From Chloropicon primus (taxonomy: Eukaryota), in contig CP060756.1 of assembly GCA_023205875.1 (NCBI GenBank), positions 1-64,000 of the forward strand: a stretch of 64,000 nt of DNA. Reading direction: 5' to 3'. The position numbers were made by a program, and so were the translations under genes. The notes below the pieces were generated by a model. The model was not told where the DNA came from and did no database searches. It saw only the letters and a list, made by a program, of their open reading frames with translations. This document shows, piece by piece, positions 1 through 64,000 of this stretch (position 1 is the stretch's first letter; the number at the start of each line of letters is the position of its first letter).

Positions 1-228
1 AAACCTAAAACCTAAAACCTAAAACCTAAAACCTAAAAACCTAAAACCTAAAACCTAAAAACCTAAAAACCTAAAACCTAAAAACCTAAAACCTAAAACC
101 TAAAACCTAAAACCTAAAACCTAAAACCTAAAAACCTAAAACCTAAAAACCTAAAACCTAAAACCTAAACCTAACAACCTAACAACCTAACAACCTAACA
201 ACCTACAAACCTACAAGCCTAAACCTAA
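1..228 (+). repeat. Telomeric repeat array (CCTAAAA)n, i.e. TTTTAGG on the G-strand; chromosome left end
   Basis: Tandem CCTAAAA units interspersed with CCTAAAAA from base 1, degenerating to CCTAACAA x4 (170-201), CCTACAAA, CCTACAAG and CCTAAA. Confidence 0.97.
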
Positions 229-529
229 GGAAGGACGACCTGGCCAAGGAAAGGAGCCGGAGAACAAAAGAAGCCTAAGCCAAACACACCGTCGCATCAT
301 CCAAGCTTTCCGTGGTGCCTCCGAGTCACCGCGTTTCCTAAAGCCTTGGGAGTCCTAAAACCTAACGCCTAAAAGGCCCTCTCGTGGGTCCGAAGTGCCT
401 TGAGTAGGGTTTGCCCGAGGAAGGAAGGAAGGACGACCTGGCCAAGGAAAGGAGCCGGAGAACAAAAGAAGCCTAAGAGAAAGACACCGTCGCATCATCC
501 AAGCTTTCCGTGGTGCCTCCAAGCCACCG
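227..529 (+). repeat. Subtelomeric ~105-bp direct repeat (227-331 and 425-529, period 198 bp)
   Basis: AAGGAAGGACGACCTGGCCAAGG...CCAAGCTTTCCGTGGTGCCTCC occurs twice with few substitutions; telomere-like CCTAAAA remnants lie in the spacer (about 337-374). Confidence 0.9.
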
Positions 530-1115
530 GAGATTTTCCTTCTGGTATAGGTTTTAAGTGTGATCTGGGTTTTAGTCGGCCCTAAATCACGTCGCATAAG
601 ACGACGGATTCCAGCAGAAGAGTGGATCAGGGTAAGGTTTACGATTGGACCTCTTTATTCTCTGGTGCCCTCTATTGCACTCCACCCGGAACAGGGCTCT
701 TCATCACGGACTCCATTCACACAACATCATCATCATCCATGGAGGGCTGTGGTTTGGGTTTTAGTGGTCCGACAGATGGATCTCTACAGCTATCAAGGAC
801 GACGGGAACAAACACCATATTCAACGAATTCCAAATATAAAATACAAGCCCCTTCTGACAAAGTTTCACAACCATCGGACACGAACTGGATCCGTCACTC
901 CACTATTCGTACCAAAAAGTAGGCCCCAAAATGGACAATAATAGCTACAGAATTATATCATACACACCTACATTGCACAATCAAGTCACCATGAACCAAA
1001 CCAAGAGGATCCAAGCCACGAACAACTACCCATAAACACCTCTCCTTGCCTCCTCTCCTCTCCCACACTCCTGCATTGCCCCAAACAGCCTCCTCCCTCG
1101 CCTTGGATGACAAGA

Positions 1116-1136
1116 TTACAAGTATAATGACTTACA
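1116..1136 (-). terminator. Two TGTAA polyadenylation signals of the selenoprotein gene
   Basis: TTACA on + at 1116-1120 and 1132-1136, downstream of the SECIS; UGUAA is the established green-algal poly(A) signal. Confidence 0.6.
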
Positions 1137-1194
1137 AATTCTATTGGTTAGATCCGTGGCGTCTTGGCTTCGCGAGCGGGGGCGGATCTGGGCG

Positions 1195-1281
1195 CTCCAA
1201 ACGTATTGTCGGTCTTCAGTAGGCGCCGGCTGACATCAATCGTCGTTTCCCGGGCACCCCATCATGCACGCGTCCCTGGAC
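1195..1281 (-). promoter_or_regulatory. SECIS element (type II-like) in the 3' UTR
   Basis: Minus strand reads ATGAT-GGGGTGCCCGGG-AAA-CGACGATTGATGTCAG-CCGGCGCCTAC-TGAA: AUGA/GA quartet (1265-1261 and 1218-1215), pairable helix II, unpaired AAA (1248-1246), GAC/GUC apical mini-stem, and helix I UCCAG.../...UUUGGA. It lies about 25-110 nt past the stop of a gene with an in-frame TGA. Folded by eye. Confidence 0.75.
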
Positions 1282-1303
1282 CCCTCTCCCTCCCGCGCCC
1301 CAA

Positions 1304-1921
1304 TCACGCCACTGCCTCCTGCTTCCTCTTCTTCGCCTCCACGAGCTTGCCGGCGTACTTCGAGTCAAAGTTCACCGCGTGCTCCACGATCCTTCGGCAG
1401 ACCGCCCACACCTCCGTCTGGCCCACGAGGTCCTCATCGTCCGCCGAGGCGATCAGGGCCTCTAGGGCCTCCACGATGTTGGCGTGGTCCTCCGCGTGGG
1501 ACGAGATGGCGCTGAACATCCTCAGATTCACTCCGCCATCCGACCCGAACCCGGACCGACTCATGAGTTCCTCCTCCTCCTTGGCGTGAAAGGCGAAGGA
1601 CTTGAGGAGGGATCGGATGTCCGCCGCGCTCCTGCTCTCGGCCGCCGCTCGCATCAGGTCCTCCAGCTCGCCGTGCTCCGCGTCCATGCCCTCGTGCCCT
1701 ACCGAGGGAAGCTCGAAGCTCGGGCACCCCTCGCCGTCGAGTTCCTGGGGGGCCTCGGAGCACGCGTTCCGGACGAAAACGGCCTTGGCGCCGCCGGCCT
1801 CCTCCTCCTCCTTCCGCTCCTCCTCCCCACCGAGGTTGGTCTCGGGCGACGCGATCAGCTGGTCCAGGACCGCTTCGACGTACTGGAAGGCGGCGTGCCC
1901 GACCTAACAGATCAATCAATC

Positions 1922-1952
<31 letters not shown>

Positions 1953-2687
1953 CGACGCGGTTTAGGGGGTGCAAGCCCGCGTCGTTGTCGTGAAGACTCA
2001 CCTTGTTCAGGGAAGGCGATCGAAGCGTCGCGAAGTGGCCCTTGGCGTCGATGACAACGAAGCCCTGGCACCCCAGCTGCGTCGGAAACTTTGGAAAGTC
2101 GTCGTAGTCATCGATGTATGCGTTCTTCACCGTGGACCCCTCGAAGTACCCTTGCTGGAACTCTCGAGCGACCTCCACCGGCCGGCCGTCGACGCAGACG
2201 CAAACGAAGCAAACCTGGATGGAGGTGGCAGTCGGAGTCGAATCCATTCCAATCCCATTGAATCGAACCGAATCAGTGAGTCAGTTCAAGTTGTCACGAT
2301 TGATTTCCTTCTTCTTCGTCGTTGTTTTTGCTCCACTGACCTGGTCCTTTTCGTAGGTTTCGCTCCACTTTCTCATCTGCATCGCTGCCGGCCTGCATCC
2401 TCCTCACCCCGCGTTGTAGAAGTGCACCACGAAAGGCACCCTCTGTTCCCCTGTCCCACGAGCAAAGAGAGCACGAGGAAGATACCCGCGTCAGGTTTAC
2501 CGATCTCCTCCGTTTTGTTGTTTATTGTCGTTGTTGTTTTGTTGTTGTCCTTACCTGGTGGTGGTGTGGTCTGGTTTCCCCAATCCGGCATAAGGACTTT
2601 GTCGTTGTCGTTGTCGTTGTCGTTGTTGTTGTTGTTGTATGGTGTTACCTTAAAGGCGGGACACCTCTTCCCTGTCAACTCCGCCAT
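1304..2687 (-). CDS. Selenoprotein: thioredoxin/redoxin-fold domain (UGGC) fused to hemerythrin; exons 2687-2555, 2450-2341, 2214-2002, 1903-1304; 351 aa
   Basis: Three GT-AG introns with consistent phases. Exon 2 reads VPFVVHFYNAG-TGA(2406-2404)-GGCRPAAMQM; exon 3 has VCFVCVCVD and QLGCQGFVVIDAKG (Trx beta strands); exon 4 has hemerythrin ligand motifs MDAEH, HAKEEEELM, HAEDH, HAVNFD. Confidence 0.85.
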
Positions 2688-3080
2688 GTTGGTTTTGTGT
2701 GTTGTGTTGTGTTGTGTTGTGTTGTGTTGTGTCGTGGTGGTCGTGTGGTCCCTGTGTCTGTGCTGCTGTGTCGACACCCTCCCCTCCCCCGACGACGAGG
2801 GAGAGATCGAGATCTCGGACCTGCACGTCACTCAGTGAATCAGACGCAGGACGGGGAGGAGGAGGAGGAGGAGGAGACAACGAACCACCGGACACAACAA
2901 CGACAATACGAACGACAATACGAACAACAACCAGGACAGGAGAGAGCGACCAAAGGACGGACACAAACACACACAAAAACAAAAACAAAAACAAAAAGAA
3001 CGTGGACAAAAGACAAGCAGCAGCCGCTGCATCGAGGTATTGAGTTTGTGTTTGTGGTGGAGGAGGAGGAGGGGAGGAGT

Positions 3081-3979
3081 ATGGAGGTGGTTCGGGCGTG
3101 GCGGGGCCTGAGGGAGGACGACCCGCTGAAGGAAAAGGTGGGGACCGCCATACAGAGGGCAAGGAGGGCGGTCGCGTTGTACAGGGACGAGGAACTCGCA
3201 CTCAGCTTCAACGGAGGGAAGGACTCCACCGTGGTGCTCCACATACTCAGGGCGGCGCACGCGCTGGAATGCGGGGGGAGCGAAAACGAAAACGAAAACG
3301 AAAACGAGGCGTCTAGAGGGGTGGAGTGGCTCTCCTTCTTCTTCCCCTCCCCGGACGACTTCGAGGACATCACTGCCTTCGTGAGGGACGCCTCCGAGGA
3401 CCTAGGCCTGGGGGTCAAGTGGATGGACGGGTCCTTCAAGGACGGGCTCGACACGCTGGTCCGGGGGGGCGTCAGGGCGATTGTCATTGGGACGAGGCAA
3501 TCCGACCCGAATGCCAAGGTGAGCGGCGCCCGGCGCCCGGCACAACGACCGAAGCAAAACTGACTCTCTCTCTCTCTCTCTCTCGCTTGGTTTCGTTTCG
3601 TTTCGTTTCGTTTCTTCTCTTCGCTCCTCCTTGGATCACCACCAGGGTCAGGACGTCTTCTGCCCCTCCTCGGAGGGCTGGCCACCCTTCATGCGGGTGA
3701 ACCCAATCTTGGATTGGACCTACGCGGACGTCTGGTCCTTCCTCTTGCTGATCAAGGTAAGTGGCTCCTGTCCTCTCGTCCCGGTTCGCTGGCTGACTCC
3801 TATCCTCTCTGCCTTGTCCACAGGCCAAGTACTGCGTGTTGTACGATCAGGGGTACACGAGCCTCGGGGGGAAGAAGGACACGAAGAAGAACGACCTCCT
3901 GCTCGACCAGGAGCAGGGAACGTACAAGCCGGCGTACACCCTCACCCAGGAAGACGAGGAGAGGGCGGGGAGGGCTTAG
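3081..3979 (+). CDS. FAD synthetase (PAPS-reductase-like); introns 3519-3645 and 3757-3823
   Basis: [46 protein letters not shown] and ERAGR motifs joined by GT-AG introns. Confidence 0.9.
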
Positions 3980-4075
3980 GCTCGCGGCGCGAAACACCAC
4001 GTCGTCTTCGTCTGTCGATCGACAAAAAAATGTATCACAAACAATCTAATCTATTATTCTTGGCCGCAAAGAAGG

Positions 4076-5041
4076 TTACTTTGTCATCGGCATGTCCTTG
4101 TGCCTCCACATCGCGATCCCTCCCCTGAGGTGCGCCACTTTAGGGAACCCCGCCTGGATGAGCTCGTAACACGCCTTGAGGGACCGGCTCTCCCGGCCAA
4201 AGGCCTTCTCGGGGTCGCTGAAGACCTTGCCCCTCTTGCTCACTACCTCGGTCTCCATGCTCCCCCCGATGCTGCAGCAGCAGATCAGCAGGCGGTCCTC
4301 GTCCTCCGGCTTGGTGGTCGACAGGGCCTCGCACGCGTCCTGCACGAAGTCGGGGTTTCGCTCCGTGGCTTTCATGGCCATCGCGGCGACCGCGATCTTG
4401 AGGGGAAGGGCCAAGGCGGCAAGTCAGAACGAAGCACACGCGCGCACGCACGCGGAGGAGGGGAGCGGGCGCCCACGGAACGAACCAGAAAAAGTCAGAG
4501 CTCGAAAGCCACTCACCTTTTTGAGCGTCTTGAAGAAGGACTGGCCCTGCACCGACCTGTACAGGGGGACGTTCACCGACTCGCTGATGTGGCCGTTGCC
4601 ATTGTACTGGTACTCTGGCCTGACGTCAATCACCACCGCCTTGCCGCTCTTGACCATCTCCTCCACGTCCTCCGGGTCGATCACCGAAAACTTCTCCGAG
4701 TTGGAAAGCCTGATGTGTATGACGGGCCACAAGGTGTACTCCTCCCCGGTCTTGGTCTTCATGGTCGTCAGGCCGCCCTCCTCCCATTCGGACAAGGGGA
4801 GGCCACGCTTGTCGTCACGGACCCAGCGCAGGTTCGCCTTGTCGTACCAGAACCCGGGGTTGTCCTTCATCGTGGTTTCGTCCCCCTTGCCCTCCCCCTC
4901 CGTGGTCGTGGCTCCCAGCCTTACAACCCGGAGCTTCCTCTCTCCTCGAGTTGCGCGTGTCCTCGGGTTCCGCCCCGAGCATGCCCCCCCCTCGAGGACC
5001 CTCGAGGCCCTGCTCCCTGCGCTCACCATCGCTGGCTTCAT
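4076..5041 (-). CDS. Rhodanese-like domain protein, probably plastid-targeted; intron 4516-4397
   Basis: [10 protein letters not shown]...[39 protein letters not shown]; Arg/Ser/Ala-rich transit-like N-terminus. Confidence 0.85.
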
Positions 5042-5210
5042 CAGTCACTCCCTTCTCTCTCTCTCTCTCTCTCTCCTCACTCAGATCTTGGAGATCTTTT
5101 GAGCCAAATCAGAGATCTTTTGACGACGACGACGAGCGGACGACTCTGGTGCAGCAGATAGATTATGCGATTTAGTTTACCACCTGTAGTGACCACGACG
5201 ACGACGACGA

Positions 5211-5758
5211 CTACGAGTGGTGTTGGTGGCTGGCCGCCGGGGGGGTGAGCTTCACGCGCTTGGACAGGCGGGTCTCGTAGTCCCTCGCCCAGCCCAAGAC
5301 CTCCGGGGGGAAGTTCAGCTTCTCCGCCACCTCGATGCCAAAGGACGCCTTGGAGGGCCCGGGGCGCAGCTGGTAGTCCAGGGGGTACCCCACGTGCTTG
5401 TTGGTCACCCCCTCGAGGTTCGTGAGCTCGTGGAAGTGGGTGGCGAAGAGGGTCGCGGCGCCGACTTCCTGCATGAGGTGCTCGCAGACGGCCTGAGCCA
5501 GGCCCAGGCCGTCCTGGGTGCTGGTCCCCCGGCCGAGCTCGTCGATGATCACGAGGCTGTCCGAGGTGGCCGCCTTGAGGATGGCCGAGGTCTCGAGCAT
5601 CTCCGCCATGAAGGTGGAGACCCCGCGCATCTGGCAGTCCCCCGCCCCCACGCGGGCAAAGATCGCGTCCCTGATGCTGATCTCCGCGCCCCGGGCGGGG
5701 ACGAACATTCCGACCTGCGCGAGGAGGACCGCCACCCCAACCTGCCGGATGTAGGTGC

Positions 5759-5790
<32 letters not shown>

Positions 5791-8015
5791 TGAGCCCAGC
5801 TCCCTTGGCCCTTCTCCATCTCGAGGTCGTTGGCAATGAAGTCCTGCTCCAGGCCCTCCTCCACGAGGGGGTGCCTGCACCCGCGGAGAGCGATCTTCCC
5901 CTGGCTGGAGTCCAGCACCTTGGGCCTCGACCACTCCCCCCTTCCCGAGCACGCGACGTCCGCGAACCCGCACAGGCAGTCGAGCTCCCCGAGAATCCCG
6001 CCGACCTTCTGCCACAGCCCGCTGAAGCTCTGGGCCACCGTGACAACCTGCTGCACGAGCTCCTCCTGCGTCTTGTCGTAAGTCTCCGTGATCCCCCGGA
6101 GAGACTTGGCCAGGTGCTTGAGCTTGGAGTTCACGAACTTGGTGCCGTCCTTCCTCGTCTCCAGAATCGTGTAATTGGACTGCAGGTGCTTCCTCACCGC
6201 TTTCTCCTCCTTGCTGGTTATCCTCATGCACCTCTCCCTCTTGTTGCTGTACTTGTGCCACTCGAACTTCACGCTCTTGTCCAGCACGAGCCCCAAGTCC
6301 TCCGCGATGCTCTCGGCCTCCCTCCTGATCGCGTCCTCCGCCTCGACCTTCTCCCCGTGCAAGGCAAGGAGCTCGTCGCTGTACTGGGGGGAGATCAGGA
6401 ACTCCTCCGGGACGCGGTCCAGGTCGATGGCGGCCTCCAGCAGCTCCTCGAACTTCACCAGGTGGTCCTTGTCGTGGCACTGCCTGAGGGAGCTCACGTA
6501 CTTGCGGGCCACCAGGTCCGCGTGGGGGCCCTTGTACCCTTCCAGGTGGTCGCACAGCAAATCCAGCCTTCCCGAGCACCGGTACAGCAGGCAAAGGTCC
6601 ACGAGCGTGGCCGTCCCCCTCTCCAGCTTCCTCACGAGCCTGTCGATGTCCGGCACGCCCCGGAGATAGTGGTCCCTCATCTCCTCCCGGAGGAACAGGT
6701 CCGAGGCGAAGGCCTCGACGACGTCGAGCCTCTCGTCGATCTGGGCCCTGCCGAGCAGAGGCTGCTTGAGCCACGTGCGAGCGAGCCTCTTTCCCATGGC
6801 CGTCCTTCCCCGGCTCAGCAGGCCCGTCAAGCTGCTGAAGTGGGAGCCGATCTGCGAGCTCGCTCCGCCTCCCGCGTGGTGGGTCGGCGTCACGTTCAGG
6901 GCCTTCACCGCGGCCGCATCCATCCTCATGTGCTTCCCGTTGTCGTGAACCCTGACGTCCCACTTGCCGTAGTTCCTCTTGTCCGTCAGCAGTTCCGCGA
7001 ACCCCAAGAGGTTCTGGGTCGCCCTGCTGGCAACCTTCCGGTCCAGGACCTCCCTGCACCTCTCCACGAAGCCCCCCTCGACGAGCCGGCCGAGGTCCCT
7101 CTCCAGCTGCTCCGGGGAGAACTCGTCCTTCTTCCCGGCCTCCCTCTCCGTCACCAGAACGCCGCAGCGATCGAAGACGTCGAGCACCTTGGCCCTGCTG
7201 CCGCCCCTCGACTTGGCCTCCTGGTCGAGCACGTGCACGTAGCACTCCTTGGCCCCGCTCTGGATCACCAGGGACTCCAGCGTGCAAAAGTGCTGGTCGT
7301 CAAGGAACTCGCACGAGGAGATGGCGTGGTGGTTGTGCTCCAGGAGAGACCCCCCGGCGCCGTGGCTCGTCGCCCCCTCTCCCTGCGGGTTGCAGAAAGC
7401 GACACCCACGACGTGGTCCGCCTGGCACGACCCCGCCGTGCCGTTCAAAAGGCTCTGGTCGTATTCCTTCCTGTTCTTGTCCTGGACCACCACGGAGAGC
7501 ACCACGGGCTGCGCCGAGTCCAGGTCCACGGAGAGCTCCTCCTCGAAGGCCTCCAGCTTGCTCGGCGACCCTTGCTTGGCCACGACCCAGGACTGGGATC
7601 CCTGGGAAGCGTACACGTGCAGGATGGACTTCTTCACGGTCGCCTCCCCCGCACCGGCCGAAGTCGTCACCGTCGCCGTCGTCGTCGTGGTCTCCTCCCC
7701 CGTCGGAGCGAAGGCGGTCCCGTCCACGAGAACCATCCTGCAGACGTTCTCGTAACTGGCCTTGTTGAGGTTGACGGTGGGGAGCTTGGCCCCGTTCGCG
7801 CCCGCCCCCCAGTACTTGACGACGGCGGTGTTCCTGAACAGCCCCTTGGCCACGCAGAGGGCGTCGTTGCCGTGGCAGGTGTAGTACCCATTGCGGTCGA
7901 ACACCCGCAGAACGCGTGGGTCTGTCGCGGAGGCGGTCTTGGCGTAGTACCTCCCGAACGCCGCCTGGTCGCGGTCCCACTGACCGCCCTTGCCCTTGTT
8001 GCCGAAGAAACCCAT
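5211..8015 (-). CDS. MSH2: DNA mismatch repair protein MSH2
   Basis: RVFDRNGYYTCHG, ITGPNMGGKSTYIRQ, ARVGAGDCQMRGVSTFMAEMLET, IIDELGRGTST, ATHFHELT; start at MGFFGNK (8015) inside ORF 5211..9245. Confidence 0.95.
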
Positions 8016-8115
8016 CCTCACCCACGACCCACGACCCACGACCTGATCGATCGATCGCACGGCACGGCACGGCGCTCTCTCGCTCTCGCTCTCGCTCTCT
8101 TGGGTTTGGCTTGGG

Positions 8116-8158
8116 TTTGGCGGGAAAGCTGGATTTCCTCTTTTTTTTTTGGCGCAAA
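8116..8158. promoter_or_regulatory. Two E2F-type sites upstream of MSH2
   Basis: TTTGGCGGGAAA (8116-8127) and TTTGGCGCAAA (8148-8158) match the WTTSSCSS consensus, 100-143 bp upstream of the ATG. Confidence 0.65.
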
Positions 8159-8206
8159 CCAAATGATGAATACAATTACAAACGAAAAAATCAACAGATC
8201 TGCAGA

Positions 8207-10318
8207 CTAGTAGATCCTGGCACCGGAAACGACGCTCTTGAAGGCTTGCATCCACTCCTCCCTGCTCCTTCCGTTGCCGCCCGGGGGGATTTCCAGCCTG
8301 TAGCAGTCGCCGTCCTTCATGTCGATGAGGAACTGGCTCCTCGCTCGGTTGTTCTCCTTCTTCTTCTTCTTCTTCTTCTCCTCGAGCTCCTGGGACTCGG
8401 GACTGGGGTTCATGTAGATCACGCTCCTGACGTGCTGCACGTCGTCCAGGGCAAGGGTCTTGCTCGGCTTGTAGTGCTTGGACTGGCCCATGTTGATCTG
8501 CCTCTCCGAGGAGGAGTGCCAGATGTGGTACAGCGTGGCCTTCCTCTTGCTCTCCGCGTTCTTGAAGAAGAACTTGGCGCCCTCGCTGAGGGCCCTGAGG
8601 TCCTGGTTCACCCGCCGCCTCTTCTCCATCTCCAGCTCTTGCCTCATCAGGTCCAGCTTGACGTTCCGCTCGGCCAGGAGCTCCTCCAGGTCCTTCTTCT
8701 CCCTGTCGAACTCCTTCTTGATGCTGATCAGCTGGTTGGTGCTGCGGTACATGAGGTGCTTGTGGTTCTCCGAGTAGGTCGGCTGGGCCGAGTCCTCCTT
8801 GAGGTGCAGGAACGTGAAAAGGGGCCGGAAGACCCACCTCATGCTCTTCAACAGGATCGAGTTTATGGTCTGCACGTCCTTCTTCGCCTGGTTCAGGGGC
8901 TGCCAGGACTGGATCCTGTGGAGATTGCTCTGGAAGCCCCCGGTGGAGCTCGACGAGAGGGTGCTGACCGTGAGGCGGACGACGCTCATCGACTTCTTGT
9001 CCCCGTTGAAGGGCGCCACGCAAGACCTCGCCTTCTCGTTGTAGTTCACCGAGATCTTCGCGGCGTTCTTCACCTCGTCGCCCAGGACGGGGTTCTGGCC
9101 GCCCTGGATGCTCACCAGGACGCTGGCCTCCGCGACGCACTCCGGCTCCGCGGCCTCCGCTTCGTACTCCATCAAGGAGATGGTCACCAGCTCCTCGCAC
9201 TTGATCGGGTAGTCGTGGAGGGAGAAGTCGAGGAGGCAAGTCCACTGGCCTGTGTTGGTGTCGTCGTACACGTAAGTCCTCTTGTACCTGCTCCCGAACT
9301 TGACCTTGCAGTACCTCCTGACGTGGTTGTCGCTGGTTCGCTGCGGCACCTGGCTCCCCCCCGCCCCAGCGGTGGAGCCCCCTGCCGCGGTTCCCCCCTT
9401 CTTGCCCGCCTTCTTGGCCTCCTTCTCCTTGTCTTCCTTGGTCTTCGGCTTGGGCTTCCTCGGCTTGGCCTTCCCCAGGAGAGGCTTGTGGACGATGATC
9501 CGGATGATCCTCTTCTCCTGCAAGACCTTCATCCTGTTATACACGTCGAACATGCTGGCGACGACCCTCTCGTGCACCATCGACAGCTCGATCACGTTCT
9601 CCAGAGAGGTGTTGAGCCAGTCGGACACCAGGGTGATGTCCGAGATGGGAAGGCCGAGGGGAAGGAGCTTGAGGTCCAAGGTCGGCTTCTCCTCGAACCA
9701 AACCTCGAAGTCCGCGAATCCAGGGGTCTCGTTGCACAAGTGGAACGCGAAACTGATGTTCGCCAGGAGGTACAGCTTGTTCGCCGTGACCTGGCACTTG
9801 ACGGTCGGAACGTTGGGCAGCACCCTCAGCAGGACGTCAATCAGACAATGCAAGTCCGTGGAACTCAACTCCAGGGTGAAGCTGATCTTCAGGCACCTCT
9901 CCGGGAACAAGAGCTGCAGCGCGATGTTACTCAGCTTGGGCGGGCTCGTGCCCCACGTCAGCTCCTTTATCTGGCACCACTCTATGACGCTGTTGGGCTC
10001 AATCTTTTTGTTCTCCTCGATGGACCCCTCCAGCACGCCCTGCAGGATCAGGAGACCCTCCGCGGCGAGGTAAGGCTCCAGAAAGAAGTTCCACGTGTGC
10101 CGGATCAGGGCGTTGATCCCGTTCGAGGGCAGCACGTCGCAAGTCGAGAAGTTGTTCGCGTTGGGAATGAAGGCCTCCTCCCTCTTTTTTCTCCTCAACC
10201 GGCTTTTCGTCCAGTTCAGAATGTAAAGCGCCAGCCACCGCACAGAGCACTGCAGCCCAATCCAACCGATGACCACCACCAGCAAAGAGTGCAGGAGCAC
10301 GTCCGGAACGTTCATCAT
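8207..10318 (-). CDS. Membrane-anchored SMP (synaptotagmin-like) protein with C2-like, coiled-coil and PH-like regions
   Basis: N-terminal TM; INALIRHTW...IKELTWGTSPP...FEEKPTLDLKL resembles SMP; YCKVKFG is C2-like; C-terminal SREEWMQAF is PH-like. Confidence 0.6.
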   Translation of the reverse strand: MMNVPDVLLHSLLVVVIGWIGLQCSVRWLALYILNWTKSRLRRKKREEAFIPNANNFSTCDVLPSNGINALIRHTWNFFLEPYLAAEGLLILQGVLEGSIEENKKIEPNSVIEWCQIKELTWGTSPPKLSNIALQLLFPERCLKISFTLELSSTDLHCLIDVLLRVLPNVPTVKCQVTANKLYLLANISFAFHLCNETPGFADFEVWFEEKPTLDLKLLPLGLPISDITLVSDWLNTSLENVIELSMVHERVVASMFDVYNRMKVLQEKRIIRIIVHKPLLGKAKPRKPKPKTKEDKEKEAKKAGKKGGTAAGGSTAGAGGSQVPQRTSDNHVRRYCKVKFGSRYKRTYVYDDTNTGQWTCLLDFSLHDYPIKCEELVTISLMEYEAEAAEPECVAEASVLVSIQGGQNPVLGDEVKNAAKISVNYNEKARSCVAPFNGDKKSMSVVRLTVSTLSSSSTGGFQSNLHRIQSWQPLNQAKKDVQTINSILLKSMRWVFRPLFTFLHLKEDSAQPTYSENHKHLMYRSTNQLISIKKEFDREKKDLEELLAERNVKLDLMRQELEMEKRRRVNQDLRALSEGAKFFFKNAESKRKATLYHIWHSSSERQINMGQSKHYKPSKTLALDDVQHVRSVIYMNPSPESQELEEKKKKKKKENNRARSQFLIDMKDGDCYRLEIPPGGNGRSREEWMQAFKSVVSGARIY

Positions 10319-10706
10319 CTCGCCGTCTGTCGTGTTTTGTTGTCGTGGTGTGTGTTGTCCCTTTCACTGGTGGTTCTATCTCAGGGTTCCGTGTTCATAC
10401 TCGCTCGTTCCCTCCTTCCTCCCTGTAAGGGAAGGGCCTTGCTTCTCTTGTTTGTTCTCTTGATTGTCCTCTTGGTTTTCCTCGAGTCATACGCGTATTG
10501 CTCGTGTTCCTTGTCTCCAGGCCGGAGCCTAGGTCTAGTCCTCGTCGGTGGGTTGTCTCCTTGGCCTTGGCCTTGGCCTTGGCTCCTGGACGATGCGAAA
10601 CCTTTTCCGTGGGATGAGAGGACCCCAGGAGAAGGACAACTGCAGGGCGGCGAGGAGAGAGAGGGAGAGGGAGAGGGTTTGGACAACACAGGTGACCGCC
10701 AGGACG

Positions 10707-12383
10707 ATGGAGGGGGGGAAACAAGGGGTCAGGATGCTCTGCGTATTCAGGATGAGGTACATCGACTTTAGGCGCGCGGAAGTCGAGGCACTCGTCAAGT
10801 TGGCCACGGGAATGAACGTGGTGCAACCCAAGGACAAGGTCAAGGAGGAGGACAAGGAGGAGGAGGAGGGAGGGGAATGCTTTGCTTGGGAGTTCCCGCA
10901 GGGGGGGACCGAGTCGATGGATGCGCCGTTCTGGTACCTGAGGGCGCCGACGCGCGCAGCAGCGGAGGCTCTGGCGAGGGTGGTGGGGGAGAGGGGGGTG
11001 CTGGTCAAGGCGCTGGTGGATCTCTGGGGCGAGGGGGCCTCCTTCGGCGAACTGTTGGAGAGCCTCAAGGAGGACAACGCCCTCAAGGCCGGGGTCGAGG
11101 ATCGCAAGTCGAGGATCGGGTGCTTCTCTCGGAGGGAGGCGACCTTCAAGTTCAACTGCGAGGGCTTCGGCCGGAAAATTGGGCAGACGGAGCAGCTCAA
11201 GCTCATCGACGGCCTGGCGGATGTTCTGGGCCACGTCGGAAAGGTGGACTTGAAGAACCCTGAGTGCGAGTTCTACGTCGGCAACGCCTGCTGCGCGATA
11301 GAGAACAACCTGCCGTACATGCCGGACTGGTGGTACTTTGGGGAGTACCTCTGCAAGACCACGACCTTTTACGAGGAGTACAAGCTGTCGGACCGGCTTT
11401 ACTTGGGCCCCACGAGCATGGACCACGAGGTCGCGGCGATCATGGCGAACATGGCGCAGGTCGAGCGGGGCTCCGTGGCCTTCGACCCTTACGTGGGGAC
11501 CGGGAGCATCTTGATCGCGTGCTCGCACGTGGGAGCGATGACGGTGGGGGGGGATATCGACATCAGGGTGATCGTGTGGGGCAAGGACAAGGTGTTGGCC
11601 TGCGACGACGAGGAGGAGGAGGGGGGAGCGAACAAGAACAAGAACAAGAGGAAGGGCAAGGGCTGGGGAAACGACAACCAGCCGGCGTTCGCCCCGCACC
11701 AGAAGGGCGGGGGCAAGGACGCGGACAGCAAGGTGAAGAGGGTAGATGTTTGGTCGAACTTTGACAGCTACGGGCTTGAGAGGCCCTTGGCCCTCGTGAG
11801 GTGCGACGCCCACGCCCTTCCCTTCCGGACGGACTGCGTCGAGGTCTTCGACGCCGTGGTGTGCGACCCCCCGTACGGGATCCGGGCCGGGGGCAGGAAG
11901 AGCGGGGGGAGGAAGGGCCTGCACCTGAGGGAGGTGCCGGAGCAGTTCAAGGACGAACACATCCCGAGCACCGCCGTTTACCCCATGAGCGAGTGCCTGG
12001 CGGACCTGCTCGACCTGAGCGCCAAGCTCCTCAGGCTGGGGGGCAGGCTGGTCTACTTCTTCCCCTCGTCCAACGGCATCGTCTTCGAGAACTTTCTCCC
12101 CGCCCACCCCTGCTTGCGCGTGGAGCACTGCAGCGAGCAGGGGCTGACCCACCTGTGGGGCCGGAAGCTGGTGACCATGGTGAAGCACAAGTCTTGGGAC
12201 GAGGCGGAGGCCAGGGAGTACAAGGCGAACCTCCTTCGCGCGGGGAGCGATTTCCTCAAGCTCGACAACCTCCAGGAGGCGGTGTTCCGCCTCCTGGACG
12301 AGGGCGACGCCGAGGAGAAGGCCCGGTTGCAGACCTTGCAGGAGAAGCACGCCAAGCGGAGCTACAAGGGCAAGAAAGTGTAG
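10707..12383 (+). CDS. TRM11: tRNA (guanine-10, N2)-methyltransferase Trm11
   Basis: RLYLGPTSMD, AFDPYVGTGSIL, GGDIDIR, FDAVVCDPPYGIRAG, GGRLVYF; start codon uncertain. Confidence 0.92.
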   Translation: MEGGKQGVRMLCVFRMRYIDFRRAEVEALVKLATGMNVVQPKDKVKEEDKEEEEGGECFAWEFPQGGTESMDAPFWYLRAPTRAAAEALARVVGERGVLVKALVDLWGEGASFGELLESLKEDNALKAGVEDRKSRIGCFSRREATFKFNCEGFGRKIGQTEQLKLIDGLADVLGHVGKVDLKNPECEFYVGNACCAIENNLPYMPDWWYFGEYLCKTTTFYEEYKLSDRLYLGPTSMDHEVAAIMANMAQVERGSVAFDPYVGTGSILIACSHVGAMTVGGDIDIRVIVWGKDKVLACDDEEEEGGANKNKNKRKGKGWGNDNQPAFAPHQKGGGKDADSKVKRVDVWSNFDSYGLERPLALVRCDAHALPFRTDCVEVFDAVVCDPPYGIRAGGRKSGGRKGLHLREVPEQFKDEHIPSTAVYPMSECLADLLDLSAKLLRLGGRLVYFFPSSNGIVFENFLPAHPCLRVEHCSEQGLTHLWGRKLVTMVKHKSWDEAEAREYKANLLRAGSDFLKLDNLQEAVFRLLDEGDAEEKARLQTLQEKHAKRSYKGKKV

Positions 12384-12938
12384 GTGTTTCCCCAAGACAA
12401 GACAAGACGATTGTGTGGACCCCATGTCCCTTTGTTCTTGTGTTCTCGGTTGTTATGTTAAGTTATGTTGTGGTTGTCATTGTCCTGTGATAAGATACTA
12501 TAAGTTCTAAGTTATGTTCGTCCGGATGTTGGTGGGACCCCCCTCTTGTCCATGGGGTGACGTCTTTCACAGAAAAGTGAAGGGTGTTCTCCTGGCGGCG
12601 CGTGGTGGGATGTCCCCAATAGATTTCCCCTGTAAAAAGAAAACAGGCGCGAATCGAGAAGCCAAAAGACGACGAGACACAGAGAGCGCGCGCAGGGATC
12701 TCACTCCTCGAGAACAACAACACAGGAAAGAGGAAACAGGAAAGAGGAAACAGGAGACAGGAGACAGGAGACAGGGGGAACATAACCACCGCACGACGTA
12801 CTCCCGGGGGCTGGAGATACACATACACATACACACAACAGAAGCGGACGATACACCTCCTCTGGACTGGACATAGACATTCACCAATACCAACACCAAC
12901 AAAAGCAATACCAGGAGCAACTTCACAACAGCAACAAC

Positions 12939-15452
12939 ATGTTGGACAAAGCGAGCTTGATGAGCTTGAGGCCGGGAGGGTTGGACCTCGGGGGGCTGAA
13001 GCTGGCGCCCTCCATCGGAGGGCCCGGGCAGGCCAAGGGAGCCAAGCAGGACGGCGGCATCTCTTCCCCCTTCGCGGGACTCGCCCTGGGGGCCAAGGGC
13101 AACGTGAAGAGTTCCAAGGGGGACAAGGGGGCCGGAAAGGGCGGAAAGGGGAAGAAGAAGAAGCTGGACTTCGACCTCGTGGGCTCGGACGGACTGACCT
13201 CCCACCCCCTGGGCTTCGGCGACGGGGGAGGAAAGTCGGGGAGGAAGGGAGGAAGGGGGGGAGGCTTCGGAGGAAGCTTGGCCCCCGTGGCGCTCGAGGA
13301 CCAGGAGGGGAGAATGGTGGGTGGCAAGGTCTTCGGGATGGCCCGCGACGGCCCTCTGGTGACGTACGACAGGGAGGAGCTCCTCAAGTACGCCGAGCAC
13401 TTCACAACTCTGCCCGCGGACTTGGAGGGCACGACTTTCGAGGTCGTCCTGCAGCCCGGAGACACGGAGGCGAGGGAAGCCCAGATAGCCGCGCTGCACT
13501 CGAAGAAGTCAGGGTACGAGGACGGGTCCTCTGGAGCTGGAATGGGTGAGAAGACGGGCGACCAGTGGAGGCAGAGCCAGCCTTCCGGCGCCGCGGGCGC
13601 CGCGGGCGGAGCGAGCGACCAGGGTGGCTCCAACTGGAGCAAGGGCAAGATGAGCAAGGGCGACAGAAAGGGTGCGGACGTGAAGTCTGTCCCCAGCAGC
13701 AAGGCTCCTTCCGGCGGCAGCAGAAAGAGCCAGGGAGCTAGCGAAGGCGCGGCCGGTGCTCAGGGAGGCGCCAAGTCTTCGAAGATCGTCAAGGCGAGCG
13801 ACGTCGGTCTCACGGCTTGGGCGCCCGCGAGGGCCCAGTCGGACTCGGAGCGCGTCCTGAGGCAGGTCAGGGGAATCCTGAACAAGCTGACCCCTGACAA
13901 CTTTGAGAGGCTGTTCTCCCAGCTGGTGGAGAGCATCACCACGGCAGAGATCCTTTCCGGATCCATCTCGATGTTGTTCGAGAAGGCCGTGGCGGAGCCC
14001 ATGTTCTGCTCCCTGAACGCGGAGCTCTGCCTGAGGCTCAGCAAGGAGCTCCCAGAGTTCCCGCCAAGCGGCGGCGACAGCAAGCCGATGACCTTCAGGA
14101 GGGTGCTGCTGAACACCTGCCAGGAGGAGTTCGAGGGATCCCTGATGGGCTTGAGCCAGGAAGCGAACGACGAGAAGGACGACGCGGACTCCAAGGCCAA
14201 GAGGAGGATGCTCGGTAACGTGAAGCTCATCGGACACCTTTTCACAAGGAGGGTGATCAACCAAAAGATCGTCTTGGTGTGCGTGCAGCAGCTTCTCAGT
14301 GGGAACATCCCAGGCCAAGGGGACACTGGGGTGCATGAGAACTGCATCGAGTGCGCCTGCGAGATCTTGTCTCTCACCGCAAAGTCGTTGGGCGAGACTC
14401 CAAAGGCGGTGCCACTGGTGGAGAGCTACTTCGCCAAGCTCGACGACTTGGCGAACTCCTCCTCCCTGTCCAGCAGGGTGAGGTTCGTCATCAAGGACGT
14501 CCAGGAGTTGAAGAGAGCCAAGTTTGTGCCGAGGAAGGAGGGTGGCAACCCCAAGACTATTAGCGAGATTCACGCAGAGGCCCAGGCTGAGCTTGGAATC
14601 GCCGTGATGCCGGACTCCCTCGCAAAGTCCTTTGCGCCTTTGTCCGGTATGATCACGAAAGAGGACGAGGTTCAGGAGCTCCTCCCTGCGCTCAGAGGCG
14701 GAGACGAGGGCTGGGATATCTCTGGAAAGAGCGAGAGCAACATCATCGATGGGTCCAAGTACAGCGCGTTTATCGGTGAAGCCCCTCCGCTCCCAACCAG
14801 GACGAAGGAAGAGGACACTAAGAAGGAGGAGGAGTCTACTTCGTCCTCCAAGGCTCCCCCAAGCACGCCAGAGGAGCTCGAGAAGAGGACGAAATCTACG
14901 CTCAACGAATACATGATTAGTGCGGACATAGGCGAGGCGATGCTTTGCATCAAGGAGCTCAACTGCGACGAGGGACAGAGCGCCAAGGTTGTCGAGCTGG
15001 TCATCGCTCAGCTGCTGGACAACGTCAAGTCCACGGAGAAGGACCTCCTTTTGCAGCTTTTGGTTGCTCTCAGAACGAGGAGCGCGGTGTCTGCCGAGGC
15101 GCTCATCGCTGGACTGAAGGCTCACACCGCCAACTTGGAGGACTTGGCGATCGATGTGCCCCTGGCGCCGCAGCTTATCGGAGAGGCCATCGCTGCTTGC
15201 ATTGTCGAAGGAGCCGCAGATCTAGGGCTTCTGAAGACTATTCTTGAGGGGTGCGAGGGTTGTGAGGTGAAGAGGAAGTTCGTCCTCGTGATTCTCTTGA
15301 AAATGAGACAGAAGGGAATCGACCTCAAGGAGAAGCTTGGGGAGTTTGAGATCAACTTGTCTGAGGTTCTCAAGGCGGACGAGCTGGACCCACCAGACCT
15401 CCCTAGCGTGAAGGACTTCCTGTCGAGCAAGGGCCTGTCGTCCCTGGCTTGA
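12939..15452 (+). CDS. Translation initiation factor eIF(iso)4G/eIF4G (MIF4G + MA3)
   Basis: eIF4E-binding motif YDREELL; VRGILNKLTPDNF, FRRVLLNTCQEEFE, KRRMLGNVKLIGHL; MA3 region EAMLCIKEL, DLAIDVPLAP. Confidence 0.92.
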   Translation: MLDKASLMSLRPGGLDLGGLKLAPSIGGPGQAKGAKQDGGISSPFAGLALGAKGNVKSSKGDKGAGKGGKGKKKKLDFDLVGSDGLTSHPLGFGDGGGKSGRKGGRGGGFGGSLAPVALEDQEGRMVGGKVFGMARDGPLVTYDREELLKYAEHFTTLPADLEGTTFEVVLQPGDTEAREAQIAALHSKKSGYEDGSSGAGMGEKTGDQWRQSQPSGAAGAAGGASDQGGSNWSKGKMSKGDRKGADVKSVPSSKAPSGGSRKSQGASEGAAGAQGGAKSSKIVKASDVGLTAWAPARAQSDSERVLRQVRGILNKLTPDNFERLFSQLVESITTAEILSGSISMLFEKAVAEPMFCSLNAELCLRLSKELPEFPPSGGDSKPMTFRRVLLNTCQEEFEGSLMGLSQEANDEKDDADSKAKRRMLGNVKLIGHLFTRRVINQKIVLVCVQQLLSGNIPGQGDTGVHENCIECACEILSLTAKSLGETPKAVPLVESYFAKLDDLANSSSLSSRVRFVIKDVQELKRAKFVPRKEGGNPKTISEIHAEAQAELGIAVMPDSLAKSFAPLSGMITKEDEVQELLPALRGGDEGWDISGKSESNIIDGSKYSAFIGEAPPLPTRTKEEDTKKEEESTSSSKAPPSTPEELEKRTKSTLNEYMISADIGEAMLCIKELNCDEGQSAKVVELVIAQLLDNVKSTEKDLLLQLLVALRTRSAVSAEALIAGLKAHTANLEDLAIDVPLAPQLIGEAIAACIVEGAADLGLLKTILEGCEGCEVKRKFVLVILLKMRQKGIDLKEKLGEFEINLSEVLKADELDPPDLPSVKDFLSSKGLSSLA

Positions 15453-15494
15453 ACAAAAAAATTAGTAATATGTTGTCTATGTTTGACCATCCAT

Positions 15495-17519
15495 TTAAAA
15501 CTGCAGAACGTTACTGCTCGCTGTCTCGTAGTTCGCGACCGGCTGGAAGTCTTCCCCCCCAACGTTTCCCCTCGACAGGGAATCCAGCTTCATGTTCAGA
15601 ATTTTCAGCAGCCCCTGCATTGCTGAGGCTTGGTCCACGCTCGCTCCGTGGTTCTCCTTCAGGCTTCCCGCCTTTGCGCTGTACTCCCTCAGAAGTCCCG
15701 CTTGCTGCTGGAGCTTGTCCTCGTACTTTCTCAGAACACGGTCAGCGACCGTGGGGTTGGTAGCCCTCCGTTGGTTCGTCGCGAGGAGGCTCGAGGAGCA
15801 GTTGAGAAGATGGTACAAGGTCTCGTTCTGCCCCACAGACGTCCTCAGTTGCCTCTCCTCGCTCGCAAGCTTTCCTATTCTCGCCTCGAAGTTGTTCAGG
15901 TTGGCCTGATTCTCCTTCTTCCTCGATGCGTAGACCTCCTCAACCTCCTTGTACTTAGCTCTCAGCGTCCTGAGCTCCTTGATTTGCGGCGCGAGCTTTG
16001 CCTTCCTCTCCTTGATGGAACTGTTGATGTCTTGCACTAACCCGCTGATTTTCTCGAGCTGGGCGCTCTTCATCTCGTCCACCTCCGTCTTTGCGACAGA
16101 CACCTCCCCAATCCGCTTCGCGGTCTTGCTCAACTCGCTCCCCGGGTCCCTCCCAGTGCTGCCCTCCATCTGCTGCAAGATTCCTTGGGTTCGCTCCAGA
16201 ACCAGCTGCTCCGCATTCAGCTCGGTGAAGCTGGATTTCAGGCTCTGGTACTTCTTTGTCAGCGCCTTCACCTCACCCTTCACCTGGTTCATCTCCTCCT
16301 CGGAGCAGCTGTCCTGCTGCTGTTGGATCTCGGCCAGGCTCAGCTGCTCCTCGTACTCGAGGCCAAGCCTCTCCTTCTTGCGCATGAGATCGTCCACGGT
16401 CTTCTCCAGGTCCTGCTTCTTCCGGGAGATCATGTTGGCCATCTGCCTCTGCTGCACCAGCTGGAGGTCGCCGGCAGACTTGCTCATCGAATCTGCTTGC
16501 CTCGCTTGGAGCGCCTCGATCTCCTGCTTCTTGTCCTGGTTGCTTCTCTGGAGCTCGCTCAGCCTGGCCTCCGTCCAGCCCTGCCCCTTGTTCGCCTCCT
16601 GCAGGACGTACTGGAGTACGGAGAGGTGCTTGTGCTTCTGCTCGGTCTCCCTTGGGAGCCGGTCGTTCACTGCTTCCCTGTTGTGCTTCGTCTCCTCCTG
16701 GAGCTGCGAAAGGAGGGACTCGGGGGAGGAGATCTCCGAGGAGCTCAGGGACTGCTTGATCTCCTGCAGTCGGGTCACTGCGGCGTTGTACTTCTCCTCC
16801 GCGACCTGGAACTGAAAGTGCTGCTGCTCCATGGCGGACTTGAGGTAGGTCTCCTCGTCCTGCTGCCTCCTCAGGGCGGAGCACACCTCCCGGAGCTCGT
16901 CCAGCCTCTCCCTGTGGACCTTGGACTTCACCTTGGTGGTCGTCTTGTCGATCTTCTTGTGCAAGAGCTCCTTCTCCTGCTCGAGCTTGGCGATGGCCTT
17001 CTTCACCGTGCTTGGATCCTGGCCGCTCTTCCTCTTCTCGCTGACCATCTTGTGCTTCTCCACGAACTCGCTCTGCAGCACCTTGATCTGCTGCCTGATC
17101 TCCAGGCAGTCGTAGTCGTTGAGGAGGTCCTCCGGGAGCTGGATGTCGCTCAGGTAGTACCCCACGAAGGCCCTCTCCCCCAAAGTCCCCCTCTGGCTCG
17201 GGTGGAGGATCCACTTGAACACGGGGTACACGACGTCCGTGTCCCCGTTCGCCAGCCCCTCCAAGAAAGTCTGGTGGTCGCACGAGGGCTGGTACTTGAC
17301 CGAGCGAAGGAACTGAGCGACTCGGTCCACCAGGGAGTTGAGGTTGTCATCTTGACCCCTCACCTGCTTGGCGAAGATGTCGCTGAGCTCCGAGAACGTC
17401 CTGACCAGCAGCCTTATCAGCTGCTCGCTCGTCTTCTCGCTGAAGGACACGAGGGACAAGTCGAAGTTCAGCAAGGACTTGAGGTTCTGCACGATAAACT
17501 GAATATCCATGGACGACAT
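15495..17519 (-). CDS. IFT81: Intraflagellar transport protein 81
   Basis: N-terminal CH-like domain (LSLVSFSEK, FLRSVKY, VVYPVFKWIL, ERAFVGYYL), long coiled coil, IKERKAKLAPQIKELRTLR; 674 aa. Confidence 0.88.
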   Translation of the reverse strand: MSSMDIQFIVQNLKSLLNFDLSLVSFSEKTSEQLIRLLVRTFSELSDIFAKQVRGQDDNLNSLVDRVAQFLRSVKYQPSCDHQTFLEGLANGDTDVVYPVFKWILHPSQRGTLGERAFVGYYLSDIQLPEDLLNDYDCLEIRQQIKVLQSEFVEKHKMVSEKRKSGQDPSTVKKAIAKLEQEKELLHKKIDKTTTKVKSKVHRERLDELREVCSALRRQQDEETYLKSAMEQQHFQFQVAEEKYNAAVTRLQEIKQSLSSSEISSPESLLSQLQEETKHNREAVNDRLPRETEQKHKHLSVLQYVLQEANKGQGWTEARLSELQRSNQDKKQEIEALQARQADSMSKSAGDLQLVQQRQMANMISRKKQDLEKTVDDLMRKKERLGLEYEEQLSLAEIQQQQDSCSEEEMNQVKGEVKALTKKYQSLKSSFTELNAEQLVLERTQGILQQMEGSTGRDPGSELSKTAKRIGEVSVAKTEVDEMKSAQLEKISGLVQDINSSIKERKAKLAPQIKELRTLRAKYKEVEEVYASRKKENQANLNNFEARIGKLASEERQLRTSVGQNETLYHLLNCSSSLLATNQRRATNPTVADRVLRKYEDKLQQQAGLLREYSAKAGSLKENHGASVDQASAMQGLLKILNMKLDSLSRGNVGGEDFQPVANYETASSNVLQF

Positions 17520-17654
17520 GATTGACTGTTTGGTTGGTGGGGTTGGCGGCGCTCTTGCGGTGTTGCTTCGCGTGTCCCCTCTGGGAGGAAAAGTATACGC
17601 GACTCAGGTTGTGAGGTGAGGAGGGTTTGAACGTGTTTTCTCCTCGGTCTCCCG

Positions 17655-17756
17655 GTCCGGAGTGAAGCCAAGACGCGGTCTTTGCCTTGGAGTCGTGCGC
17701 AGCGGAGTCGTGCGCGTGTCGTCCCCGTCCGGAGTCTAGCCAAGACGCGGTCTTTG
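17655..17756. repeat. 30-bp direct repeat with a palindromic core in the IFT81/patatin divergent intergenic region
   Basis: GTCCGGAGTnnAGCCAAGACGCGGTCTTTG at 17655-17684 and 17727-17756; GGAGTCGTGCGC twice between them. Confidence 0.8.
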
Positions 17757-17909
17757 GATTGTCTTGGTTTCCTCCTCCTGTCTTAGGATGTCCTCCTCGG
17801 GCCTGCTCGAGTTCGGGAGGGAAACTCTCTCTCTCTTCATTTGAATTTAATCTGAAATCCGGAGTAGAGACGCGCGAGGACGACGAGGACGAGGACGAGG
17901 ACGAGGACG

Positions 17910-18860
17910 ATGGCGGTCGTCACGAGGGGGAGGGGAGAGGGAGAGGTGCTTCGGGGGAGAACCACTTCAACTTCGTGCTCCACTTCTTCTCTTCGGCGAG
18001 GACGACGAGGAGCAGGAAGGTGCAGGTGCAGGGCACGAGGAGGTAAACCGCCACCGCCAGAAACGGGGGAGGAGGGTGGAACCACTACAGCGGTGACTTG
18101 CGATCTCGTCCTCTCCAGTGGATTCCTTGCCTTCGCAAGCCACGCGGGGTTCCTGAAGGGGTGTGAGGGCATGAGGATCAAGGGAATCATGGGCACGAGC
18201 GCCGGTGCGATTACGGGATCCCTGTTCTCCGCGGGCTATTCCGCAGAGGACATCCTCAGGGAGACGACCAGGGACCCCCCGTGGAAGCTGCTGAGACCGA
18301 ACTTGTTCTTCTGGGAGGGGCTGTTCTGTCTGGACGCCGTGGTGGAGCGCATGAGGGAACTGCTTCCGGCCACCTTCGAGGAGCTGACCGAGGTGGATTT
18401 TGCGTGCGCCGTGCTCTCCTCGGAGGGAGCGTACACCGTCGTGGACTCGGGAGCGCTGCCAGAGGCGGTCGTAGCCTCGGCAGCCATACCCTTCTTGTTC
18501 AAGAAGGTGGAGATCCCGGGTAGGGAGGACGAGGGGCCGTTCGCGGATGGCGGGGCGAGGGAACGTGTGGGCCTCGCGCCCTGGAGGGAAAGGGTCAGGG
18601 CCTCGCGGTCGGGGGACCCGCCGCTGGCGCTGGTTCACCTGATCCAAAGGAGCTTTGGTCCATTCTCCGGCAACGACGACATGAGCAGCGTGCAGGAGAC
18701 CCACTACAGCCAAGTGACGAGCCCGAAGAGCGGGGTGACTCTCCTCAGTCTTGGGGATTACGAGAAGCAGTATGAGGAGGCGAGGGCCAGGACCAAGGCG
18801 AGGATAGCAGACCTGGGTCAGCAGGCCCCCCGACGAGTCAAGAGTAAGAAAAAAGTATAA
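17910..18860 (+). CDS. Patatin-like phospholipase, transit-peptide-like N-terminus
   Basis: LVLSSGFLAFASHAG, GTSAG nucleophile elbow, ASAAIP, DGG. Confidence 0.88.
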   Translation: MAVVTRGRGEGEVLRGRTTSTSCSTSSLRRGRRGAGRCRCRARGGKPPPPETGEEGGTTTAVTCDLVLSSGFLAFASHAGFLKGCEGMRIKGIMGTSAGAITGSLFSAGYSAEDILRETTRDPPWKLLRPNLFFWEGLFCLDAVVERMRELLPATFEELTEVDFACAVLSSEGAYTVVDSGALPEAVVASAAIPFLFKKVEIPGREDEGPFADGGARERVGLAPWRERVRASRSGDPPLALVHLIQRSFGPFSGNDDMSSVQETHYSQVTSPKSGVTLLSLGDYEKQYEEARARTKARIADLGQQAPRRVKSKKKV

Positions 18861-18965
18861 ATTACAATTTCTTCGTTTGTTATCTGTTCTTGGCAGGACG
18901 CGTCGCGTGTGCGCACTCCGCCCCAAACACACACGCGTGCGCGCTTTCCCGGCACTGAGCTCGGC

Positions 18966-21176
18966 TCACTCCACCGTGACCGACTTGGCGAGGTTTCTGG
19001 GCTGGTCCACGTTGTAGCCCCGGAGGATGGTGAGGTGGTAGCTCAGCAGCTGGAACGGGACAATGTTCAGGACGGGCTGCAGGCAGTCACAAACGGTGTC
19101 CACCTCGATGAGCCTGACGTTCTTGTTCCCGCTGAAATGGCCGATGATCTCGTCGTCGTCCTTGCTGACAAGCAAGACCAGCCTCCCCTTCCTGGCCAGC
19201 AGCTGCTGGATGGTGCTCCACATCTTCTCCCTCAGCGAGTCCCGGGTCGCCACCACCACCGCCGGCATCGTCTCGTCGATCAGGGCGAGGGGGCCGTGCT
19301 TCAACTCCCCAGCGAGGATCCCCTCGCTGTGCATGTAGCTCAGCTCCTTCACCTTGAGCGCCAGCTCCATCGCCGTGGCGTAATTATAACCCCGTCCGAA
19401 GGCCAGGAGGGAATTCTCGCTCGCCAACTCCTTCGCAAGCTCCTTGATGAGGCTTTCCTTCTCCAAGACCTTCTTCATCATGCTGGGGAGGTTCAGGAGG
19501 TCCCTCATGATTTCTTGCCTCCTGGGCATCTTCGAAATGGAGTCCTCGCTCAGCTTGAGGGCGATCATCACGATCACCAGGATCTGGCAGGTGTAGGCCT
19601 TCGTGCTGGCCACTCCAATCTCCACCCCGGCGTTGACGTGAACCCCGCAGTCGGTCTCCCTCGAGATGGAGCTCCCCACGGTGTTGGTGATCCCCAGGCA
19701 CAAGGCGCCCTTGTGTTTTGCGTACTTCAGGGCGTTCAGGGTGTCCGCTGTCTCGCCCGACTGGGACACGAACACGCAAGTGTCGTCCCTGAAGAGGGGG
19801 GCTTGCCTGTCAAGCAAGTCGCTTGCCAGCTCCAGGGTGACGGGGACGCACGTGAGCTCCTCCACGAGCTGCCTTGCCGCGAGGCAGGCGTGGTAACTGG
19901 TCCCGCAAGCGATGAAGATCAACCTCCTGGACCTCATGATGTTGTCCACGTAGTCCTCCAGGCCACCCAGCTTGATGCACGGAGCCTGGTCAAAGTCCGA
20001 GGACATTCCGGAGCCCAGGGCCCTGATCGAGTCTAGCGACAGGTCTCGGACCGAATCCAGAACCCTAAGGCTCTCCGATGATCTGTCCACTTCCTTCAGG
20101 CTGCTCAGGCTTCCCCTGCGAGCCGTTTGGAGGAGGATCCTCCCCCTCATCGTCTCGATCAACGCGTCCGGCTGCTCGTGGATCTCTTTGATCATGAAGT
20201 GGCTGTAGCCCCCCTTCATGATCTGCTCCACGCCCATTTCCAACGTCTGGAGCATCCTGTTGGTCTGCCTGAGCAAGGAAGGGTCGTTCAAGCTCGGGGC
20301 CGTGTTCCTGGAGCCCTTCTCGAGGGTGAAGATGGAGTACCCGCCTTCCTTGAGGTGCACGACGTCGTTGTCCTCCAAGATGACCACCCTCTTGGTGTGC
20401 TCCACAATGGCGCTGGCGTCGCTCGCAAAGTAGAAATCAGTTTCGCTCTCCTCAAGGCGGTCCACGCAGCCCGAGTTCTGCCTGACGAAAGTGTGACCGT
20501 CCCCCTGATCCCCCTCGGACTTGATCCCCAGCAGCAAGGGCGAGCCGCACTTGCACCCAACGAGCTCCCCCGGGAAGTGCTTGCTCTTGAAAAGGAGGGC
20601 GAACGCGCCCTCGAGCTCCCCGACGACCTGGGAGACCAACTCCCTGAAGCTCACCTTGCCCCTCTGGCTCTCCGTGTACCCGTCGTAGATGTACTTGCAG
20701 AGCTTCGGGATCACCTCCGTGTCGGTATCGGACTCGAACTCGAGGCCCTGGGCGATCAGGAAGTCCTTCAGGCCGCGGTAGTTGGTGATGATCCCGTTGT
20801 GCACGACCGCAAACTCGACGTCTCCCACGGAGTCCCTGACCAGGTGCGGGTGAGAGTTCACCGTGGAGGGGATTCCGTGAGTCGCCCACCTCGTGTGCGC
20901 GATCGCGGCGTGACCTCTCGTGACGGACTCGAAGTCGAGCGAGGCCGTCTTCTCGCCCTGCACGGTCAAGGCCAACCTCTCGGAGAGCTTGTCGATGTTT
21001 CCGACCTCCTTGACGACCATCGTCCTCTTCGAGGAGGAGGAGGAAACATCAAAAACGTCGAAGGCAATTCCGCTGGAGTCGTACCCACGGTACTCGAGAC
21101 GTCGCAGTCCCACGATCAGCTTTTCCGCCACCTCGATCGCTGCCCCCTCCCCCCAAATACCAAAGATGCCACACAT
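18966..21176 (-). CDS. GFAT: Glutamine:fructose-6-phosphate aminotransferase (GFAT)
   Basis: MCGIFG N-terminal Cys, RLEYRGYDSSG, IAHTRWATHG, SQSGETADT, GVASTKAYT, PRNLAKSVTVE C-terminus. Confidence 0.97.
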   Translation of the reverse strand: MCGIFGIWGEGAAIEVAEKLIVGLRRLEYRGYDSSGIAFDVFDVSSSSSKRTMVVKEVGNIDKLSERLALTVQGEKTASLDFESVTRGHAAIAHTRWATHGIPSTVNSHPHLVRDSVGDVEFAVVHNGIITNYRGLKDFLIAQGLEFESDTDTEVIPKLCKYIYDGYTESQRGKVSFRELVSQVVGELEGAFALLFKSKHFPGELVGCKCGSPLLLGIKSEGDQGDGHTFVRQNSGCVDRLEESETDFYFASDASAIVEHTKRVVILEDNDVVHLKEGGYSIFTLEKGSRNTAPSLNDPSLLRQTNRMLQTLEMGVEQIMKGGYSHFMIKEIHEQPDALIETMRGRILLQTARRGSLSSLKEVDRSSESLRVLDSVRDLSLDSIRALGSGMSSDFDQAPCIKLGGLEDYVDNIMRSRRLIFIACGTSYHACLAARQLVEELTCVPVTLELASDLLDRQAPLFRDDTCVFVSQSGETADTLNALKYAKHKGALCLGITNTVGSSISRETDCGVHVNAGVEIGVASTKAYTCQILVIVMIALKLSEDSISKMPRRQEIMRDLLNLPSMMKKVLEKESLIKELAKELASENSLLAFGRGYNYATAMELALKVKELSYMHSEGILAGELKHGPLALIDETMPAVVVATRDSLREKMWSTIQQLLARKGRLVLLVSKDDDEIIGHFSGNKNVRLIEVDTVCDCLQPVLNIVPFQLLSYHLTILRGYNVDQPRNLAKSVTVE

Positions 21177-21472
21177 ATTGTTTTTGAGAACACACAATGA
21201 CGATCGCTTCGCGCGTCTCTTGTGTCGCGTCTCTTGTGTCGTGTGTCGTGTGTCGTGTGTCGTGTGTCGTGTTCGTTCGTGTCAACGGTCCTCGCCCACA
21301 ACAAGCCCCTCCCGTACCTCGTCCCGGCTCTCGTTGTTCGCCGTCCCTCGTGTGTCGTGTGTCCTCTCCTCTTCCGCGGCCCAACCAAAAGTCAGGTATG
21401 ATCACATGATCGCGGCATCACGATCACACACGATCGATCACGCGCGGCGCAGAGGAGGAGGAGGAGGGGAGG

Positions 21473-22402
21473 ATGCCGGAGTTGCCGGAAGTGGAGCGGG
21501 CCAAGGACCTGATCCGGGACGAGGTCGTGGGGAGGACGATAGTCGAGGTCAACAACGTGGACGATCACAAGGTCATCCAAGGCGTCGATGAACCAAAGGA
21601 ACTCGAGAAACACCTCGTGGGATGGAAGGTGACTGGAGTCAAGAGGAAAGGGAAGTACCTGGTGCTGGAACTGGAGGAGGGGGGAGGGAACTCTCCGAGT
21701 TCCTCGGACTCGAACTCGGCGTCGAAACAGTGGATCACCGCCCACTTCGGGATGACGGGATCCTTCCTGGTAAAGGGCTTGAAGCCAGGCATCGTGTACA
21801 AATCCTTCGACGTGGACGAGTCCTCTTGGCCCCCGAGGTTTTGGAAGGTTTGCGTCGTGTTCAGTGACGGAACTGAGCTGTCGTTCGTCGACGCGAGACG
21901 CTTCGGGAGGTTCAAGATCTCCCGATGCGATCCAATGTTGTCCAAACCGTTGTGCGACCTCGGGCCAGACGCCTTGCTCGAGCCACCATCCTGCACGGAG
22001 TTGCACAACCTTCTCCTCCAGAGGAAGGGGGCCATCAAAGCCGTTCTCCTGGACCAGTCCTTTTTGAGTGGCATCGGCAACTGGGTCGGTGACGAGATCC
22101 TGTTCCAATCGTCCATTCACCCTGAGCAGCCGGCCAACACCCTCACCGCGGACCAGTCGAGGGCCTTGCACTCGGCGATGGAGCACGTACTTGTCACGGC
22201 CACTTCAGCGAACGCGGACTCGTCGAAGTTCCCCTCGTCTTGGCTGTTTCACTCGAGGTGGACGGGAAAGAAAGCCACGAAAGTGGAGGGGGGAAAGCAA
22301 GTGAAGTTCATCACCGTCGGGGGAAGAACTTCCGCCTTCGTGCCGAGCGTCCAAAAGAAGACGGGCAGGGCCGATTCCAAAAAGAGGAAGAGCAGAAGCT
22401 AG
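21473..22402 (+). CDS. FPG: Formamidopyrimidine-DNA glycosylase (plant/fungal-type Fpg)
   Basis: MPELPEVE, RKGKYL, HFGMTG, DARRFGR, LLDQSFLSGIGNWVGDEIL, zincless C-terminal VGGRTSAFVP. Confidence 0.95.
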   Translation: MPELPEVERAKDLIRDEVVGRTIVEVNNVDDHKVIQGVDEPKELEKHLVGWKVTGVKRKGKYLVLELEEGGGNSPSSSDSNSASKQWITAHFGMTGSFLVKGLKPGIVYKSFDVDESSWPPRFWKVCVVFSDGTELSFVDARRFGRFKISRCDPMLSKPLCDLGPDALLEPPSCTELHNLLLQRKGAIKAVLLDQSFLSGIGNWVGDEILFQSSIHPEQPANTLTADQSRALHSAMEHVLVTATSANADSSKFPSSWLFHSRWTGKKATKVEGGKQVKFITVGGRTSAFVPSVQKKTGRADSKKRKSRS

Positions 22403-22463
22403 AGCACACGACACGACGTGCTGTACGTTACTTGTACAATATATTGTTACTTTGGTGCCCGCC

Positions 22464-23513
22464 TCAAAGCTCGAAGAACACCGGGGGAGGTTCCTCGCAC
22501 AGTCGGATTTCATGGCCCGTCACGGGATGTTCGAAGCGCAAGCGCCTCGCCCACAGGAACATCCCTTTGTCCTGAGGAATGAGCTCGAGCAAGGCAGGGG
22601 GGCACCATTTCAAGTCGCCCACAATCGGGTGGCCGATCCCCGACAAGTGCTTTCTGATCTGATTCCGCCTCCCGGTCTTGGGGAAGAGGGTGACCTCCGT
22701 GACCACGGCGGCACCCCCTGCCGTGTACGTTCTTCCCCTCTCGAATCGCGTGACGGCCTCCTTTCCCTCCACGGGCTTGTCGATAATCCCGGACTCCTCC
22801 TCGAGCTTCCCGTGGACGATCGCAAAGTACTCCTTGCTGATATCGCGTTCGCTGAACGCTTTGGACAACGCCTGCATCGCAACCGAAGTCTTCGCCACGA
22901 GCAGGAGACCGCCCGTGAGCATATCCAAACGATGGCACAACCTGGGCCGGTGCATCGAGCCGCCACTCTCCTCGACCGAGGCCTTCGTAGGTTCCAGCAA
23001 ATGCGCAACCAACGAATTGGCGCACTCGTACCCCTTGCCGTGCGAAAGCATGCCCCTCGGTTTGACCATGACCCCGAGGTGGTCGTCTTCGTAGACCACT
23101 TTGATCGTTTTGACGGTTTCGGCAACTTCCTTCGGCAGATAGATCGACAAGTCCTTCGTGATCGTCGTCCGATTGGTGACGGTCACAAGGTCGCTGGTGC
23201 TGACCTTCCCCGAGCACCTCATGACCTTGTCGTTCACCATGACAAGCTTCCTCCTCGCAGCATTCTTGGCCGAACTTTTCTCTTTGAAGAGCTCGGGGAA
23301 GAGCGCCAGCAGAGCATCAGTCAGAGGTTTTTCCTCTTCCCAATCCGCTTGACATTCCGCGACAACCTCGTACCCCTCCCTGATCCCCCGTTCCCTCCCT
23401 CCTGCTGTCACCATGTTCCAGTTGTTCGTTCCCCTTGTCCTGGGTCTCCGCCCCAACCACGAGAACGAGTCCCTCCTCGGCCTCAGCTTCGGCCTCACCA
23501 CCGCCCGCTCCAT
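22464..23513 (-). CDS. RluA-family pseudouridine synthase with S4-like domain
   Basis: VVYEDDHLGVMVKPRG, HRLDMLTGGLL, KEYFAIVHG, TGRRNQIRKHL, GHPIVGD; start uncertain. Confidence 0.9.
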   Translation of the reverse strand: MERAVVRPKLRPRRDSFSWLGRRPRTRGTNNWNMVTAGGRERGIREGYEVVAECQADWEEEKPLTDALLALFPELFKEKSSAKNAARRKLVMVNDKVMRCSGKVSTSDLVTVTNRTTITKDLSIYLPKEVAETVKTIKVVYEDDHLGVMVKPRGMLSHGKGYECANSLVAHLLEPTKASVEESGGSMHRPRLCHRLDMLTGGLLLVAKTSVAMQALSKAFSERDISKEYFAIVHGKLEEESGIIDKPVEGKEAVTRFERGRTYTAGGAAVVTEVTLFPKTGRRNQIRKHLSGIGHPIVGDLKWCPPALLELIPQDKGMFLWARRLRFEHPVTGHEIRLCEEPPPVFFEL

Positions 23514-23694
23514 CGGCCTGGCATCCCCCTGCCGACGACGACGAACGACGCCGGTGCTGCGTCTCGGACCCACCTCCGCTCCCTTCCGACGACGGACGAC
23601 GGACGACGCTGGTGGCTGGTGAAGTTTTCTCCCCTTCCTCTGGCCAGTTGTGGATAAGGCTGGGCGACGGAGGACGAGGACGAGGACGGTGGGG

Positions 23695-25279
23695 ATGGCG
23701 AGGGCGGTGCCTTCGTGCGGGGCCTGGACGTCGCCGCGCAACAAGACAACCTGGAGGAAAGGCGGAGGGAGTTCTGGGATACCTGGAAGGAGAACGAGGA
23801 CGAGGACGAGGACGAGGAGGATGAGGGCGAAAGCCAAGTTTTCCTCGGCTCCGGGGCTCCCCCTGCCGGCGCCCACCGTCTCCAATGTGGAGGGCACGTA
23901 AGTGACTCGCAGTTGCGTTGGATTAGGATGGCACCGACTCTGACTTGCTCGATCCCTTTGCTCTCTCTCTCTCTCTCTTTGGTTGCTTGGTTCAGGTGGG
24001 CAAACGACACGATGAGCAGGCGGATTAGGGAGGAGATCCTGCAGAACATGGTGATCCGGGACAATTGGGGCGACTTGAGCGAGGCGTCCAGGCAGAGGCT
24101 GAAGGAGTTCGTATCCGAGCTGGAGCGAACGTCCGAGGTGGCGCTGCGACCGATATCGGAGGACGGCGGCTTCGACACCGCCGCTTGGAACGAGATCGTC
24201 GAGCAGCACGCGGGGCAGTCCTGGCTCGACGCCAGTTGGGTCGTCACCGAATATTACTTCTACCGGCGAGTCCTTGAGGCTGTTGGCTACTTCAGAGATG
24301 AGCTCGGCGATCCGTTCGAGAAGCAGAAGCAGAACGGGTTGAACGCAAGCTTTCCTGCGCTCAAGCCCTTGGCCAAGCTCATGAAGCAGGCCCTCTCGTC
24401 TGGGCCGGAGGAGACGGAGTTCTATTTCAAAGCCCTTTTGCTCACTTCCTTGTGGGGAAACAGGATGGATCTCAGCATTTGGCCCGCCGAGGAGGCGTCG
24501 GATTCGGAGAGCACCGCAAGGGCAAAGGATGCCATGAACGAGGTCCTGGCCAGCTCGAGCAAGATGCTGCTCGCGGACCACAGCGACCGCGTCTGGAAAG
24601 CAGCAGCAGGTAAGTTGCGAAGCGGGAACCCTTGAACAAGATTGGGTGCTGACTTTTCCTCTTCCTCCTTGCACCAGCGTCGTCGGCCTCGGGATCGGGA
24701 AGAAGGTTCGACATCATCGCAGACAACGCTGGGTTCGAGCTGATCACGGACCTTTGCCTTGCAGACTTTTTGGTTTCCTCCGGGCTGGCGACCAAAGTGG
24801 TCATCCACCTGAAGCAGTACCCCGTCTTCGTATCGGACGCCATGGAAAAGGACGTGTGGCAGCATATCCACGCCCTCGCCGGGGACGAGGGAGTCCCCGA
24901 GGACATGAGGTCAGTCGCCTCAAGGTGGGCCTCCATGGTGGAGGAGGGGCACTGGGAGCTCAGGGAAAATGGCTTCTGGTGCCTGCCCTTGGCGTTTTGG
25001 GAGATGCCAGACGACCTGAAGGCTCACTTCGAGGGGAGCGCGATGGCCATCGTGAAGGGGGACGCGAACTACAGGAGGCAAATCGGGGAGCGGACCTGGG
25101 ACTTTTCCACCCCGTTCGAGGAGATCTCCTCGTACTGGGGCTGCCCCGTGTGCTGCCTGCGAACGATGAAGTCTGAGGTTGCTTGCGGGGTCTCGGAGGC
25201 CGACCAGAAGAGGGCGAGAGAGGAAGACAGTGGCTGGCTGGTCACGGGCCGGTATGGAGTCGTGCATGCGAAAACTTGA
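23695..25279 (+). CDS. Damage-control phosphatase, ARMT1/DUF89 family; introns 23898-23995 and 24610-24677
   Basis: EYYFYRR, DPFEKQK, SLWGNRMDLS, IIADNAGFEL, FVSDA, IVKGDANYRR, LRTMKSE joined across GT-AG introns. Confidence 0.9.
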
Positions 25280-25304
25280 ACCTTGTCCACTACACGAGAA
25301 CGCC

Positions 25305-25871
25305 TTACGCTTCGAACATTTTCATCCTCTCGAGAATCGACGGCTTGATCGCACGGCGCTGAGACCCCCCTGCCTGTTTCTCGAATTGGTCTTGCTTCTT
25401 CTTGACCTGGCTCTCCTCCTCCCCCTTGTCGCTCCCGGGACTGAACTGCTGGAGCTTGGACTCGAACTCCTCCTTCTTGGCGGCCCTCTCCTCTGCCGGG
25501 CTCGGCGGTGGGGTCAAACCCTTCTCGAATTGTTCGGCCACCTGGAGGGCCTCCCTCATCCCCGAATCCAGCCTCTCCGCGCGAGGGCTGGTCTCCTTGG
25601 CCTTCCCCGGCGAAGAAGTGTAGATCCCCTCCGCGTTCTCCGCGTTCTGGATCTGCAGGAGCTTGTCCCTGAGAGGCGAAGTCGACCCCGGCGGAGCCGT
25701 CTTCTCGCTCCTCACCTTCTCGAACGCGGTCTTCCTTGGCGATCTCTCCGGACTCCTCTCGAGCGCTTCCGTCCTCAGCTGCTTGACGTTAAAGTCCACC
25801 CTCGCTCTCGCGGGCGAGTTCTCCAAACCCGTGATGGAAACCTTACACTCGGGCGAAGTCGGTGCCTCCAT
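25305..25871 (-). CDS. Hypothetical disordered, SP-rich protein (188 aa)
   Basis: Coding-like GC3 bias from MEAPTSP; many SP sites; C-terminal SILERMKMFE. Confidence 0.6.
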   Translation of the reverse strand: MEAPTSPECKVSITGLENSPARARVDFNVKQLRTEALERSPERSPRKTAFEKVRSEKTAPPGSTSPLRDKLLQIQNAENAEGIYTSSPGKAKETSPRAERLDSGMREALQVAEQFEKGLTPPPSPAEERAAKKEEFESKLQQFSPGSDKGEEESQVKKKQDQFEKQAGGSQRRAIKPSILERMKMFEA

Positions 25872-26179
25872 GTCTCCTTCGTCTCCTTCGTCTCCTTCGT
25901 CTCCCCGTTCTCTCCCTCCCCGCTGCGCACCTCGTCTCCCCCGAGGAAGCGTTATGTTTTGCCCGCCCCGTCCTCCTCTCCGCTCCGTCCTCTGGGGCGG
26001 GTTCGAATTTCTCAGAGAAAGGTGCGCGGGTCCCAAGGACAAGGACAAGGACAAGGACGATGGAAGCCAGGAGGAGAGGGAGACCCGCTGCTGCGGGGGG
26101 GAGGGGAAGGGTGTGACGGCACGGGGGGGATCCAATACCACCGGATCCAATACAAGGGACGGGAACTCCTGGACTCGAC

Positions 26180-27988
26180 ATGGAGGGGGGGGAGAGAGGG
26201 GGGGCGGGGTGTGCCACAACGAGTGGGAAAGGGAACTTGCTCCAAGATGTGGACGGGTGTTGTCGGGAGTTGTACGGGCTGTTGCGGGAGCGGAACGTCC
26301 TCGGGGAGTCTTGCCCGGGGGTTCACTTGCAGGACACGGTGGTGTTCGGGGCCGAGGGGGAGGTGGAGGCGTGGTATTTCACCTCCGCGAAGAAGAAAAG
26401 GAGGCAGGGGGGCGCGGTGGGAGACCAGGGGGGGCAGCTGCTGAAGAAGCACTCGCGTCACTGCACGGTGCAGAGGATACTCGAGGAGTGGTCCAAGGAC
26501 GTGAGGAAGGGCTCGCGGTCCCCCACGGACTGCGCGGCTTACCTCCTGTACCCGGACTCCAGCGGCTTGCCGGGGCCACACCTCGACCAGGAGACGGGGA
26601 CCAACCTCGAGTTCCTCGACTGGTTCCAAGCAGAAGCTTTTCTTCACAAGGGGGAGTTCCCAAAGTATGGGGTATTGCAGAGGGCGGCAGGGGGCAGCAG
26701 GGAGAGGGAGGCGCGCAACAGCGTCATCTGCGTGACTTGGTCTCCAAAGCTTTGCCTGGTGGAGAGGAGGACGAACTGCAACAGAGTGGACGACACCCAG
26801 GTCCCTCTGCACGAGAGGATGATCACCTTCGAGGGCCGTGAGAGCTTTCGACTGAGCACGAGCGCGCCCCTGAGTGGCACGAAAGTCGCCGAGCTCGTGC
26901 AGGGTGCGTGCAAAAGCATCGTCGATCACGTCGGAGCCGTGACGCGCCGAGAGCAGAACATTGTCAGGCTCGTTGCGTATTTCAAAGTGGAGTCTAGCCT
27001 GAGGGTCTCGCTGCTGTGGTGCTCGTCCCTAAGGCTTTTGCACCGTGTCCCCGGATCCCCTGGCTTGTTTGCCTCCCTGAGAGTCAACCTGGACCCAAAC
27101 ATTCGGGTGAAGCGGGGGACCATAGCGTCCAGGAGACAGGGCAGAAGGGTGTGGAGGATAGGGGATTTCGAGTGCCCCTCCTGCAGCAAAGTGTTCGAGA
27201 AGAGGGAAAGGTGCGAGGTCATGTATAAGACGATAATAGCGCACCACGAAAAGGAGTCGGGGGGCCAGGCCAACGAGTCAAGAACCGTTCCGGATGTGCT
27301 CGCGAGGACAGAAGGCCCTTCTCTGAACGCAAAAAAGTTTGCGGACGTGGCGAGCAACCCCGCCTTCCTCTACAAGACCTGCTACATGTGCGTGGACTGT
27401 TGCCTTGATTACACGTCAACAGCTTTGGAGGACTTGTCCGCGGCGAATCCTGCGAGCATGATGGTGGGGATGACAGGGGAGTTCTCTGGGCCCGAGCTCC
27501 AGAGCTACAACATATTGAACCTCATGATGGAGGAGGAAGGCCTGCTGGGGGAACACCAAGGGGAAGGGGAAGCTGACAAGGCCAAGGCGTGCCGAGGGAG
27601 GCCTCTGTCTGCCTCGCAGGCGCAAAGCAAGTCCAAGGGGGGCGACAAGGGCAAGAAGGTATTGAGGTCCCGGCCAAATTCCGCGGCAATCAGGAGACTT
27701 TCGCAGCCCAAGACGAACCGAGAGGCTCTGGGGTCGAGGGGCACCGCCAGGGAGAACAACCTCATCGTTGGTGCGGAGCCAAAGGCGGGAAAGATTGCCT
27801 GGGATTCTGGCCAGGGAGGGAAGGTGGCCTTTTCTTACGACAACTTTCTTGAGGAGCTGGGTGCCGAGGAGGAGAGGGGGTCCGAGACCTTGGACCCGGC
27901 GTCGAGCGATATTCCGATGGACAGGTTTATGAAGATAAACAACCTCACCGAGGAAGAGCTCGAGTACTTGAAGACTGTGCTTGACTAA
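26180..27988 (+). CDS. Uncharacterised protein (602 aa) with two CxxC pairs
   Basis: Long ORF with globular-looking N-terminal half; ECPSC and CYMCVDC; function not recognised. Confidence 0.75.
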   Translation: MEGGERGGAGCATTSGKGNLLQDVDGCCRELYGLLRERNVLGESCPGVHLQDTVVFGAEGEVEAWYFTSAKKKRRQGGAVGDQGGQLLKKHSRHCTVQRILEEWSKDVRKGSRSPTDCAAYLLYPDSSGLPGPHLDQETGTNLEFLDWFQAEAFLHKGEFPKYGVLQRAAGGSREREARNSVICVTWSPKLCLVERRTNCNRVDDTQVPLHERMITFEGRESFRLSTSAPLSGTKVAELVQGACKSIVDHVGAVTRREQNIVRLVAYFKVESSLRVSLLWCSSLRLLHRVPGSPGLFASLRVNLDPNIRVKRGTIASRRQGRRVWRIGDFECPSCSKVFEKRERCEVMYKTIIAHHEKESGGQANESRTVPDVLARTEGPSLNAKKFADVASNPAFLYKTCYMCVDCCLDYTSTALEDLSAANPASMMVGMTGEFSGPELQSYNILNLMMEEEGLLGEHQGEGEADKAKACRGRPLSASQAQSKSKGGDKGKKVLRSRPNSAAIRRLSQPKTNREALGSRGTARENNLIVGAEPKAGKIAWDSGQGGKVAFSYDNFLEELGAEEERGSETLDPASSDIPMDRFMKINNLTEEELEYLKTVLD

Positions 27989-28994
27989 GGCATCTTTATC
28001 TTTGTGCCGTTGTTGTTGTTGTGATGAAATCTTTTCTTTTTCTTCTCTTGGACAATCTCTTCCTTGAGAAACTCGTGTCCTTGGTTTGGCCTGCAGCATC
28101 CCAAAAGATCACTTGACGACGCGGGTGGTGGTGTTCGTCGAGAACCTTGCGCAAGGTCGGTGACGGCGACGGGGGGAGGTGTTGAACGAACGGAAGGGCA
28201 TCTCAAGGGCTTTTTCGATTGATACCTCGGCTGACGGTTTTGGCAAAAAGGAGTGGTCTCTTTGAGAGGACAGCCTCCTTGCCGCCGCAGCAGCAGCAGA
28301 GGCAGAGGCAGAGTTGTATTGGTATTGTGGCGCACGACCGTGACGGACGGTCTCCCACTCCCACGTCATGGTGTGTTGGCCGCTGTGGGTTTTTGAGAAG
28401 ATCTTGGTTTCCAATTGTGAGATTTGGTTTGGATTTGGATGGTTCGTGTTCCTCTTGTTCTGTTGGTGGTTGTACATCTTCGTTCTTCGTTCTTCGTTCT
28501 TCCTTTCCTGAGGTCTCCTCTCGTCGTCCTAATATCCTAATAGAACACAACACACAACATGCCCTGCCATGCAGGACGGGCCCGAACCCCGCGCCGAACA
28601 CGGCCGGTTTCCTTGTGTGTGTGTTGCATCTCCTAATACAACAACAACGACCCTGTGGATCCTCTTCCTATTGTCTTGTCTTGTCCCCGTCTTGGGTCTT
28701 GGGTCTTGGGTCTTGGGTCTTGGGGTCTTGCCTCCTCAGGACAGGGTGTGCGGAGATATCAATATCCCCCTTGGCCTTGGGTTCTGGAGCACGCCAAACG
28801 AAAGGAGAGAGGACAGCACACACACACCAGACGGACACTGACAACGCACACAACACAAAGACACAGGGAACTGGGACAACGAGCCCGGCCCTGGGACCAA
28901 CAGGGAGGGACACAACACAAAGACACCTTGACTTGACCTGGCCTTGATTGGGTTTCGACGAGATCTTGGTTTGGCTTGCGGGCGGTCACAAGTC

Positions 28995-30353
28995 ATGGCG
29001 ACTGCATTATGGGGGCAGCGGGGTGGGAAGAACGAGTTGGGAGAACGGGACTACTGCTCGTCCTCGGAAGAGGCCAAGAGGGAGGCATCCAATAGGAATT
29101 TGGAAGTCTTCGTGATGCTCACGCCTTTCGAGGCTTTCGGGGAGAGGATCCTCAAGTACGTCGGTCCCTCGGTGGGCACGACGTTCCGCGACGTGATGAA
29201 GTGCGTGGGGATCTGCCACTACATGATCGCCTTCCGCGAGGTGGGGAACAACGGCAATTACCGGGCCTTTGACTTCGGGCCGATCGGCGGAGCGGACAGG
29301 GACGTCGTGGTGTCTCACAAGGAGGAGGGCGTCGTCCCTGTGGACAACGGGCAAGGAAACAAGTCAAAGGCGGTGCAAGGCAAGGTCAAGGAGGCCCTGA
29401 TATACGAGCTCCCCAAGGACCACTTGCAGGTCGGGACGACGACCATGACCCTCGACGAGGTGAGGGACCTTTGCAACTCTTTTCCTGAGGTCTACGAGCT
29501 CCACGCCAACGACTGCAGACACTTTGTCAACGCCGTGGCCGAGGTGGCGACGGGGGTGAAGAGGGCGTCTCTCGTGGTGGGCCGGGACTCGATGAAGAGG
29601 CAGAGCCTGCTCAAGTTCTGGTCGCCTTGGGAGGTCGGCATGCTCATCACGGACTACCAGAACTTTCCTTGGGTGACGCGCTACAGCAAGACCTTCACGA
29701 CGGTGATGGCGGCCGTCTCCGGCAGCAAGCTCGGTTGGCACCTGATCAAGCCGAACGGCGGGTTCTTCAACTTCAACCTCGGGATTCTGGAGCGGTTGCA
29801 GAATGCGGCGGTGCCGCAGCTCGTGAGGAGCGGGGGCAAGCTCGTGGTGGACAAACCAATCAGGGGATCCGCGATCACCGCGACGTATGCGACGGCCTTG
29901 GCCACCTTCAACGAGAGCTCGCTGTTCCGGGAGGGCGTGAGGCTCACGAAAGACCTTGGGGACGGCATCAAGGCGTTCGCCGGGATGCTGGAGGGCGCGA
30001 TCGTGGCCCCCATCGTCGAAGTTGGACCCATCTCGAGCTCGGCCCTCAACGCCCTCGGGGGCATTGGAGTCACCCTGAGGAGGAGGACGGCCAACACGAT
30101 CAGGCCTTTGGCGCAGGTGAGGTGCCCCTCCCTCGCTCAGGTCCTCCAGTTCGCGCCGAGGAGGAGGACGGCGTCGATCGCTGCGGGCACCGTGGACCAC
30201 CAGCCCTTCAGCCTCCAGGTTCCGGAGGGGGTGACCAAGATGTTCTCCAAGGTCCTGCCGACGCTGAAGATGAACAAGGCACTGCAAGGGCGGGCCATGA
30301 GGCTGGCCAGGCCGGCCTACGAGCTGACCGTGGGCGCCAACGCAAACATGTAG
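28995..30353 (+). CDS. Permuted papain-like (PPPDE/LRAT-like) domain protein
   Basis: His motif CHYMI, FDFGP, and YELHANDCRHF resembling the YxLxxxNCxHF catalytic-Cys motif. Confidence 0.6.
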   Translation: MATALWGQRGGKNELGERDYCSSSEEAKREASNRNLEVFVMLTPFEAFGERILKYVGPSVGTTFRDVMKCVGICHYMIAFREVGNNGNYRAFDFGPIGGADRDVVVSHKEEGVVPVDNGQGNKSKAVQGKVKEALIYELPKDHLQVGTTTMTLDEVRDLCNSFPEVYELHANDCRHFVNAVAEVATGVKRASLVVGRDSMKRQSLLKFWSPWEVGMLITDYQNFPWVTRYSKTFTTVMAAVSGSKLGWHLIKPNGGFFNFNLGILERLQNAAVPQLVRSGGKLVVDKPIRGSAITATYATALATFNESSLFREGVRLTKDLGDGIKAFAGMLEGAIVAPIVEVGPISSSALNALGGIGVTLRRRTANTIRPLAQVRCPSLAQVLQFAPRRRTASIAAGTVDHQPFSLQVPEGVTKMFSKVLPTLKMNKALQGRAMRLARPAYELTVGANANM

Positions 30354-30509
30354 AGTACGACTAGATTAGATTTTAGCTGTAGAGACGGGGGAGGGATCCT
30401 CGTTGTTGGGGAAGAGACTTCCTTTCGTTATATAATTCATTATTATTTCTTTCACCCTCCTTTTCTTTTTTTTTGGCGAGAGCGTCCTCTGAAAACTGTT
30501 TTGGGGTCC

Positions 30510-31628
30510 TCAAGCGAACGCGACCCCCTCCTCCCGCGCCACCTCTCCGATGATGGAGGCGTCCTTGCACTCCTTGAGGGCCTCCTCGGCGTCCTCTGGA
30601 CTCATGACCATGATGAACCCGACGCCCATGTTGAAGGTTCGGTACATCTCCTCCTCCGCGATCTGGCCCACGTCCTGCATCCAGTTGAAGATGGGGAGGA
30701 CGTTCCACGACCCCTTGTAGATCTTCACCCCAACCCCGTCCGGGAGGCACCTCGGGATGTTGTCGTAGAACCCTCCGCCCGTCACGTGCACGGCTCCCTT
30801 GACCCTCAGCTTGAGGCCCGTGTGGAGCCGCAGGACGTCCCTGACGTACAACTTGGTGGGCTCCAGCAGGACCTCCCCCATGGTCTCGCGGCCGTCCCCG
30901 AACGGGGCCGGGCTCCCGAACGAGAGGTCGCTGACCTGGAGGACCTTCCTGGCCAGGGAGAAGCCGTTGGAGTGGACCCCCGAGGACGGGAGCCCGACGA
31001 GCTTGTCGCCCACCCTGATGCCTTTGCCGTCGATCACGTCGGCCTTGTCCACGATGCCCACGGCGAACCCGCTCAGGTCGTACTCGCCCTCCTCGTAGAA
31101 CCCCGGCATCTCCGCGGTCTCGCCCCCGAGGAGGACGCAGTCCGACCCCTTGCAACCGTCGATGATCCCCTTCACCACCTGCTCGGCCTTGTCCACGTCG
31201 AGCCTGGAGGTCGCAAAGTAGTCCAGGAAGAAGAGGGGCTTGGCCCCCAGGGTCACGATGTCGTTCACGCTCATGGCCACGAGATCCACGCCTATCGTGT
31301 CGTGCTTCCCGACCTCGAACGCCACCTTGAGCTTGGTCCCGACGCCATCCGTCCCGGAGACGAGGTACCTGTCTCCCCCGATGGGGTACAGCCCCCCGAA
31401 GCCCCCGATGTCCACCCCGCTGAAGGCGTCCTTGCTGAGCCTCTGGATCCTCCTCACGAGCTCCGCCCCGGCGTCGATGTCCACCCCCGCCGCTGCGTAC
31501 GTCATCCCCTCCCTCTCCATCGAGGACGCACGAGCAGCAGGAGAGGGTCCTCCTCGTGCTGGTGTTGTTGGTGTTGTCGTCGTTGTTGTTGATCTGGCCC
31601 CCCACGTGTTGCGTCTGGCAGCAGCCAT
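30510..31628 (-). CDS. PURM: Phosphoribosylaminoimidazole (AIR) synthetase
   Basis: TYAAAGVDIDAG, GTDGVGTKL, PLFFLDY, GGETAEMPG, SSGVHSNGFSL, EMYRTFNMGVG; start at 31628 or 31706. Confidence 0.96.
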   Translation of the reverse strand: MAAARRNTWGARSTTTTTTPTTPARGGPSPAARASSMEREGMTYAAAGVDIDAGAELVRRIQRLSKDAFSGVDIGGFGGLYPIGGDRYLVSGTDGVGTKLKVAFEVGKHDTIGVDLVAMSVNDIVTLGAKPLFFLDYFATSRLDVDKAEQVVKGIIDGCKGSDCVLLGGETAEMPGFYEEGEYDLSGFAVGIVDKADVIDGKGIRVGDKLVGLPSSGVHSNGFSLARKVLQVSDLSFGSPAPFGDGRETMGEVLLEPTKLYVRDVLRLHTGLKLRVKGAVHVTGGGFYDNIPRCLPDGVGVKIYKGSWNVLPIFNWMQDVGQIAEEEMYRTFNMGVGFIMVMSPEDAEEALKECKDASIIGEVAREEGVAFA

Positions 31629-32206
31629 GTTATATGTCTTGTTCCCTTTTCTTGTTGTTCTTCCTGGCTCTTGTAAGGTTCTCCTGAGGTAAGTATGTTG
31701 TTTCATTGTTCCTTGTGATGGAGGTGATCCTCCTGAGGTCCTACGTTGTCAGGTATTGGTAGGGTCGACTGCCCTGTGTGTCGTCCGTGGCGCCAACCCC
31801 CCCCACGTTGCTGCTGAGGTGGTATCGTTTTGTAGGTGTACGTCTTGTACACTCTTCCTACCTGTGTCCTCCTTCGGCGCGAATTCAAACCCCCGAGGGA
31901 TATTTTGTGTTTTGTGTCGTGATGTGGTGTTTTGCACTCGGGTTCCGTTGGCACTTTGGCTCCCCCCCGCGTGGCGTGTTCTCCGTACAGATTCCATCTC
32001 TCTGCGCCTCCATGGAGGGCGGACAGGATACACCAGCGGAACCGCCAGAGAAGAAAAACGAGACCGAGACAAACGAGAACAGGGAGAGGGGCACGACGAC
32101 GAAGACGAAGACGAAGACGTACCGCTCGGGATAACAACAACCATACGAGAAGGAGAAACGCTCTGCAAGTTGCCTTGACTTGAGTTGGGTTTGGAGACCA
32201 AGCGAC

Positions 32207-32243
<37 letters not shown>

Positions 32244-32347
32244 CAAGAACTCGCTCGCTGGCTCGACTTGTTGTCGGGAAGGGGGGGTATTTTATTTTTT
32301 TCACCTAAAACACCCTTGGAGGTGAGGTGGTGTGGTGGACTTGCTGC

Positions 32348-32947
32348 ATGATCCCTGTGTGCGCGACGACTTTGAGCTCGTTTGTTTGGGAACAGGAAGA
32401 GACCGGAAATTGGAAGAGAGGAGACCAAGCCAACAAGAGGAGTCCTACGGCGAGAAGTTCCAAGGGGAGCGCCCCCCAAGGGCCACAAGCCCCGGCCTCG
32501 GCCCTAAGGAAGCGCCAGCGCCAGAACCCCCTCGTGGGAAAGGCCGGCTTCGGCGTCGTCCTCGTGAACGGACAGGTGCGCGTCAGCACCGTAATCTTCA
32601 CCCTCTGCCTGCTTGAGGCCATCCTTTGGACCAGCTGCCTGCTCAGCTCCTCCTCGGCGCTTAAGACAGACACCCTCGAGGCGGAGCACTACCTCGTCAG
32701 GGAGACCGAGAACTTGAAATCGAGCTTGTCCTCCGAGGTCCACAAACTCGTGCCGGCGTTCCAGAAAAGCTTGGAGACCAAACAACACATATTTACGGAG
32801 AGGCTCTGGGCGCAGAGACTAAGGAGCACCTGGAGTGACATCCACTTGAATTGGAACACACCGCTTCGCGAGAACTTTCAGCTGGAAGCTTCCATACTAG
32901 ACAAGGGAATTCCAGGGCCATTCGCGGGAGTCCAAGCCATCCACTGA
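32348..32947 (+). CDS. Hypothetical ~199-aa protein with a central hydrophobic segment
   Basis: ATG at 32348; strong G/C third-position bias from about 32450 to 32800; hydrophobic stretch VSTVIFTLCLLEAILWTSCLL; no family recognised. Confidence 0.5.
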   Translation: MIPVCATTLSSFVWEQEETGNWKRGDQANKRSPTARSSKGSAPQGPQAPASALRKRQRQNPLVGKAGFGVVLVNGQVRVSTVIFTLCLLEAILWTSCLLSSSSALKTDTLEAEHYLVRETENLKSSLSSEVHKLVPAFQKSLETKQHIFTERLWAQRLRSTWSDIHLNWNTPLRENFQLEASILDKGIPGPFAGVQAIH

Positions 32948-33042
32948 GACGGCGACAGAGAGAGCACTGCACAGACACAAACACACAACGCACGCACACA
33001 CGCTGCAAAGAAGAAGAAGAAGACGAGAAGAAGAAGACAAGA

Positions 33043-34365
33043 ATGACGGAAGCAACGTTGAGAATCAGGTGCGTGAAGGCGTCGAACGGCTTCACGTGCG
33101 AGGCCGCCCGTGAACCCAGGGCCGGCCTCACCCTCAGCCTGAGGGGAGGTTTCGAGATCTCCGCCAAGAAGGGCGGGGGCTCCGGGATCCTGCAGAGGCT
33201 CGCCCTCGGCCGCAAGAGGATCGCCGCCGCCCGCGCGACCAGGAAGAGCGTCGTGGCGAGGAAGGCCGTCGCGGAGCCCGCCGAGCGCGTCGCCGTTGCC
33301 AAGGAGGTGGAGGCCGAAGGCAAGAGCAAGGCCAAGCCCTTGGCCGACACGGTCGCGGGAGCGCTGGCCCGTGCGGCCAGCCAGAGCACCATCCACCCCC
33401 TGGACACCGTGAAGGTCCAGATGCAGGCGGGAACCTTCGGCAAGGCCCTTGGCTCGGGCGGCGTCTCGAAGATCGGGACGCTGGTTCCCCCCTCCGGGGC
33501 TGCCAAGATCATCCCAGGCATCGCGAGTCTGTACAGGGGCGTCTTCGGCGCTGCAAGCGGCGCAGGCATCGCCATCGGAGCTTACTTTGCCATCTACTCC
33601 ACCACGACCAGGCTGCTGGACGTCCACGTGAAGCCCAGATTCAAGAACGTGCCCCCGGGGGCCATCGCTTTCACGGCCGGCGCGATCGCGGCGGCGGGCG
33701 GCTCCTTTGTCAAGGTGCCCCTGGCCGTCTGCATCAGATCGGTGCAGGCCGGAGTCTACCCAAACGTCGTGAACGCGTCGAGACAGATTGTCAAGGCAGC
33801 TGGACCGAGGGGGCTCTTCACCGGTTTCCTGCCCACTTTCCTTGAGGACGTGCCTGACATGGCGGTCAAGTTCGCGTGCTACGAGACGCTGAGGCAGCTG
33901 CACAGCAAGATGAAGAAGGGCAAGCCCAGCACCGCCCAGGAGGACCTTGTCCTGGGAGGAATCTCAGGAAGTGTTGCCGCTGCGGCCACGACGCCCCTGG
34001 ACGTCATCAAGACCACGATGATGTGCTCCGCCGCCTCCAGGCCCAGCGTCATGGGAGCCTGCAGGTCCGTGTGGGCCAAGGGCCTCGGGCCAAAGGCGTT
34101 CTTCACTGGAGTCGGAGCGAGGTCTCTGTCCAATGGTATCAACACCGCCGTCTTCTTCGCCTTCTTCGAGGCCATCAAGAGCGCCATGGCGAAGAGCGAG
34201 GAGAGCAAAGCCAGGATGGCGCTCGCGGACCAGGCCGGTGCCAGCCAGGGGCCCGCGGACGTCTGGGACGACCTCCCAGGGAACGCCCAGGTAGCTCCCT
34301 GCATGGGAGCTTCCATAAGCCAGACTGCAGTGAACCAGCACCTGAGCAACAGTAAGAACCAGTAA
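33043..34365 (+). CDS. Mitochondrial carrier family (SLC25) protein, SAM-carrier-like, with long N-terminal extension
   Basis: HPLDTVKVQMQ, KVPLAVCIRSVQ, TPLDVIKTTMM; EDVPDMAVKFACYE. Confidence 0.9.
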   Translation: MTEATLRIRCVKASNGFTCEAAREPRAGLTLSLRGGFEISAKKGGGSGILQRLALGRKRIAAARATRKSVVARKAVAEPAERVAVAKEVEAEGKSKAKPLADTVAGALARAASQSTIHPLDTVKVQMQAGTFGKALGSGGVSKIGTLVPPSGAAKIIPGIASLYRGVFGAASGAGIAIGAYFAIYSTTTRLLDVHVKPRFKNVPPGAIAFTAGAIAAAGGSFVKVPLAVCIRSVQAGVYPNVVNASRQIVKAAGPRGLFTGFLPTFLEDVPDMAVKFACYETLRQLHSKMKKGKPSTAQEDLVLGGISGSVAAAATTPLDVIKTTMMCSAASRPSVMGACRSVWAKGLGPKAFFTGVGARSLSNGINTAVFFAFFEAIKSAMAKSEESKARMALADQAGASQGPADVWDDLPGNAQVAPCMGASISQTAVNQHLSNSKNQ

Positions 34366-34677
34366 ACCTTTTATCCAAGATTTTTGAGTCCATTATGTGG
34401 AGTCCCTTTCGTCCATTCCCAAGCCAACGTGCGACTGGGTTACTTGTACTTGTACCGATGTCGACCTCGGGCGCCGCGGGAAAGAAGCTCCTCTCCTCCC
34501 CCCCCTTCATAAAGGAAAAAAAATTGAAGAGAATCCCATTCGCTCTGGTCGTCCAGAGGACGGCGGAACCCTAACGAGCAGGAGCAGAAAAGTAACGGCT
34601 GTGTTGGCCCGTTGTTTCCCGCGGCGTCGTCGTGTGCAGAGGGCAAGAGAGGAGGGAAGGACCGCCGCGGCGGCGAG

Positions 34678-35282
34678 ATGATCCACTTCGTTCTTCTGCA
34701 GAACCGGCAGGGGAAGTCACGACTGAACAAGTGGTATTCGAAGCAGACGCCCGGGGAGGAGGACCAGCCCGAGTATGGGCCGTACGACAAGAGGGAGAAG
34801 GCGCGGATTATCCGCGAGGTTTCGGGCATCGTGGCCAAGAGGAAGGGAAGGGTCTCGAACTTCGTCGAGTACGGGGACATGATGATCGTCTACAGGCGGT
34901 ACGCGGGCCTGTACTTCATTTTTGGGATAGACAAGGGTGACAACCCGCTCATCATCCTCGACTTGATCCACATGTTCGTGGAGGTCTTGGACTCTTACTT
35001 TGGCTCCGTGTGCGAGCTCGACCTCGTGTACAACTTCCACAGGGCCTACTACATCCTGGACGAGCTGATTCTCGCGGGCCACCACCAGGCAAGTCTCGGC
35101 GCTCTCTGTCCGCGCGCAAGCGCCCGTCTGACGTGTTTTGTTTTGCCTCCACCTTTGCTTCCCCCCCACCCTCACCCCAGGAGCCACAAAAGTCTGTGGT
35201 TTTGGGCTCGATCGCCAAGCAGGACGACATGCAGGACGAGGAGTCCGGGGACGTGTTCGACGCGTTCTTCGGCACCGGCTGA
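34678..35282 (+). CDS. Adaptor protein complex sigma (small) subunit, AP-1/AP-2-like; GC-AG intron 35089-35180
   Basis: MIHFVLLQNRQGKSRLNKWY, IVYRRYAGLYF, YFGSVCELDLVYNF, YILDELILAG; splicing yields ...HQ|EPQKSVVL. Confidence 0.9.
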
Positions 35283-35421
35283 TCCACAACAGTTGGGCAG
35301 GAGGGCAGTGCACACTGACTAAATTACAAAGTTTTGTATAACAAAAAAAAATACATCGTCGTCGTCCGTCGTCTTCCCTTCCGCGTCTCTCGCAACCGCT
35401 GTCGCGCTCACAGGCTGCGAG

Positions 35422-36373
35422 TCACAGCCAGCTCATCACTTGCTCGTAGACGAGAAAGATGACCGCGTTGACGGGAAAAGCTCTCAACAAGCACGGCCCG
35501 ATTCCCTTGAAAAAGGACCGGACGCCACCGCTGCGGTACATCTCAGCGACGTGCCAGGCCATTCCCCTCGGGCTTCCCTCCTGGAACCTCACTTGCGCCC
35601 CCTGAGCCTGCATCTTCGACATGACAACGTCCAAGGGGTACGCCGACGCCCAGGTCGCCATCCCCGAGATGCCCCCACCGATCAGTTGAGCCGCCGCGGC
35701 GTTGTCGACCCCGATGGCCCCGACCGCCTCTTGGGCTTTGCCGTACGTGAGGAAGCGCACCCCGTAGCAAATGGGGTTCGCGACGACGCTGGGCAGGAGC
35801 CCCGCGTACAGGCCCCTCACTCCGAACTTTTTGAGGTTGAACTGAGCGCAATGCAGAGGTCCTCGGAAGGCGGCAACCCTCTCCTTTGGCGGAAGCTGAA
35901 GCTGCACCTTCACTACGTAAACAGGAGTCAGGATCCCCTTGTTTGGATGGCAGGATCAAAGGGAGAGTGACGTCAGTTGGGTTCAAGCGACGGAGGCCGA
36001 GTCCTGTTTCTCTCACCATGCCAATCAACCCGGCCAAGGCCCCGCTCGCCACGACGAGGGCGTCGCCTTCCAAAGGCACAAAACGCTTTGCCTTCTCGTT
36101 CAGTCCGAATATCAGGCACTGCTCCACGCTCTTGGACAGAAGGGGCCACGAGAGACCGCGGTAGAACGAGCGAAAGCCCTCCCTCCTCGTCATGTCTACC
36201 GCGCACTGCACCGAGGACGCGTGCCCACTCGTGGTGGTCTGCAGCCTCGTCTTGATCGTGTCGAGGGGATGGCCGAAGAAAACGCCGCACGCTCCTGCGA
36301 TGGAGCCCGAAACAAACTCGCTCCCGAAGAAAGGCTCGCCCCTGCCACTTCCCTCGGTCGCCTCGCTCGCCAT
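35422..36373 (-). CDS. Mitochondrial carrier family protein (carnitine/basic amino acid carrier-like); intron 36016-35938
   Basis: GHPLDTIKTRLQ, TPVYVVKVQLQ, YPLDVVMSKMQ, RAFPVNAVIFLVYE. Confidence 0.9.
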
Positions 36374-36833
36374 CACCCCAGAGTACCCCTCCCACTACGA
36401 GGCAGGGCTCGGCAATCTATTCCTAATCAGCTTGGGTTTTCGACCGGACCGGACCGTACCTCAAGGCGGGGTTCCGAGTGGCCCCCAGTACTTGACGCGA
36501 GCAAGCGTCAGCCTGTGCCCCCCGCCGACGACTCCCCCGTCACCTTGAAAAGCATAACGAGTAAGGCCTTCCTTCCTCTCTTCCCTTCCTTATCCTATCC
36601 ACAATCTCTCTTTGAAGCTTGAGATCTCCTCTCGTCTCTTCTCTTCTCTCTTTTTCCTAGGCCGGAGGGGGGGGGAATGAAACGTTTCGTCATGAAAGCA
36701 TGGTGTTGTTGGAGCGGTGAAAGGGTTTGGTCATTAAACAAAATCGAATGCGTTGCACCATTTTATCAAGCAAAGAAAAAAGTTCTACTCTACCCAACTC
36801 TTGTGACACCGGACCTTTGCTCCGACTCCGAGC

Positions 36834-38282
36834 TCACTTCTCGAACCCGGACGAATCGTGATTCTTTCCGTCGTCGTAAGCGGCCCCGCCGTGGTGGGAG
36901 ACGTCCAGGCCCATGGACTCCTCCTCGGGGGAGATCCTCAGGATTCCGGCAAGGCGCATGGCGCCGAAGACGATGGTGCCCATTCCCATGGACCAGATCA
37001 TGACCATGACCGCGGCCAGGAGGTTGACGGCGAACTGCGAGCCTCCGCAGCCGAAGAAGGCTCCGCAAGGCTGGTCCTCGCTGTAGGCAGCTGTGGTGTT
37101 GATCCTGCTCCCGAAGAGTCCGCCGCAGAGCATTCCGATGAACCCGCCCCCGAAGTGGACGGCGGCGGCGTCGAGGGGATCGTCGATCTTCATCTTCTGG
37201 ATGGCAATCGCGAACCAGAACTCAAAGAGTCCCCCGATGAGTCCGATGACGAAGCAGGCCCACGGCTCGGAGACGGCGACTCCGGAGCACACGGCCACGA
37301 GCCCAGCCAAGATTCCGTTGCACAGGGGCGGGAGGTCGAGGTGCCTGTACTTGATGAAGCACATGAGGATGGCCGCGAACCCGCCTCCGGACGCCGCGAG
37401 CGTGGTCCCCACGGCGACCTTCTCGGCGAGGAGGACGAATCCCCCGGAGAGGGCCAGGGTGGAGCCCGGGTTGAACCCGTACCAGCCAAACCAGAGGATC
37501 AGGGTCCCGAGCCCGACGAAGGCGGCGTTGTGCGGCGCGAACGCCTTCATGTTGCCGTTGGCGTCGAACCTCCCGATCCTCGGCCCGAGGATCGCCGCCG
37601 CCACGAGGGCGGTACAGCCCCCGACCATGTGCACCACGCTGCTTCCGGCAAAGTCCACGACTCCCGGGGAGACCCAGGCCCCCGAGGCGATGGAGGGGTC
37701 CCTGAACGCGGTGAGCCAGCCGTACGGCGACCAGATCCAGTGGACGACCACGGGGTAGATGAACCCTGTGATGAAGGTGGCGTACACAAGGTACCCGATG
37801 AAGGAGCACCTCTCGGCGACGGCCCCGCTCACGATGGTGGTGGCCGTCGCAGCGAACGCCCACTGGAAGAGCCAGCCCGCGAAAGAGTCGATGGACGGCG
37901 CGATCGGGTAGAGGCACTCGCTCGGGTGGCCTCCCTCGCACGAGTCGTAACCGTTGATGAAGAAGAAGCCCTGTGCGCCGATGAACCCGTTGGCGGGCCC
38001 GCCGCTGTAGTCCCCACCCCCGTACGCGAAGGGGAAGCCGAAGCCCCACCACACGAAGGCTCCCACCACCAGGTCCATGACGTTCTTGATCATGATGTTC
38101 TTGGCGTTCTTCTGGCGCACTGTGCCCGTCTCCAGCATGGCGAATCCGGCCTGCATGAGGAAAACCAGAAAGGCCGCGATCATCAGCCACAGGTGGTCGA
38201 TGATCCCGCTGAACTCGGCATACGCCGTGGCCTCAAACTCGGGCACCGGCGCCGCCGCAATCGCATCAGTCGCGTTCTCCAT
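36834..38282 (-). CDS. AMT1: Ammonium transporter, AMT1 family
   Basis: MQAGFAMLETG, FQWAFAATATTIVSGAVAER, DFAGSSVVH, LWFGWYGFNPGS, IDDPLDAAAVH, GLDVSHHG. Confidence 0.97.
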   Translation of the reverse strand: MENATDAIAAAPVPEFEATAYAEFSGIIDHLWLMIAAFLVFLMQAGFAMLETGTVRQKNAKNIMIKNVMDLVVGAFVWWGFGFPFAYGGGDYSGGPANGFIGAQGFFFINGYDSCEGGHPSECLYPIAPSIDSFAGWLFQWAFAATATTIVSGAVAERCSFIGYLVYATFITGFIYPVVVHWIWSPYGWLTAFRDPSIASGAWVSPGVVDFAGSSVVHMVGGCTALVAAAILGPRIGRFDANGNMKAFAPHNAAFVGLGTLILWFGWYGFNPGSTLALSGGFVLLAEKVAVGTTLAASGGGFAAILMCFIKYRHLDLPPLCNGILAGLVAVCSGVAVSEPWACFVIGLIGGLFEFWFAIAIQKMKIDDPLDAAAVHFGGGFIGMLCGGLFGSRINTTAAYSEDQPCGAFFGCGGSQFAVNLLAAVMVMIWSMGMGTIVFGAMRLAGILRISPEEESMGLDVSHHGGAAYDDGKNHDSSGFEK

Positions 38283-38908
38283 GATCAAAAGCCAAACCAA
38301 GAGGAAACAACCCAACCCGTTGCAAAATCTTCGTCGACGAGGACCAGACTCTCGCTCGTTGATCCGGTTTGTTTCGTGTTGGTGCAATGCAGTACAGTGC
38401 AGTGCAGCGCAATGCAGAACGTTCTGGATCGATTCGGTCGATGCCTTCGGCCGCCGCTTCCCTTGTCGTTCTGATCAACTCGGTTCGGTTCGCTTCCTCT
38501 CGACGTCGATGTACAAGAGAAGCCCCGTACAAGAGAAAAAGAAAAAAGAGGGTGGGGTGGGGTGGGGTGGTGTCTAGTGATGAGTGTACATAATTACACT
38601 GCATGAAACACAGCACACGAAGCGCGCGCGAGAGAGCGAGGAGCAGCGAGGAGCAGCGACGAGGAGCGACGAGGAGGAGGAGGGATGGCATGACCAGGGG
38701 GAAGGGGAAGGCCACTGGGAACGGAAGACTTACTGCCTTAGCCACACGACTGACAAGAGGAACGAGGAGGAAAACAAATACGCGAGGGGGAAGCAAACAC
38801 AAGGACCAGGACCAGGACAACGGGGGCGGGGGAGGGAGAACGAGAACGAGAACGAGAACGAGAACGAGGACAAGTCGTGGAAGGGGGTTAGGGGGGTGGG
38901 GGGGTGGG

Positions 38909-39829
38909 ATGGCATCGACGTCTAGCGGGGCGAGGGTGCTGAGCGTGCAGTCCCACGTGGTGCACGGGTACGTGGGGAACAAGAGCGCGGTGTTCCCGCT
39001 GCAGCTGCTGGGGTTCGAGGTGGACTCCATCAACACGGTGCACTTCTCCAACCACACCGGGTACCCCACCTTCAAGGGGACCGTGCTGAGCGGCCAGGAG
39101 CTCCTGGGTGTCATGGAGGGCCTCAAGTCCAACGACCTGGTGGACCACACGCACCTGCTGACGGGGTACATTGGGAGCGAGAGCGTGCTCGACGCGGTCG
39201 TGGACGTCCTCGGGGAGCTGAGGGCGAAGAACCCGGGCGCGGTGTACGTGTGCGATCCGGTGCTGGGGGATCACGGCAGGATCTACACCAAGCCCGAGCT
39301 GGTGGACATCTACATCGAGAAGGTCGTCCCCCTGGCGGACATCTTGACCCCGAACCAGTTCGAGCTCCAGCTCTTGACGGGGACCAAGGTGGAGACGGAG
39401 GAGGACATCAAGAGGGCGGTGGACCTCCTGCACGGCAAGGGCCCCGAGACCGTCGTGGTGACGAGCATCTACCCCGAGGGTCAGGACTCGGAGGCGATCG
39501 AGATCATCGCGAGCACTACGAGGGAGCAGTGCGCGGGGTCCCACTCCAGGTTCAAGCTCAGGATCCCAAAGCTGGGCTCCCACTTCACGGGGACCGGGGA
39601 CCTTACGGCCGCCTTGCTCCTGGCGTGGTGCCACGAGTACCCGGAGAACCTGCAGCAGGCCGTGCTGAGGTGCATGTCCACCGTGTACGACGTGCTCAAG
39701 GACACGGCGGCGAACGGCAGGGGGAACGAGAAGGCTTTCATGAAAACGCCAGAGCTTCGGCTGATCCAGAACCAGGACGTCATCAGGAAACCGCCGACGC
39801 ACTTCGCGTCCTCGGTGGAGCCCTTGTAG
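38909..39829 (+). CDS. PDXK: Pyridoxal kinase
   Basis: VLSVQSHVVHGYVGNK, FSNHTGY, YVCDPVLGD, TPNQFE, FTGTGDL. Confidence 0.96.
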   Translation: MASTSSGARVLSVQSHVVHGYVGNKSAVFPLQLLGFEVDSINTVHFSNHTGYPTFKGTVLSGQELLGVMEGLKSNDLVDHTHLLTGYIGSESVLDAVVDVLGELRAKNPGAVYVCDPVLGDHGRIYTKPELVDIYIEKVVPLADILTPNQFELQLLTGTKVETEEDIKRAVDLLHGKGPETVVVTSIYPEGQDSEAIEIIASTTREQCAGSHSRFKLRIPKLGSHFTGTGDLTAALLLAWCHEYPENLQQAVLRCMSTVYDVLKDTAANGRGNEKAFMKTPELRLIQNQDVIRKPPTHFASSVEPL

Positions 39830-39991
39830 CAGAGGATGTTGGCAAACCCCGCAAGAGAGGGAGGCGCGTGCCGAGGGCATGAAGAGCACGGGAAAAAGAA
39901 CTTATTTCTAATCTTACAACTATATCAATATATATTGGTATATCCCCTTCGCTTCCGACGCCACGCGATTTCAACGCGCATCAAGCGTTGC

Positions 39992-41350
39992 TCACTGCTT
40001 CGAGCCGGGACTGGGGCTCTGGTTCTCCTCCTCGCTGAGGAGGTCCTCCTCCTCGCTGTCAGAGCCCTCCACAATAACCCCCGCGTAGTGGAAAATGTCG
40101 TCCAGGAACTCGCTCAAGTAGCTCGGGAAGTCCTCCTCCTTGTCGGTCTTCTGGTACAAGACGAAGCCAAGCACGGTGAGGCAGATTTCGAGCTCCTCCA
40201 GGTTCAAGTCCAGGGGCTGGGGCACGGTGTGCCACTGCAGCGGGTCGGTCTCCGGGAAGTTCTTGGCGTACAGGGTGCTGGTGACGATGTCGACGAGGGA
40301 GATGTCCTCAGGGGCGTAGTCCCAGGCCACGAGGGACTTGATGAAAGAGTGCACTTGCAGGACTTGCCTCTCGTGGAAGGTTCTCTTCTCCTGCATCGAG
40401 TACATGGCCATCTGGATGTACCTCCTGGCTCTGGAAAGGAGGTCGTCTATCTCGTGCTTGAAGGCCTTCTTGAAGGAAGACACCCTCTTCCCCATCTTCT
40501 CCATGATCTTGGGCGAAATGAAGTCTTCCAGCAGGTGCTGGAAACGCTGCGTGAGCTCGAAGTAGCCCCACGTCTGGTGCTGAAGTCCGGGCTGGTACTT
40601 CTCCCCCGCTATATGGACAAGGGTGGCCAAGAAGTCCTCCGCGCTGAGGTCTCTGAGCTCGATCTTCGTGTCCCCGTGCTTCACGTCCGTGATCCTCTCG
40701 AATATCTCGTTCAGCTTGCTGTGAGGGAAGTACTCGTTCACGATTCCGGTGTTCATGATCGCCTCCCTGAACAGACTCAAGGTCATCCTATCGATACTCA
40801 TCTCGTTGCTCTCCTCCCCCAAGTTCAGGTAGAAGAAGGCCGCCAGCAGGGCGCCGCCGTACTTGAGCAGCATCCCCTTCAGGCTTGCCATCTCGTTCTC
40901 CAGGAACTTATCGTCCTTCATGCCCAGGACGTCCTCGTCCATCAGGTTCGCGAAGCCAAGCGCCTCGAAGTCCATTCTCTTGATGAACTCGTTGGGGTCC
41001 TCGCGGAGCTTCTGCAGCTGCCCCGCGGACAAGATCTGCTTCAAGTTCGGGCTCTCCTTGAACGCCAGGGGGCCAGCCCCGTATTGAACCGTCAGGCTCT
41101 CTCCGTCCGCCACAACCGACCGTATGACGACGTTTATGTCGAGACTCTGTCCCCTGAGGAGAATGGCTTGCGGGACGAACTTGGTTATGGGCTCCCCTAG
41201 ATTGTTCGCAAGGCGGTAACACGCCGCGAATGCCGCCCACTTGACGACCTGGTCCCCTAGCCCGCACTCCAACATAATAGGCTTCGTTTCCGCAAAGGAG
41301 GAGGCCTCCCCCTGGGCATCCGCGTGTTCGAGCTCAATCCTCACACGCAT
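39992..41350 (-). CDS. Uncharacterised protein (452 aa)
   Basis: Long ORF with strong coding bias; globular helical composition; family not recognised. Confidence 0.75.
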   Translation of the reverse strand: MRVRIELEHADAQGEASSFAETKPIMLECGLGDQVVKWAAFAACYRLANNLGEPITKFVPQAILLRGQSLDINVVIRSVVADGESLTVQYGAGPLAFKESPNLKQILSAGQLQKLREDPNEFIKRMDFEALGFANLMDEDVLGMKDDKFLENEMASLKGMLLKYGGALLAAFFYLNLGEESNEMSIDRMTLSLFREAIMNTGIVNEYFPHSKLNEIFERITDVKHGDTKIELRDLSAEDFLATLVHIAGEKYQPGLQHQTWGYFELTQRFQHLLEDFISPKIMEKMGKRVSSFKKAFKHEIDDLLSRARRYIQMAMYSMQEKRTFHERQVLQVHSFIKSLVAWDYAPEDISLVDIVTSTLYAKNFPETDPLQWHTVPQPLDLNLEELEICLTVLGFVLYQKTDKEEDFPSYLSEFLDDIFHYAGVIVEGSDSEEEDLLSEEENQSPSPGSKQ

Positions 41351-41807
41351 TGTCCTGTGTGTGCGACAGTTGTGTGCGTGCGTCAGTGTGTGTTGCAGCG
41401 TCCGTGGCAGGCAGTGTTTTGTTCTTGGTCGTGCTGGTGCTGGAGTAGCTTATGTCTGCACGGTCGTGCTCCAGGTCCAGGTCTCCCGGTGTCCCTCGTC
41501 CAAGGTGTCCGTCCCAAAGGCGGAGGTCAAAGGCGGAGTCTTGGGAGGTAGGTAACGTCTGTGTCCGAACGCGACGAGGGGGAACCAAACCAAAGCGCCG
41601 CCCTGCGACAACAGAGCGAGAGAGGAGCGAGGCGAGGCGAGGGAACGGGAACGAGGGGAAGGGAGAGGACAGGGAGGAAGGGAGACGAAAACGAAAACGA
41701 AAACGAGGACAACGGAGAGCAAACGAGGAGGACAACGGACAGGAAACGCGACAGACGGAGACGACAGGAGGAACAAGTAGTCCAAGGACTCCGACTCCGC
41801 CAGCAGC

Positions 41808-42750
41808 ATGCCGCAGAACGAACATATCGAGCTCTTCCAGAAGCGGTACGGAAGGAGGCTCGACCATGAGGAGAGGCAGAGGAAGAAGGAGGCCAGGAGC
41901 GTGCACAAGAAGGCGGAGTACGCGCAGAAGGTAAGGGGAAACGTCGCCGCCGCCGTCGTCGTCGTGGCGAAGGCTGGACTCGTGTGGTGGTGCCAAAGGA
42001 CTGCGCCGGCCTCGCAGGGGCAACCAAATCGTTTCGGACGCGCTGACTGACGCACACGCTCTCGTTCGTTTCTTTCCCCTCGTTTCGCAGGCCCTGGGTA
42101 TCAAGGGAAAGCTTTACGCGAAGAAGAGGTATGCCGAGAAGGTGCAGATGAAGAAGACTCTGGCCATGCACGCCGAGAGCGATGGCAAGCGCCGGTCGAA
42201 CGAGGAGCCCAAGAAGGGCGCGATCCCGGCCTACCTCCTGGATCGTGAGCAGGCGTCCCGCTCCAAGGTGCTGAGCAACACGGTGAAGCAGAAAAGGAAG
42301 GAGAAGGCGGGCAAGTGGGAGGTCCCCCTCCCCAAGGTCAGGCCCATCGCCGAGGAGGAGGTGTTCAAGGTCCTGAGGTCCGGAAAGAGGAAGAGGAAGC
42401 AGTGGAAGAGGATGATCACCAAGGCCACCTTCGTCGGCCAGTCTTTCACGAGGAAGCCCCCCAAGTACGAGAGGTTCATCCGGCCCACCGGCCTGCGTTT
42501 CACCAAGGCCCACGTGACGCACCCCGAGCTCAAGACGACCTTTTGCCTGGAGATCATCGGCGTGAAGAAGAACCCGAACGGGCAGACCATGACGCAGATG
42601 GGCGTCATCACGAAGGGAACGGTGATCGAGGTCAACGTCAGCGAGTTGGGTCTTGTCACGCCGGGGGGCAAGGTTGTCTGGGGAAAGTACGCGCAGGTCA
42701 CCAACAACCCGGAGAACGACGGCTGCATCAACGCGGTGCTCCTGGTTTAA
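41808..42750 (+). CDS. NSA2: Ribosome biogenesis protein NSA2; intron 41931-42090
   Basis: MPQNEHIE...[51 protein letters not shown]. Confidence 0.97.
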
Positions 42751-43946
42751 GCGGAAGCCAAGCCGAGCCGAGATGGCAAGCGTGTGTTCTATCTTCTGTG
42801 TACGTTATTGTGCCCCAGATGGGGGCGGGGTGGGGGAGCCTACATAGCGTGATATGTATATTCCGATATGATATGATATCCGTTTCGTTTCATGTAATTC
42901 ATACTTTATTCGATCCGATCCGATCGGTTTCTTGCGTCGTATTGTTTTCTGGTTCTTCTCGTTCTCTTTTCTTGCTATAGTCGGTGCGGTGTGCGTCATG
43001 TCGTGTACATGTTCATGTTCGTCCCTTCGTTCTCGTGTTCTCGTGTTCTCTCTCCTGCAGGACCTCGTCGCCCTGGCCCTGGCGCCCCCTGGCCTGTTTT
43101 CAAACTCCTCCAGTAGGAATTCCATCTTATTCCCCAAAAAAAAAAAAATGTTTCAAAACCTCTTTTTCTTTTTCTCTTCCTCCAGAGAGCGAGGAGAGGG
43201 AGGAAATTGAATTGAATTCAATTCAATTGAATTGAAGCGATCGATCGACAGACAGGCGCTCCCGACCGACCGGCCGGCACAGAACGGAACAACACAACAC
43301 AACGCGCAACAAGCCTTGGTGCGGCCGGGACCAACGACAACGAGACAAAAGAGAACGAGACCGACGAGGACGAGGACGAGAGCTCGGAACACGAGCGGGA
43401 GTCGTTCGTAAGTTTTTGTTTTCTGGTTTGTTTGTTTGTTTGTTCGTTCGTTTGCGTGTGTGTTGTGCTCGCTCTCTTGTGTGTGTGTGTGTGTTGTCGG
43501 ATTGTTCTCAGGGAAGAACGATGAGGAGAAGCGCGATCGCGAGGCTTTGAAGTGAGGCACTTGGACCTTGCCTGAGGACAACACGTTCGTTGGCTTCGAC
43601 ACCAATCGCGGGGACAAGCCGAACGGTGGCCGGCAGAGAGTAGAGACACATCGATAGACAGGAGAGAGGGGTGATGATGAAGCAGCAAGGATTGGGAGCG
43701 AGCTCCGTGTGAGCCACGAATTGCGCCAGAGATCATAAGCTGGAAATCCTCGTTGGTAGTAGATTGGGAGTCGTCGAGTTGTTTCTCTTTTTGAGTGGGG
43801 ACGGGGCGTTTTGAAGATAAGAAGAAGGGGTGTTTGGTGCGATCGCGCACAACAGGGGTGGGGGGAAAAAGCTTGTTGAGGGCCAATCGACATTGAAAAC
43901 GAAGCAGAGAGCCGTGTGAGACCGCGACCGAATACGGAACCAAAAT

Positions 43947-45383
43947 ATGAGTATCCAAAACCAGGCGCCGACGAGCTTGAACTTGCGTTCGAGCTCTTAC
44001 GCCGCTGGCAGCGAGAACTTGAGCTCTCGAACGAGCTCCGTCTCGAACAAGGGCAAGAGGATGAAGAGGGACGACCTCGAGTCCCAGTCCCACAGCTCCA
44101 AGAAGCGGGCGGGGCCCCTGCAGGACGTCACCAACAACTTGGCTCGCCAAAACGGGGCTTCCATGATGGTCTTCAACCAGAAGGCGAACAACAACGGGCG
44201 CGTGACGAGGAGCATGACGTCCTCGGCGAGGAAGAACAAGAGCCTGGCCAACGGGTGCGAGACGGTCTCGAAGGTGGAGAGCAAGTCCAAGCTGGAGCAA
44301 AGCGCGACCACCTGCTCGGCCTCCACCACGAGGAAGATATCCCAGAGCTTCGCCCAGGCGTCCATCAATGAGGCCAACGCGATCTTCCCGGGCTTGCACC
44401 AGGTCAGCGACAGCAACGCTGACTCCCAGTCCAATGTTGTCGGGCAGCAGATGGTGGGGTCGCAAGCGTTGCAGAGACCCGTCCACTGCAGCCGCCGCCT
44501 CTGGAAGGACATCGACGCGCCCATGAGGAACGACATGAGGATGTGCACGGAGTACGTGAACGACGTGTACCAGAATGCCCAGATCAAGCAGAAGAAGCAC
44601 GTGCCCAACCCGGACTACATGGAGCTGCACCAGAGGGAGATAACTGTGACCATGAGGGGCATCCTGATTGACTGGCTGGTGGAGGTGGCGATGGAGTACA
44701 ACCAGAGCCAGGAGACGCTCTTCCTCAGCGTGGGCTACATCGACGCCTACCTCTCCAAGTCCCGGTGCATCCGCAGCAAGCTGCAGCTCGTGGGCATTAC
44801 CTGCATGCACATTGCTTCCAAGTACCAGGAGATTTACCCTCCGCCTCTCACGGACTTTTGCTACATCACGGACAACACCTACGAGAGGGAGGAGCTCATC
44901 GCGATGGAGCGCAAGGTCCTGGACGTCCTGGACTTCGAGCTCTCCGTCCCGACGACCTGGATGTTCCTCATGCGGTTCCTCAGGGTCGCGGAGGCTGACA
45001 GGACGACGGAGTACTTTGGGATGTACCTGGCCGAGCTGAGCCTCTTGGAGTACGGCCTTCTCCAGTTCCTGCCCTCCCAGATCGCGGCGTCCGCGGTCAT
45101 GCTAGCTCTTTACAACAACGACAAGCCCCACTGGTCGAACACCCTCGAGCACTACACGGGTTACACCCCGAGGGCCCTTCGAGACTGCGTGCAGCTGCTG
45201 CACAGCTCCTCGGTGAGGAACGGAGCCGCGGCCTCGGGGCCCGCCTCGGCGGGGCAGAACCAGCAGCACCGCAACGACACCCTGCCCGCCATCGGGGAGA
45301 AGTATGGCAAGGAGGAGTCGAGGAGGGTGTCCAGCAGGACCCTCAGGGAGATTAGCCTGGCTCTCTTCGACCAGCCTTACTGA
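43947..45383 (+). CDS. CYCA: Cyclin A
   Basis: D-box-like RAGPLQDVTN; cyclin box MRGILIDWLVEVAMEY; KLQLVGITCMHIASKYQEIYPP; YITDNTY. Confidence 0.93.
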   Translation: MSIQNQAPTSLNLRSSSYAAGSENLSSRTSSVSNKGKRMKRDDLESQSHSSKKRAGPLQDVTNNLARQNGASMMVFNQKANNNGRVTRSMTSSARKNKSLANGCETVSKVESKSKLEQSATTCSASTTRKISQSFAQASINEANAIFPGLHQVSDSNADSQSNVVGQQMVGSQALQRPVHCSRRLWKDIDAPMRNDMRMCTEYVNDVYQNAQIKQKKHVPNPDYMELHQREITVTMRGILIDWLVEVAMEYNQSQETLFLSVGYIDAYLSKSRCIRSKLQLVGITCMHIASKYQEIYPPPLTDFCYITDNTYEREELIAMERKVLDVLDFELSVPTTWMFLMRFLRVAEADRTTEYFGMYLAELSLLEYGLLQFLPSQIAASAVMLALYNNDKPHWSNTLEHYTGYTPRALRDCVQLLHSSSVRNGAAASGPASAGQNQQHRNDTLPAIGEKYGKEESRRVSSRTLREISLALFDQPY

Positions 45384-45586
45384 AGGAGTAGGGAGGAGTT
45401 CTGAAGAGAAGCGCGGACGACGGACGGGCGGAGAATTGAGAAATTGTGGTGGTGTTGTGTGTTTTGTTTTGTTTGCTTCAACAAGCTCTGAAACTTTTTA
45501 ACATACATAACACATGTTGTTAATGCAATGATACAATATCGAAAATTTTACACACGTTGGAAGAAGAACAAAAACCGAGAGCGCTG

Positions 45587-46171
45587 CTACTTGGCGAAAG
45601 CGTTCTCCAGCCCGCTGAGGAAGGCCTCAACCACTTTCCTATCCTGCTCCGAGGAGGCCCCGGTGGGCAAGTCCCTGAACAGCCTCCTGCGCGACCGCTT
45701 GTTGCCGCCCAGGGCGCTGGTCGCCCGGTGCTGCTTCCCGATTGCCCTCTTGACCCTCCTGTGCTTCTCCTTGATGCTGGGCGGGTTGCTGGTGGTGGGT
45801 GTCGGGGACGCCTTGGGGCTCCCGGGCGGGGTGGCGACGCCGTCCCAATCCGCGGCGTCGTCGACCAGGCCCGACCTCGAGGCCGCCGGGGAGTCGTGGA
45901 AGCTCAGCTCCCTCAGCTTCTCCTCCTCGCTCTCAAAGTTCGTGTACGTGCTCGTCGAGCTGCTCCTCCTCCTCCTCCTGCTCTCCTCGATGTCCGGCGT
46001 CCCGGGGACGAAGCCGGTGAGGACGGGCGGTTTCTGCGACGAACAGGAGGGAAGGATGGGCACCGTCTCGCTCTCGTCGCTCGGCGAGACGACCCGGGGC
46101 GGGGAAGAACCCCAGCAAAAGCTCTCCTTCTCCATGTGCCTCAGCCATGTGTTCGCGTTCGAGTTCCACAT
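45587..46171 (-). CDS. Small disordered protein with CDK-inhibitor-like (SMR-like) motifs
   Basis: ATPPGSPK, NPPSIKEK, basic tract, RRRLF, VVEAFL at the C-terminus; coding-like GC3. Confidence 0.6.
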   Translation of the reverse strand: MWNSNANTWLRHMEKESFCWGSSPPRVVSPSDESETVPILPSCSSQKPPVLTGFVPGTPDIEESRRRRRSSSTSTYTNFESEEEKLRELSFHDSPAASRSGLVDDAADWDGVATPPGSPKASPTPTTSNPPSIKEKHRRVKRAIGKQHRATSALGGNKRSRRRLFRDLPTGASSEQDRKVVEAFLSGLENAFAK

Positions 46172-46545
46172 GATGATGATGATGATGATGAATGATGTTG
46201 ATGATCACGGTGTTCGTATCGTTGACTGACGCGCACTCTGGTCCTCGTTCTCGTCGTCGTCGTCGTTGTCGTCGCGGTCCTTGTTGTGTGAAATGCAGGT
46301 GTTTTCGACTCGCGCGTCCTTTCGTCTCTCTGTTTCGGGTTCGAGTTTGGGATTGCGTCGGTTCACCCCACCCCCCCCAGAAAAAAGCCAAAACCCAAAG
46401 GCGTCGTCCGCGTACCGCCTCTCTCTCGAGTCGTGTTCGTGTTCGTGGTGGAGTTCGTCCTCGTCGCCGTCGTCGTGATCGTGATCGTGGTCGTGGTCGT
46501 GGTCGTCGTGGTCGTGGTTGTTGTGTGTTGTTCGTGGTCGACCGC

Positions 46546-46557
46546 CTTCTTCTTCTT

Positions 46558-46587
<30 letters not shown>
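46546..46587. repeat. (CTT)n microsatellite
   Basis: About 14 perfect CTT units in the intergenic region; one of many simple repeats in leaders and introns. Confidence 0.9.
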
Positions 46588-46588
<1 letters not shown>

Positions 46589-47002
46589 TCTCTGAAAAAA
46601 GAGCCAAAAAGGTTCTTCCCCCTCTGCGTTGTAGCTGTGTAGTAATCCCAGCTTACAACAGGGGTTGACTCGAGGAATTCAAAAAAAGATGCTTAACCCG
46701 CGAAATCTACTTGTCACGTGTCCGGGCATCACATGAGTGTAATATAATGAGTACACCCCGATCACGACCCTTCTTCCCGCCAGGAGCCAAGGCCTTCGAA
46801 TAGGACAGGACCAGGACCAGGACGACCTGACGACGAGGCCCTTCCCTTCCCTTCCCTTCCCTTCCCGTCCATGAAGAACGGAATGCACCGCACGACTGGA
46901 ACACACGACTCAAGAACAAACACAAGAACACACAAAGGGACGAGACCTCGCGCGCGCACTCTCTCTTTCTCGCGCTCTCTAGCTGCTGGTGCTGCCTAGG
47001 GG

Positions 47003-50000
47003 ATGGAGAAGGAGAAGGAGAAGGAGAAGGAGAAGGGCGAAGTTGTTGTGGTTCGAGGGACTGAAGCGACAAGGGCCTCCTCCTCCTCCTCCTCGTCGTC
47101 ACCACCGAGGATGGTGAGGGTCACGGATTGGAAGCGGATCGCGGTCGAGGCGGAGGACCCGGCCTCGCTCGTGGGGCTGCGGGGAATCTGCGCGACGACG
47201 AGGCACGGACTCGGGACCTTGTTCCTGTCGACTCAGCGCTCGGGCGCCGCGAGGAACGCGCTCCAGGGGCGCCTGCCTCCCGGGGGGGACAGGAGCGACG
47301 CCTTCCTCGTCGTAAGGAACGCCGCCAACTCCACGGGCCTCGTGCCCCTGGGCCTCAAGGGCCACGACGCCTCGTCAACGTCAACATCATCTTCCTCTTC
47401 TTCGTCTTCGGTTCCCGTGGCGTGGTTCCTGAACCGGAGGAAGCGAGGGGCGAAGACCTCGACGCAGGTGAGGGCGTCGGATTCAAGGGACGGGTCGACG
47501 GCCCACGTGGCGGTGGCCTCGGACAACAAGAGGAGGTGCGAGGTGTACGACGTGGCCGAGCTCTCCTCGGCGTCGCCGAGGCCGAGCGTGACCCTGCCGG
47601 CCCCCTTCCCGTCCAAGGGCTTCCGGTGGAAGACCCTTCGCGTCTCCGCCGCGGGGGACGCCGTGTGCGCCCTGTGCCTGGACGACAGGGCTTCTTCCTC
47701 CGAGCCATCCCCGTCCCCGTCGCTCTGGCTCTGGACGCGGTACAGCGGGCAGTGGAACCGGGTGGACGTCGCCCAGCCCGTCGACGACGACGGGACGAAT
47801 CGGGTCAGCCTCGCCTTCGCGGAGGGGCGCAACAAGTTCGTCGCCCTGTCCTGCAGGGTCTCCCCGGCCGCCGCCTCGCCGCTGCTGCTGGAGAGGACCG
47901 AGGTGGACCTCAAGCCCTCGCTGGACCTCACCGGGCCGAGGAACCTCGCGGGGGGCTCCATGGGGAGGACCTCGAGGGCGGAGGTGGATCTCCCCCGCGG
48001 CTTTGCGCCGGCCTCGAAAGTCCAGGCGCTGGACGCCAGGGGGAGCCTCTTCGCCGTCGCAGTGTCCTGCGAGCGGGACTTCGCGGTGCTCGTGCTGGAC
48101 GAAGGCTTGGGCACGAGGGGCGTGGGGCTGCCGCCCCCGAGTCTGGCCTCGGATCTGCTCGTCGTCGCGGTCACCGTCTTCGACCTCCCGAGCGCCTCCA
48201 CGGTGGGAGTGGCCACCCTGTGCCGGGGAGGCCTGTTCTGCGTTTTCGACGACAGGGGACGTCTGTTGAGGGTCCTCCAGACCCAGCCGTGCATGACGAC
48301 GGGCTCCACGCCCCCCTCCCTCGCCCCCCTGCACTTTGGGGGCCAGCAGTATATCGCCTGCGCCGCGAACGACGGGGAAGTGAGGGTGCTCGGCGTGCAG
48401 AGCGGAGACCCGGGGACCGATGAGGAGGACGACGACTGGGAAGCGGAGGTGGAGGAGGACCTGGAAGCGGAGGAGGAGGAGCGGCGGAAGGGAAGCAAGG
48501 CGGCAGAGGAGGTGTACTTCGACTTCCTCGAGTCGCTGCTCACGGTGTCCAGCTACGGAAAGCCCTTCGACACCCTGCTCGGAGACTTCGAGGGGGTGCT
48601 GACGACCTTGGGTTCCAAACTAGGCCCCCGGCTCGTCCTCAACTCCCTGCACGACATGATTCTCACGCTCTGCGAAGAGGAGGAGCACTTGGCATCGCTG
48701 TGGCTGCTGGAGGCTGCGGAGGGCCTTGGGAACCGCGAGGAGAGGGATTGGTCGCGAGGCCTGACCTCCTTGGATTGGCTCAACTTGTGGCAGATCCTAG
48801 CAAACTCTGTCTTTGAATCTCTGGAGCAGAGGGGTGATGGCGAGGGCGCCCGGGACGGGGGTTTCTACCACGAGGTGGCATCAGCCCTCTGGAAGAGGCT
48901 GGCCTCGAGCGGGTTCGACTCGCTTGCCAAGTCCCAATTCGATGCAGCCAATGACGGGGTGTTCGGCGGACAAGGCGACCTCGCGGGCATGATCCTTGAT
49001 GCCGACCGGGCTTTTGTGCACGGAGATCTACACAAGAGCCTGGCCCTGTACAGGGAAGCGGGTGCCGAGGCCTCGCTGTCGCACATAGCCTGTTGCATCC
49101 ACTCGGACATGGCGGAAGAGTGCTTGGAGGCCACTTACTCTCTGCTCTGTGTCGGAGAGGAGGGAGGCATCATGCCCCCTGGATTGAGTCAAGGGGAGCT
49201 TCGAAGCATGAAGGCAGAAGCGTGCTCGGAGCTCGGGAGGCTGCTGATAGAAGCACATAGACCTTCCCAGAACGACGCCGCGGGTGGCGTGACGTTCCCA
49301 TCCCCACTCTCCTGGTCGACAAGAGGGGGTCACGGGCATGAGGGTACCACTTGCAGAAGACTGTCATTGGACTGGAACAAACTGAGGGAGTCCCTGAAGA
49401 AGGGGCGGGCTGCCAGCCCATCCCTGGCTCTTGGTCTGTTCTTACATTCATTGCAAGCGTCTAAAGTGAGTATGCTGGTGGATGCCTCCTTGTTGTGGGA
49501 TTATCTTGGCCATTGGCGCCGCGCCGTGTGCTTGCTTAAAGCTTGCGGACGCGTCTTCAAGTCGTACGGAAAGGACAAGGCAGCCGAACACATTGGCAGG
49601 GAGACCGTGCTGTACTTGAAATCAAAGTTGGAGGGGAAGCTGGGTGACCTCGACGTCCTCCTGGATGGAAATTCCTTGGGGGAATTCGATTCCATCTTCC
49701 GAACTTTCCTTCTGCTTCCAGAATCCGCAACGAAATCTGAAACTTTCGGCGTCCTCATGAAGAAGTTGCAGGCTTCTGTCAACAAAGAGATCGCAAAGAG
49801 CTTATCAGTGATTGATCTCAGGTCGCTGCAAGGCCTTGGTGAGACGTGCACCCGTCTGTACAAGTTGGTTGGAGCGCTTTGCTCTGTCCTCGTTTCAATA
49901 TCAAGGCCAGTCTACAGTCTTGAGGACCTGTCGTACGGCGAAAATGGCGTATTGCAAGTATCAGGCGCAACCAACGTTGGCGACGAGTGTTACGAGTCCC

Positions 50001-53000
50001 TCTCTTCCGCGTACGAAGACATGATTCAGCTCTCAAGAACGATCCGTTCGTATGCCCTCCTGGCTTTACAGTGGCAAAGTTGGCAATCATCCGCGAGCGC
50101 AAAGGAGAGGAAGGAATTCATGAAAGAGACCGTCTTGTGCCTGGCACTCATCCTTTCGAGCGATCCTGGCAGTGCAGCTCAAAGGTCACAGAAAGTCCAG
50201 AAAATGGCGTGCTGGATTCTCAAAGAATTCATCTCTGCCGAAGTTTTCCAGGAAGACCCTGCGCTTGTCAGCCTCGTTAAAAATTCTATTCCCATGGGAT
50301 GCATGACGGGGCCCACGAGGAAGGCGTTGGAAAGCATTTCCGGGGAAGCTGGGCTTGACACTGAAAATTTGGAGGAAGAAGCAGAAGCGTACATGGACAT
50401 CCTTCAATCTGATTCTGCAGCTTATGTGCATGACCTTTTTGGCATATGCTCGGAAGCGATTGCCTGGACTGAGACAAACATAGACGACAAGAGCTTTGAC
50501 GACGAAGGGTTAAGTCTAATCCACTTGGCCCTTCTGGAAGGTTTTGCGTCGTTTCCAAGGGGTCCCAGAGACAATGACTCTCAGGATCCGAAGTGGCCAA
50601 CACTTGATATGTGCATAGCTCATCCTCTCAATTGTGGAGCGAACTTCAACATTGATGCAGATGAACGGGTGCTTGCAAATATATTGACTCTTGGCCCATT
50701 CGCAACGGGGAGCAGCTCTGACACTGAGGAAGGCGACGTGTTTTCTGAGGTATCAGAAATTGATGTCGTGGAAAGCGTGATAGTGGACGAAGAGGAGGAG
50801 GGCTTGAACGTGATCAGACTTGTCTTTCGGAACGTGCAGGGCTTGGAAACTGAGGACAGCGGGGATTCTAGTTCGACCGTATTGAACATTAGGATTGACG
50901 TTGGTGATGATGATGTATCTTTGCCCCCGGAGGAATCCACGACATTCACGGATAGCAGCTGCGAAGAGGAGAGACTGATCCTGAACAGTATTGCAGAAAA
51001 CTTAGTGAATGATGCCATCACGGAGGCTATTTCCCAAGCTCTTGTGGAAGGTGCAATTGCTCACGCGATATCAGCAGCAGCACAAGTACAAGAAACTGCT
51101 GAGCCTGTGCTTGATCAGGAGGACGTCAAGTCTTCTGATGTGGCGGAGGAAGAACCCGATACATCTTCAGCAGAGATTGCTGCAAAAGCTCTAGTTGAAG
51201 ATGCGATTGCTTATGCGATATCAGTAGCAGCAGTGATGGAAGAAGCTCAAGCTTCTGAGTTTGAACCTGTGTCTGTGTCTGTGTCTGAACCTGAGCAGGA
51301 GGACACCAAATCACCTGTTGTGGATGAGGAAGAACCCGATACATCCTCAGCAGAGATTGCTGTAAAGACACTGGTGGAAGGCGCAATTGCTCACGCGATA
51401 TCAGCGGCAGAACTGCACGAAGGTCAAGGTACTGAGCCTGAACCTGAGCCTGTGTCTGAACCTGAGCAGGAGGACACCAAATCACCTGTTGTGGATGAGG
51501 AAGAACCCGATACATCCTCAGCAGAGATTGCTGCAAAAGCACTAGTTGAAGGCGCAATTGCTCACGCGATATCAGCGGCAGAACTGCACGAAGGTCAAGG
51601 TACTGAGCCTGAACCTGAGCCTGTGTCTGAACCTGAGCAGGAGGACACCAAATCACCTGTTGTGGATGAGGAAGAACCCGATACATCCTCAGCAGAGATT
51701 GCTGCAAAAGCACTAGTTGAAGGCGCAATTGCTCACGCGATATCAGCGGCAGAACTGCAAGATTCTGAGCCCGTGCCTGACCCTGAGGAGGATGTCGTGT
51801 CTTCTGACCCCGAAGGAGAAGATGCTGCTGCACCCTCGTCGGAGCCACCTTCAGTTGAGGATATCCCAAAGACTCCAGTGGAAGAAGCTGAAACTGCTGA
51901 GCCTGAACCTGTGCTTGCCCCTCGGCAGGAGGATGTCAAGTCTTCTGATGTTGAAAGAGAAGACACTGCTGCACCCTCGTCGGAGCCATCTTCAGTTGAG
52001 GGTGTTCCAAAGACTCCAGTGGAAGATGACGCATCAGCAGCAGTAATGGTGCTGGAAGAAGCTGAAACTGCTGAGCCTGAACCTGTGTCTGTGTCTGAAC
52101 CTGTATTTGATCAGGAGGACGCCCAGCCTTCTGATGTGGATGAGGAAGAACCCGATACATCCTCAGCAGAGATTGCTGTAAAGACATTGGTGGAAGGCGC
52201 AATTGCTCACGCGATATCAGCAGCAGCACAAGTACAAGAAACTGCTGAGCCTGTGCTTGATCAGGAGGACGTCAAGTCTTCTGATGTGGCGGAGGAAGAA
52301 CCCGATACATCTTCAGCAGAGATTGCTGCAAAAGCTCTAGTTGAAGATGCGATTGCTTATGCGATATCAGTAGCAGCAGTGATGGAAGAAGCTCAAGCTT
52401 CTGAGTTTGAACCTGTGTCTGTGTCTGTGTCTGAACCTGAGCAGGAGGACACCAAATCACCTGTTGTGGATGAGGAAGAACCCGATACATCCTCAGCAGA
52501 GATTGCTGTAAAGACACTGGTGGAAGGCGCAATTGCTCACGCGATATCAGCGGCAGAACTGCAAGATTCTGAGCCTGTGCCTATGCTTGAACAGGAGGAG
52601 GAGAAATTGTCTAATGTGGAAGGAGATGCTGCTGCACCCTCATTGGAGCCACCTTCAGTTGAGGGTGTTTCAAAGACTCCAGTGGAAGATGACGCATCAG
52701 CAGCAGTAACGGTGCTGGAAGAAGCTGGAACTGCTGAGCCTGAACCTGTGCTTGAGCCTGAGCAGGACTACGTCGAGCCTTCTGATGTTGATGGAGATGC
52801 TGCTGCTGCATCGTCGTCGAAGCCACCGTCAGGACAGGAACCCATCGTTAAAGCTCTGGTGGAAGATGCAATTGCTCATGCCGTGTCTGCAGCTGTGCTG
52901 CAAGATGCAGCAGAGGCATCATTGCAACTCACTTCTGACGTGCCTGCGAAATCCGAGCATGGAACTGATAGCGGTGATATGGAACAAAAGGAGGCAAGGC

Positions 53001-56000
53001 AGGATGATGCAAAGCTCCCACCTAAATCACCTGAACGTGTTTCTGAGAAAAAGGAAGTTGATGAAAGGGCATCGCCGCCCTCTAAATCTTCTGGTGTGCT
53101 TCTTGAGACCACAAACAAGCCTGCTTCAGCTGGAGAGAGCATCTCTGATGATGGCGTTCGTGACGAGTCTGATTCTATGTCAGAGTCGAGTCCAAAGCAA
53201 AGAAACTATCAGAATCTGACTGAAGTAAGGAGCTCGCTCGAAGATATTCACATCATGACACAGGAGGCTAAAAGGAACCTGGAAAAAGAGGAAAGCGCCC
53301 GGGATGTGGCTAAGCAGAATGCTCAGCGGCCGTGGGAGACAGATTTGGCCCTATTCAAGGGTTTGAGCAAAAGCGGTGCAGAGCACCGACACGATGAGGC
53401 AGATGATGAAGTTGTGAAAAAACCTGCAACAAGAAGAGAGGCGCGCCGGAAGAAAACACGGAAAGCAAAGGCACCGCAGGCGGGCAGCAAAAGGGAAGTC
53501 GTCGAGCGTAAAATTGCCACCACACAGACGGAGTCCAAGTCGCCTCAGCGTGTGGATCCCCAAGAAAGGGCTTCTGAAGAAAAGTCTCCCAAGGAAGTGA
53601 TTCTTCTGGAATTGAAGCGAATCAAGAAAGAGTACTTGAGTGCCATCAAACAGGCCCAACGAGCTCTGAAGACTCAAGACCCATCTATCAACAAGGTGCT
53701 TGCGAGTCAAGTCGAGACCTTGAAGGACTATGATGAGATTCTTGAGATGGCAACTGGTTCGGTGCCCGAACAAAGCGAGGACAAGAGCTATCCAGAGCCA
53801 GAGCTACGGAAACCTGCAGAGCCAGAAATCCCTTCAGCAACCCTGGCAACGAAAAAAGGTGTCATGGAGAGTGACGAGGAGAGTCCTTCCTCGCAAAGCC
53901 CTTCCTCAGACAGCCCTTCTTCAAGTGATGAGCAAGAAGAGGAGAGGAGGAGGAGAAGAAAGAGAGCTGCTGAGATGCTGAGGAAGATAGTCTCCAATTC
54001 TAGGAGTAGGAGGAAGAGCAAAGAAACTCTGGAGGCAAATCAAAAAATTGTGGAGGATGCTTCCACTTCTGAAGGTCCTGTAGTCACAGACTACAGAAAA
54101 GACATGCCTTTGAAGGAACAGACAGACAACCTCTTGGACCAAATGGGGAAGGCAGTTGAGCTTTCAAGTCAGACTACACTTCACCAGGGTGATGGGCGTG
54201 AAGATTCGCACACTGAGGATGCTGATGACAACCAGACTGCTGTGGCACCCTCCCAGGAAGAACTCGAAGCCCCCAAACTTGCACAACAAGGTCATGGAGG
54301 AGAAGAGGGGAAAGGTGAAGAAGATGAAAGCACAGATGTTGCTCGAGAACTTGACATCGAAACCCAGGAAGCGCGTCCGCTTCTTGGCATTCCCCTGGAA
54401 AGGGACCCTGCTTTTGATCTGTTTGCGCACTTTTTCGAACTCAAGTCTACTGACCCCACGAGACATCTGAGAGAAAAATTCAAGAGCTCCCCGCACACGA
54501 GATATGGATCGATCAAGAGAAACAACTTCAAGTCCTTTCTGTTCCAGCTCTCAGAATTTTGTGGCAGTGGGTTCTCGAAGAACGAGCTTCTGTACATCGA
54601 GTTGCTCTTTGATGCCGTGATAAGTGTGACTGGCAGAACCACGAGCAGGATGAGCGAGCCTCCAAGTTGGGAAATAGTTGAAGAAAGGTTTGTTCAGATC
54701 TCTTGGCATTACTACCAAGGAATCAGGCGGAAGGAGATGAATCTGGAATTCATGTTGGCTAGCACCAAAGAGCACGTCTCAGAGTGCAGTGAAGACGTCG
54801 AGGGGTCTCTCGCAAATGATTTGGGGCTCAGCGAGGTTTCTGAAATTCCTCTCTCGCAGCTTCCTGCTGTTCTGGCGGCCTTCTTTTCAAAGATCAGTAT
54901 GGACCTCAGTGTACGCGATGTGTGCTTGGTTTTCTGGGATTGCATGCATTCGAGACTGGCACGATCCGAGACGTTCGATCTGACCACTTTGATGGACCTA
55001 ATGCAGCCAGAATCCATGAGAAGAAAAGAGGTTCCACGCCTCGAGGTAACAAAGTCGCCCACTTCGGATGAAAATCTCCCAATTCTGGAGCCAGAACCTG
55101 CTGCCGAGCCACCACGGGAGGAGAAGGAGGAGGAGACACAGCCTGCTGCCGAGCCACCACGGGAGGAGAAGGAGGAGGAGACACAACCTGCTGCCGAGCC
55201 ACCACAGGAGGAGAAGGAGGGGGAGACACGAGGCGAGGTTGTCCGCGAACTCGGCGTTTCTTCGTTGGAAGTGAGCGATGAAGAGGAAACGACACACATT
55301 GAAGATGAAGGGCCCCAAGCGATTAAGGGCAGTCTCTCAGAAGCCCAAGACCAAACGCAGGCTCCTCCTCCAGCCAACGACGTGGAAGAGAGCCTCGGTG
55401 TGATTGAACCTGCGCGGGAGGACAGGCTTCCAGGAATTCCTGCATATGTTTCGGATGCTGTTGAGACTTGTTTGCAGGAGGCCAAAGCTGTGGACTTTGT
55501 TGAGTCTGAGCCAGTGTCAGCGTTGCCTGAAGTTCTGGAGAGGAAGGAGGAAGGAGGGGCAGCGAGGAGCGAGAGCGAGGAGAGTATGCCGGAGAGGGGA
55601 CCAGCCATATCTAGTGGCTCTTCCATGGACAAGATAAATCTCAACGAGATTCTTCTGGACATCAAGGGTGGTGAGGAGAATTGGCTGAAAGTTTCAAAGG
55701 CTCCCCCCTCCTCTGGTGCATCCTATGGCTCCCATGCCTTTGCCGACTTCTTTGATGTCCAGAGCATAAGCATGAGCGACTTCCAGCAGTCGTCCCCTCG
55801 GGAAGTCTTGCATCTGCAGGCGTTGGACCCGGAACCTGGCCGGCGCAAGACGACGATGGCGCGCAAGAACATGCTTGTGCCCGCAAGCAACGTCGAGCTC
55901 GAGGAGCTCTTTGCGGAGATGGATGAGATGGAGCGAAAGGAGGAGAGCCTTCCCAAGCGGAAGACAAAGGCGGAGAAGAAACTGGAGAAGGAGACAAGGT

Positions 56001-56350
56001 CCGCCCTGTCAAAGCTGAAGACCAAGCAGAACGCCAGGAGAGAAAGGGTGAAGCAGGAGCTGAAGGCAGAGAGGAAGAGATACGCGGAGGCGGAGAAGAG
56101 GGCCAAGGAGAACGTCCTTAAATATGCCAAGCTGAGGCAACAGAACTACGAGTCCATCTTGGCAGACGTCCAGACGGCCCTGGTGGAGGCCGAGGTCGCC
56201 GCCTACACGCTGGAGACGGAGAACGAGGAGCTCCACGACTTCCTGGAGGAGATGAGCAGCGAGCAGAACGAGAGTCACACCAAGTACATCTCAAAGCTTC
56301 AGGACCACCTCTCTCTCGTCGAGGCCCAGATTGGTGCAGCGGCTGAGTAG
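47003..56350 (+). CDS. Giant 3115-aa protein, CPLANE1/JBTS17-like N-terminal region, acidic tandem repeats, C-terminal coiled coil
   Basis: Uninterrupted 9.3-kb ORF. Beta-propeller-like N-terminus (LRVSAAGDAV..LWLW, DARGSLFAVAV, TLCRGGLFCVFDDRGRLL), helical region (YLGHWRRAVCL) and size recall CPLANE1, by memory only. The ORF is secure, the identity tentative and the start uncertain. Confidence 0.6.
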   Translation: MEKEKEKEKEKGEVVVVRGTEATRASSSSSSSSPPRMVRVTDWKRIAVEAEDPASLVGLRGICATTRHGLGTLFLSTQRSGAARNALQGRLPPGGDRSDAFLVVRNAANSTGLVPLGLKGHDASSTSTSSSSSSSSVPVAWFLNRRKRGAKTSTQVRASDSRDGSTAHVAVASDNKRRCEVYDVAELSSASPRPSVTLPAPFPSKGFRWKTLRVSAAGDAVCALCLDDRASSSEPSPSPSLWLWTRYSGQWNRVDVAQPVDDDGTNRVSLAFAEGRNKFVALSCRVSPAAASPLLLERTEVDLKPSLDLTGPRNLAGGSMGRTSRAEVDLPRGFAPASKVQALDARGSLFAVAVSCERDFAVLVLDEGLGTRGVGLPPPSLASDLLVVAVTVFDLPSASTVGVATLCRGGLFCVFDDRGRLLRVLQTQPCMTTGSTPPSLAPLHFGGQQYIACAANDGEVRVLGVQSGDPGTDEEDDDWEAEVEEDLEAEEEERRKGSKAAEEVYFDFLESLLTVSSYGKPFDTLLGDFEGVLTTLGSKLGPRLVLNSLHDMILTLCEEEEHLASLWLLEAAEGLGNREERDWSRGLTSLDWLNLWQILANSVFESLEQRGDGEGARDGGFYHEVASALWKRLASSGFDSLAKSQFDAANDGVFGGQGDLAGMILDADRAFVHGDLHKSLALYREAGAEASLSHIACCIHSDMAEECLEATYSLLCVGEEGGIMPPGLSQGELRSMKAEACSELGRLLIEAHRPSQNDAAGGVTFPSPLSWSTRGGHGHEGTTCRRLSLDWNKLRESLKKGRAASPSLALGLFLHSLQASKVSMLVDASLLWDYLGHWRRAVCLLKACGRVFKSYGKDKAAEHIGRETVLYLKSKLEGKLGDLDVLLDGNSLGEFDSIFRTFLLLPESATKSETFGVLMKKLQASVNKEIAKSLSVIDLRSLQGLGETCTRLYKLVGALCSVLVSISRPVYSLEDLSYGENGVLQVSGATNVGDECYESLSSAYEDMIQLSRTIRSYALLALQWQSWQSSASAKERKEFMKETVLCLALILSSDPGSAAQRSQKVQKMACWILKEFISAEVFQEDPALVSLVKNSIPMGCMTGPTRKALESISGEAGLDTENLEEEAEAYMDILQSDSAAYVHDLFGICSEAIAWTETNIDDKSFDDEGLSLIHLALLEGFASFPRGPRDNDSQDPKWPTLDMCIAHPLNCGANFNIDADERVLANILTLGPFATGSSSDTEEGDVFSEVSEIDVVESVIVDEEEEGLNVIRLVFRNVQGLETEDSGDSSSTVLNIRIDVGDDDVSLPPEESTTFTDSSCEEERLILNSIAENLVNDAITEAISQALVEGAIAHAISAAAQVQETAEPVLDQEDVKSSDVAEEEPDTSSAEIAAKALVEDAIAYAISVAAVMEEAQASEFEPVSVSVSEPEQEDTKSPVVDEEEPDTSSAEIAVKTLVEGAIAHAISAAELHEGQGTEPEPEPVSEPEQEDTKSPVVDEEEPDTSSAEIAAKALVEGAIAHAISAAELHEGQGTEPEPEPVSEPEQEDTKSPVVDEEEPDTSSAEIAAKALVEGAIAHAISAAELQDSEPVPDPEEDVVSSDPEGEDAAAPSSEPPSVEDIPKTPVEEAETAEPEPVLAPRQEDVKSSDVEREDTAAPSSEPSSVEGVPKTPVEDDASAAVMVLEEAETAEPEPVSVSEPVFDQEDAQPSDVDEEEPDTSSAEIAVKTLVEGAIAHAISAAAQVQETAEPVLDQEDVKSSDVAEEEPDTSSAEIAAKALVEDAIAYAISVAAVMEEAQASEFEPVSVSVSEPEQEDTKSPVVDEEEPDTSSAEIAVKTLVEGAIAHAISAAELQDSEPVPMLEQEEEKLSNVEGDAAAPSLEPPSVEGVSKTPVEDDASAAVTVLEEAGTAEPEPVLEPEQDYVEPSDVDGDAAAASSSKPPSGQEPIVKALVEDAIAHAVSAAVLQDAAEASLQLTSDVPAKSEHGTDSGDMEQKEARQDDAKLPPKSPERVSEKKEVDERASPPSKSSGVLLETTNKPASAGESISDDGVRDESDSMSESSPKQRNYQNLTEVRSSLEDIHIMTQEAKRNLEKEESARDVAKQNAQRPWETDLALFKGLSKSGAEHRHDEADDEVVKKPATRREARRKKTRKAKAPQAGSKREVVERKIATTQTESKSPQRVDPQERASEEKSPKEVILLELKRIKKEYLSAIKQAQRALKTQDPSINKVLASQVETLKDYDEILEMATGSVPEQSEDKSYPEPELRKPAEPEIPSATLATKKGVMESDEESPSSQSPSSDSPSSSDEQEEERRRRRKRAAEMLRKIVSNSRSRRKSKETLEANQKIVEDASTSEGPVVTDYRKDMPLKEQTDNLLDQMGKAVELSSQTTLHQGDGREDSHTEDADDNQTAVAPSQEELEAPKLAQQGHGGEEGKGEEDESTDVARELDIETQEARPLLGIPLERDPAFDLFAHFFELKSTDPTRHLREKFKSSPHTRYGSIKRNNFKSFLFQLSEFCGSGFSKNELLYIELLFDAVISVTGRTTSRMSEPPSWEIVEERFVQISWHYYQGIRRKEMNLEFMLASTKEHVSECSEDVEGSLANDLGLSEVSEIPLSQLPAVLAAFFSKISMDLSVRDVCLVFWDCMHSRLARSETFDLTTLMDLMQPESMRRKEVPRLEVTKSPTSDENLPILEPEPAAEPPREEKEEETQPAAEPPREEKEEETQPAAEPPQEEKEGETRGEVVRELGVSSLEVSDEEETTHIEDEGPQAIKGSLSEAQDQTQAPPPANDVEESLGVIEPAREDRLPGIPAYVSDAVETCLQEAKAVDFVESEPVSALPEVLERKEEGGAARSESEESMPERGPAISSGSSMDKINLNEILLDIKGGEENWLKVSKAPPSSGASYGSHAFADFFDVQSISMSDFQQSSPREVLHLQALDPEPGRRKTTMARKNMLVPASNVELEELFAEMDEMERKEESLPKRKTKAEKKLEKETRSALSKLKTKQNARRERVKQELKAERKRYAEAEKRAKENVLKYAKLRQQNYESILADVQTALVEAEVAAYTLETENEELHDFLEEMSSEQNESHTKYISKLQDHLSLVEAQIGAAAE
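51044..52890 (+). repeat. Intragenic repeat array: 171-bp tandem units and a 374-bp block duplicated at 1146-bp spacing
   Basis: GGACACCAAATCACCTG at 51301, 51472 and 51643; 51044-51417 nearly identical to 52190-52563. Confidence 0.92.
55097..55228 (+). repeat. 45-bp tandem repeat x3 (PAAEPPREEKEEETQ)
   Basis: CCTGCTGCCGAGCCACCAC at 55097, 55142 and 55187. Confidence 0.92.
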
Positions 56351-56472
56351 AGCAAGATTCCCAAATGAAGTGTATACTATTTATTATTTTTGCTTTGTAT
56401 TTTACAACAGTGGTACGTGAACGACACCGTGTTCTCTCAAGTTGTCCCGACGCCACCTCTCTCCCTTGCTCT

Positions 56473-56831
56473 TCAGGACACGAACTCCTGCGCTCTGAAG
56501 TCCTCCGACTCTCGCTTGAGTTCCTTCACCACAAGCGCCAGCGCCTCCGGGTTCACCCCGTTCTCGCACAAGGCCATCAGAATCGAAAGCGTCTCCTTGT
56601 CGAGCCCCGTGTCGAGCACTTGGGAAAGCTCGTACGCCACTACGCCCACGCAGCGGAGCGGGAGAAGAACACCACCCCCACCAACAACAACACCAACAAC
56701 AACGCAGAAAAACAAAAACAAGGACTCCCGTCAGTTTCCTCGCGTCGCGTCGCGTCGTTTTGTATCTTACCGTCCACGACGTCGTCCCTGGCTTTGGGCT
56801 CCCCCGTCGTTGTCGTCGTCGTCGTCCGCAT
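56473..56831 (-). CDS. MZT1: MOZART1/GIP gamma-tubulin complex protein; intron 56770-56640
   Basis: ARDDVVD|VAYELSQVLDTGLDKETLSILMALCENGVNPEALALVVKELKRE; phase-consistent GT-AG intron. Confidence 0.92.
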
Positions 56832-57136
56832 GGCTTCCTCCTCTGTCAGCGGAACGGAACTCGAAAAGGCTTCTTCGTTTTGGCGGGGAGCTTGTCGTGA
56901 TATTAGTGTACAAGGTGGGGCATTTTGAATCGGTGATCCCATGGAAAGAGAGCCAGGACCAGGACCAGGACCAGGACGAGACCACCTTGGCCAAGGGAGG
57001 AAGGATCCTGAAGTGGGGCTTGCTTTACCGGGGGGGCTTGGCTCAGCCTTTGGACGGGTTTGGACGGTAACACCAGTCAGGGATTGCTCCTGTTGTTCTT
57101 GTATTTTCTTTTGGGGGGGGGTATTGGTATTGAGCT

Positions 57137-57878
57137 ATGGGGGAGAGGCTTGTGGCTTGGAAGTCCAAGCCGTCCGAGTCCGTGGTGCAAACCATAAGGA
57201 GCTTGGCCAGGAAGACCATCATGCTGGTGCAGAGGCCGGGACCGACGTGCTTCGTCCTCCAGGAGGCAGGGAGCGAAGTCAAGACAAAAGTGTTGGTGGG
57301 TTCCAGGGTTACCTGCTCCACCTGCAAGGCCTCCCAAGACAACGTTTGCATTCACACGCTTTTCGTTATGCTCAAGGTCCTTGGGGTGCCCCCGAGTAAC
57401 CCCTTGGTTTGGCAGGGCTCTCTCCTCGACCGCGAGCTGGAGGAGCTCATCCAGTGCGGCAACCGGTTGGGTCAGAAGCCCAAGCCCAAGGGGGGGAAGG
57501 GGCAGCCTGATGCTGATGCCTTGAAGCGGAAGGGGAACGGCGTACAGCCCCGGAAGATCGATCCGGACGAGCGGTGCCCCATCTGCTTCGATCCTTTGGC
57601 CGAAGCGAGGGAGCAGGAGCTCCTGAGCTGCGAGTCGTGCGGCAACCACATCCACGGGCGGTGCATCTACGTGTGGGCAAGACACCAGGAGTCCGTAGAC
57701 AGGAAAGTGACTTGTCCTCTCTGCAGGGGCGACTGGGGCGAGGTCAAGTGGAGCCGGGAGTACGCGTGTGATAAGCGAGGGAAGCCGGTGGAACAAACGG
57801 CCAGGGACAGAAACAAAGACACACACTACGGGTCGTCCTGTGGGAAGTGCTCGAAGGCGCCTCTGCAGGTGGGTTACA

Positions 57879-57920
<42 letters not shown>

Positions 57921-58642
57921 CTGCCTCCGTCCAAAGAATAGAGCATTGGACTGACGCCCCTCTCGATTCGATTGGTGACACGCAGGGAAAGAGGTTCACG
58001 TGCGTCATCTGCAGGCACTTTGACTTGTGCGAGGAATGCTTCGAGGCTGGTGCGCACGCAGTCCACCCTTTCGTCGTGCAGAATGAGCCGGGATCCGAAC
58101 CAGAGTTCGCGCCCAGGGGGGACTCGGAGCTGGAAAACTTCGAGTTCAAAGCGTCCACTTCGTCCTCGTCCTCGGGAACGAGCAAGACCAACCGCGGCAA
58201 GGCGACTAGGCCCTTCAAGGAAAGGACAAGTGTGGAATGCAACGAAGGGAACCTGCAGCAGCAGCAAACGCCTGTCCAGAGGAGGACGCCCCAGAGGGCC
58301 GCCTCCGCAGGGAAGACCCAGGATCTCGGTGGGGATCCCCTTAGCTTGAGTCTGATGGCGGTGGGCACCTCGGTCAAGAGTGGCACCGGCGAGAACACGG
58401 GCGGGGGGAGATCGACTTTCCCTTGCTCTCACGCCAGCGTGATGAGGTCCGCGTCGACCTCCGCGACAGCCCGGCGGAGGCTCAGCCGCTCCATGACGAG
58501 GAGCAAGACTTTGGACAGAAAATCAAGGGCTCAGGACCACTTGGACGGTGGTTTGCAGCCCTCTGGCCTCGATCCTTTCGGCGGAACAGGCCTCTCCCTC
58601 GGCATACAGAAACTCACAGCAAAGGCGAGCGTGGCCCGGTAA
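57137..58642 (+). CDS. SWIM-RING-ZZ E3 ligase (ZSWIM2/MEX-like); intron 57869-57985
   Basis: GPTCFVL..CSTC..CIHTLFVMLKV (SWIM); CPICFD..CESCGNHIHGRC..CPLCR (RING); CGKC..LQ|GKRFTCVICRHFDLCEECF..HAVHPF (ZZ). Confidence 0.85.
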
Positions 58643-58859
58643 AAAGGGTATCAAACAAACGAAGCATTGCATTGCATTTGGTGTACATCATGATTCCAAA
58701 CTTTGAATCGATCTTTCCCTCCCCTTCCCTCCTCCCTCCCTCCTCGATCCGATCCTGTCCTCCATCGCCATCGCCATCGCCATCATCGCCATCATTTGTT
58801 GCTCTCAGTCCTTCAGTTCAGCGACGGAGGGAGAGCCAAGGAAGGAGAAGGAGACCGCG

Positions 58860-60895
58860 ATGGAGGACGAGAAGAAGCTTAGCGCGAGCCTCCACGCCCA
58901 GCCCTTCAAGCCCGGGGCCTCGTCCTCGAGCGCGGCGGGGGGAAGCGCGGGGCCACCGGGTACGGACGCCCCCGTGGCGTCTTCTTTTAAGAACATAAAC
59001 TTGAACGCCAAGCCTTTTGTTCCACCGGGTGGAAGCGCGCCGATCCCAAAGCCCGGGGCAGGGGCGTTGTCCGCGTCCGCGGCGTCATTCAAGAACGTCA
59101 ACGCCCAGCCGTTCATACCGGGCAAAAAGGCTGAGGCACCGCCACTCCAAACAACTCAGGTAAGAAGGAGAAGTGCTTCCCGGACTGAGGTAGAGGCAAC
59201 CAGTCAGGCCTCAGGGATAAGTTTCGGGGGGCCGATTAGAAAGAAGGACGACGCGAGTGGAGCACGGTGCCGGTCTCTCTGTCGCCCCCGCGCCAACGCA
59301 TCGATTTTCACGGCTCTGTTCCCTGCTAACGCCGCGCCCCACTGGATCCTGCTCTTGCTTTGTTCTTTCTGAAACAGTCCGGAGGTCCTTCTGATTTGCC
59401 TGACCTTCCCGACGAGCTGACCGGGCTTCCGGACGACGTGGAGGACCACGAGGTCTACCTCCCCCACGACGTCGGCAACCAGGAGGAAGACATGTACCTT
59501 CACAACCCAAACTTGTATGACGAGGACGAGGAGACCTATGGGATAGAAGCTGCGATTGAGAAGCTCACAGTAAGCGACGAGACCAAGCCGGTGCAACCCG
59601 GCCACTCGAAGGTGGCGAGCCAGTTCATGGCAGAGCAGCTGAGCCAGTACCTCACGAAGAGGCAGCAGTTGATATACGCGCACGTTCCTTCCACAAACCA
59701 GTTTGGCATTCCTGACTACATCCACGTCTACCACTCCCTCCTTCCTCTGGAGGACATCACTCGAGTGAGGCCCTCCCAGGCCTTGCAGGTCAGCACGAAG
59801 GTGCTCAAGGGGGTGAGCTCGAACGATGGCTACCCTTACGCGCTGTGGCGGCTGAATGAGAACCAAGTGCCCGCGAACAGGCAAACCTTCCAGCAGGCAA
59901 AGGACGTGATCAAGAAGTGGAGCGTAGTTGCTAGCTACCCTCACATCGTGGGGTTCCGGGACGCATTTTTGAGCAACGAGTACGAGGGAGCTGCAGCATT
60001 GTACTTGGTGTACGACTTCCACCCGAAAGCGGCGACGATAGAGAAGGTCTACATAAGGACCTCGAGCAGGACCCCCGTGCCAGAGGACGTCATGTGGAGC
60101 TTTGCTGTGCAGCTTGCAAACCTCCTCATGGTGGTGCACTCGCACGGCCTGGCCCTGGGACCCTCGCTGGCGCCGTCCAAGGTGCTGATCACCAACAAGA
60201 TTAGGGTTAGAGCCAACGTGGTGGGGTTGCACAACGTGCTGCAGAAGGAATCGAGGATGAACATACAGGACCAGCAGGCGGAAGATGTCTGGAGAGTGGG
60301 GCAGCTGCTGCTTTTGATGGCCTGCAGGACGGGTGGCTCGGGCGCGGGCAACAACTTGGAGCTCGTGAACAGGCACTACTCCAAGCAGTTCGCGCAACTC
60401 CTCCAAAACCTTTTGACGATACAGAAAGGCATTCTGCCCAACGGAAGCTACTTCGCCCACCTCGTTGGCCAGCACGCTTTCACGGAGCTGAGCAACGTGA
60501 ACATGTTGAACGACATGCTTTACGAGAACTTGTACAAAGAGCTTCAGAACGGGAGGCTGATGAGGCTGCTGGTAAAGCTCGGAATGATCAACGAGCGGCC
60601 TGATGACTCCACTTCGATGCAGTGGGCAGATAGTGGCGACAGGTACTTGCTCAAACTTTTTAGGGACTTTGTCTTCCACCAGAAGACTGAGGATGGGAGG
60701 CCAAACTTGGACTTTGGTCACGTCGTTGAATCCTTGAACAAGCTCGACTCCGGGGTCCGGGAGCAGATGATGCTGCTTAGCAGGGACGAGAAGTCCGTTC
60801 TCGTCGTGTCCTATAAGGACATGAAGCAAGCCATCATCAGTGCTTACGACGAATTGAACAACAGAGCAACAACAAAGCCTCGACAGAACTGGTAG
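58860..60895 (+). CDS. PAN3: PAN2-PAN3 deadenylase subunit PAN3; intron 59160-59377
   Basis: PAM2 motifs; YHSLLPLE, VYDFHP, KELQNGRLMRLLVKLGMINERP, WADSGDRYLLKLFRDFVFHQ, LNKLDSG, LLSRDEKSVLVVSY. Confidence 0.93.
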
Positions 60896-60980
60896 GTTAC
60901 TCCTTTCTCTTACATTGTAATTTATGTTGAGCCCTTGTTTCCTAAGTCCAGTCCAACTGGATAGATGATGAATCCATGAA

Positions 60981-61969
60981 TCACACGGGCAGCTTGATCA
61001 CTGAGTCCCCCCTCAGCAGCGACCTCACGTAGTAGTAGCAGAAGTCCGCGTAGATGCCAGTCTGCACAATCTCGGAAAGAATCACAAGCAGTGGCCACAA
61101 CCCTTTCCCCATGGACGTGTATACGGCCGTTCCGTTGAGGGCAAACTCGAACACCCAGTGTAAGAAGCTAAGACCTCTTGCGCAACCCAATGCGAAGACG
61201 TAGTGCGCTGCGAACAGCTCTGTGATAACCTTCATGTTTTGCATCATCTTCAGCTGAGGCAGAATAGAGATGGACTCCACGTACACAGCGAAGGCCCAAA
61301 GCACCCTGTGCAGGTACACGTGGTTGCCAGCAGGCTGAACCAGGAACGCCAGAACAGCGCAAGGGATCAGGAGGTACTCTACCTTGAGCGAGTCGTCCGC
61401 CTTTCCATACGTGCTCTGCAGGTTGTTCTTGATGTACACAATCACGTATACTGTCAGCACCGTTGTCACCAAGTCCAGGAGCGTGTGGATGTCCTTTTCC
61501 ATCACCAGGCTGCAGTAGAAGCGAACGAAGAGGAAGATGCAAGTGAGGTATTGCGTCCTCAAAGATATTCCCGCGGCGGACTTCCTTTTCTTCACCGAGT
61601 ACAGGAGGAGGACTATTCCTCCAAGGTGAACGCACTCTGCGACCACAAACAGCAGCTCGGCGATAGCTCGAGACAGCAGGAAAACGAAGAAGATTGACAG
61701 TATCGAAGTAGCTCCTATAAGCAGGTGCTGCTGGCGCTTGCTGAGCTTCTTGAAGAACTTGGCCAGTACCAGGAGAGGATCCCGCAGGCTAACAGCAGCA
61801 CGGCACAGCACAGCAGAAAGAGGCGGTTGTTAGAAAGACCAACTTGTATTATTTCGAACCAAGGCGGTTCCTTTATGCGGGGGGAGGAAGAAACAGGGGG
61901 CTCCTCGCCTCATCGCTCTCGCTGTTTGGTTCCGACTTACCCAGCTTTGAGTTTCTTTAAGTCTTCCAT
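60981..61969 (-). CDS. ER lumen protein-retaining receptor-related (ERD2-like/ERP); intron 61940-61789
   Basis: SAAGISLRTQYLT, MEKDIHTLLD, WAFAVYVESISILPQL, HYVFALGCAR, SEIVQTGIYADFCYYY; short first exon MEDLKKLKAG. Confidence 0.88.
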
Positions 61970-62124
61970 GGTGCCGACTTGACCGCCTTGGCCTTGGCCT
62001 TGATCTGGTTCAAAAAAATTAATTCTCCAGAGAGGGAGAGGCAATCCATGAAACGGATGAAGGAGACCTGCTTTCTTGAGTTGGTTTTGTGATACATTAC
62101 TACTACTGGACAGAAGAAAATAAT

Positions 62125-64000
62125 TTAAGAAAGGCTGAGGGCGAGGTCAGACTCAAGGACCTCGTTGTAGCTTCCACAACCCTTGAGCGCAAAGAAAGTT
62201 CCCAGACCCTTCTTCACCCTAACCCTGTACTGCCTCTTGTACTCGAGGTCGTGCTGGGGGTGGAATCGGATCGTAATCTTTTGCTGCTGGGGCTGTCCGA
62301 TGCCCCGGCCCCGAATCATTCCGGAGGTTGGAGCAATCTCGAACACGGGCTTGGCCTTCTCTGCGACGGTCACCCTGTTGGAGAGCCTCCTGGTGCCGGT
62401 GCTGGAAGAGGAGAGCTTTCTTGGCTTGCTCTCCTCGAGCTCTGTTATGGACCACATCGCGTCAACGATAGTGGGGTTCGTCAGGGTCAGCTCTATCACC
62501 TTTGGAGCATTCGGATGGACGTTATCGAAGCTGATGTTGTCCTGCGACAAGGCGATCTTTGGATACAGCAGCTTCGTCTGCATGGGGAACTCCTGGACGC
62601 AGACTGTTGCGGCACCCTCCAGGACGTTCGGTCCGCTCTGCGGCAGGTACAATATCTTCAGGAAGCCGTCGATGTTCTCGAACAACCCTTCGGGCTCCGA
62701 AGTCATCTTCTGCTTCTCGTACTGTAAAGTTACGTCTACATTTTCGCTGGGGGGGATGACGAACACCTTGCTCACCCCCTTCTTGTCGGTGGCCGGCTGA
62801 GGATACGAGGTGACCACCGAGACGATCTTGTAGGGACCCTCGACCACGATGCGGCACATCACGGTTGTGCTCTGCAGATTGGTGAAGGCCAAGGACTTCT
62901 TGTAGCTTGCGTCGTCACCAGGCACGCAGGAGTGGCACGTGAACTTCAACTGCTCCAAGCCCTGCGTGTCCAGCCTTGGCTGAATTGTGTTTGCAAGGAG
63001 GTTCAATCTCAGGCTCCCCAAGGGCTCGCAGGGAGGGGCAGCAAACGGATGGAACGAGCCAGCGAGGTTTGCTCCAACGCTCTCCTCGCTTGGTTCGCTG
63101 AATTGGATGTGTTGCTTCCCCCGGATGACGGCTTCCCACACCCTGGGCACGGTGCCAGCAAACTCGATCTCTGCGCCTTTGACCGATCCCGCGGGAATCA
63201 CCAAGCTCTTTGGCAAGAGCTTGAATGGGAGCTCGCCGTCAAGGTTTTTACCCTTCTCCTCGATCGCCACCTGAACTCCCCCATCGGCCTTTGCGACAAA
63301 GTCCACAAAGGCAGGAGTGTCCTCGTTCCCGCTGTCCGTCTCTCCCAGGAGACTGACCGTCCAATCCACCTTCATGTCGAAGGAGGAAGTGTTCGAGACC
63401 CAGAACTTCCTCTTCTCCGCGGCCGAAGCCACGCAAAGGTCGCCCCAGTTGATGCTCAGAGACCTGTTGTCGACCGTCTTCTCGACGGTATAGACTTGCG
63501 ACTGGAGGGCAAGAGGGCTGCCTATGACCCCCGCCTTCACTGGGATGGACTTGCATGGCAAGCCGCCGATCTCGCAGTGAAGGGTATCAAAATACGTTCC
63601 GCACATGTTGTTCGTGCACGTGATTTGGAACTCCGTAGAGCCCCAAGGCTCCAGAGTCGTTTGCATGGGATTGGCAAGGAAGACGACTCCCCGGTTTCCA
63701 GCTTCCCTGAGGAGAGCCTTGTCCTTATCTTGGCTCAACTTGGAGTCAATCTTCCCGATCACGCTGTCACTCAAGAGCACCGTCTCCAACGCCTTTGCCG
63801 TAAGGGTTTTCGACATCTGCACTTTCCTCTTCTTCGTCGGAACCTTGGTGACCAGGGACACCATATCGGAGGACCGGAGCATCATTTCGGACATGTTGCC
63901 CGTGCCCATGGAGTGGCTAAGCTGGTCGCTGGCAAGGATCTCTTCCTGAGAGAGTCCAAAATTCTCGAACACGATGTCCACGGGGGCTCGGATGGCACTC
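62125..64000 (-). CDS. DLEC1/FAP81-like axonemal central-pair protein, C-terminal part (continues past the window edge)
   Basis: Serial ASH/Ig-like segments; NNMCGTYFDTLHCEIGGLP..IPVKAGVIGSPL; C-terminal LKGCGSYNE; frame open to base 64000. Confidence 0.7.
   Translation of the reverse strand, partial: SAIRAPVDIVFENFGLSQEEILASDQLSHSMGTGNMSEMMLRSSDMVSLVTKVPTKKRKVQMSKTLTAKALETVLLSDSVIGKIDSKLSQDKDKALLREAGNRGVVFLANPMQTTLEPWGSTEFQITCTNNMCGTYFDTLHCEIGGLPCKSIPVKAGVIGSPLALQSQVYTVEKTVDNRSLSINWGDLCVASAAEKRKFWVSNTSSFDMKVDWTVSLLGETDSGNEDTPAFVDFVAKADGGVQVAIEEKGKNLDGELPFKLLPKSLVIPAGSVKGAEIEFAGTVPRVWEAVIRGKQHIQFSEPSEESVGANLAGSFHPFAAPPCEPLGSLRLNLLANTIQPRLDTQGLEQLKFTCHSCVPGDDASYKKSLAFTNLQSTTVMCRIVVEGPYKIVSVVTSYPQPATDKKGVSKVFVIPPSENVDVTLQYEKQKMTSEPEGLFENIDGFLKILYLPQSGPNVLEGAATVCVQEFPMQTKLLYPKIALSQDNISFDNVHPNAPKVIELTLTNPTIVDAMWSITELEESKPRKLSSSSTGTRRLSNRVTVAEKAKPVFEIAPTSGMIRGRGIGQPQQQKITIRFHPQHDLEYKRQYRVRVKKGLGTFFALKGCGSYNEVLESDLALSLS

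Follow-up and report, generated by a model that had tools for sequence, protein, structure and literature searches.

We found that a four-exon gene of the very small marine green alga Chloropicon primus encodes a single chain in which a TlpA-type thioredoxin (Trx) domain is fused to a hemerythrin domain, and that an in-frame UGA at the active site of the Trx domain very likely, on comparative grounds, encodes selenocysteine (Sec). The gene lies in the window analysed here, the first 64,000 nucleotides of contig CP060756.1 (assembly GCA_023205875.1), and all positions are those of the window unless another locus is named. The gene is real and expressed, and it is mis-annotated in the databases. 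We regard this gene-level part of the reading as near certain. The features are collected in Table 1.

Table 1. Features of the Trx/hemerythrin fusion gene and its 3' UTR in the Chloropicon primus window.
Feature	Position	Strand	Description
Exon 1	2687-2555	-	ATG at 2687; codons 1-45; TlpA-type N-terminal strand motif LTGKRCPAF and Asn/Asp microsatellite insertion
Intron 1	2554-2451	-	104 nt, GT-AG; joint in X1, X2, X4
Exon 2	2450-2341	-	U-G-G-C motif and Met68 (start of the shortened database model)
In-frame TGA	2406-2404	-	Codon 60, very likely Sec, at the head of the UxxC motif; context VVHFYNAG-U-GGC-RPAA
Cys63	2397-2395	-	Cysteine of the UxxC motif
Intron 2	2340-2215	-	126 nt, GT-AG; joint in X1, X2, X4
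Exon 3	2214-2002	-	C-terminal half of the thioredoxin fold; VCVCVD (C86, C88), QLGCQG
Cys130	2070-2068	-	Invariant third cysteine at cisPro-minus-1; Gln131 at the place of the DsbE cis-proline
Intron 3	2001-1904	-	98 nt, GT-AG; contig loose ends; junction also in P0003/P0170
Exon 4	1903-1304	-	Final Trx helix, then the acidic linker, the hemerythrin domain and a basic tail (KKRK); ends with the stop TGA 1306-1304
Hemerythrin core	1687-1364	-	Ligands H229, H258, E262, H288, H292, H327, D332
Candidate type II SECIS	1265-1215	-	3' UTR; AUGA core, unpaired AAA, mini-stem, UGA on the 3' side

A sequence-only reading of this DNA had proposed a spliced frame of 351 codons with a TGA as its sole internal stop. 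Re-splicing the exons from the window confirmed this frame (1056 nt, 351 codons and the stop), and the predicted mass of the product is 38.6 kDa. Each of the three GT..AG introns contains a CTGAC branch-like word. To assess splicing, we used contigs of public sequencing runs placed on positions 1955-2690. The runs X1, X2 and X4 represent three studies, and the RNA type is the tool's guess, but the contigs are spliced. Introns 1 and 2, whose junctions the sequence-only reading had left for confirmation, appear as joints in the contigs of these three of the four runs (X5 gave nothing). At the third donor the same contigs carry a loose end that corresponds to window positions 1872-1901, i.e., to the start of exon 4, and these loose ends support intron 3. 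In exon 1 the contigs cover 2554-2589 only, with the repeat-rich 5' part outside the directly covered stretch, and the putative start at 2687 rests on the homologue N-termini of the form M-x-LTGK-x-x-P-x-F: MDLTGKTCPPF in the intronless relative L001 and MADLTGKPVPTF in L002, compared with MAELTGKRCPAF in the Chloropicon window.

Further observations concern the exon–intron structure. A (TTG/TTGTCG)n microsatellite at 2599-2638 within the coding part of exon 1 gives an Asn/Asp run, and the loop that holds this run varies in the relatives too. An extra intron from the donor-like word at 2648 to either of two acceptors was rejected, as acceptor 2571 is ruled out by the contig cover at 2554-2589 and acceptor 2597 shifts the frame. 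Intron 2 (2215-2340) is in frame and contains exactly one stop, a TGA. A minor contig of X1 keeps this intron at a depth of 80, compared to 563 for the joint, and the database proteins P0085/P0171 begin inside it. Retention of intron 2 with read-through would yield a 393-aa form with two UGAs; unspliced RNA is the more likely explanation.

The in-frame TGA had been read as Sec, with the reservation that transcripts might splice it out. It turned out that the spliced contigs of X1, X2 and X4 cover the TGA exon in full, with no variant letters listed, and that none of them has a splice joint at the donor-like word GGG/GTGAGG that overlaps the TGA. Of ten acceptors tried with this donor, a single one, giving a 15-nt intron, would leave the frame intact, and no such joint was present. 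The sequence-only reading had also suggested comparing homologues at this site. A metagenome scan for relatives of the Chloropicon gene returned 30 loci, several of which are near-duplicates. In 28 of them, TGA-GGN-GGN-TGY directly precedes the matched part and is in frame with it, and a Cys codon occupies the UGA site in none of the 30. The two exceptions are L030, which is a fragment, and L017, which is without the Trx half. In a quick tree of 58 rows (14 loci, 9 chosen and 35 random), the UGA-bearing loci are distributed among several deep clades. Upstream of the UGA, pN was lower than pS in all 13 pairs that differed, out of 14 tested; for example, 0.08 versus 0.63 for L019/L020, 0.06 versus 0.21 for L004/L015, and 0.46 versus 0.74 for the window and L001. 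Thus, the segment upstream of the UGA is translated. No tRNA genes were found in the 64-kb window.

If the UGA were a true stop or were spliced out, the product would be a 284-residue protein from Met68, or the gene would be a pseudogene. The public models P0003 and P0170 do start at Met68, and a GT donor-like word does overlap the TGA. However, the contigs keep the TGA exon, the UGA and its flanks are conserved in nearly all of the loci, the codons upstream are under purifying selection, and a start at Met68 would remove the central strand of the fold together with the active site. This alternative is largely refuted, and we consider it extremely improbable. The comparisons argue that the retained UGA very likely encodes Sec.

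An element that could direct the recoding lies in the 3' UTR and was not part of the sequence-only reading. The SECIS candidate begins 38 nt past the stop, fits RTGA-N10-14-AA-N-GA, resembles the element of L001, and has the lowest energy of the 10 candidates on both strands of the 64-kb window. It was missed by a stricter first pattern scan and found once one pairing filter was relaxed. When the first 400 nt were shuffled, 8 of 300 shuffles gave any SECIS candidate. The candidate has a bulge near its core, and as free RNA it folds worse than shuffled sequences (z +1.77). Rfam gave no SECIS match in the window; this null is uninformative, because Rfam matched just one of five relatives, and weakly. 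SECIS-pattern elements were found after 13 of the 26 relatives scanned, several of them textbook ATGAC..AA..CGA. A consensus of six sequences held only six pairs, two of them with double changes, and the MAFFT alignments were too poor for a covariance model. Judged by their extent, the X1 and X2 contigs would reach past the element. We strongly infer that a SECIS in the 3' UTR recodes the UGA. In one of the metagenome loci (L017:2300-3100), a hemerythrin half is followed by an intact SECIS with no recognisable Trx half upstream; this copy is possibly a decayed duplicate.

The prediction that automatic annotation truncates the gene held for Chloropicon itself. P0170 (HOP50_03g19710, Chloropicon primus) is identical to residues 68-351, and P0003 (A3770_03p19730) has a single residue changed; each is a 284-aa model that starts at the Met eight codons past the TGA and lacks the active site. 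A profile search gave 567 clusters (50% identity) at E<=0.001. Among the best 150 of these 567, 110 representatives start at a Met or Val just after the UxxC site, 32 start at another place within the Trx domain, and in 6 this domain is absent. The remaining two, P0057 and P0072, span the site with a W. This W is probably UGA read as Trp, because both proteins group with diatoms and the diatom-like locus L026 has TGA at the corresponding codon. The models P0126 and P0234 (Pseudo-nitzschia multiseries, Odontella) keep the N-terminus without the UGGC motif, which was skipped or frame-shifted. They are another way in which annotation hides Sec.

Both domains are present in 137 of the best 150 representatives, the 13 exceptions being mostly short or fragment-like. 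The linker from LGCxG to MDxxH has a median of 111 and reaches 288 residues, and some members carry inserted domains. The members belong to Chlorophyta/green algae, Haptophyta, diatoms, Parmales and dinoflagellates, with Pseudo-nitzschia, Chaetoceros, Odontella, Triparma and Tripos among the named ones. Among genome contigs, 39 pattern matches contained no prokaryotic relative, the pattern being blind to TGA forms. A TGA-tolerant DNA pattern, which recovered 23 of the 30 algal loci, gave 10 matches on contigs in a narrow scan, all of them motif-only with a Cys codon. A narrow scan of viral contigs gave 40 pattern matches and no relatives. In the 64-kb window, 20 six-frame motif matches inspected by eye revealed no other convincing hidden UxxC gene. 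A C-terminal KKRK motif (1313-1345, minus strand) is common to the close relatives, and the motif K-K/R-x-K/R occurs in 29 of the 137 fusion proteins, compared to a shuffle mean of 14.7 and a maximum of 24. The motif is a possible nuclear signal.

The thioredoxin assignment of the sequence-only reading was borne out by a fold model. We modelled the intronless relative L001, with U read as C and aligned with 128 other rows (pLDDT 86.3, pTM 0.72; linker 174-198 at pLDDT <50). Folding a Trx domain from one sequence alone gave no usable model (pLDDT 47). The N-terminal 153 residues of the L001 model match structures of the DsbE/ResA/TlpA type (best 3gl3, Z 17.4, rmsd 2.0, 139 aligned residues); deiodinases, Tpx/BCP and Sco are further matches. 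The Chloropicon protein shares with bacterial TlpA/ResA/DsbE(CcmG) the extended thioredoxin fold (L001 model against ResA/DsbE-type rows, Z 14.6-17.4), the position of the CxxC motif and the N-terminal G-x-x-x-P-x-F strand. In contrast to these proteins, it has Sec for Cys, a GG spacer, a Cys at cisPro-1 and no cis-proline, and it has no membrane anchor, carries a fused hemerythrin and scores below the curated cut-offs. The Redoxin score is 23.4 bits compared to a cut-off of 26.6, and all NCBIfam scores are far below cut-off. The protein begins directly with the fold and by inspection has no leader, from which we strongly infer that it is soluble and intracellular.

The main departure from known Trx-type sites is at the cis-proline. 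In a sequence alignment to one DsbE, QLGCQG aligns with YGAPET, so that Cys130 falls on the cisPro-1 position and Gln takes the place of the cis-proline. The Cys130 column is Cys in 129 of 129 rows, and 144 of the best 150 representatives carry LGCxG; the other six lack that part. The cis-proline column holds Q, S, G, N or M in the family, with the Cys preceding it. By this alignment the family appears to have lost the cis-proline of the fold, with the invariant C130 taking the adjacent position, a feature absent from the sequence-only reading. According to the consulted part of Ren et al. (PMC2665069), the side chain at cisPro-1 is usually no more than 4 Å away from the nucleophilic Cys, and in human thioredoxin the cis-proline keeps the thiolates of the active site from binding metal. 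Because the cisPro-1 side chain usually sits near the nucleophile, the active site is likely to be a three-chalcogen cluster of U60, C63 and C130.

The missing cis-proline is shared by bacterial proteins of another setting. Actinobacterial TlpA/redoxin-like proteins of mer operons (WP_010596916.1, WP_006246580.1) have the same F-F/Y-x-x-G-C-G-x-C site and likewise lack the cis-proline (hhalign probability 94.5% and 84.7%). They differ by an N-terminal leader and by the absence of the third Cys, of Sec and of hemerythrin. In Rhodococcus plasmids, such TlpA/redoxin-like genes with CGEC and no cis-proline adjoin ccdA within mer operons (L033:5842-6348, L034:5833-6357). These two are possibly Hg-binding proteins annotated as disulfide reductases.

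The C-terminal domain, which had been proposed to keep all seven hemerythrin ligand positions, aligns accordingly: H229, H258, E262, H288, H292, H327 and D332 correspond to myohemerythrin H25, H54, E58, H73, H77, H106 and D111. For residues 202-331 of the L001 model, the structural match is myohemerythrin (2mhr; Z 15.2, rmsd 1.9, 112 aligned residues). The first five ligands are invariant in 129 of 129 rows, and of the 111 rows that include helix D, 110 have the final His and all have the final Asp. The domain is predicted to be di-iron. The closest solved sequences are O2-type hemerythrins, and the family shares the four-helix bundle and all seven ligands with O2-binding hemerythrins (2MHR/1A7D, 4XPX, DcrH-Hr); the hemerythrin scores nevertheless lie below the curated cut-offs. 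We take the O2 pocket of myohemerythrin to be Ile28, Phe55, Phe80, Leu103 and Ile107. The Chloropicon residues at these positions are L232, A259, I295, I324 and A328, which are hydrophobic and smaller at two sites. The Ile28 position, three residues after the first His, is Cys in most relatives (92 of 140 rows), where it is paired with Phe55; in Chloropicon the pair is Leu/Ala. Reversible O2 binding is not assured, because Leu stands at the pocket position of this Cys and Ala at those of Phe55 and Ile107. In 108 of 129 rows a Cys is present either at the Ile28 site or within the helix C-D region, and the linker and hemerythrin cysteines of Chloropicon are C200, C212 and C321.

In 18 of 129 rows hemerythrin helix D is missing, and 17 of these 18 share the diatom-type PxG[YF]xQLGC. 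In most of these diatom-clade proteins (P0049, P0076, P0077, P0081, P0132 and others) the sequence stops shortly, by a few residues, beyond a Cys. At the point of the C-D loop where the diatom ORFs end, the full-length P0057 and P0072 carry a second W. The protein sequences suggest that the diatom clade may have a second Sec in this loop.

The gene is the first recognisable one on the chromosome, about 1 kb from its end, where a telomeric array of a 7-mer period (31 copies) occupies window 1-228. A divergent gene with a PAPS-reductase domain (3081-3980, plus strand; weak, E 0.007), presumably FAD-synthase-like, starts about 0.4 kb upstream. It is followed by a rhodanese-domain gene (4076-4960, minus strand) and a MutS/MSH2-like gene (5211 to about 8000, minus strand). 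No functional link between the fusion gene and these three neighbours is evident.

Novelty, which the sequence-only reading had flagged for checking, proved limited at the level of the family. Jiang et al. (2020; PMC7539508) list algal 'TlpA' selenoproteins with a Trx-like and a hemerythrin metal-binding domain, about 80% of the members being Sec-containing. Both domains, Sec and an algal host are shared with the Chloropicon protein, and the name fits, as the fold search on L001 returns TlpA-type structures. The match is one of description and not of sequence, and the Chloropicon protein very likely belongs to the same family. TlpA is mentioned five times in that paper, without a motif, a third Cys, a mechanism or an experiment, and the word 'Chloropicon' is absent from its main text. 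In the literature searched, the Chloropicon member itself is unreported. No report of a Chloropicon selenoprotein was found, and two papers on Chloropicon genomes do not contain 'seleno' in their main text. Likewise, the literature searched contained no functional study of a Sec-Trx/hemerythrin fusion, and the consulted parts of PMC6627142, PMC11092101 and PMC13188914 held nothing on such a fusion. The Ostreococcus tauri 'thioredoxin-fold protein' ostta01g05530 is likewise an algal Trx-fold selenoprotein. From its descriptions (PMC2375036, PMC8834552), identity with our protein is ruled out, as it has 238 aa, the motif SFG-U-FFA and no hemerythrin. UGGC, QLGC and hemerythrin were not found in the supplements of PMC2375036, PMC6627142 and PMC8834552. 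In the part of PMC4919030 consulted, the O2-type hemerythrin of Micromonas pusilla is listed as single-domain only; this entry is possibly a shortened model of the present family. From the sources consulted, what is likely new here is the Chloropicon member, the loss of the cis-proline and the invariant C130, the family itself having likely been listed in 2020.

What the fusion does can be addressed by a mechanism to which we give about an even chance: a reductase driven by Sec, which would hold the di-iron centre of the same chain in the reduced state for the binding or removal of O2, peroxide or NO. A functional coupling of the two domains, by sensing or by reduction of the chain's own met-hemerythrin, had been proposed in the sequence-only reading and is plausible. 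Sec60 would be a reactive selenolate that cycles through an Se-S bond with Cys63 or Cys130 and is recharged by the thioredoxin reductase or glutathione system of the cell. Two electrons would then pass to met-hemerythrin, probably via the linker and hemerythrin cysteines (C200, C212, C321), returning the oxidised form to the Fe(II)2 state, in which the site could again bind or consume O2, peroxide or NO. In this way one chain would serve as an O2/peroxide buffer or sensor that recharges itself. Domain fusion is the rule in the family (137 of the best 150), which we count in favour of coupling, and the common extra thiols on the hemerythrin part may be counted for an electron relay. The loss of the cis-proline speaks against the behaviour of an ordinary disulfide reductase, as far as the consulted part of PMC2665069 goes. 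In the literature searched, we found no direct precedent for thiols that supply a buried di-iron site by two-electron chemistry. Tentatively, and with more doubt than belief, we also consider a selenium/di-iron enzyme with an undescribed active site, in which Sec60, Cys63 and Cys130 would replace the cis-proline arrangement and electrons would reach Fe2 via the hemerythrin Cys or a second Sec.

Two other functions have to be weighed against the self-reducing chain. In one, the hemerythrin domain would sense O2, NO or iron and switch a Sec-Trx domain acting on other proteins, with no electrons passing to the iron. Multi-domain O2-type hemerythrins are mostly fused to signalling domains, often C-terminal (PMC4919030, in part), the linker of the family is long, variable and in some members interrupted by inserted domains, and the excess of K-K/R-x-K/R motifs over shuffles hints at nuclear targets. 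However, no output target is known, and the frequent Cys and possible second Sec on the hemerythrin domain fit an electron relay better. We consider such a sensor unlikely. In the other, Sec60, Cys63 and Cys130, perhaps with Cys88, would bind Cu(I), Hg(II), Zn or an Fe-S cluster in a Sco-like manner, and the hemerythrin domain would store or receive iron. The cis-proline reported to block metal binding (PMC2665069, in part) is absent and an invariant Cys stands beside its place. Sco proteins are among the fold matches. For the metal site we assume a Sco-like ligand geometry. The best plasmid matches in tblastn are TlpA/redoxin-like, and the two inspected lie in mer operons and are also without cis-proline; these matches are nevertheless weak (E 0.04-0.4), five of the eight are of this kind, and two were inspected for context. 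Moreover, near-exclusive use of Sec is typical of catalysis. Metal handling is in our estimate quite unlikely.

The analysis corrects a systematic annotation error, since 110 of the best 150 family representatives begin just past the UGA and lack the active site, and it adds a selenoprotein to Chloropicon, for which the literature searched held no earlier report. The site with a third cysteine and no proline gives a concrete handle on the coupling of a selenol to a di-iron centre. Because the family is widely spread among algae and no Cys form was seen in DNA, it may matter for the selenium and iron physiology of phytoplankton. Should the more tentative reading of a self-recharging selenium/di-iron enzyme hold, one of the most widespread algal selenoproteins, nearly always truncated in databases, would work within a single chain as a met-hemerythrin reductase or a scavenger of O2/peroxide, and it would offer a candidate reason for the selenium need of marine phytoplankton.
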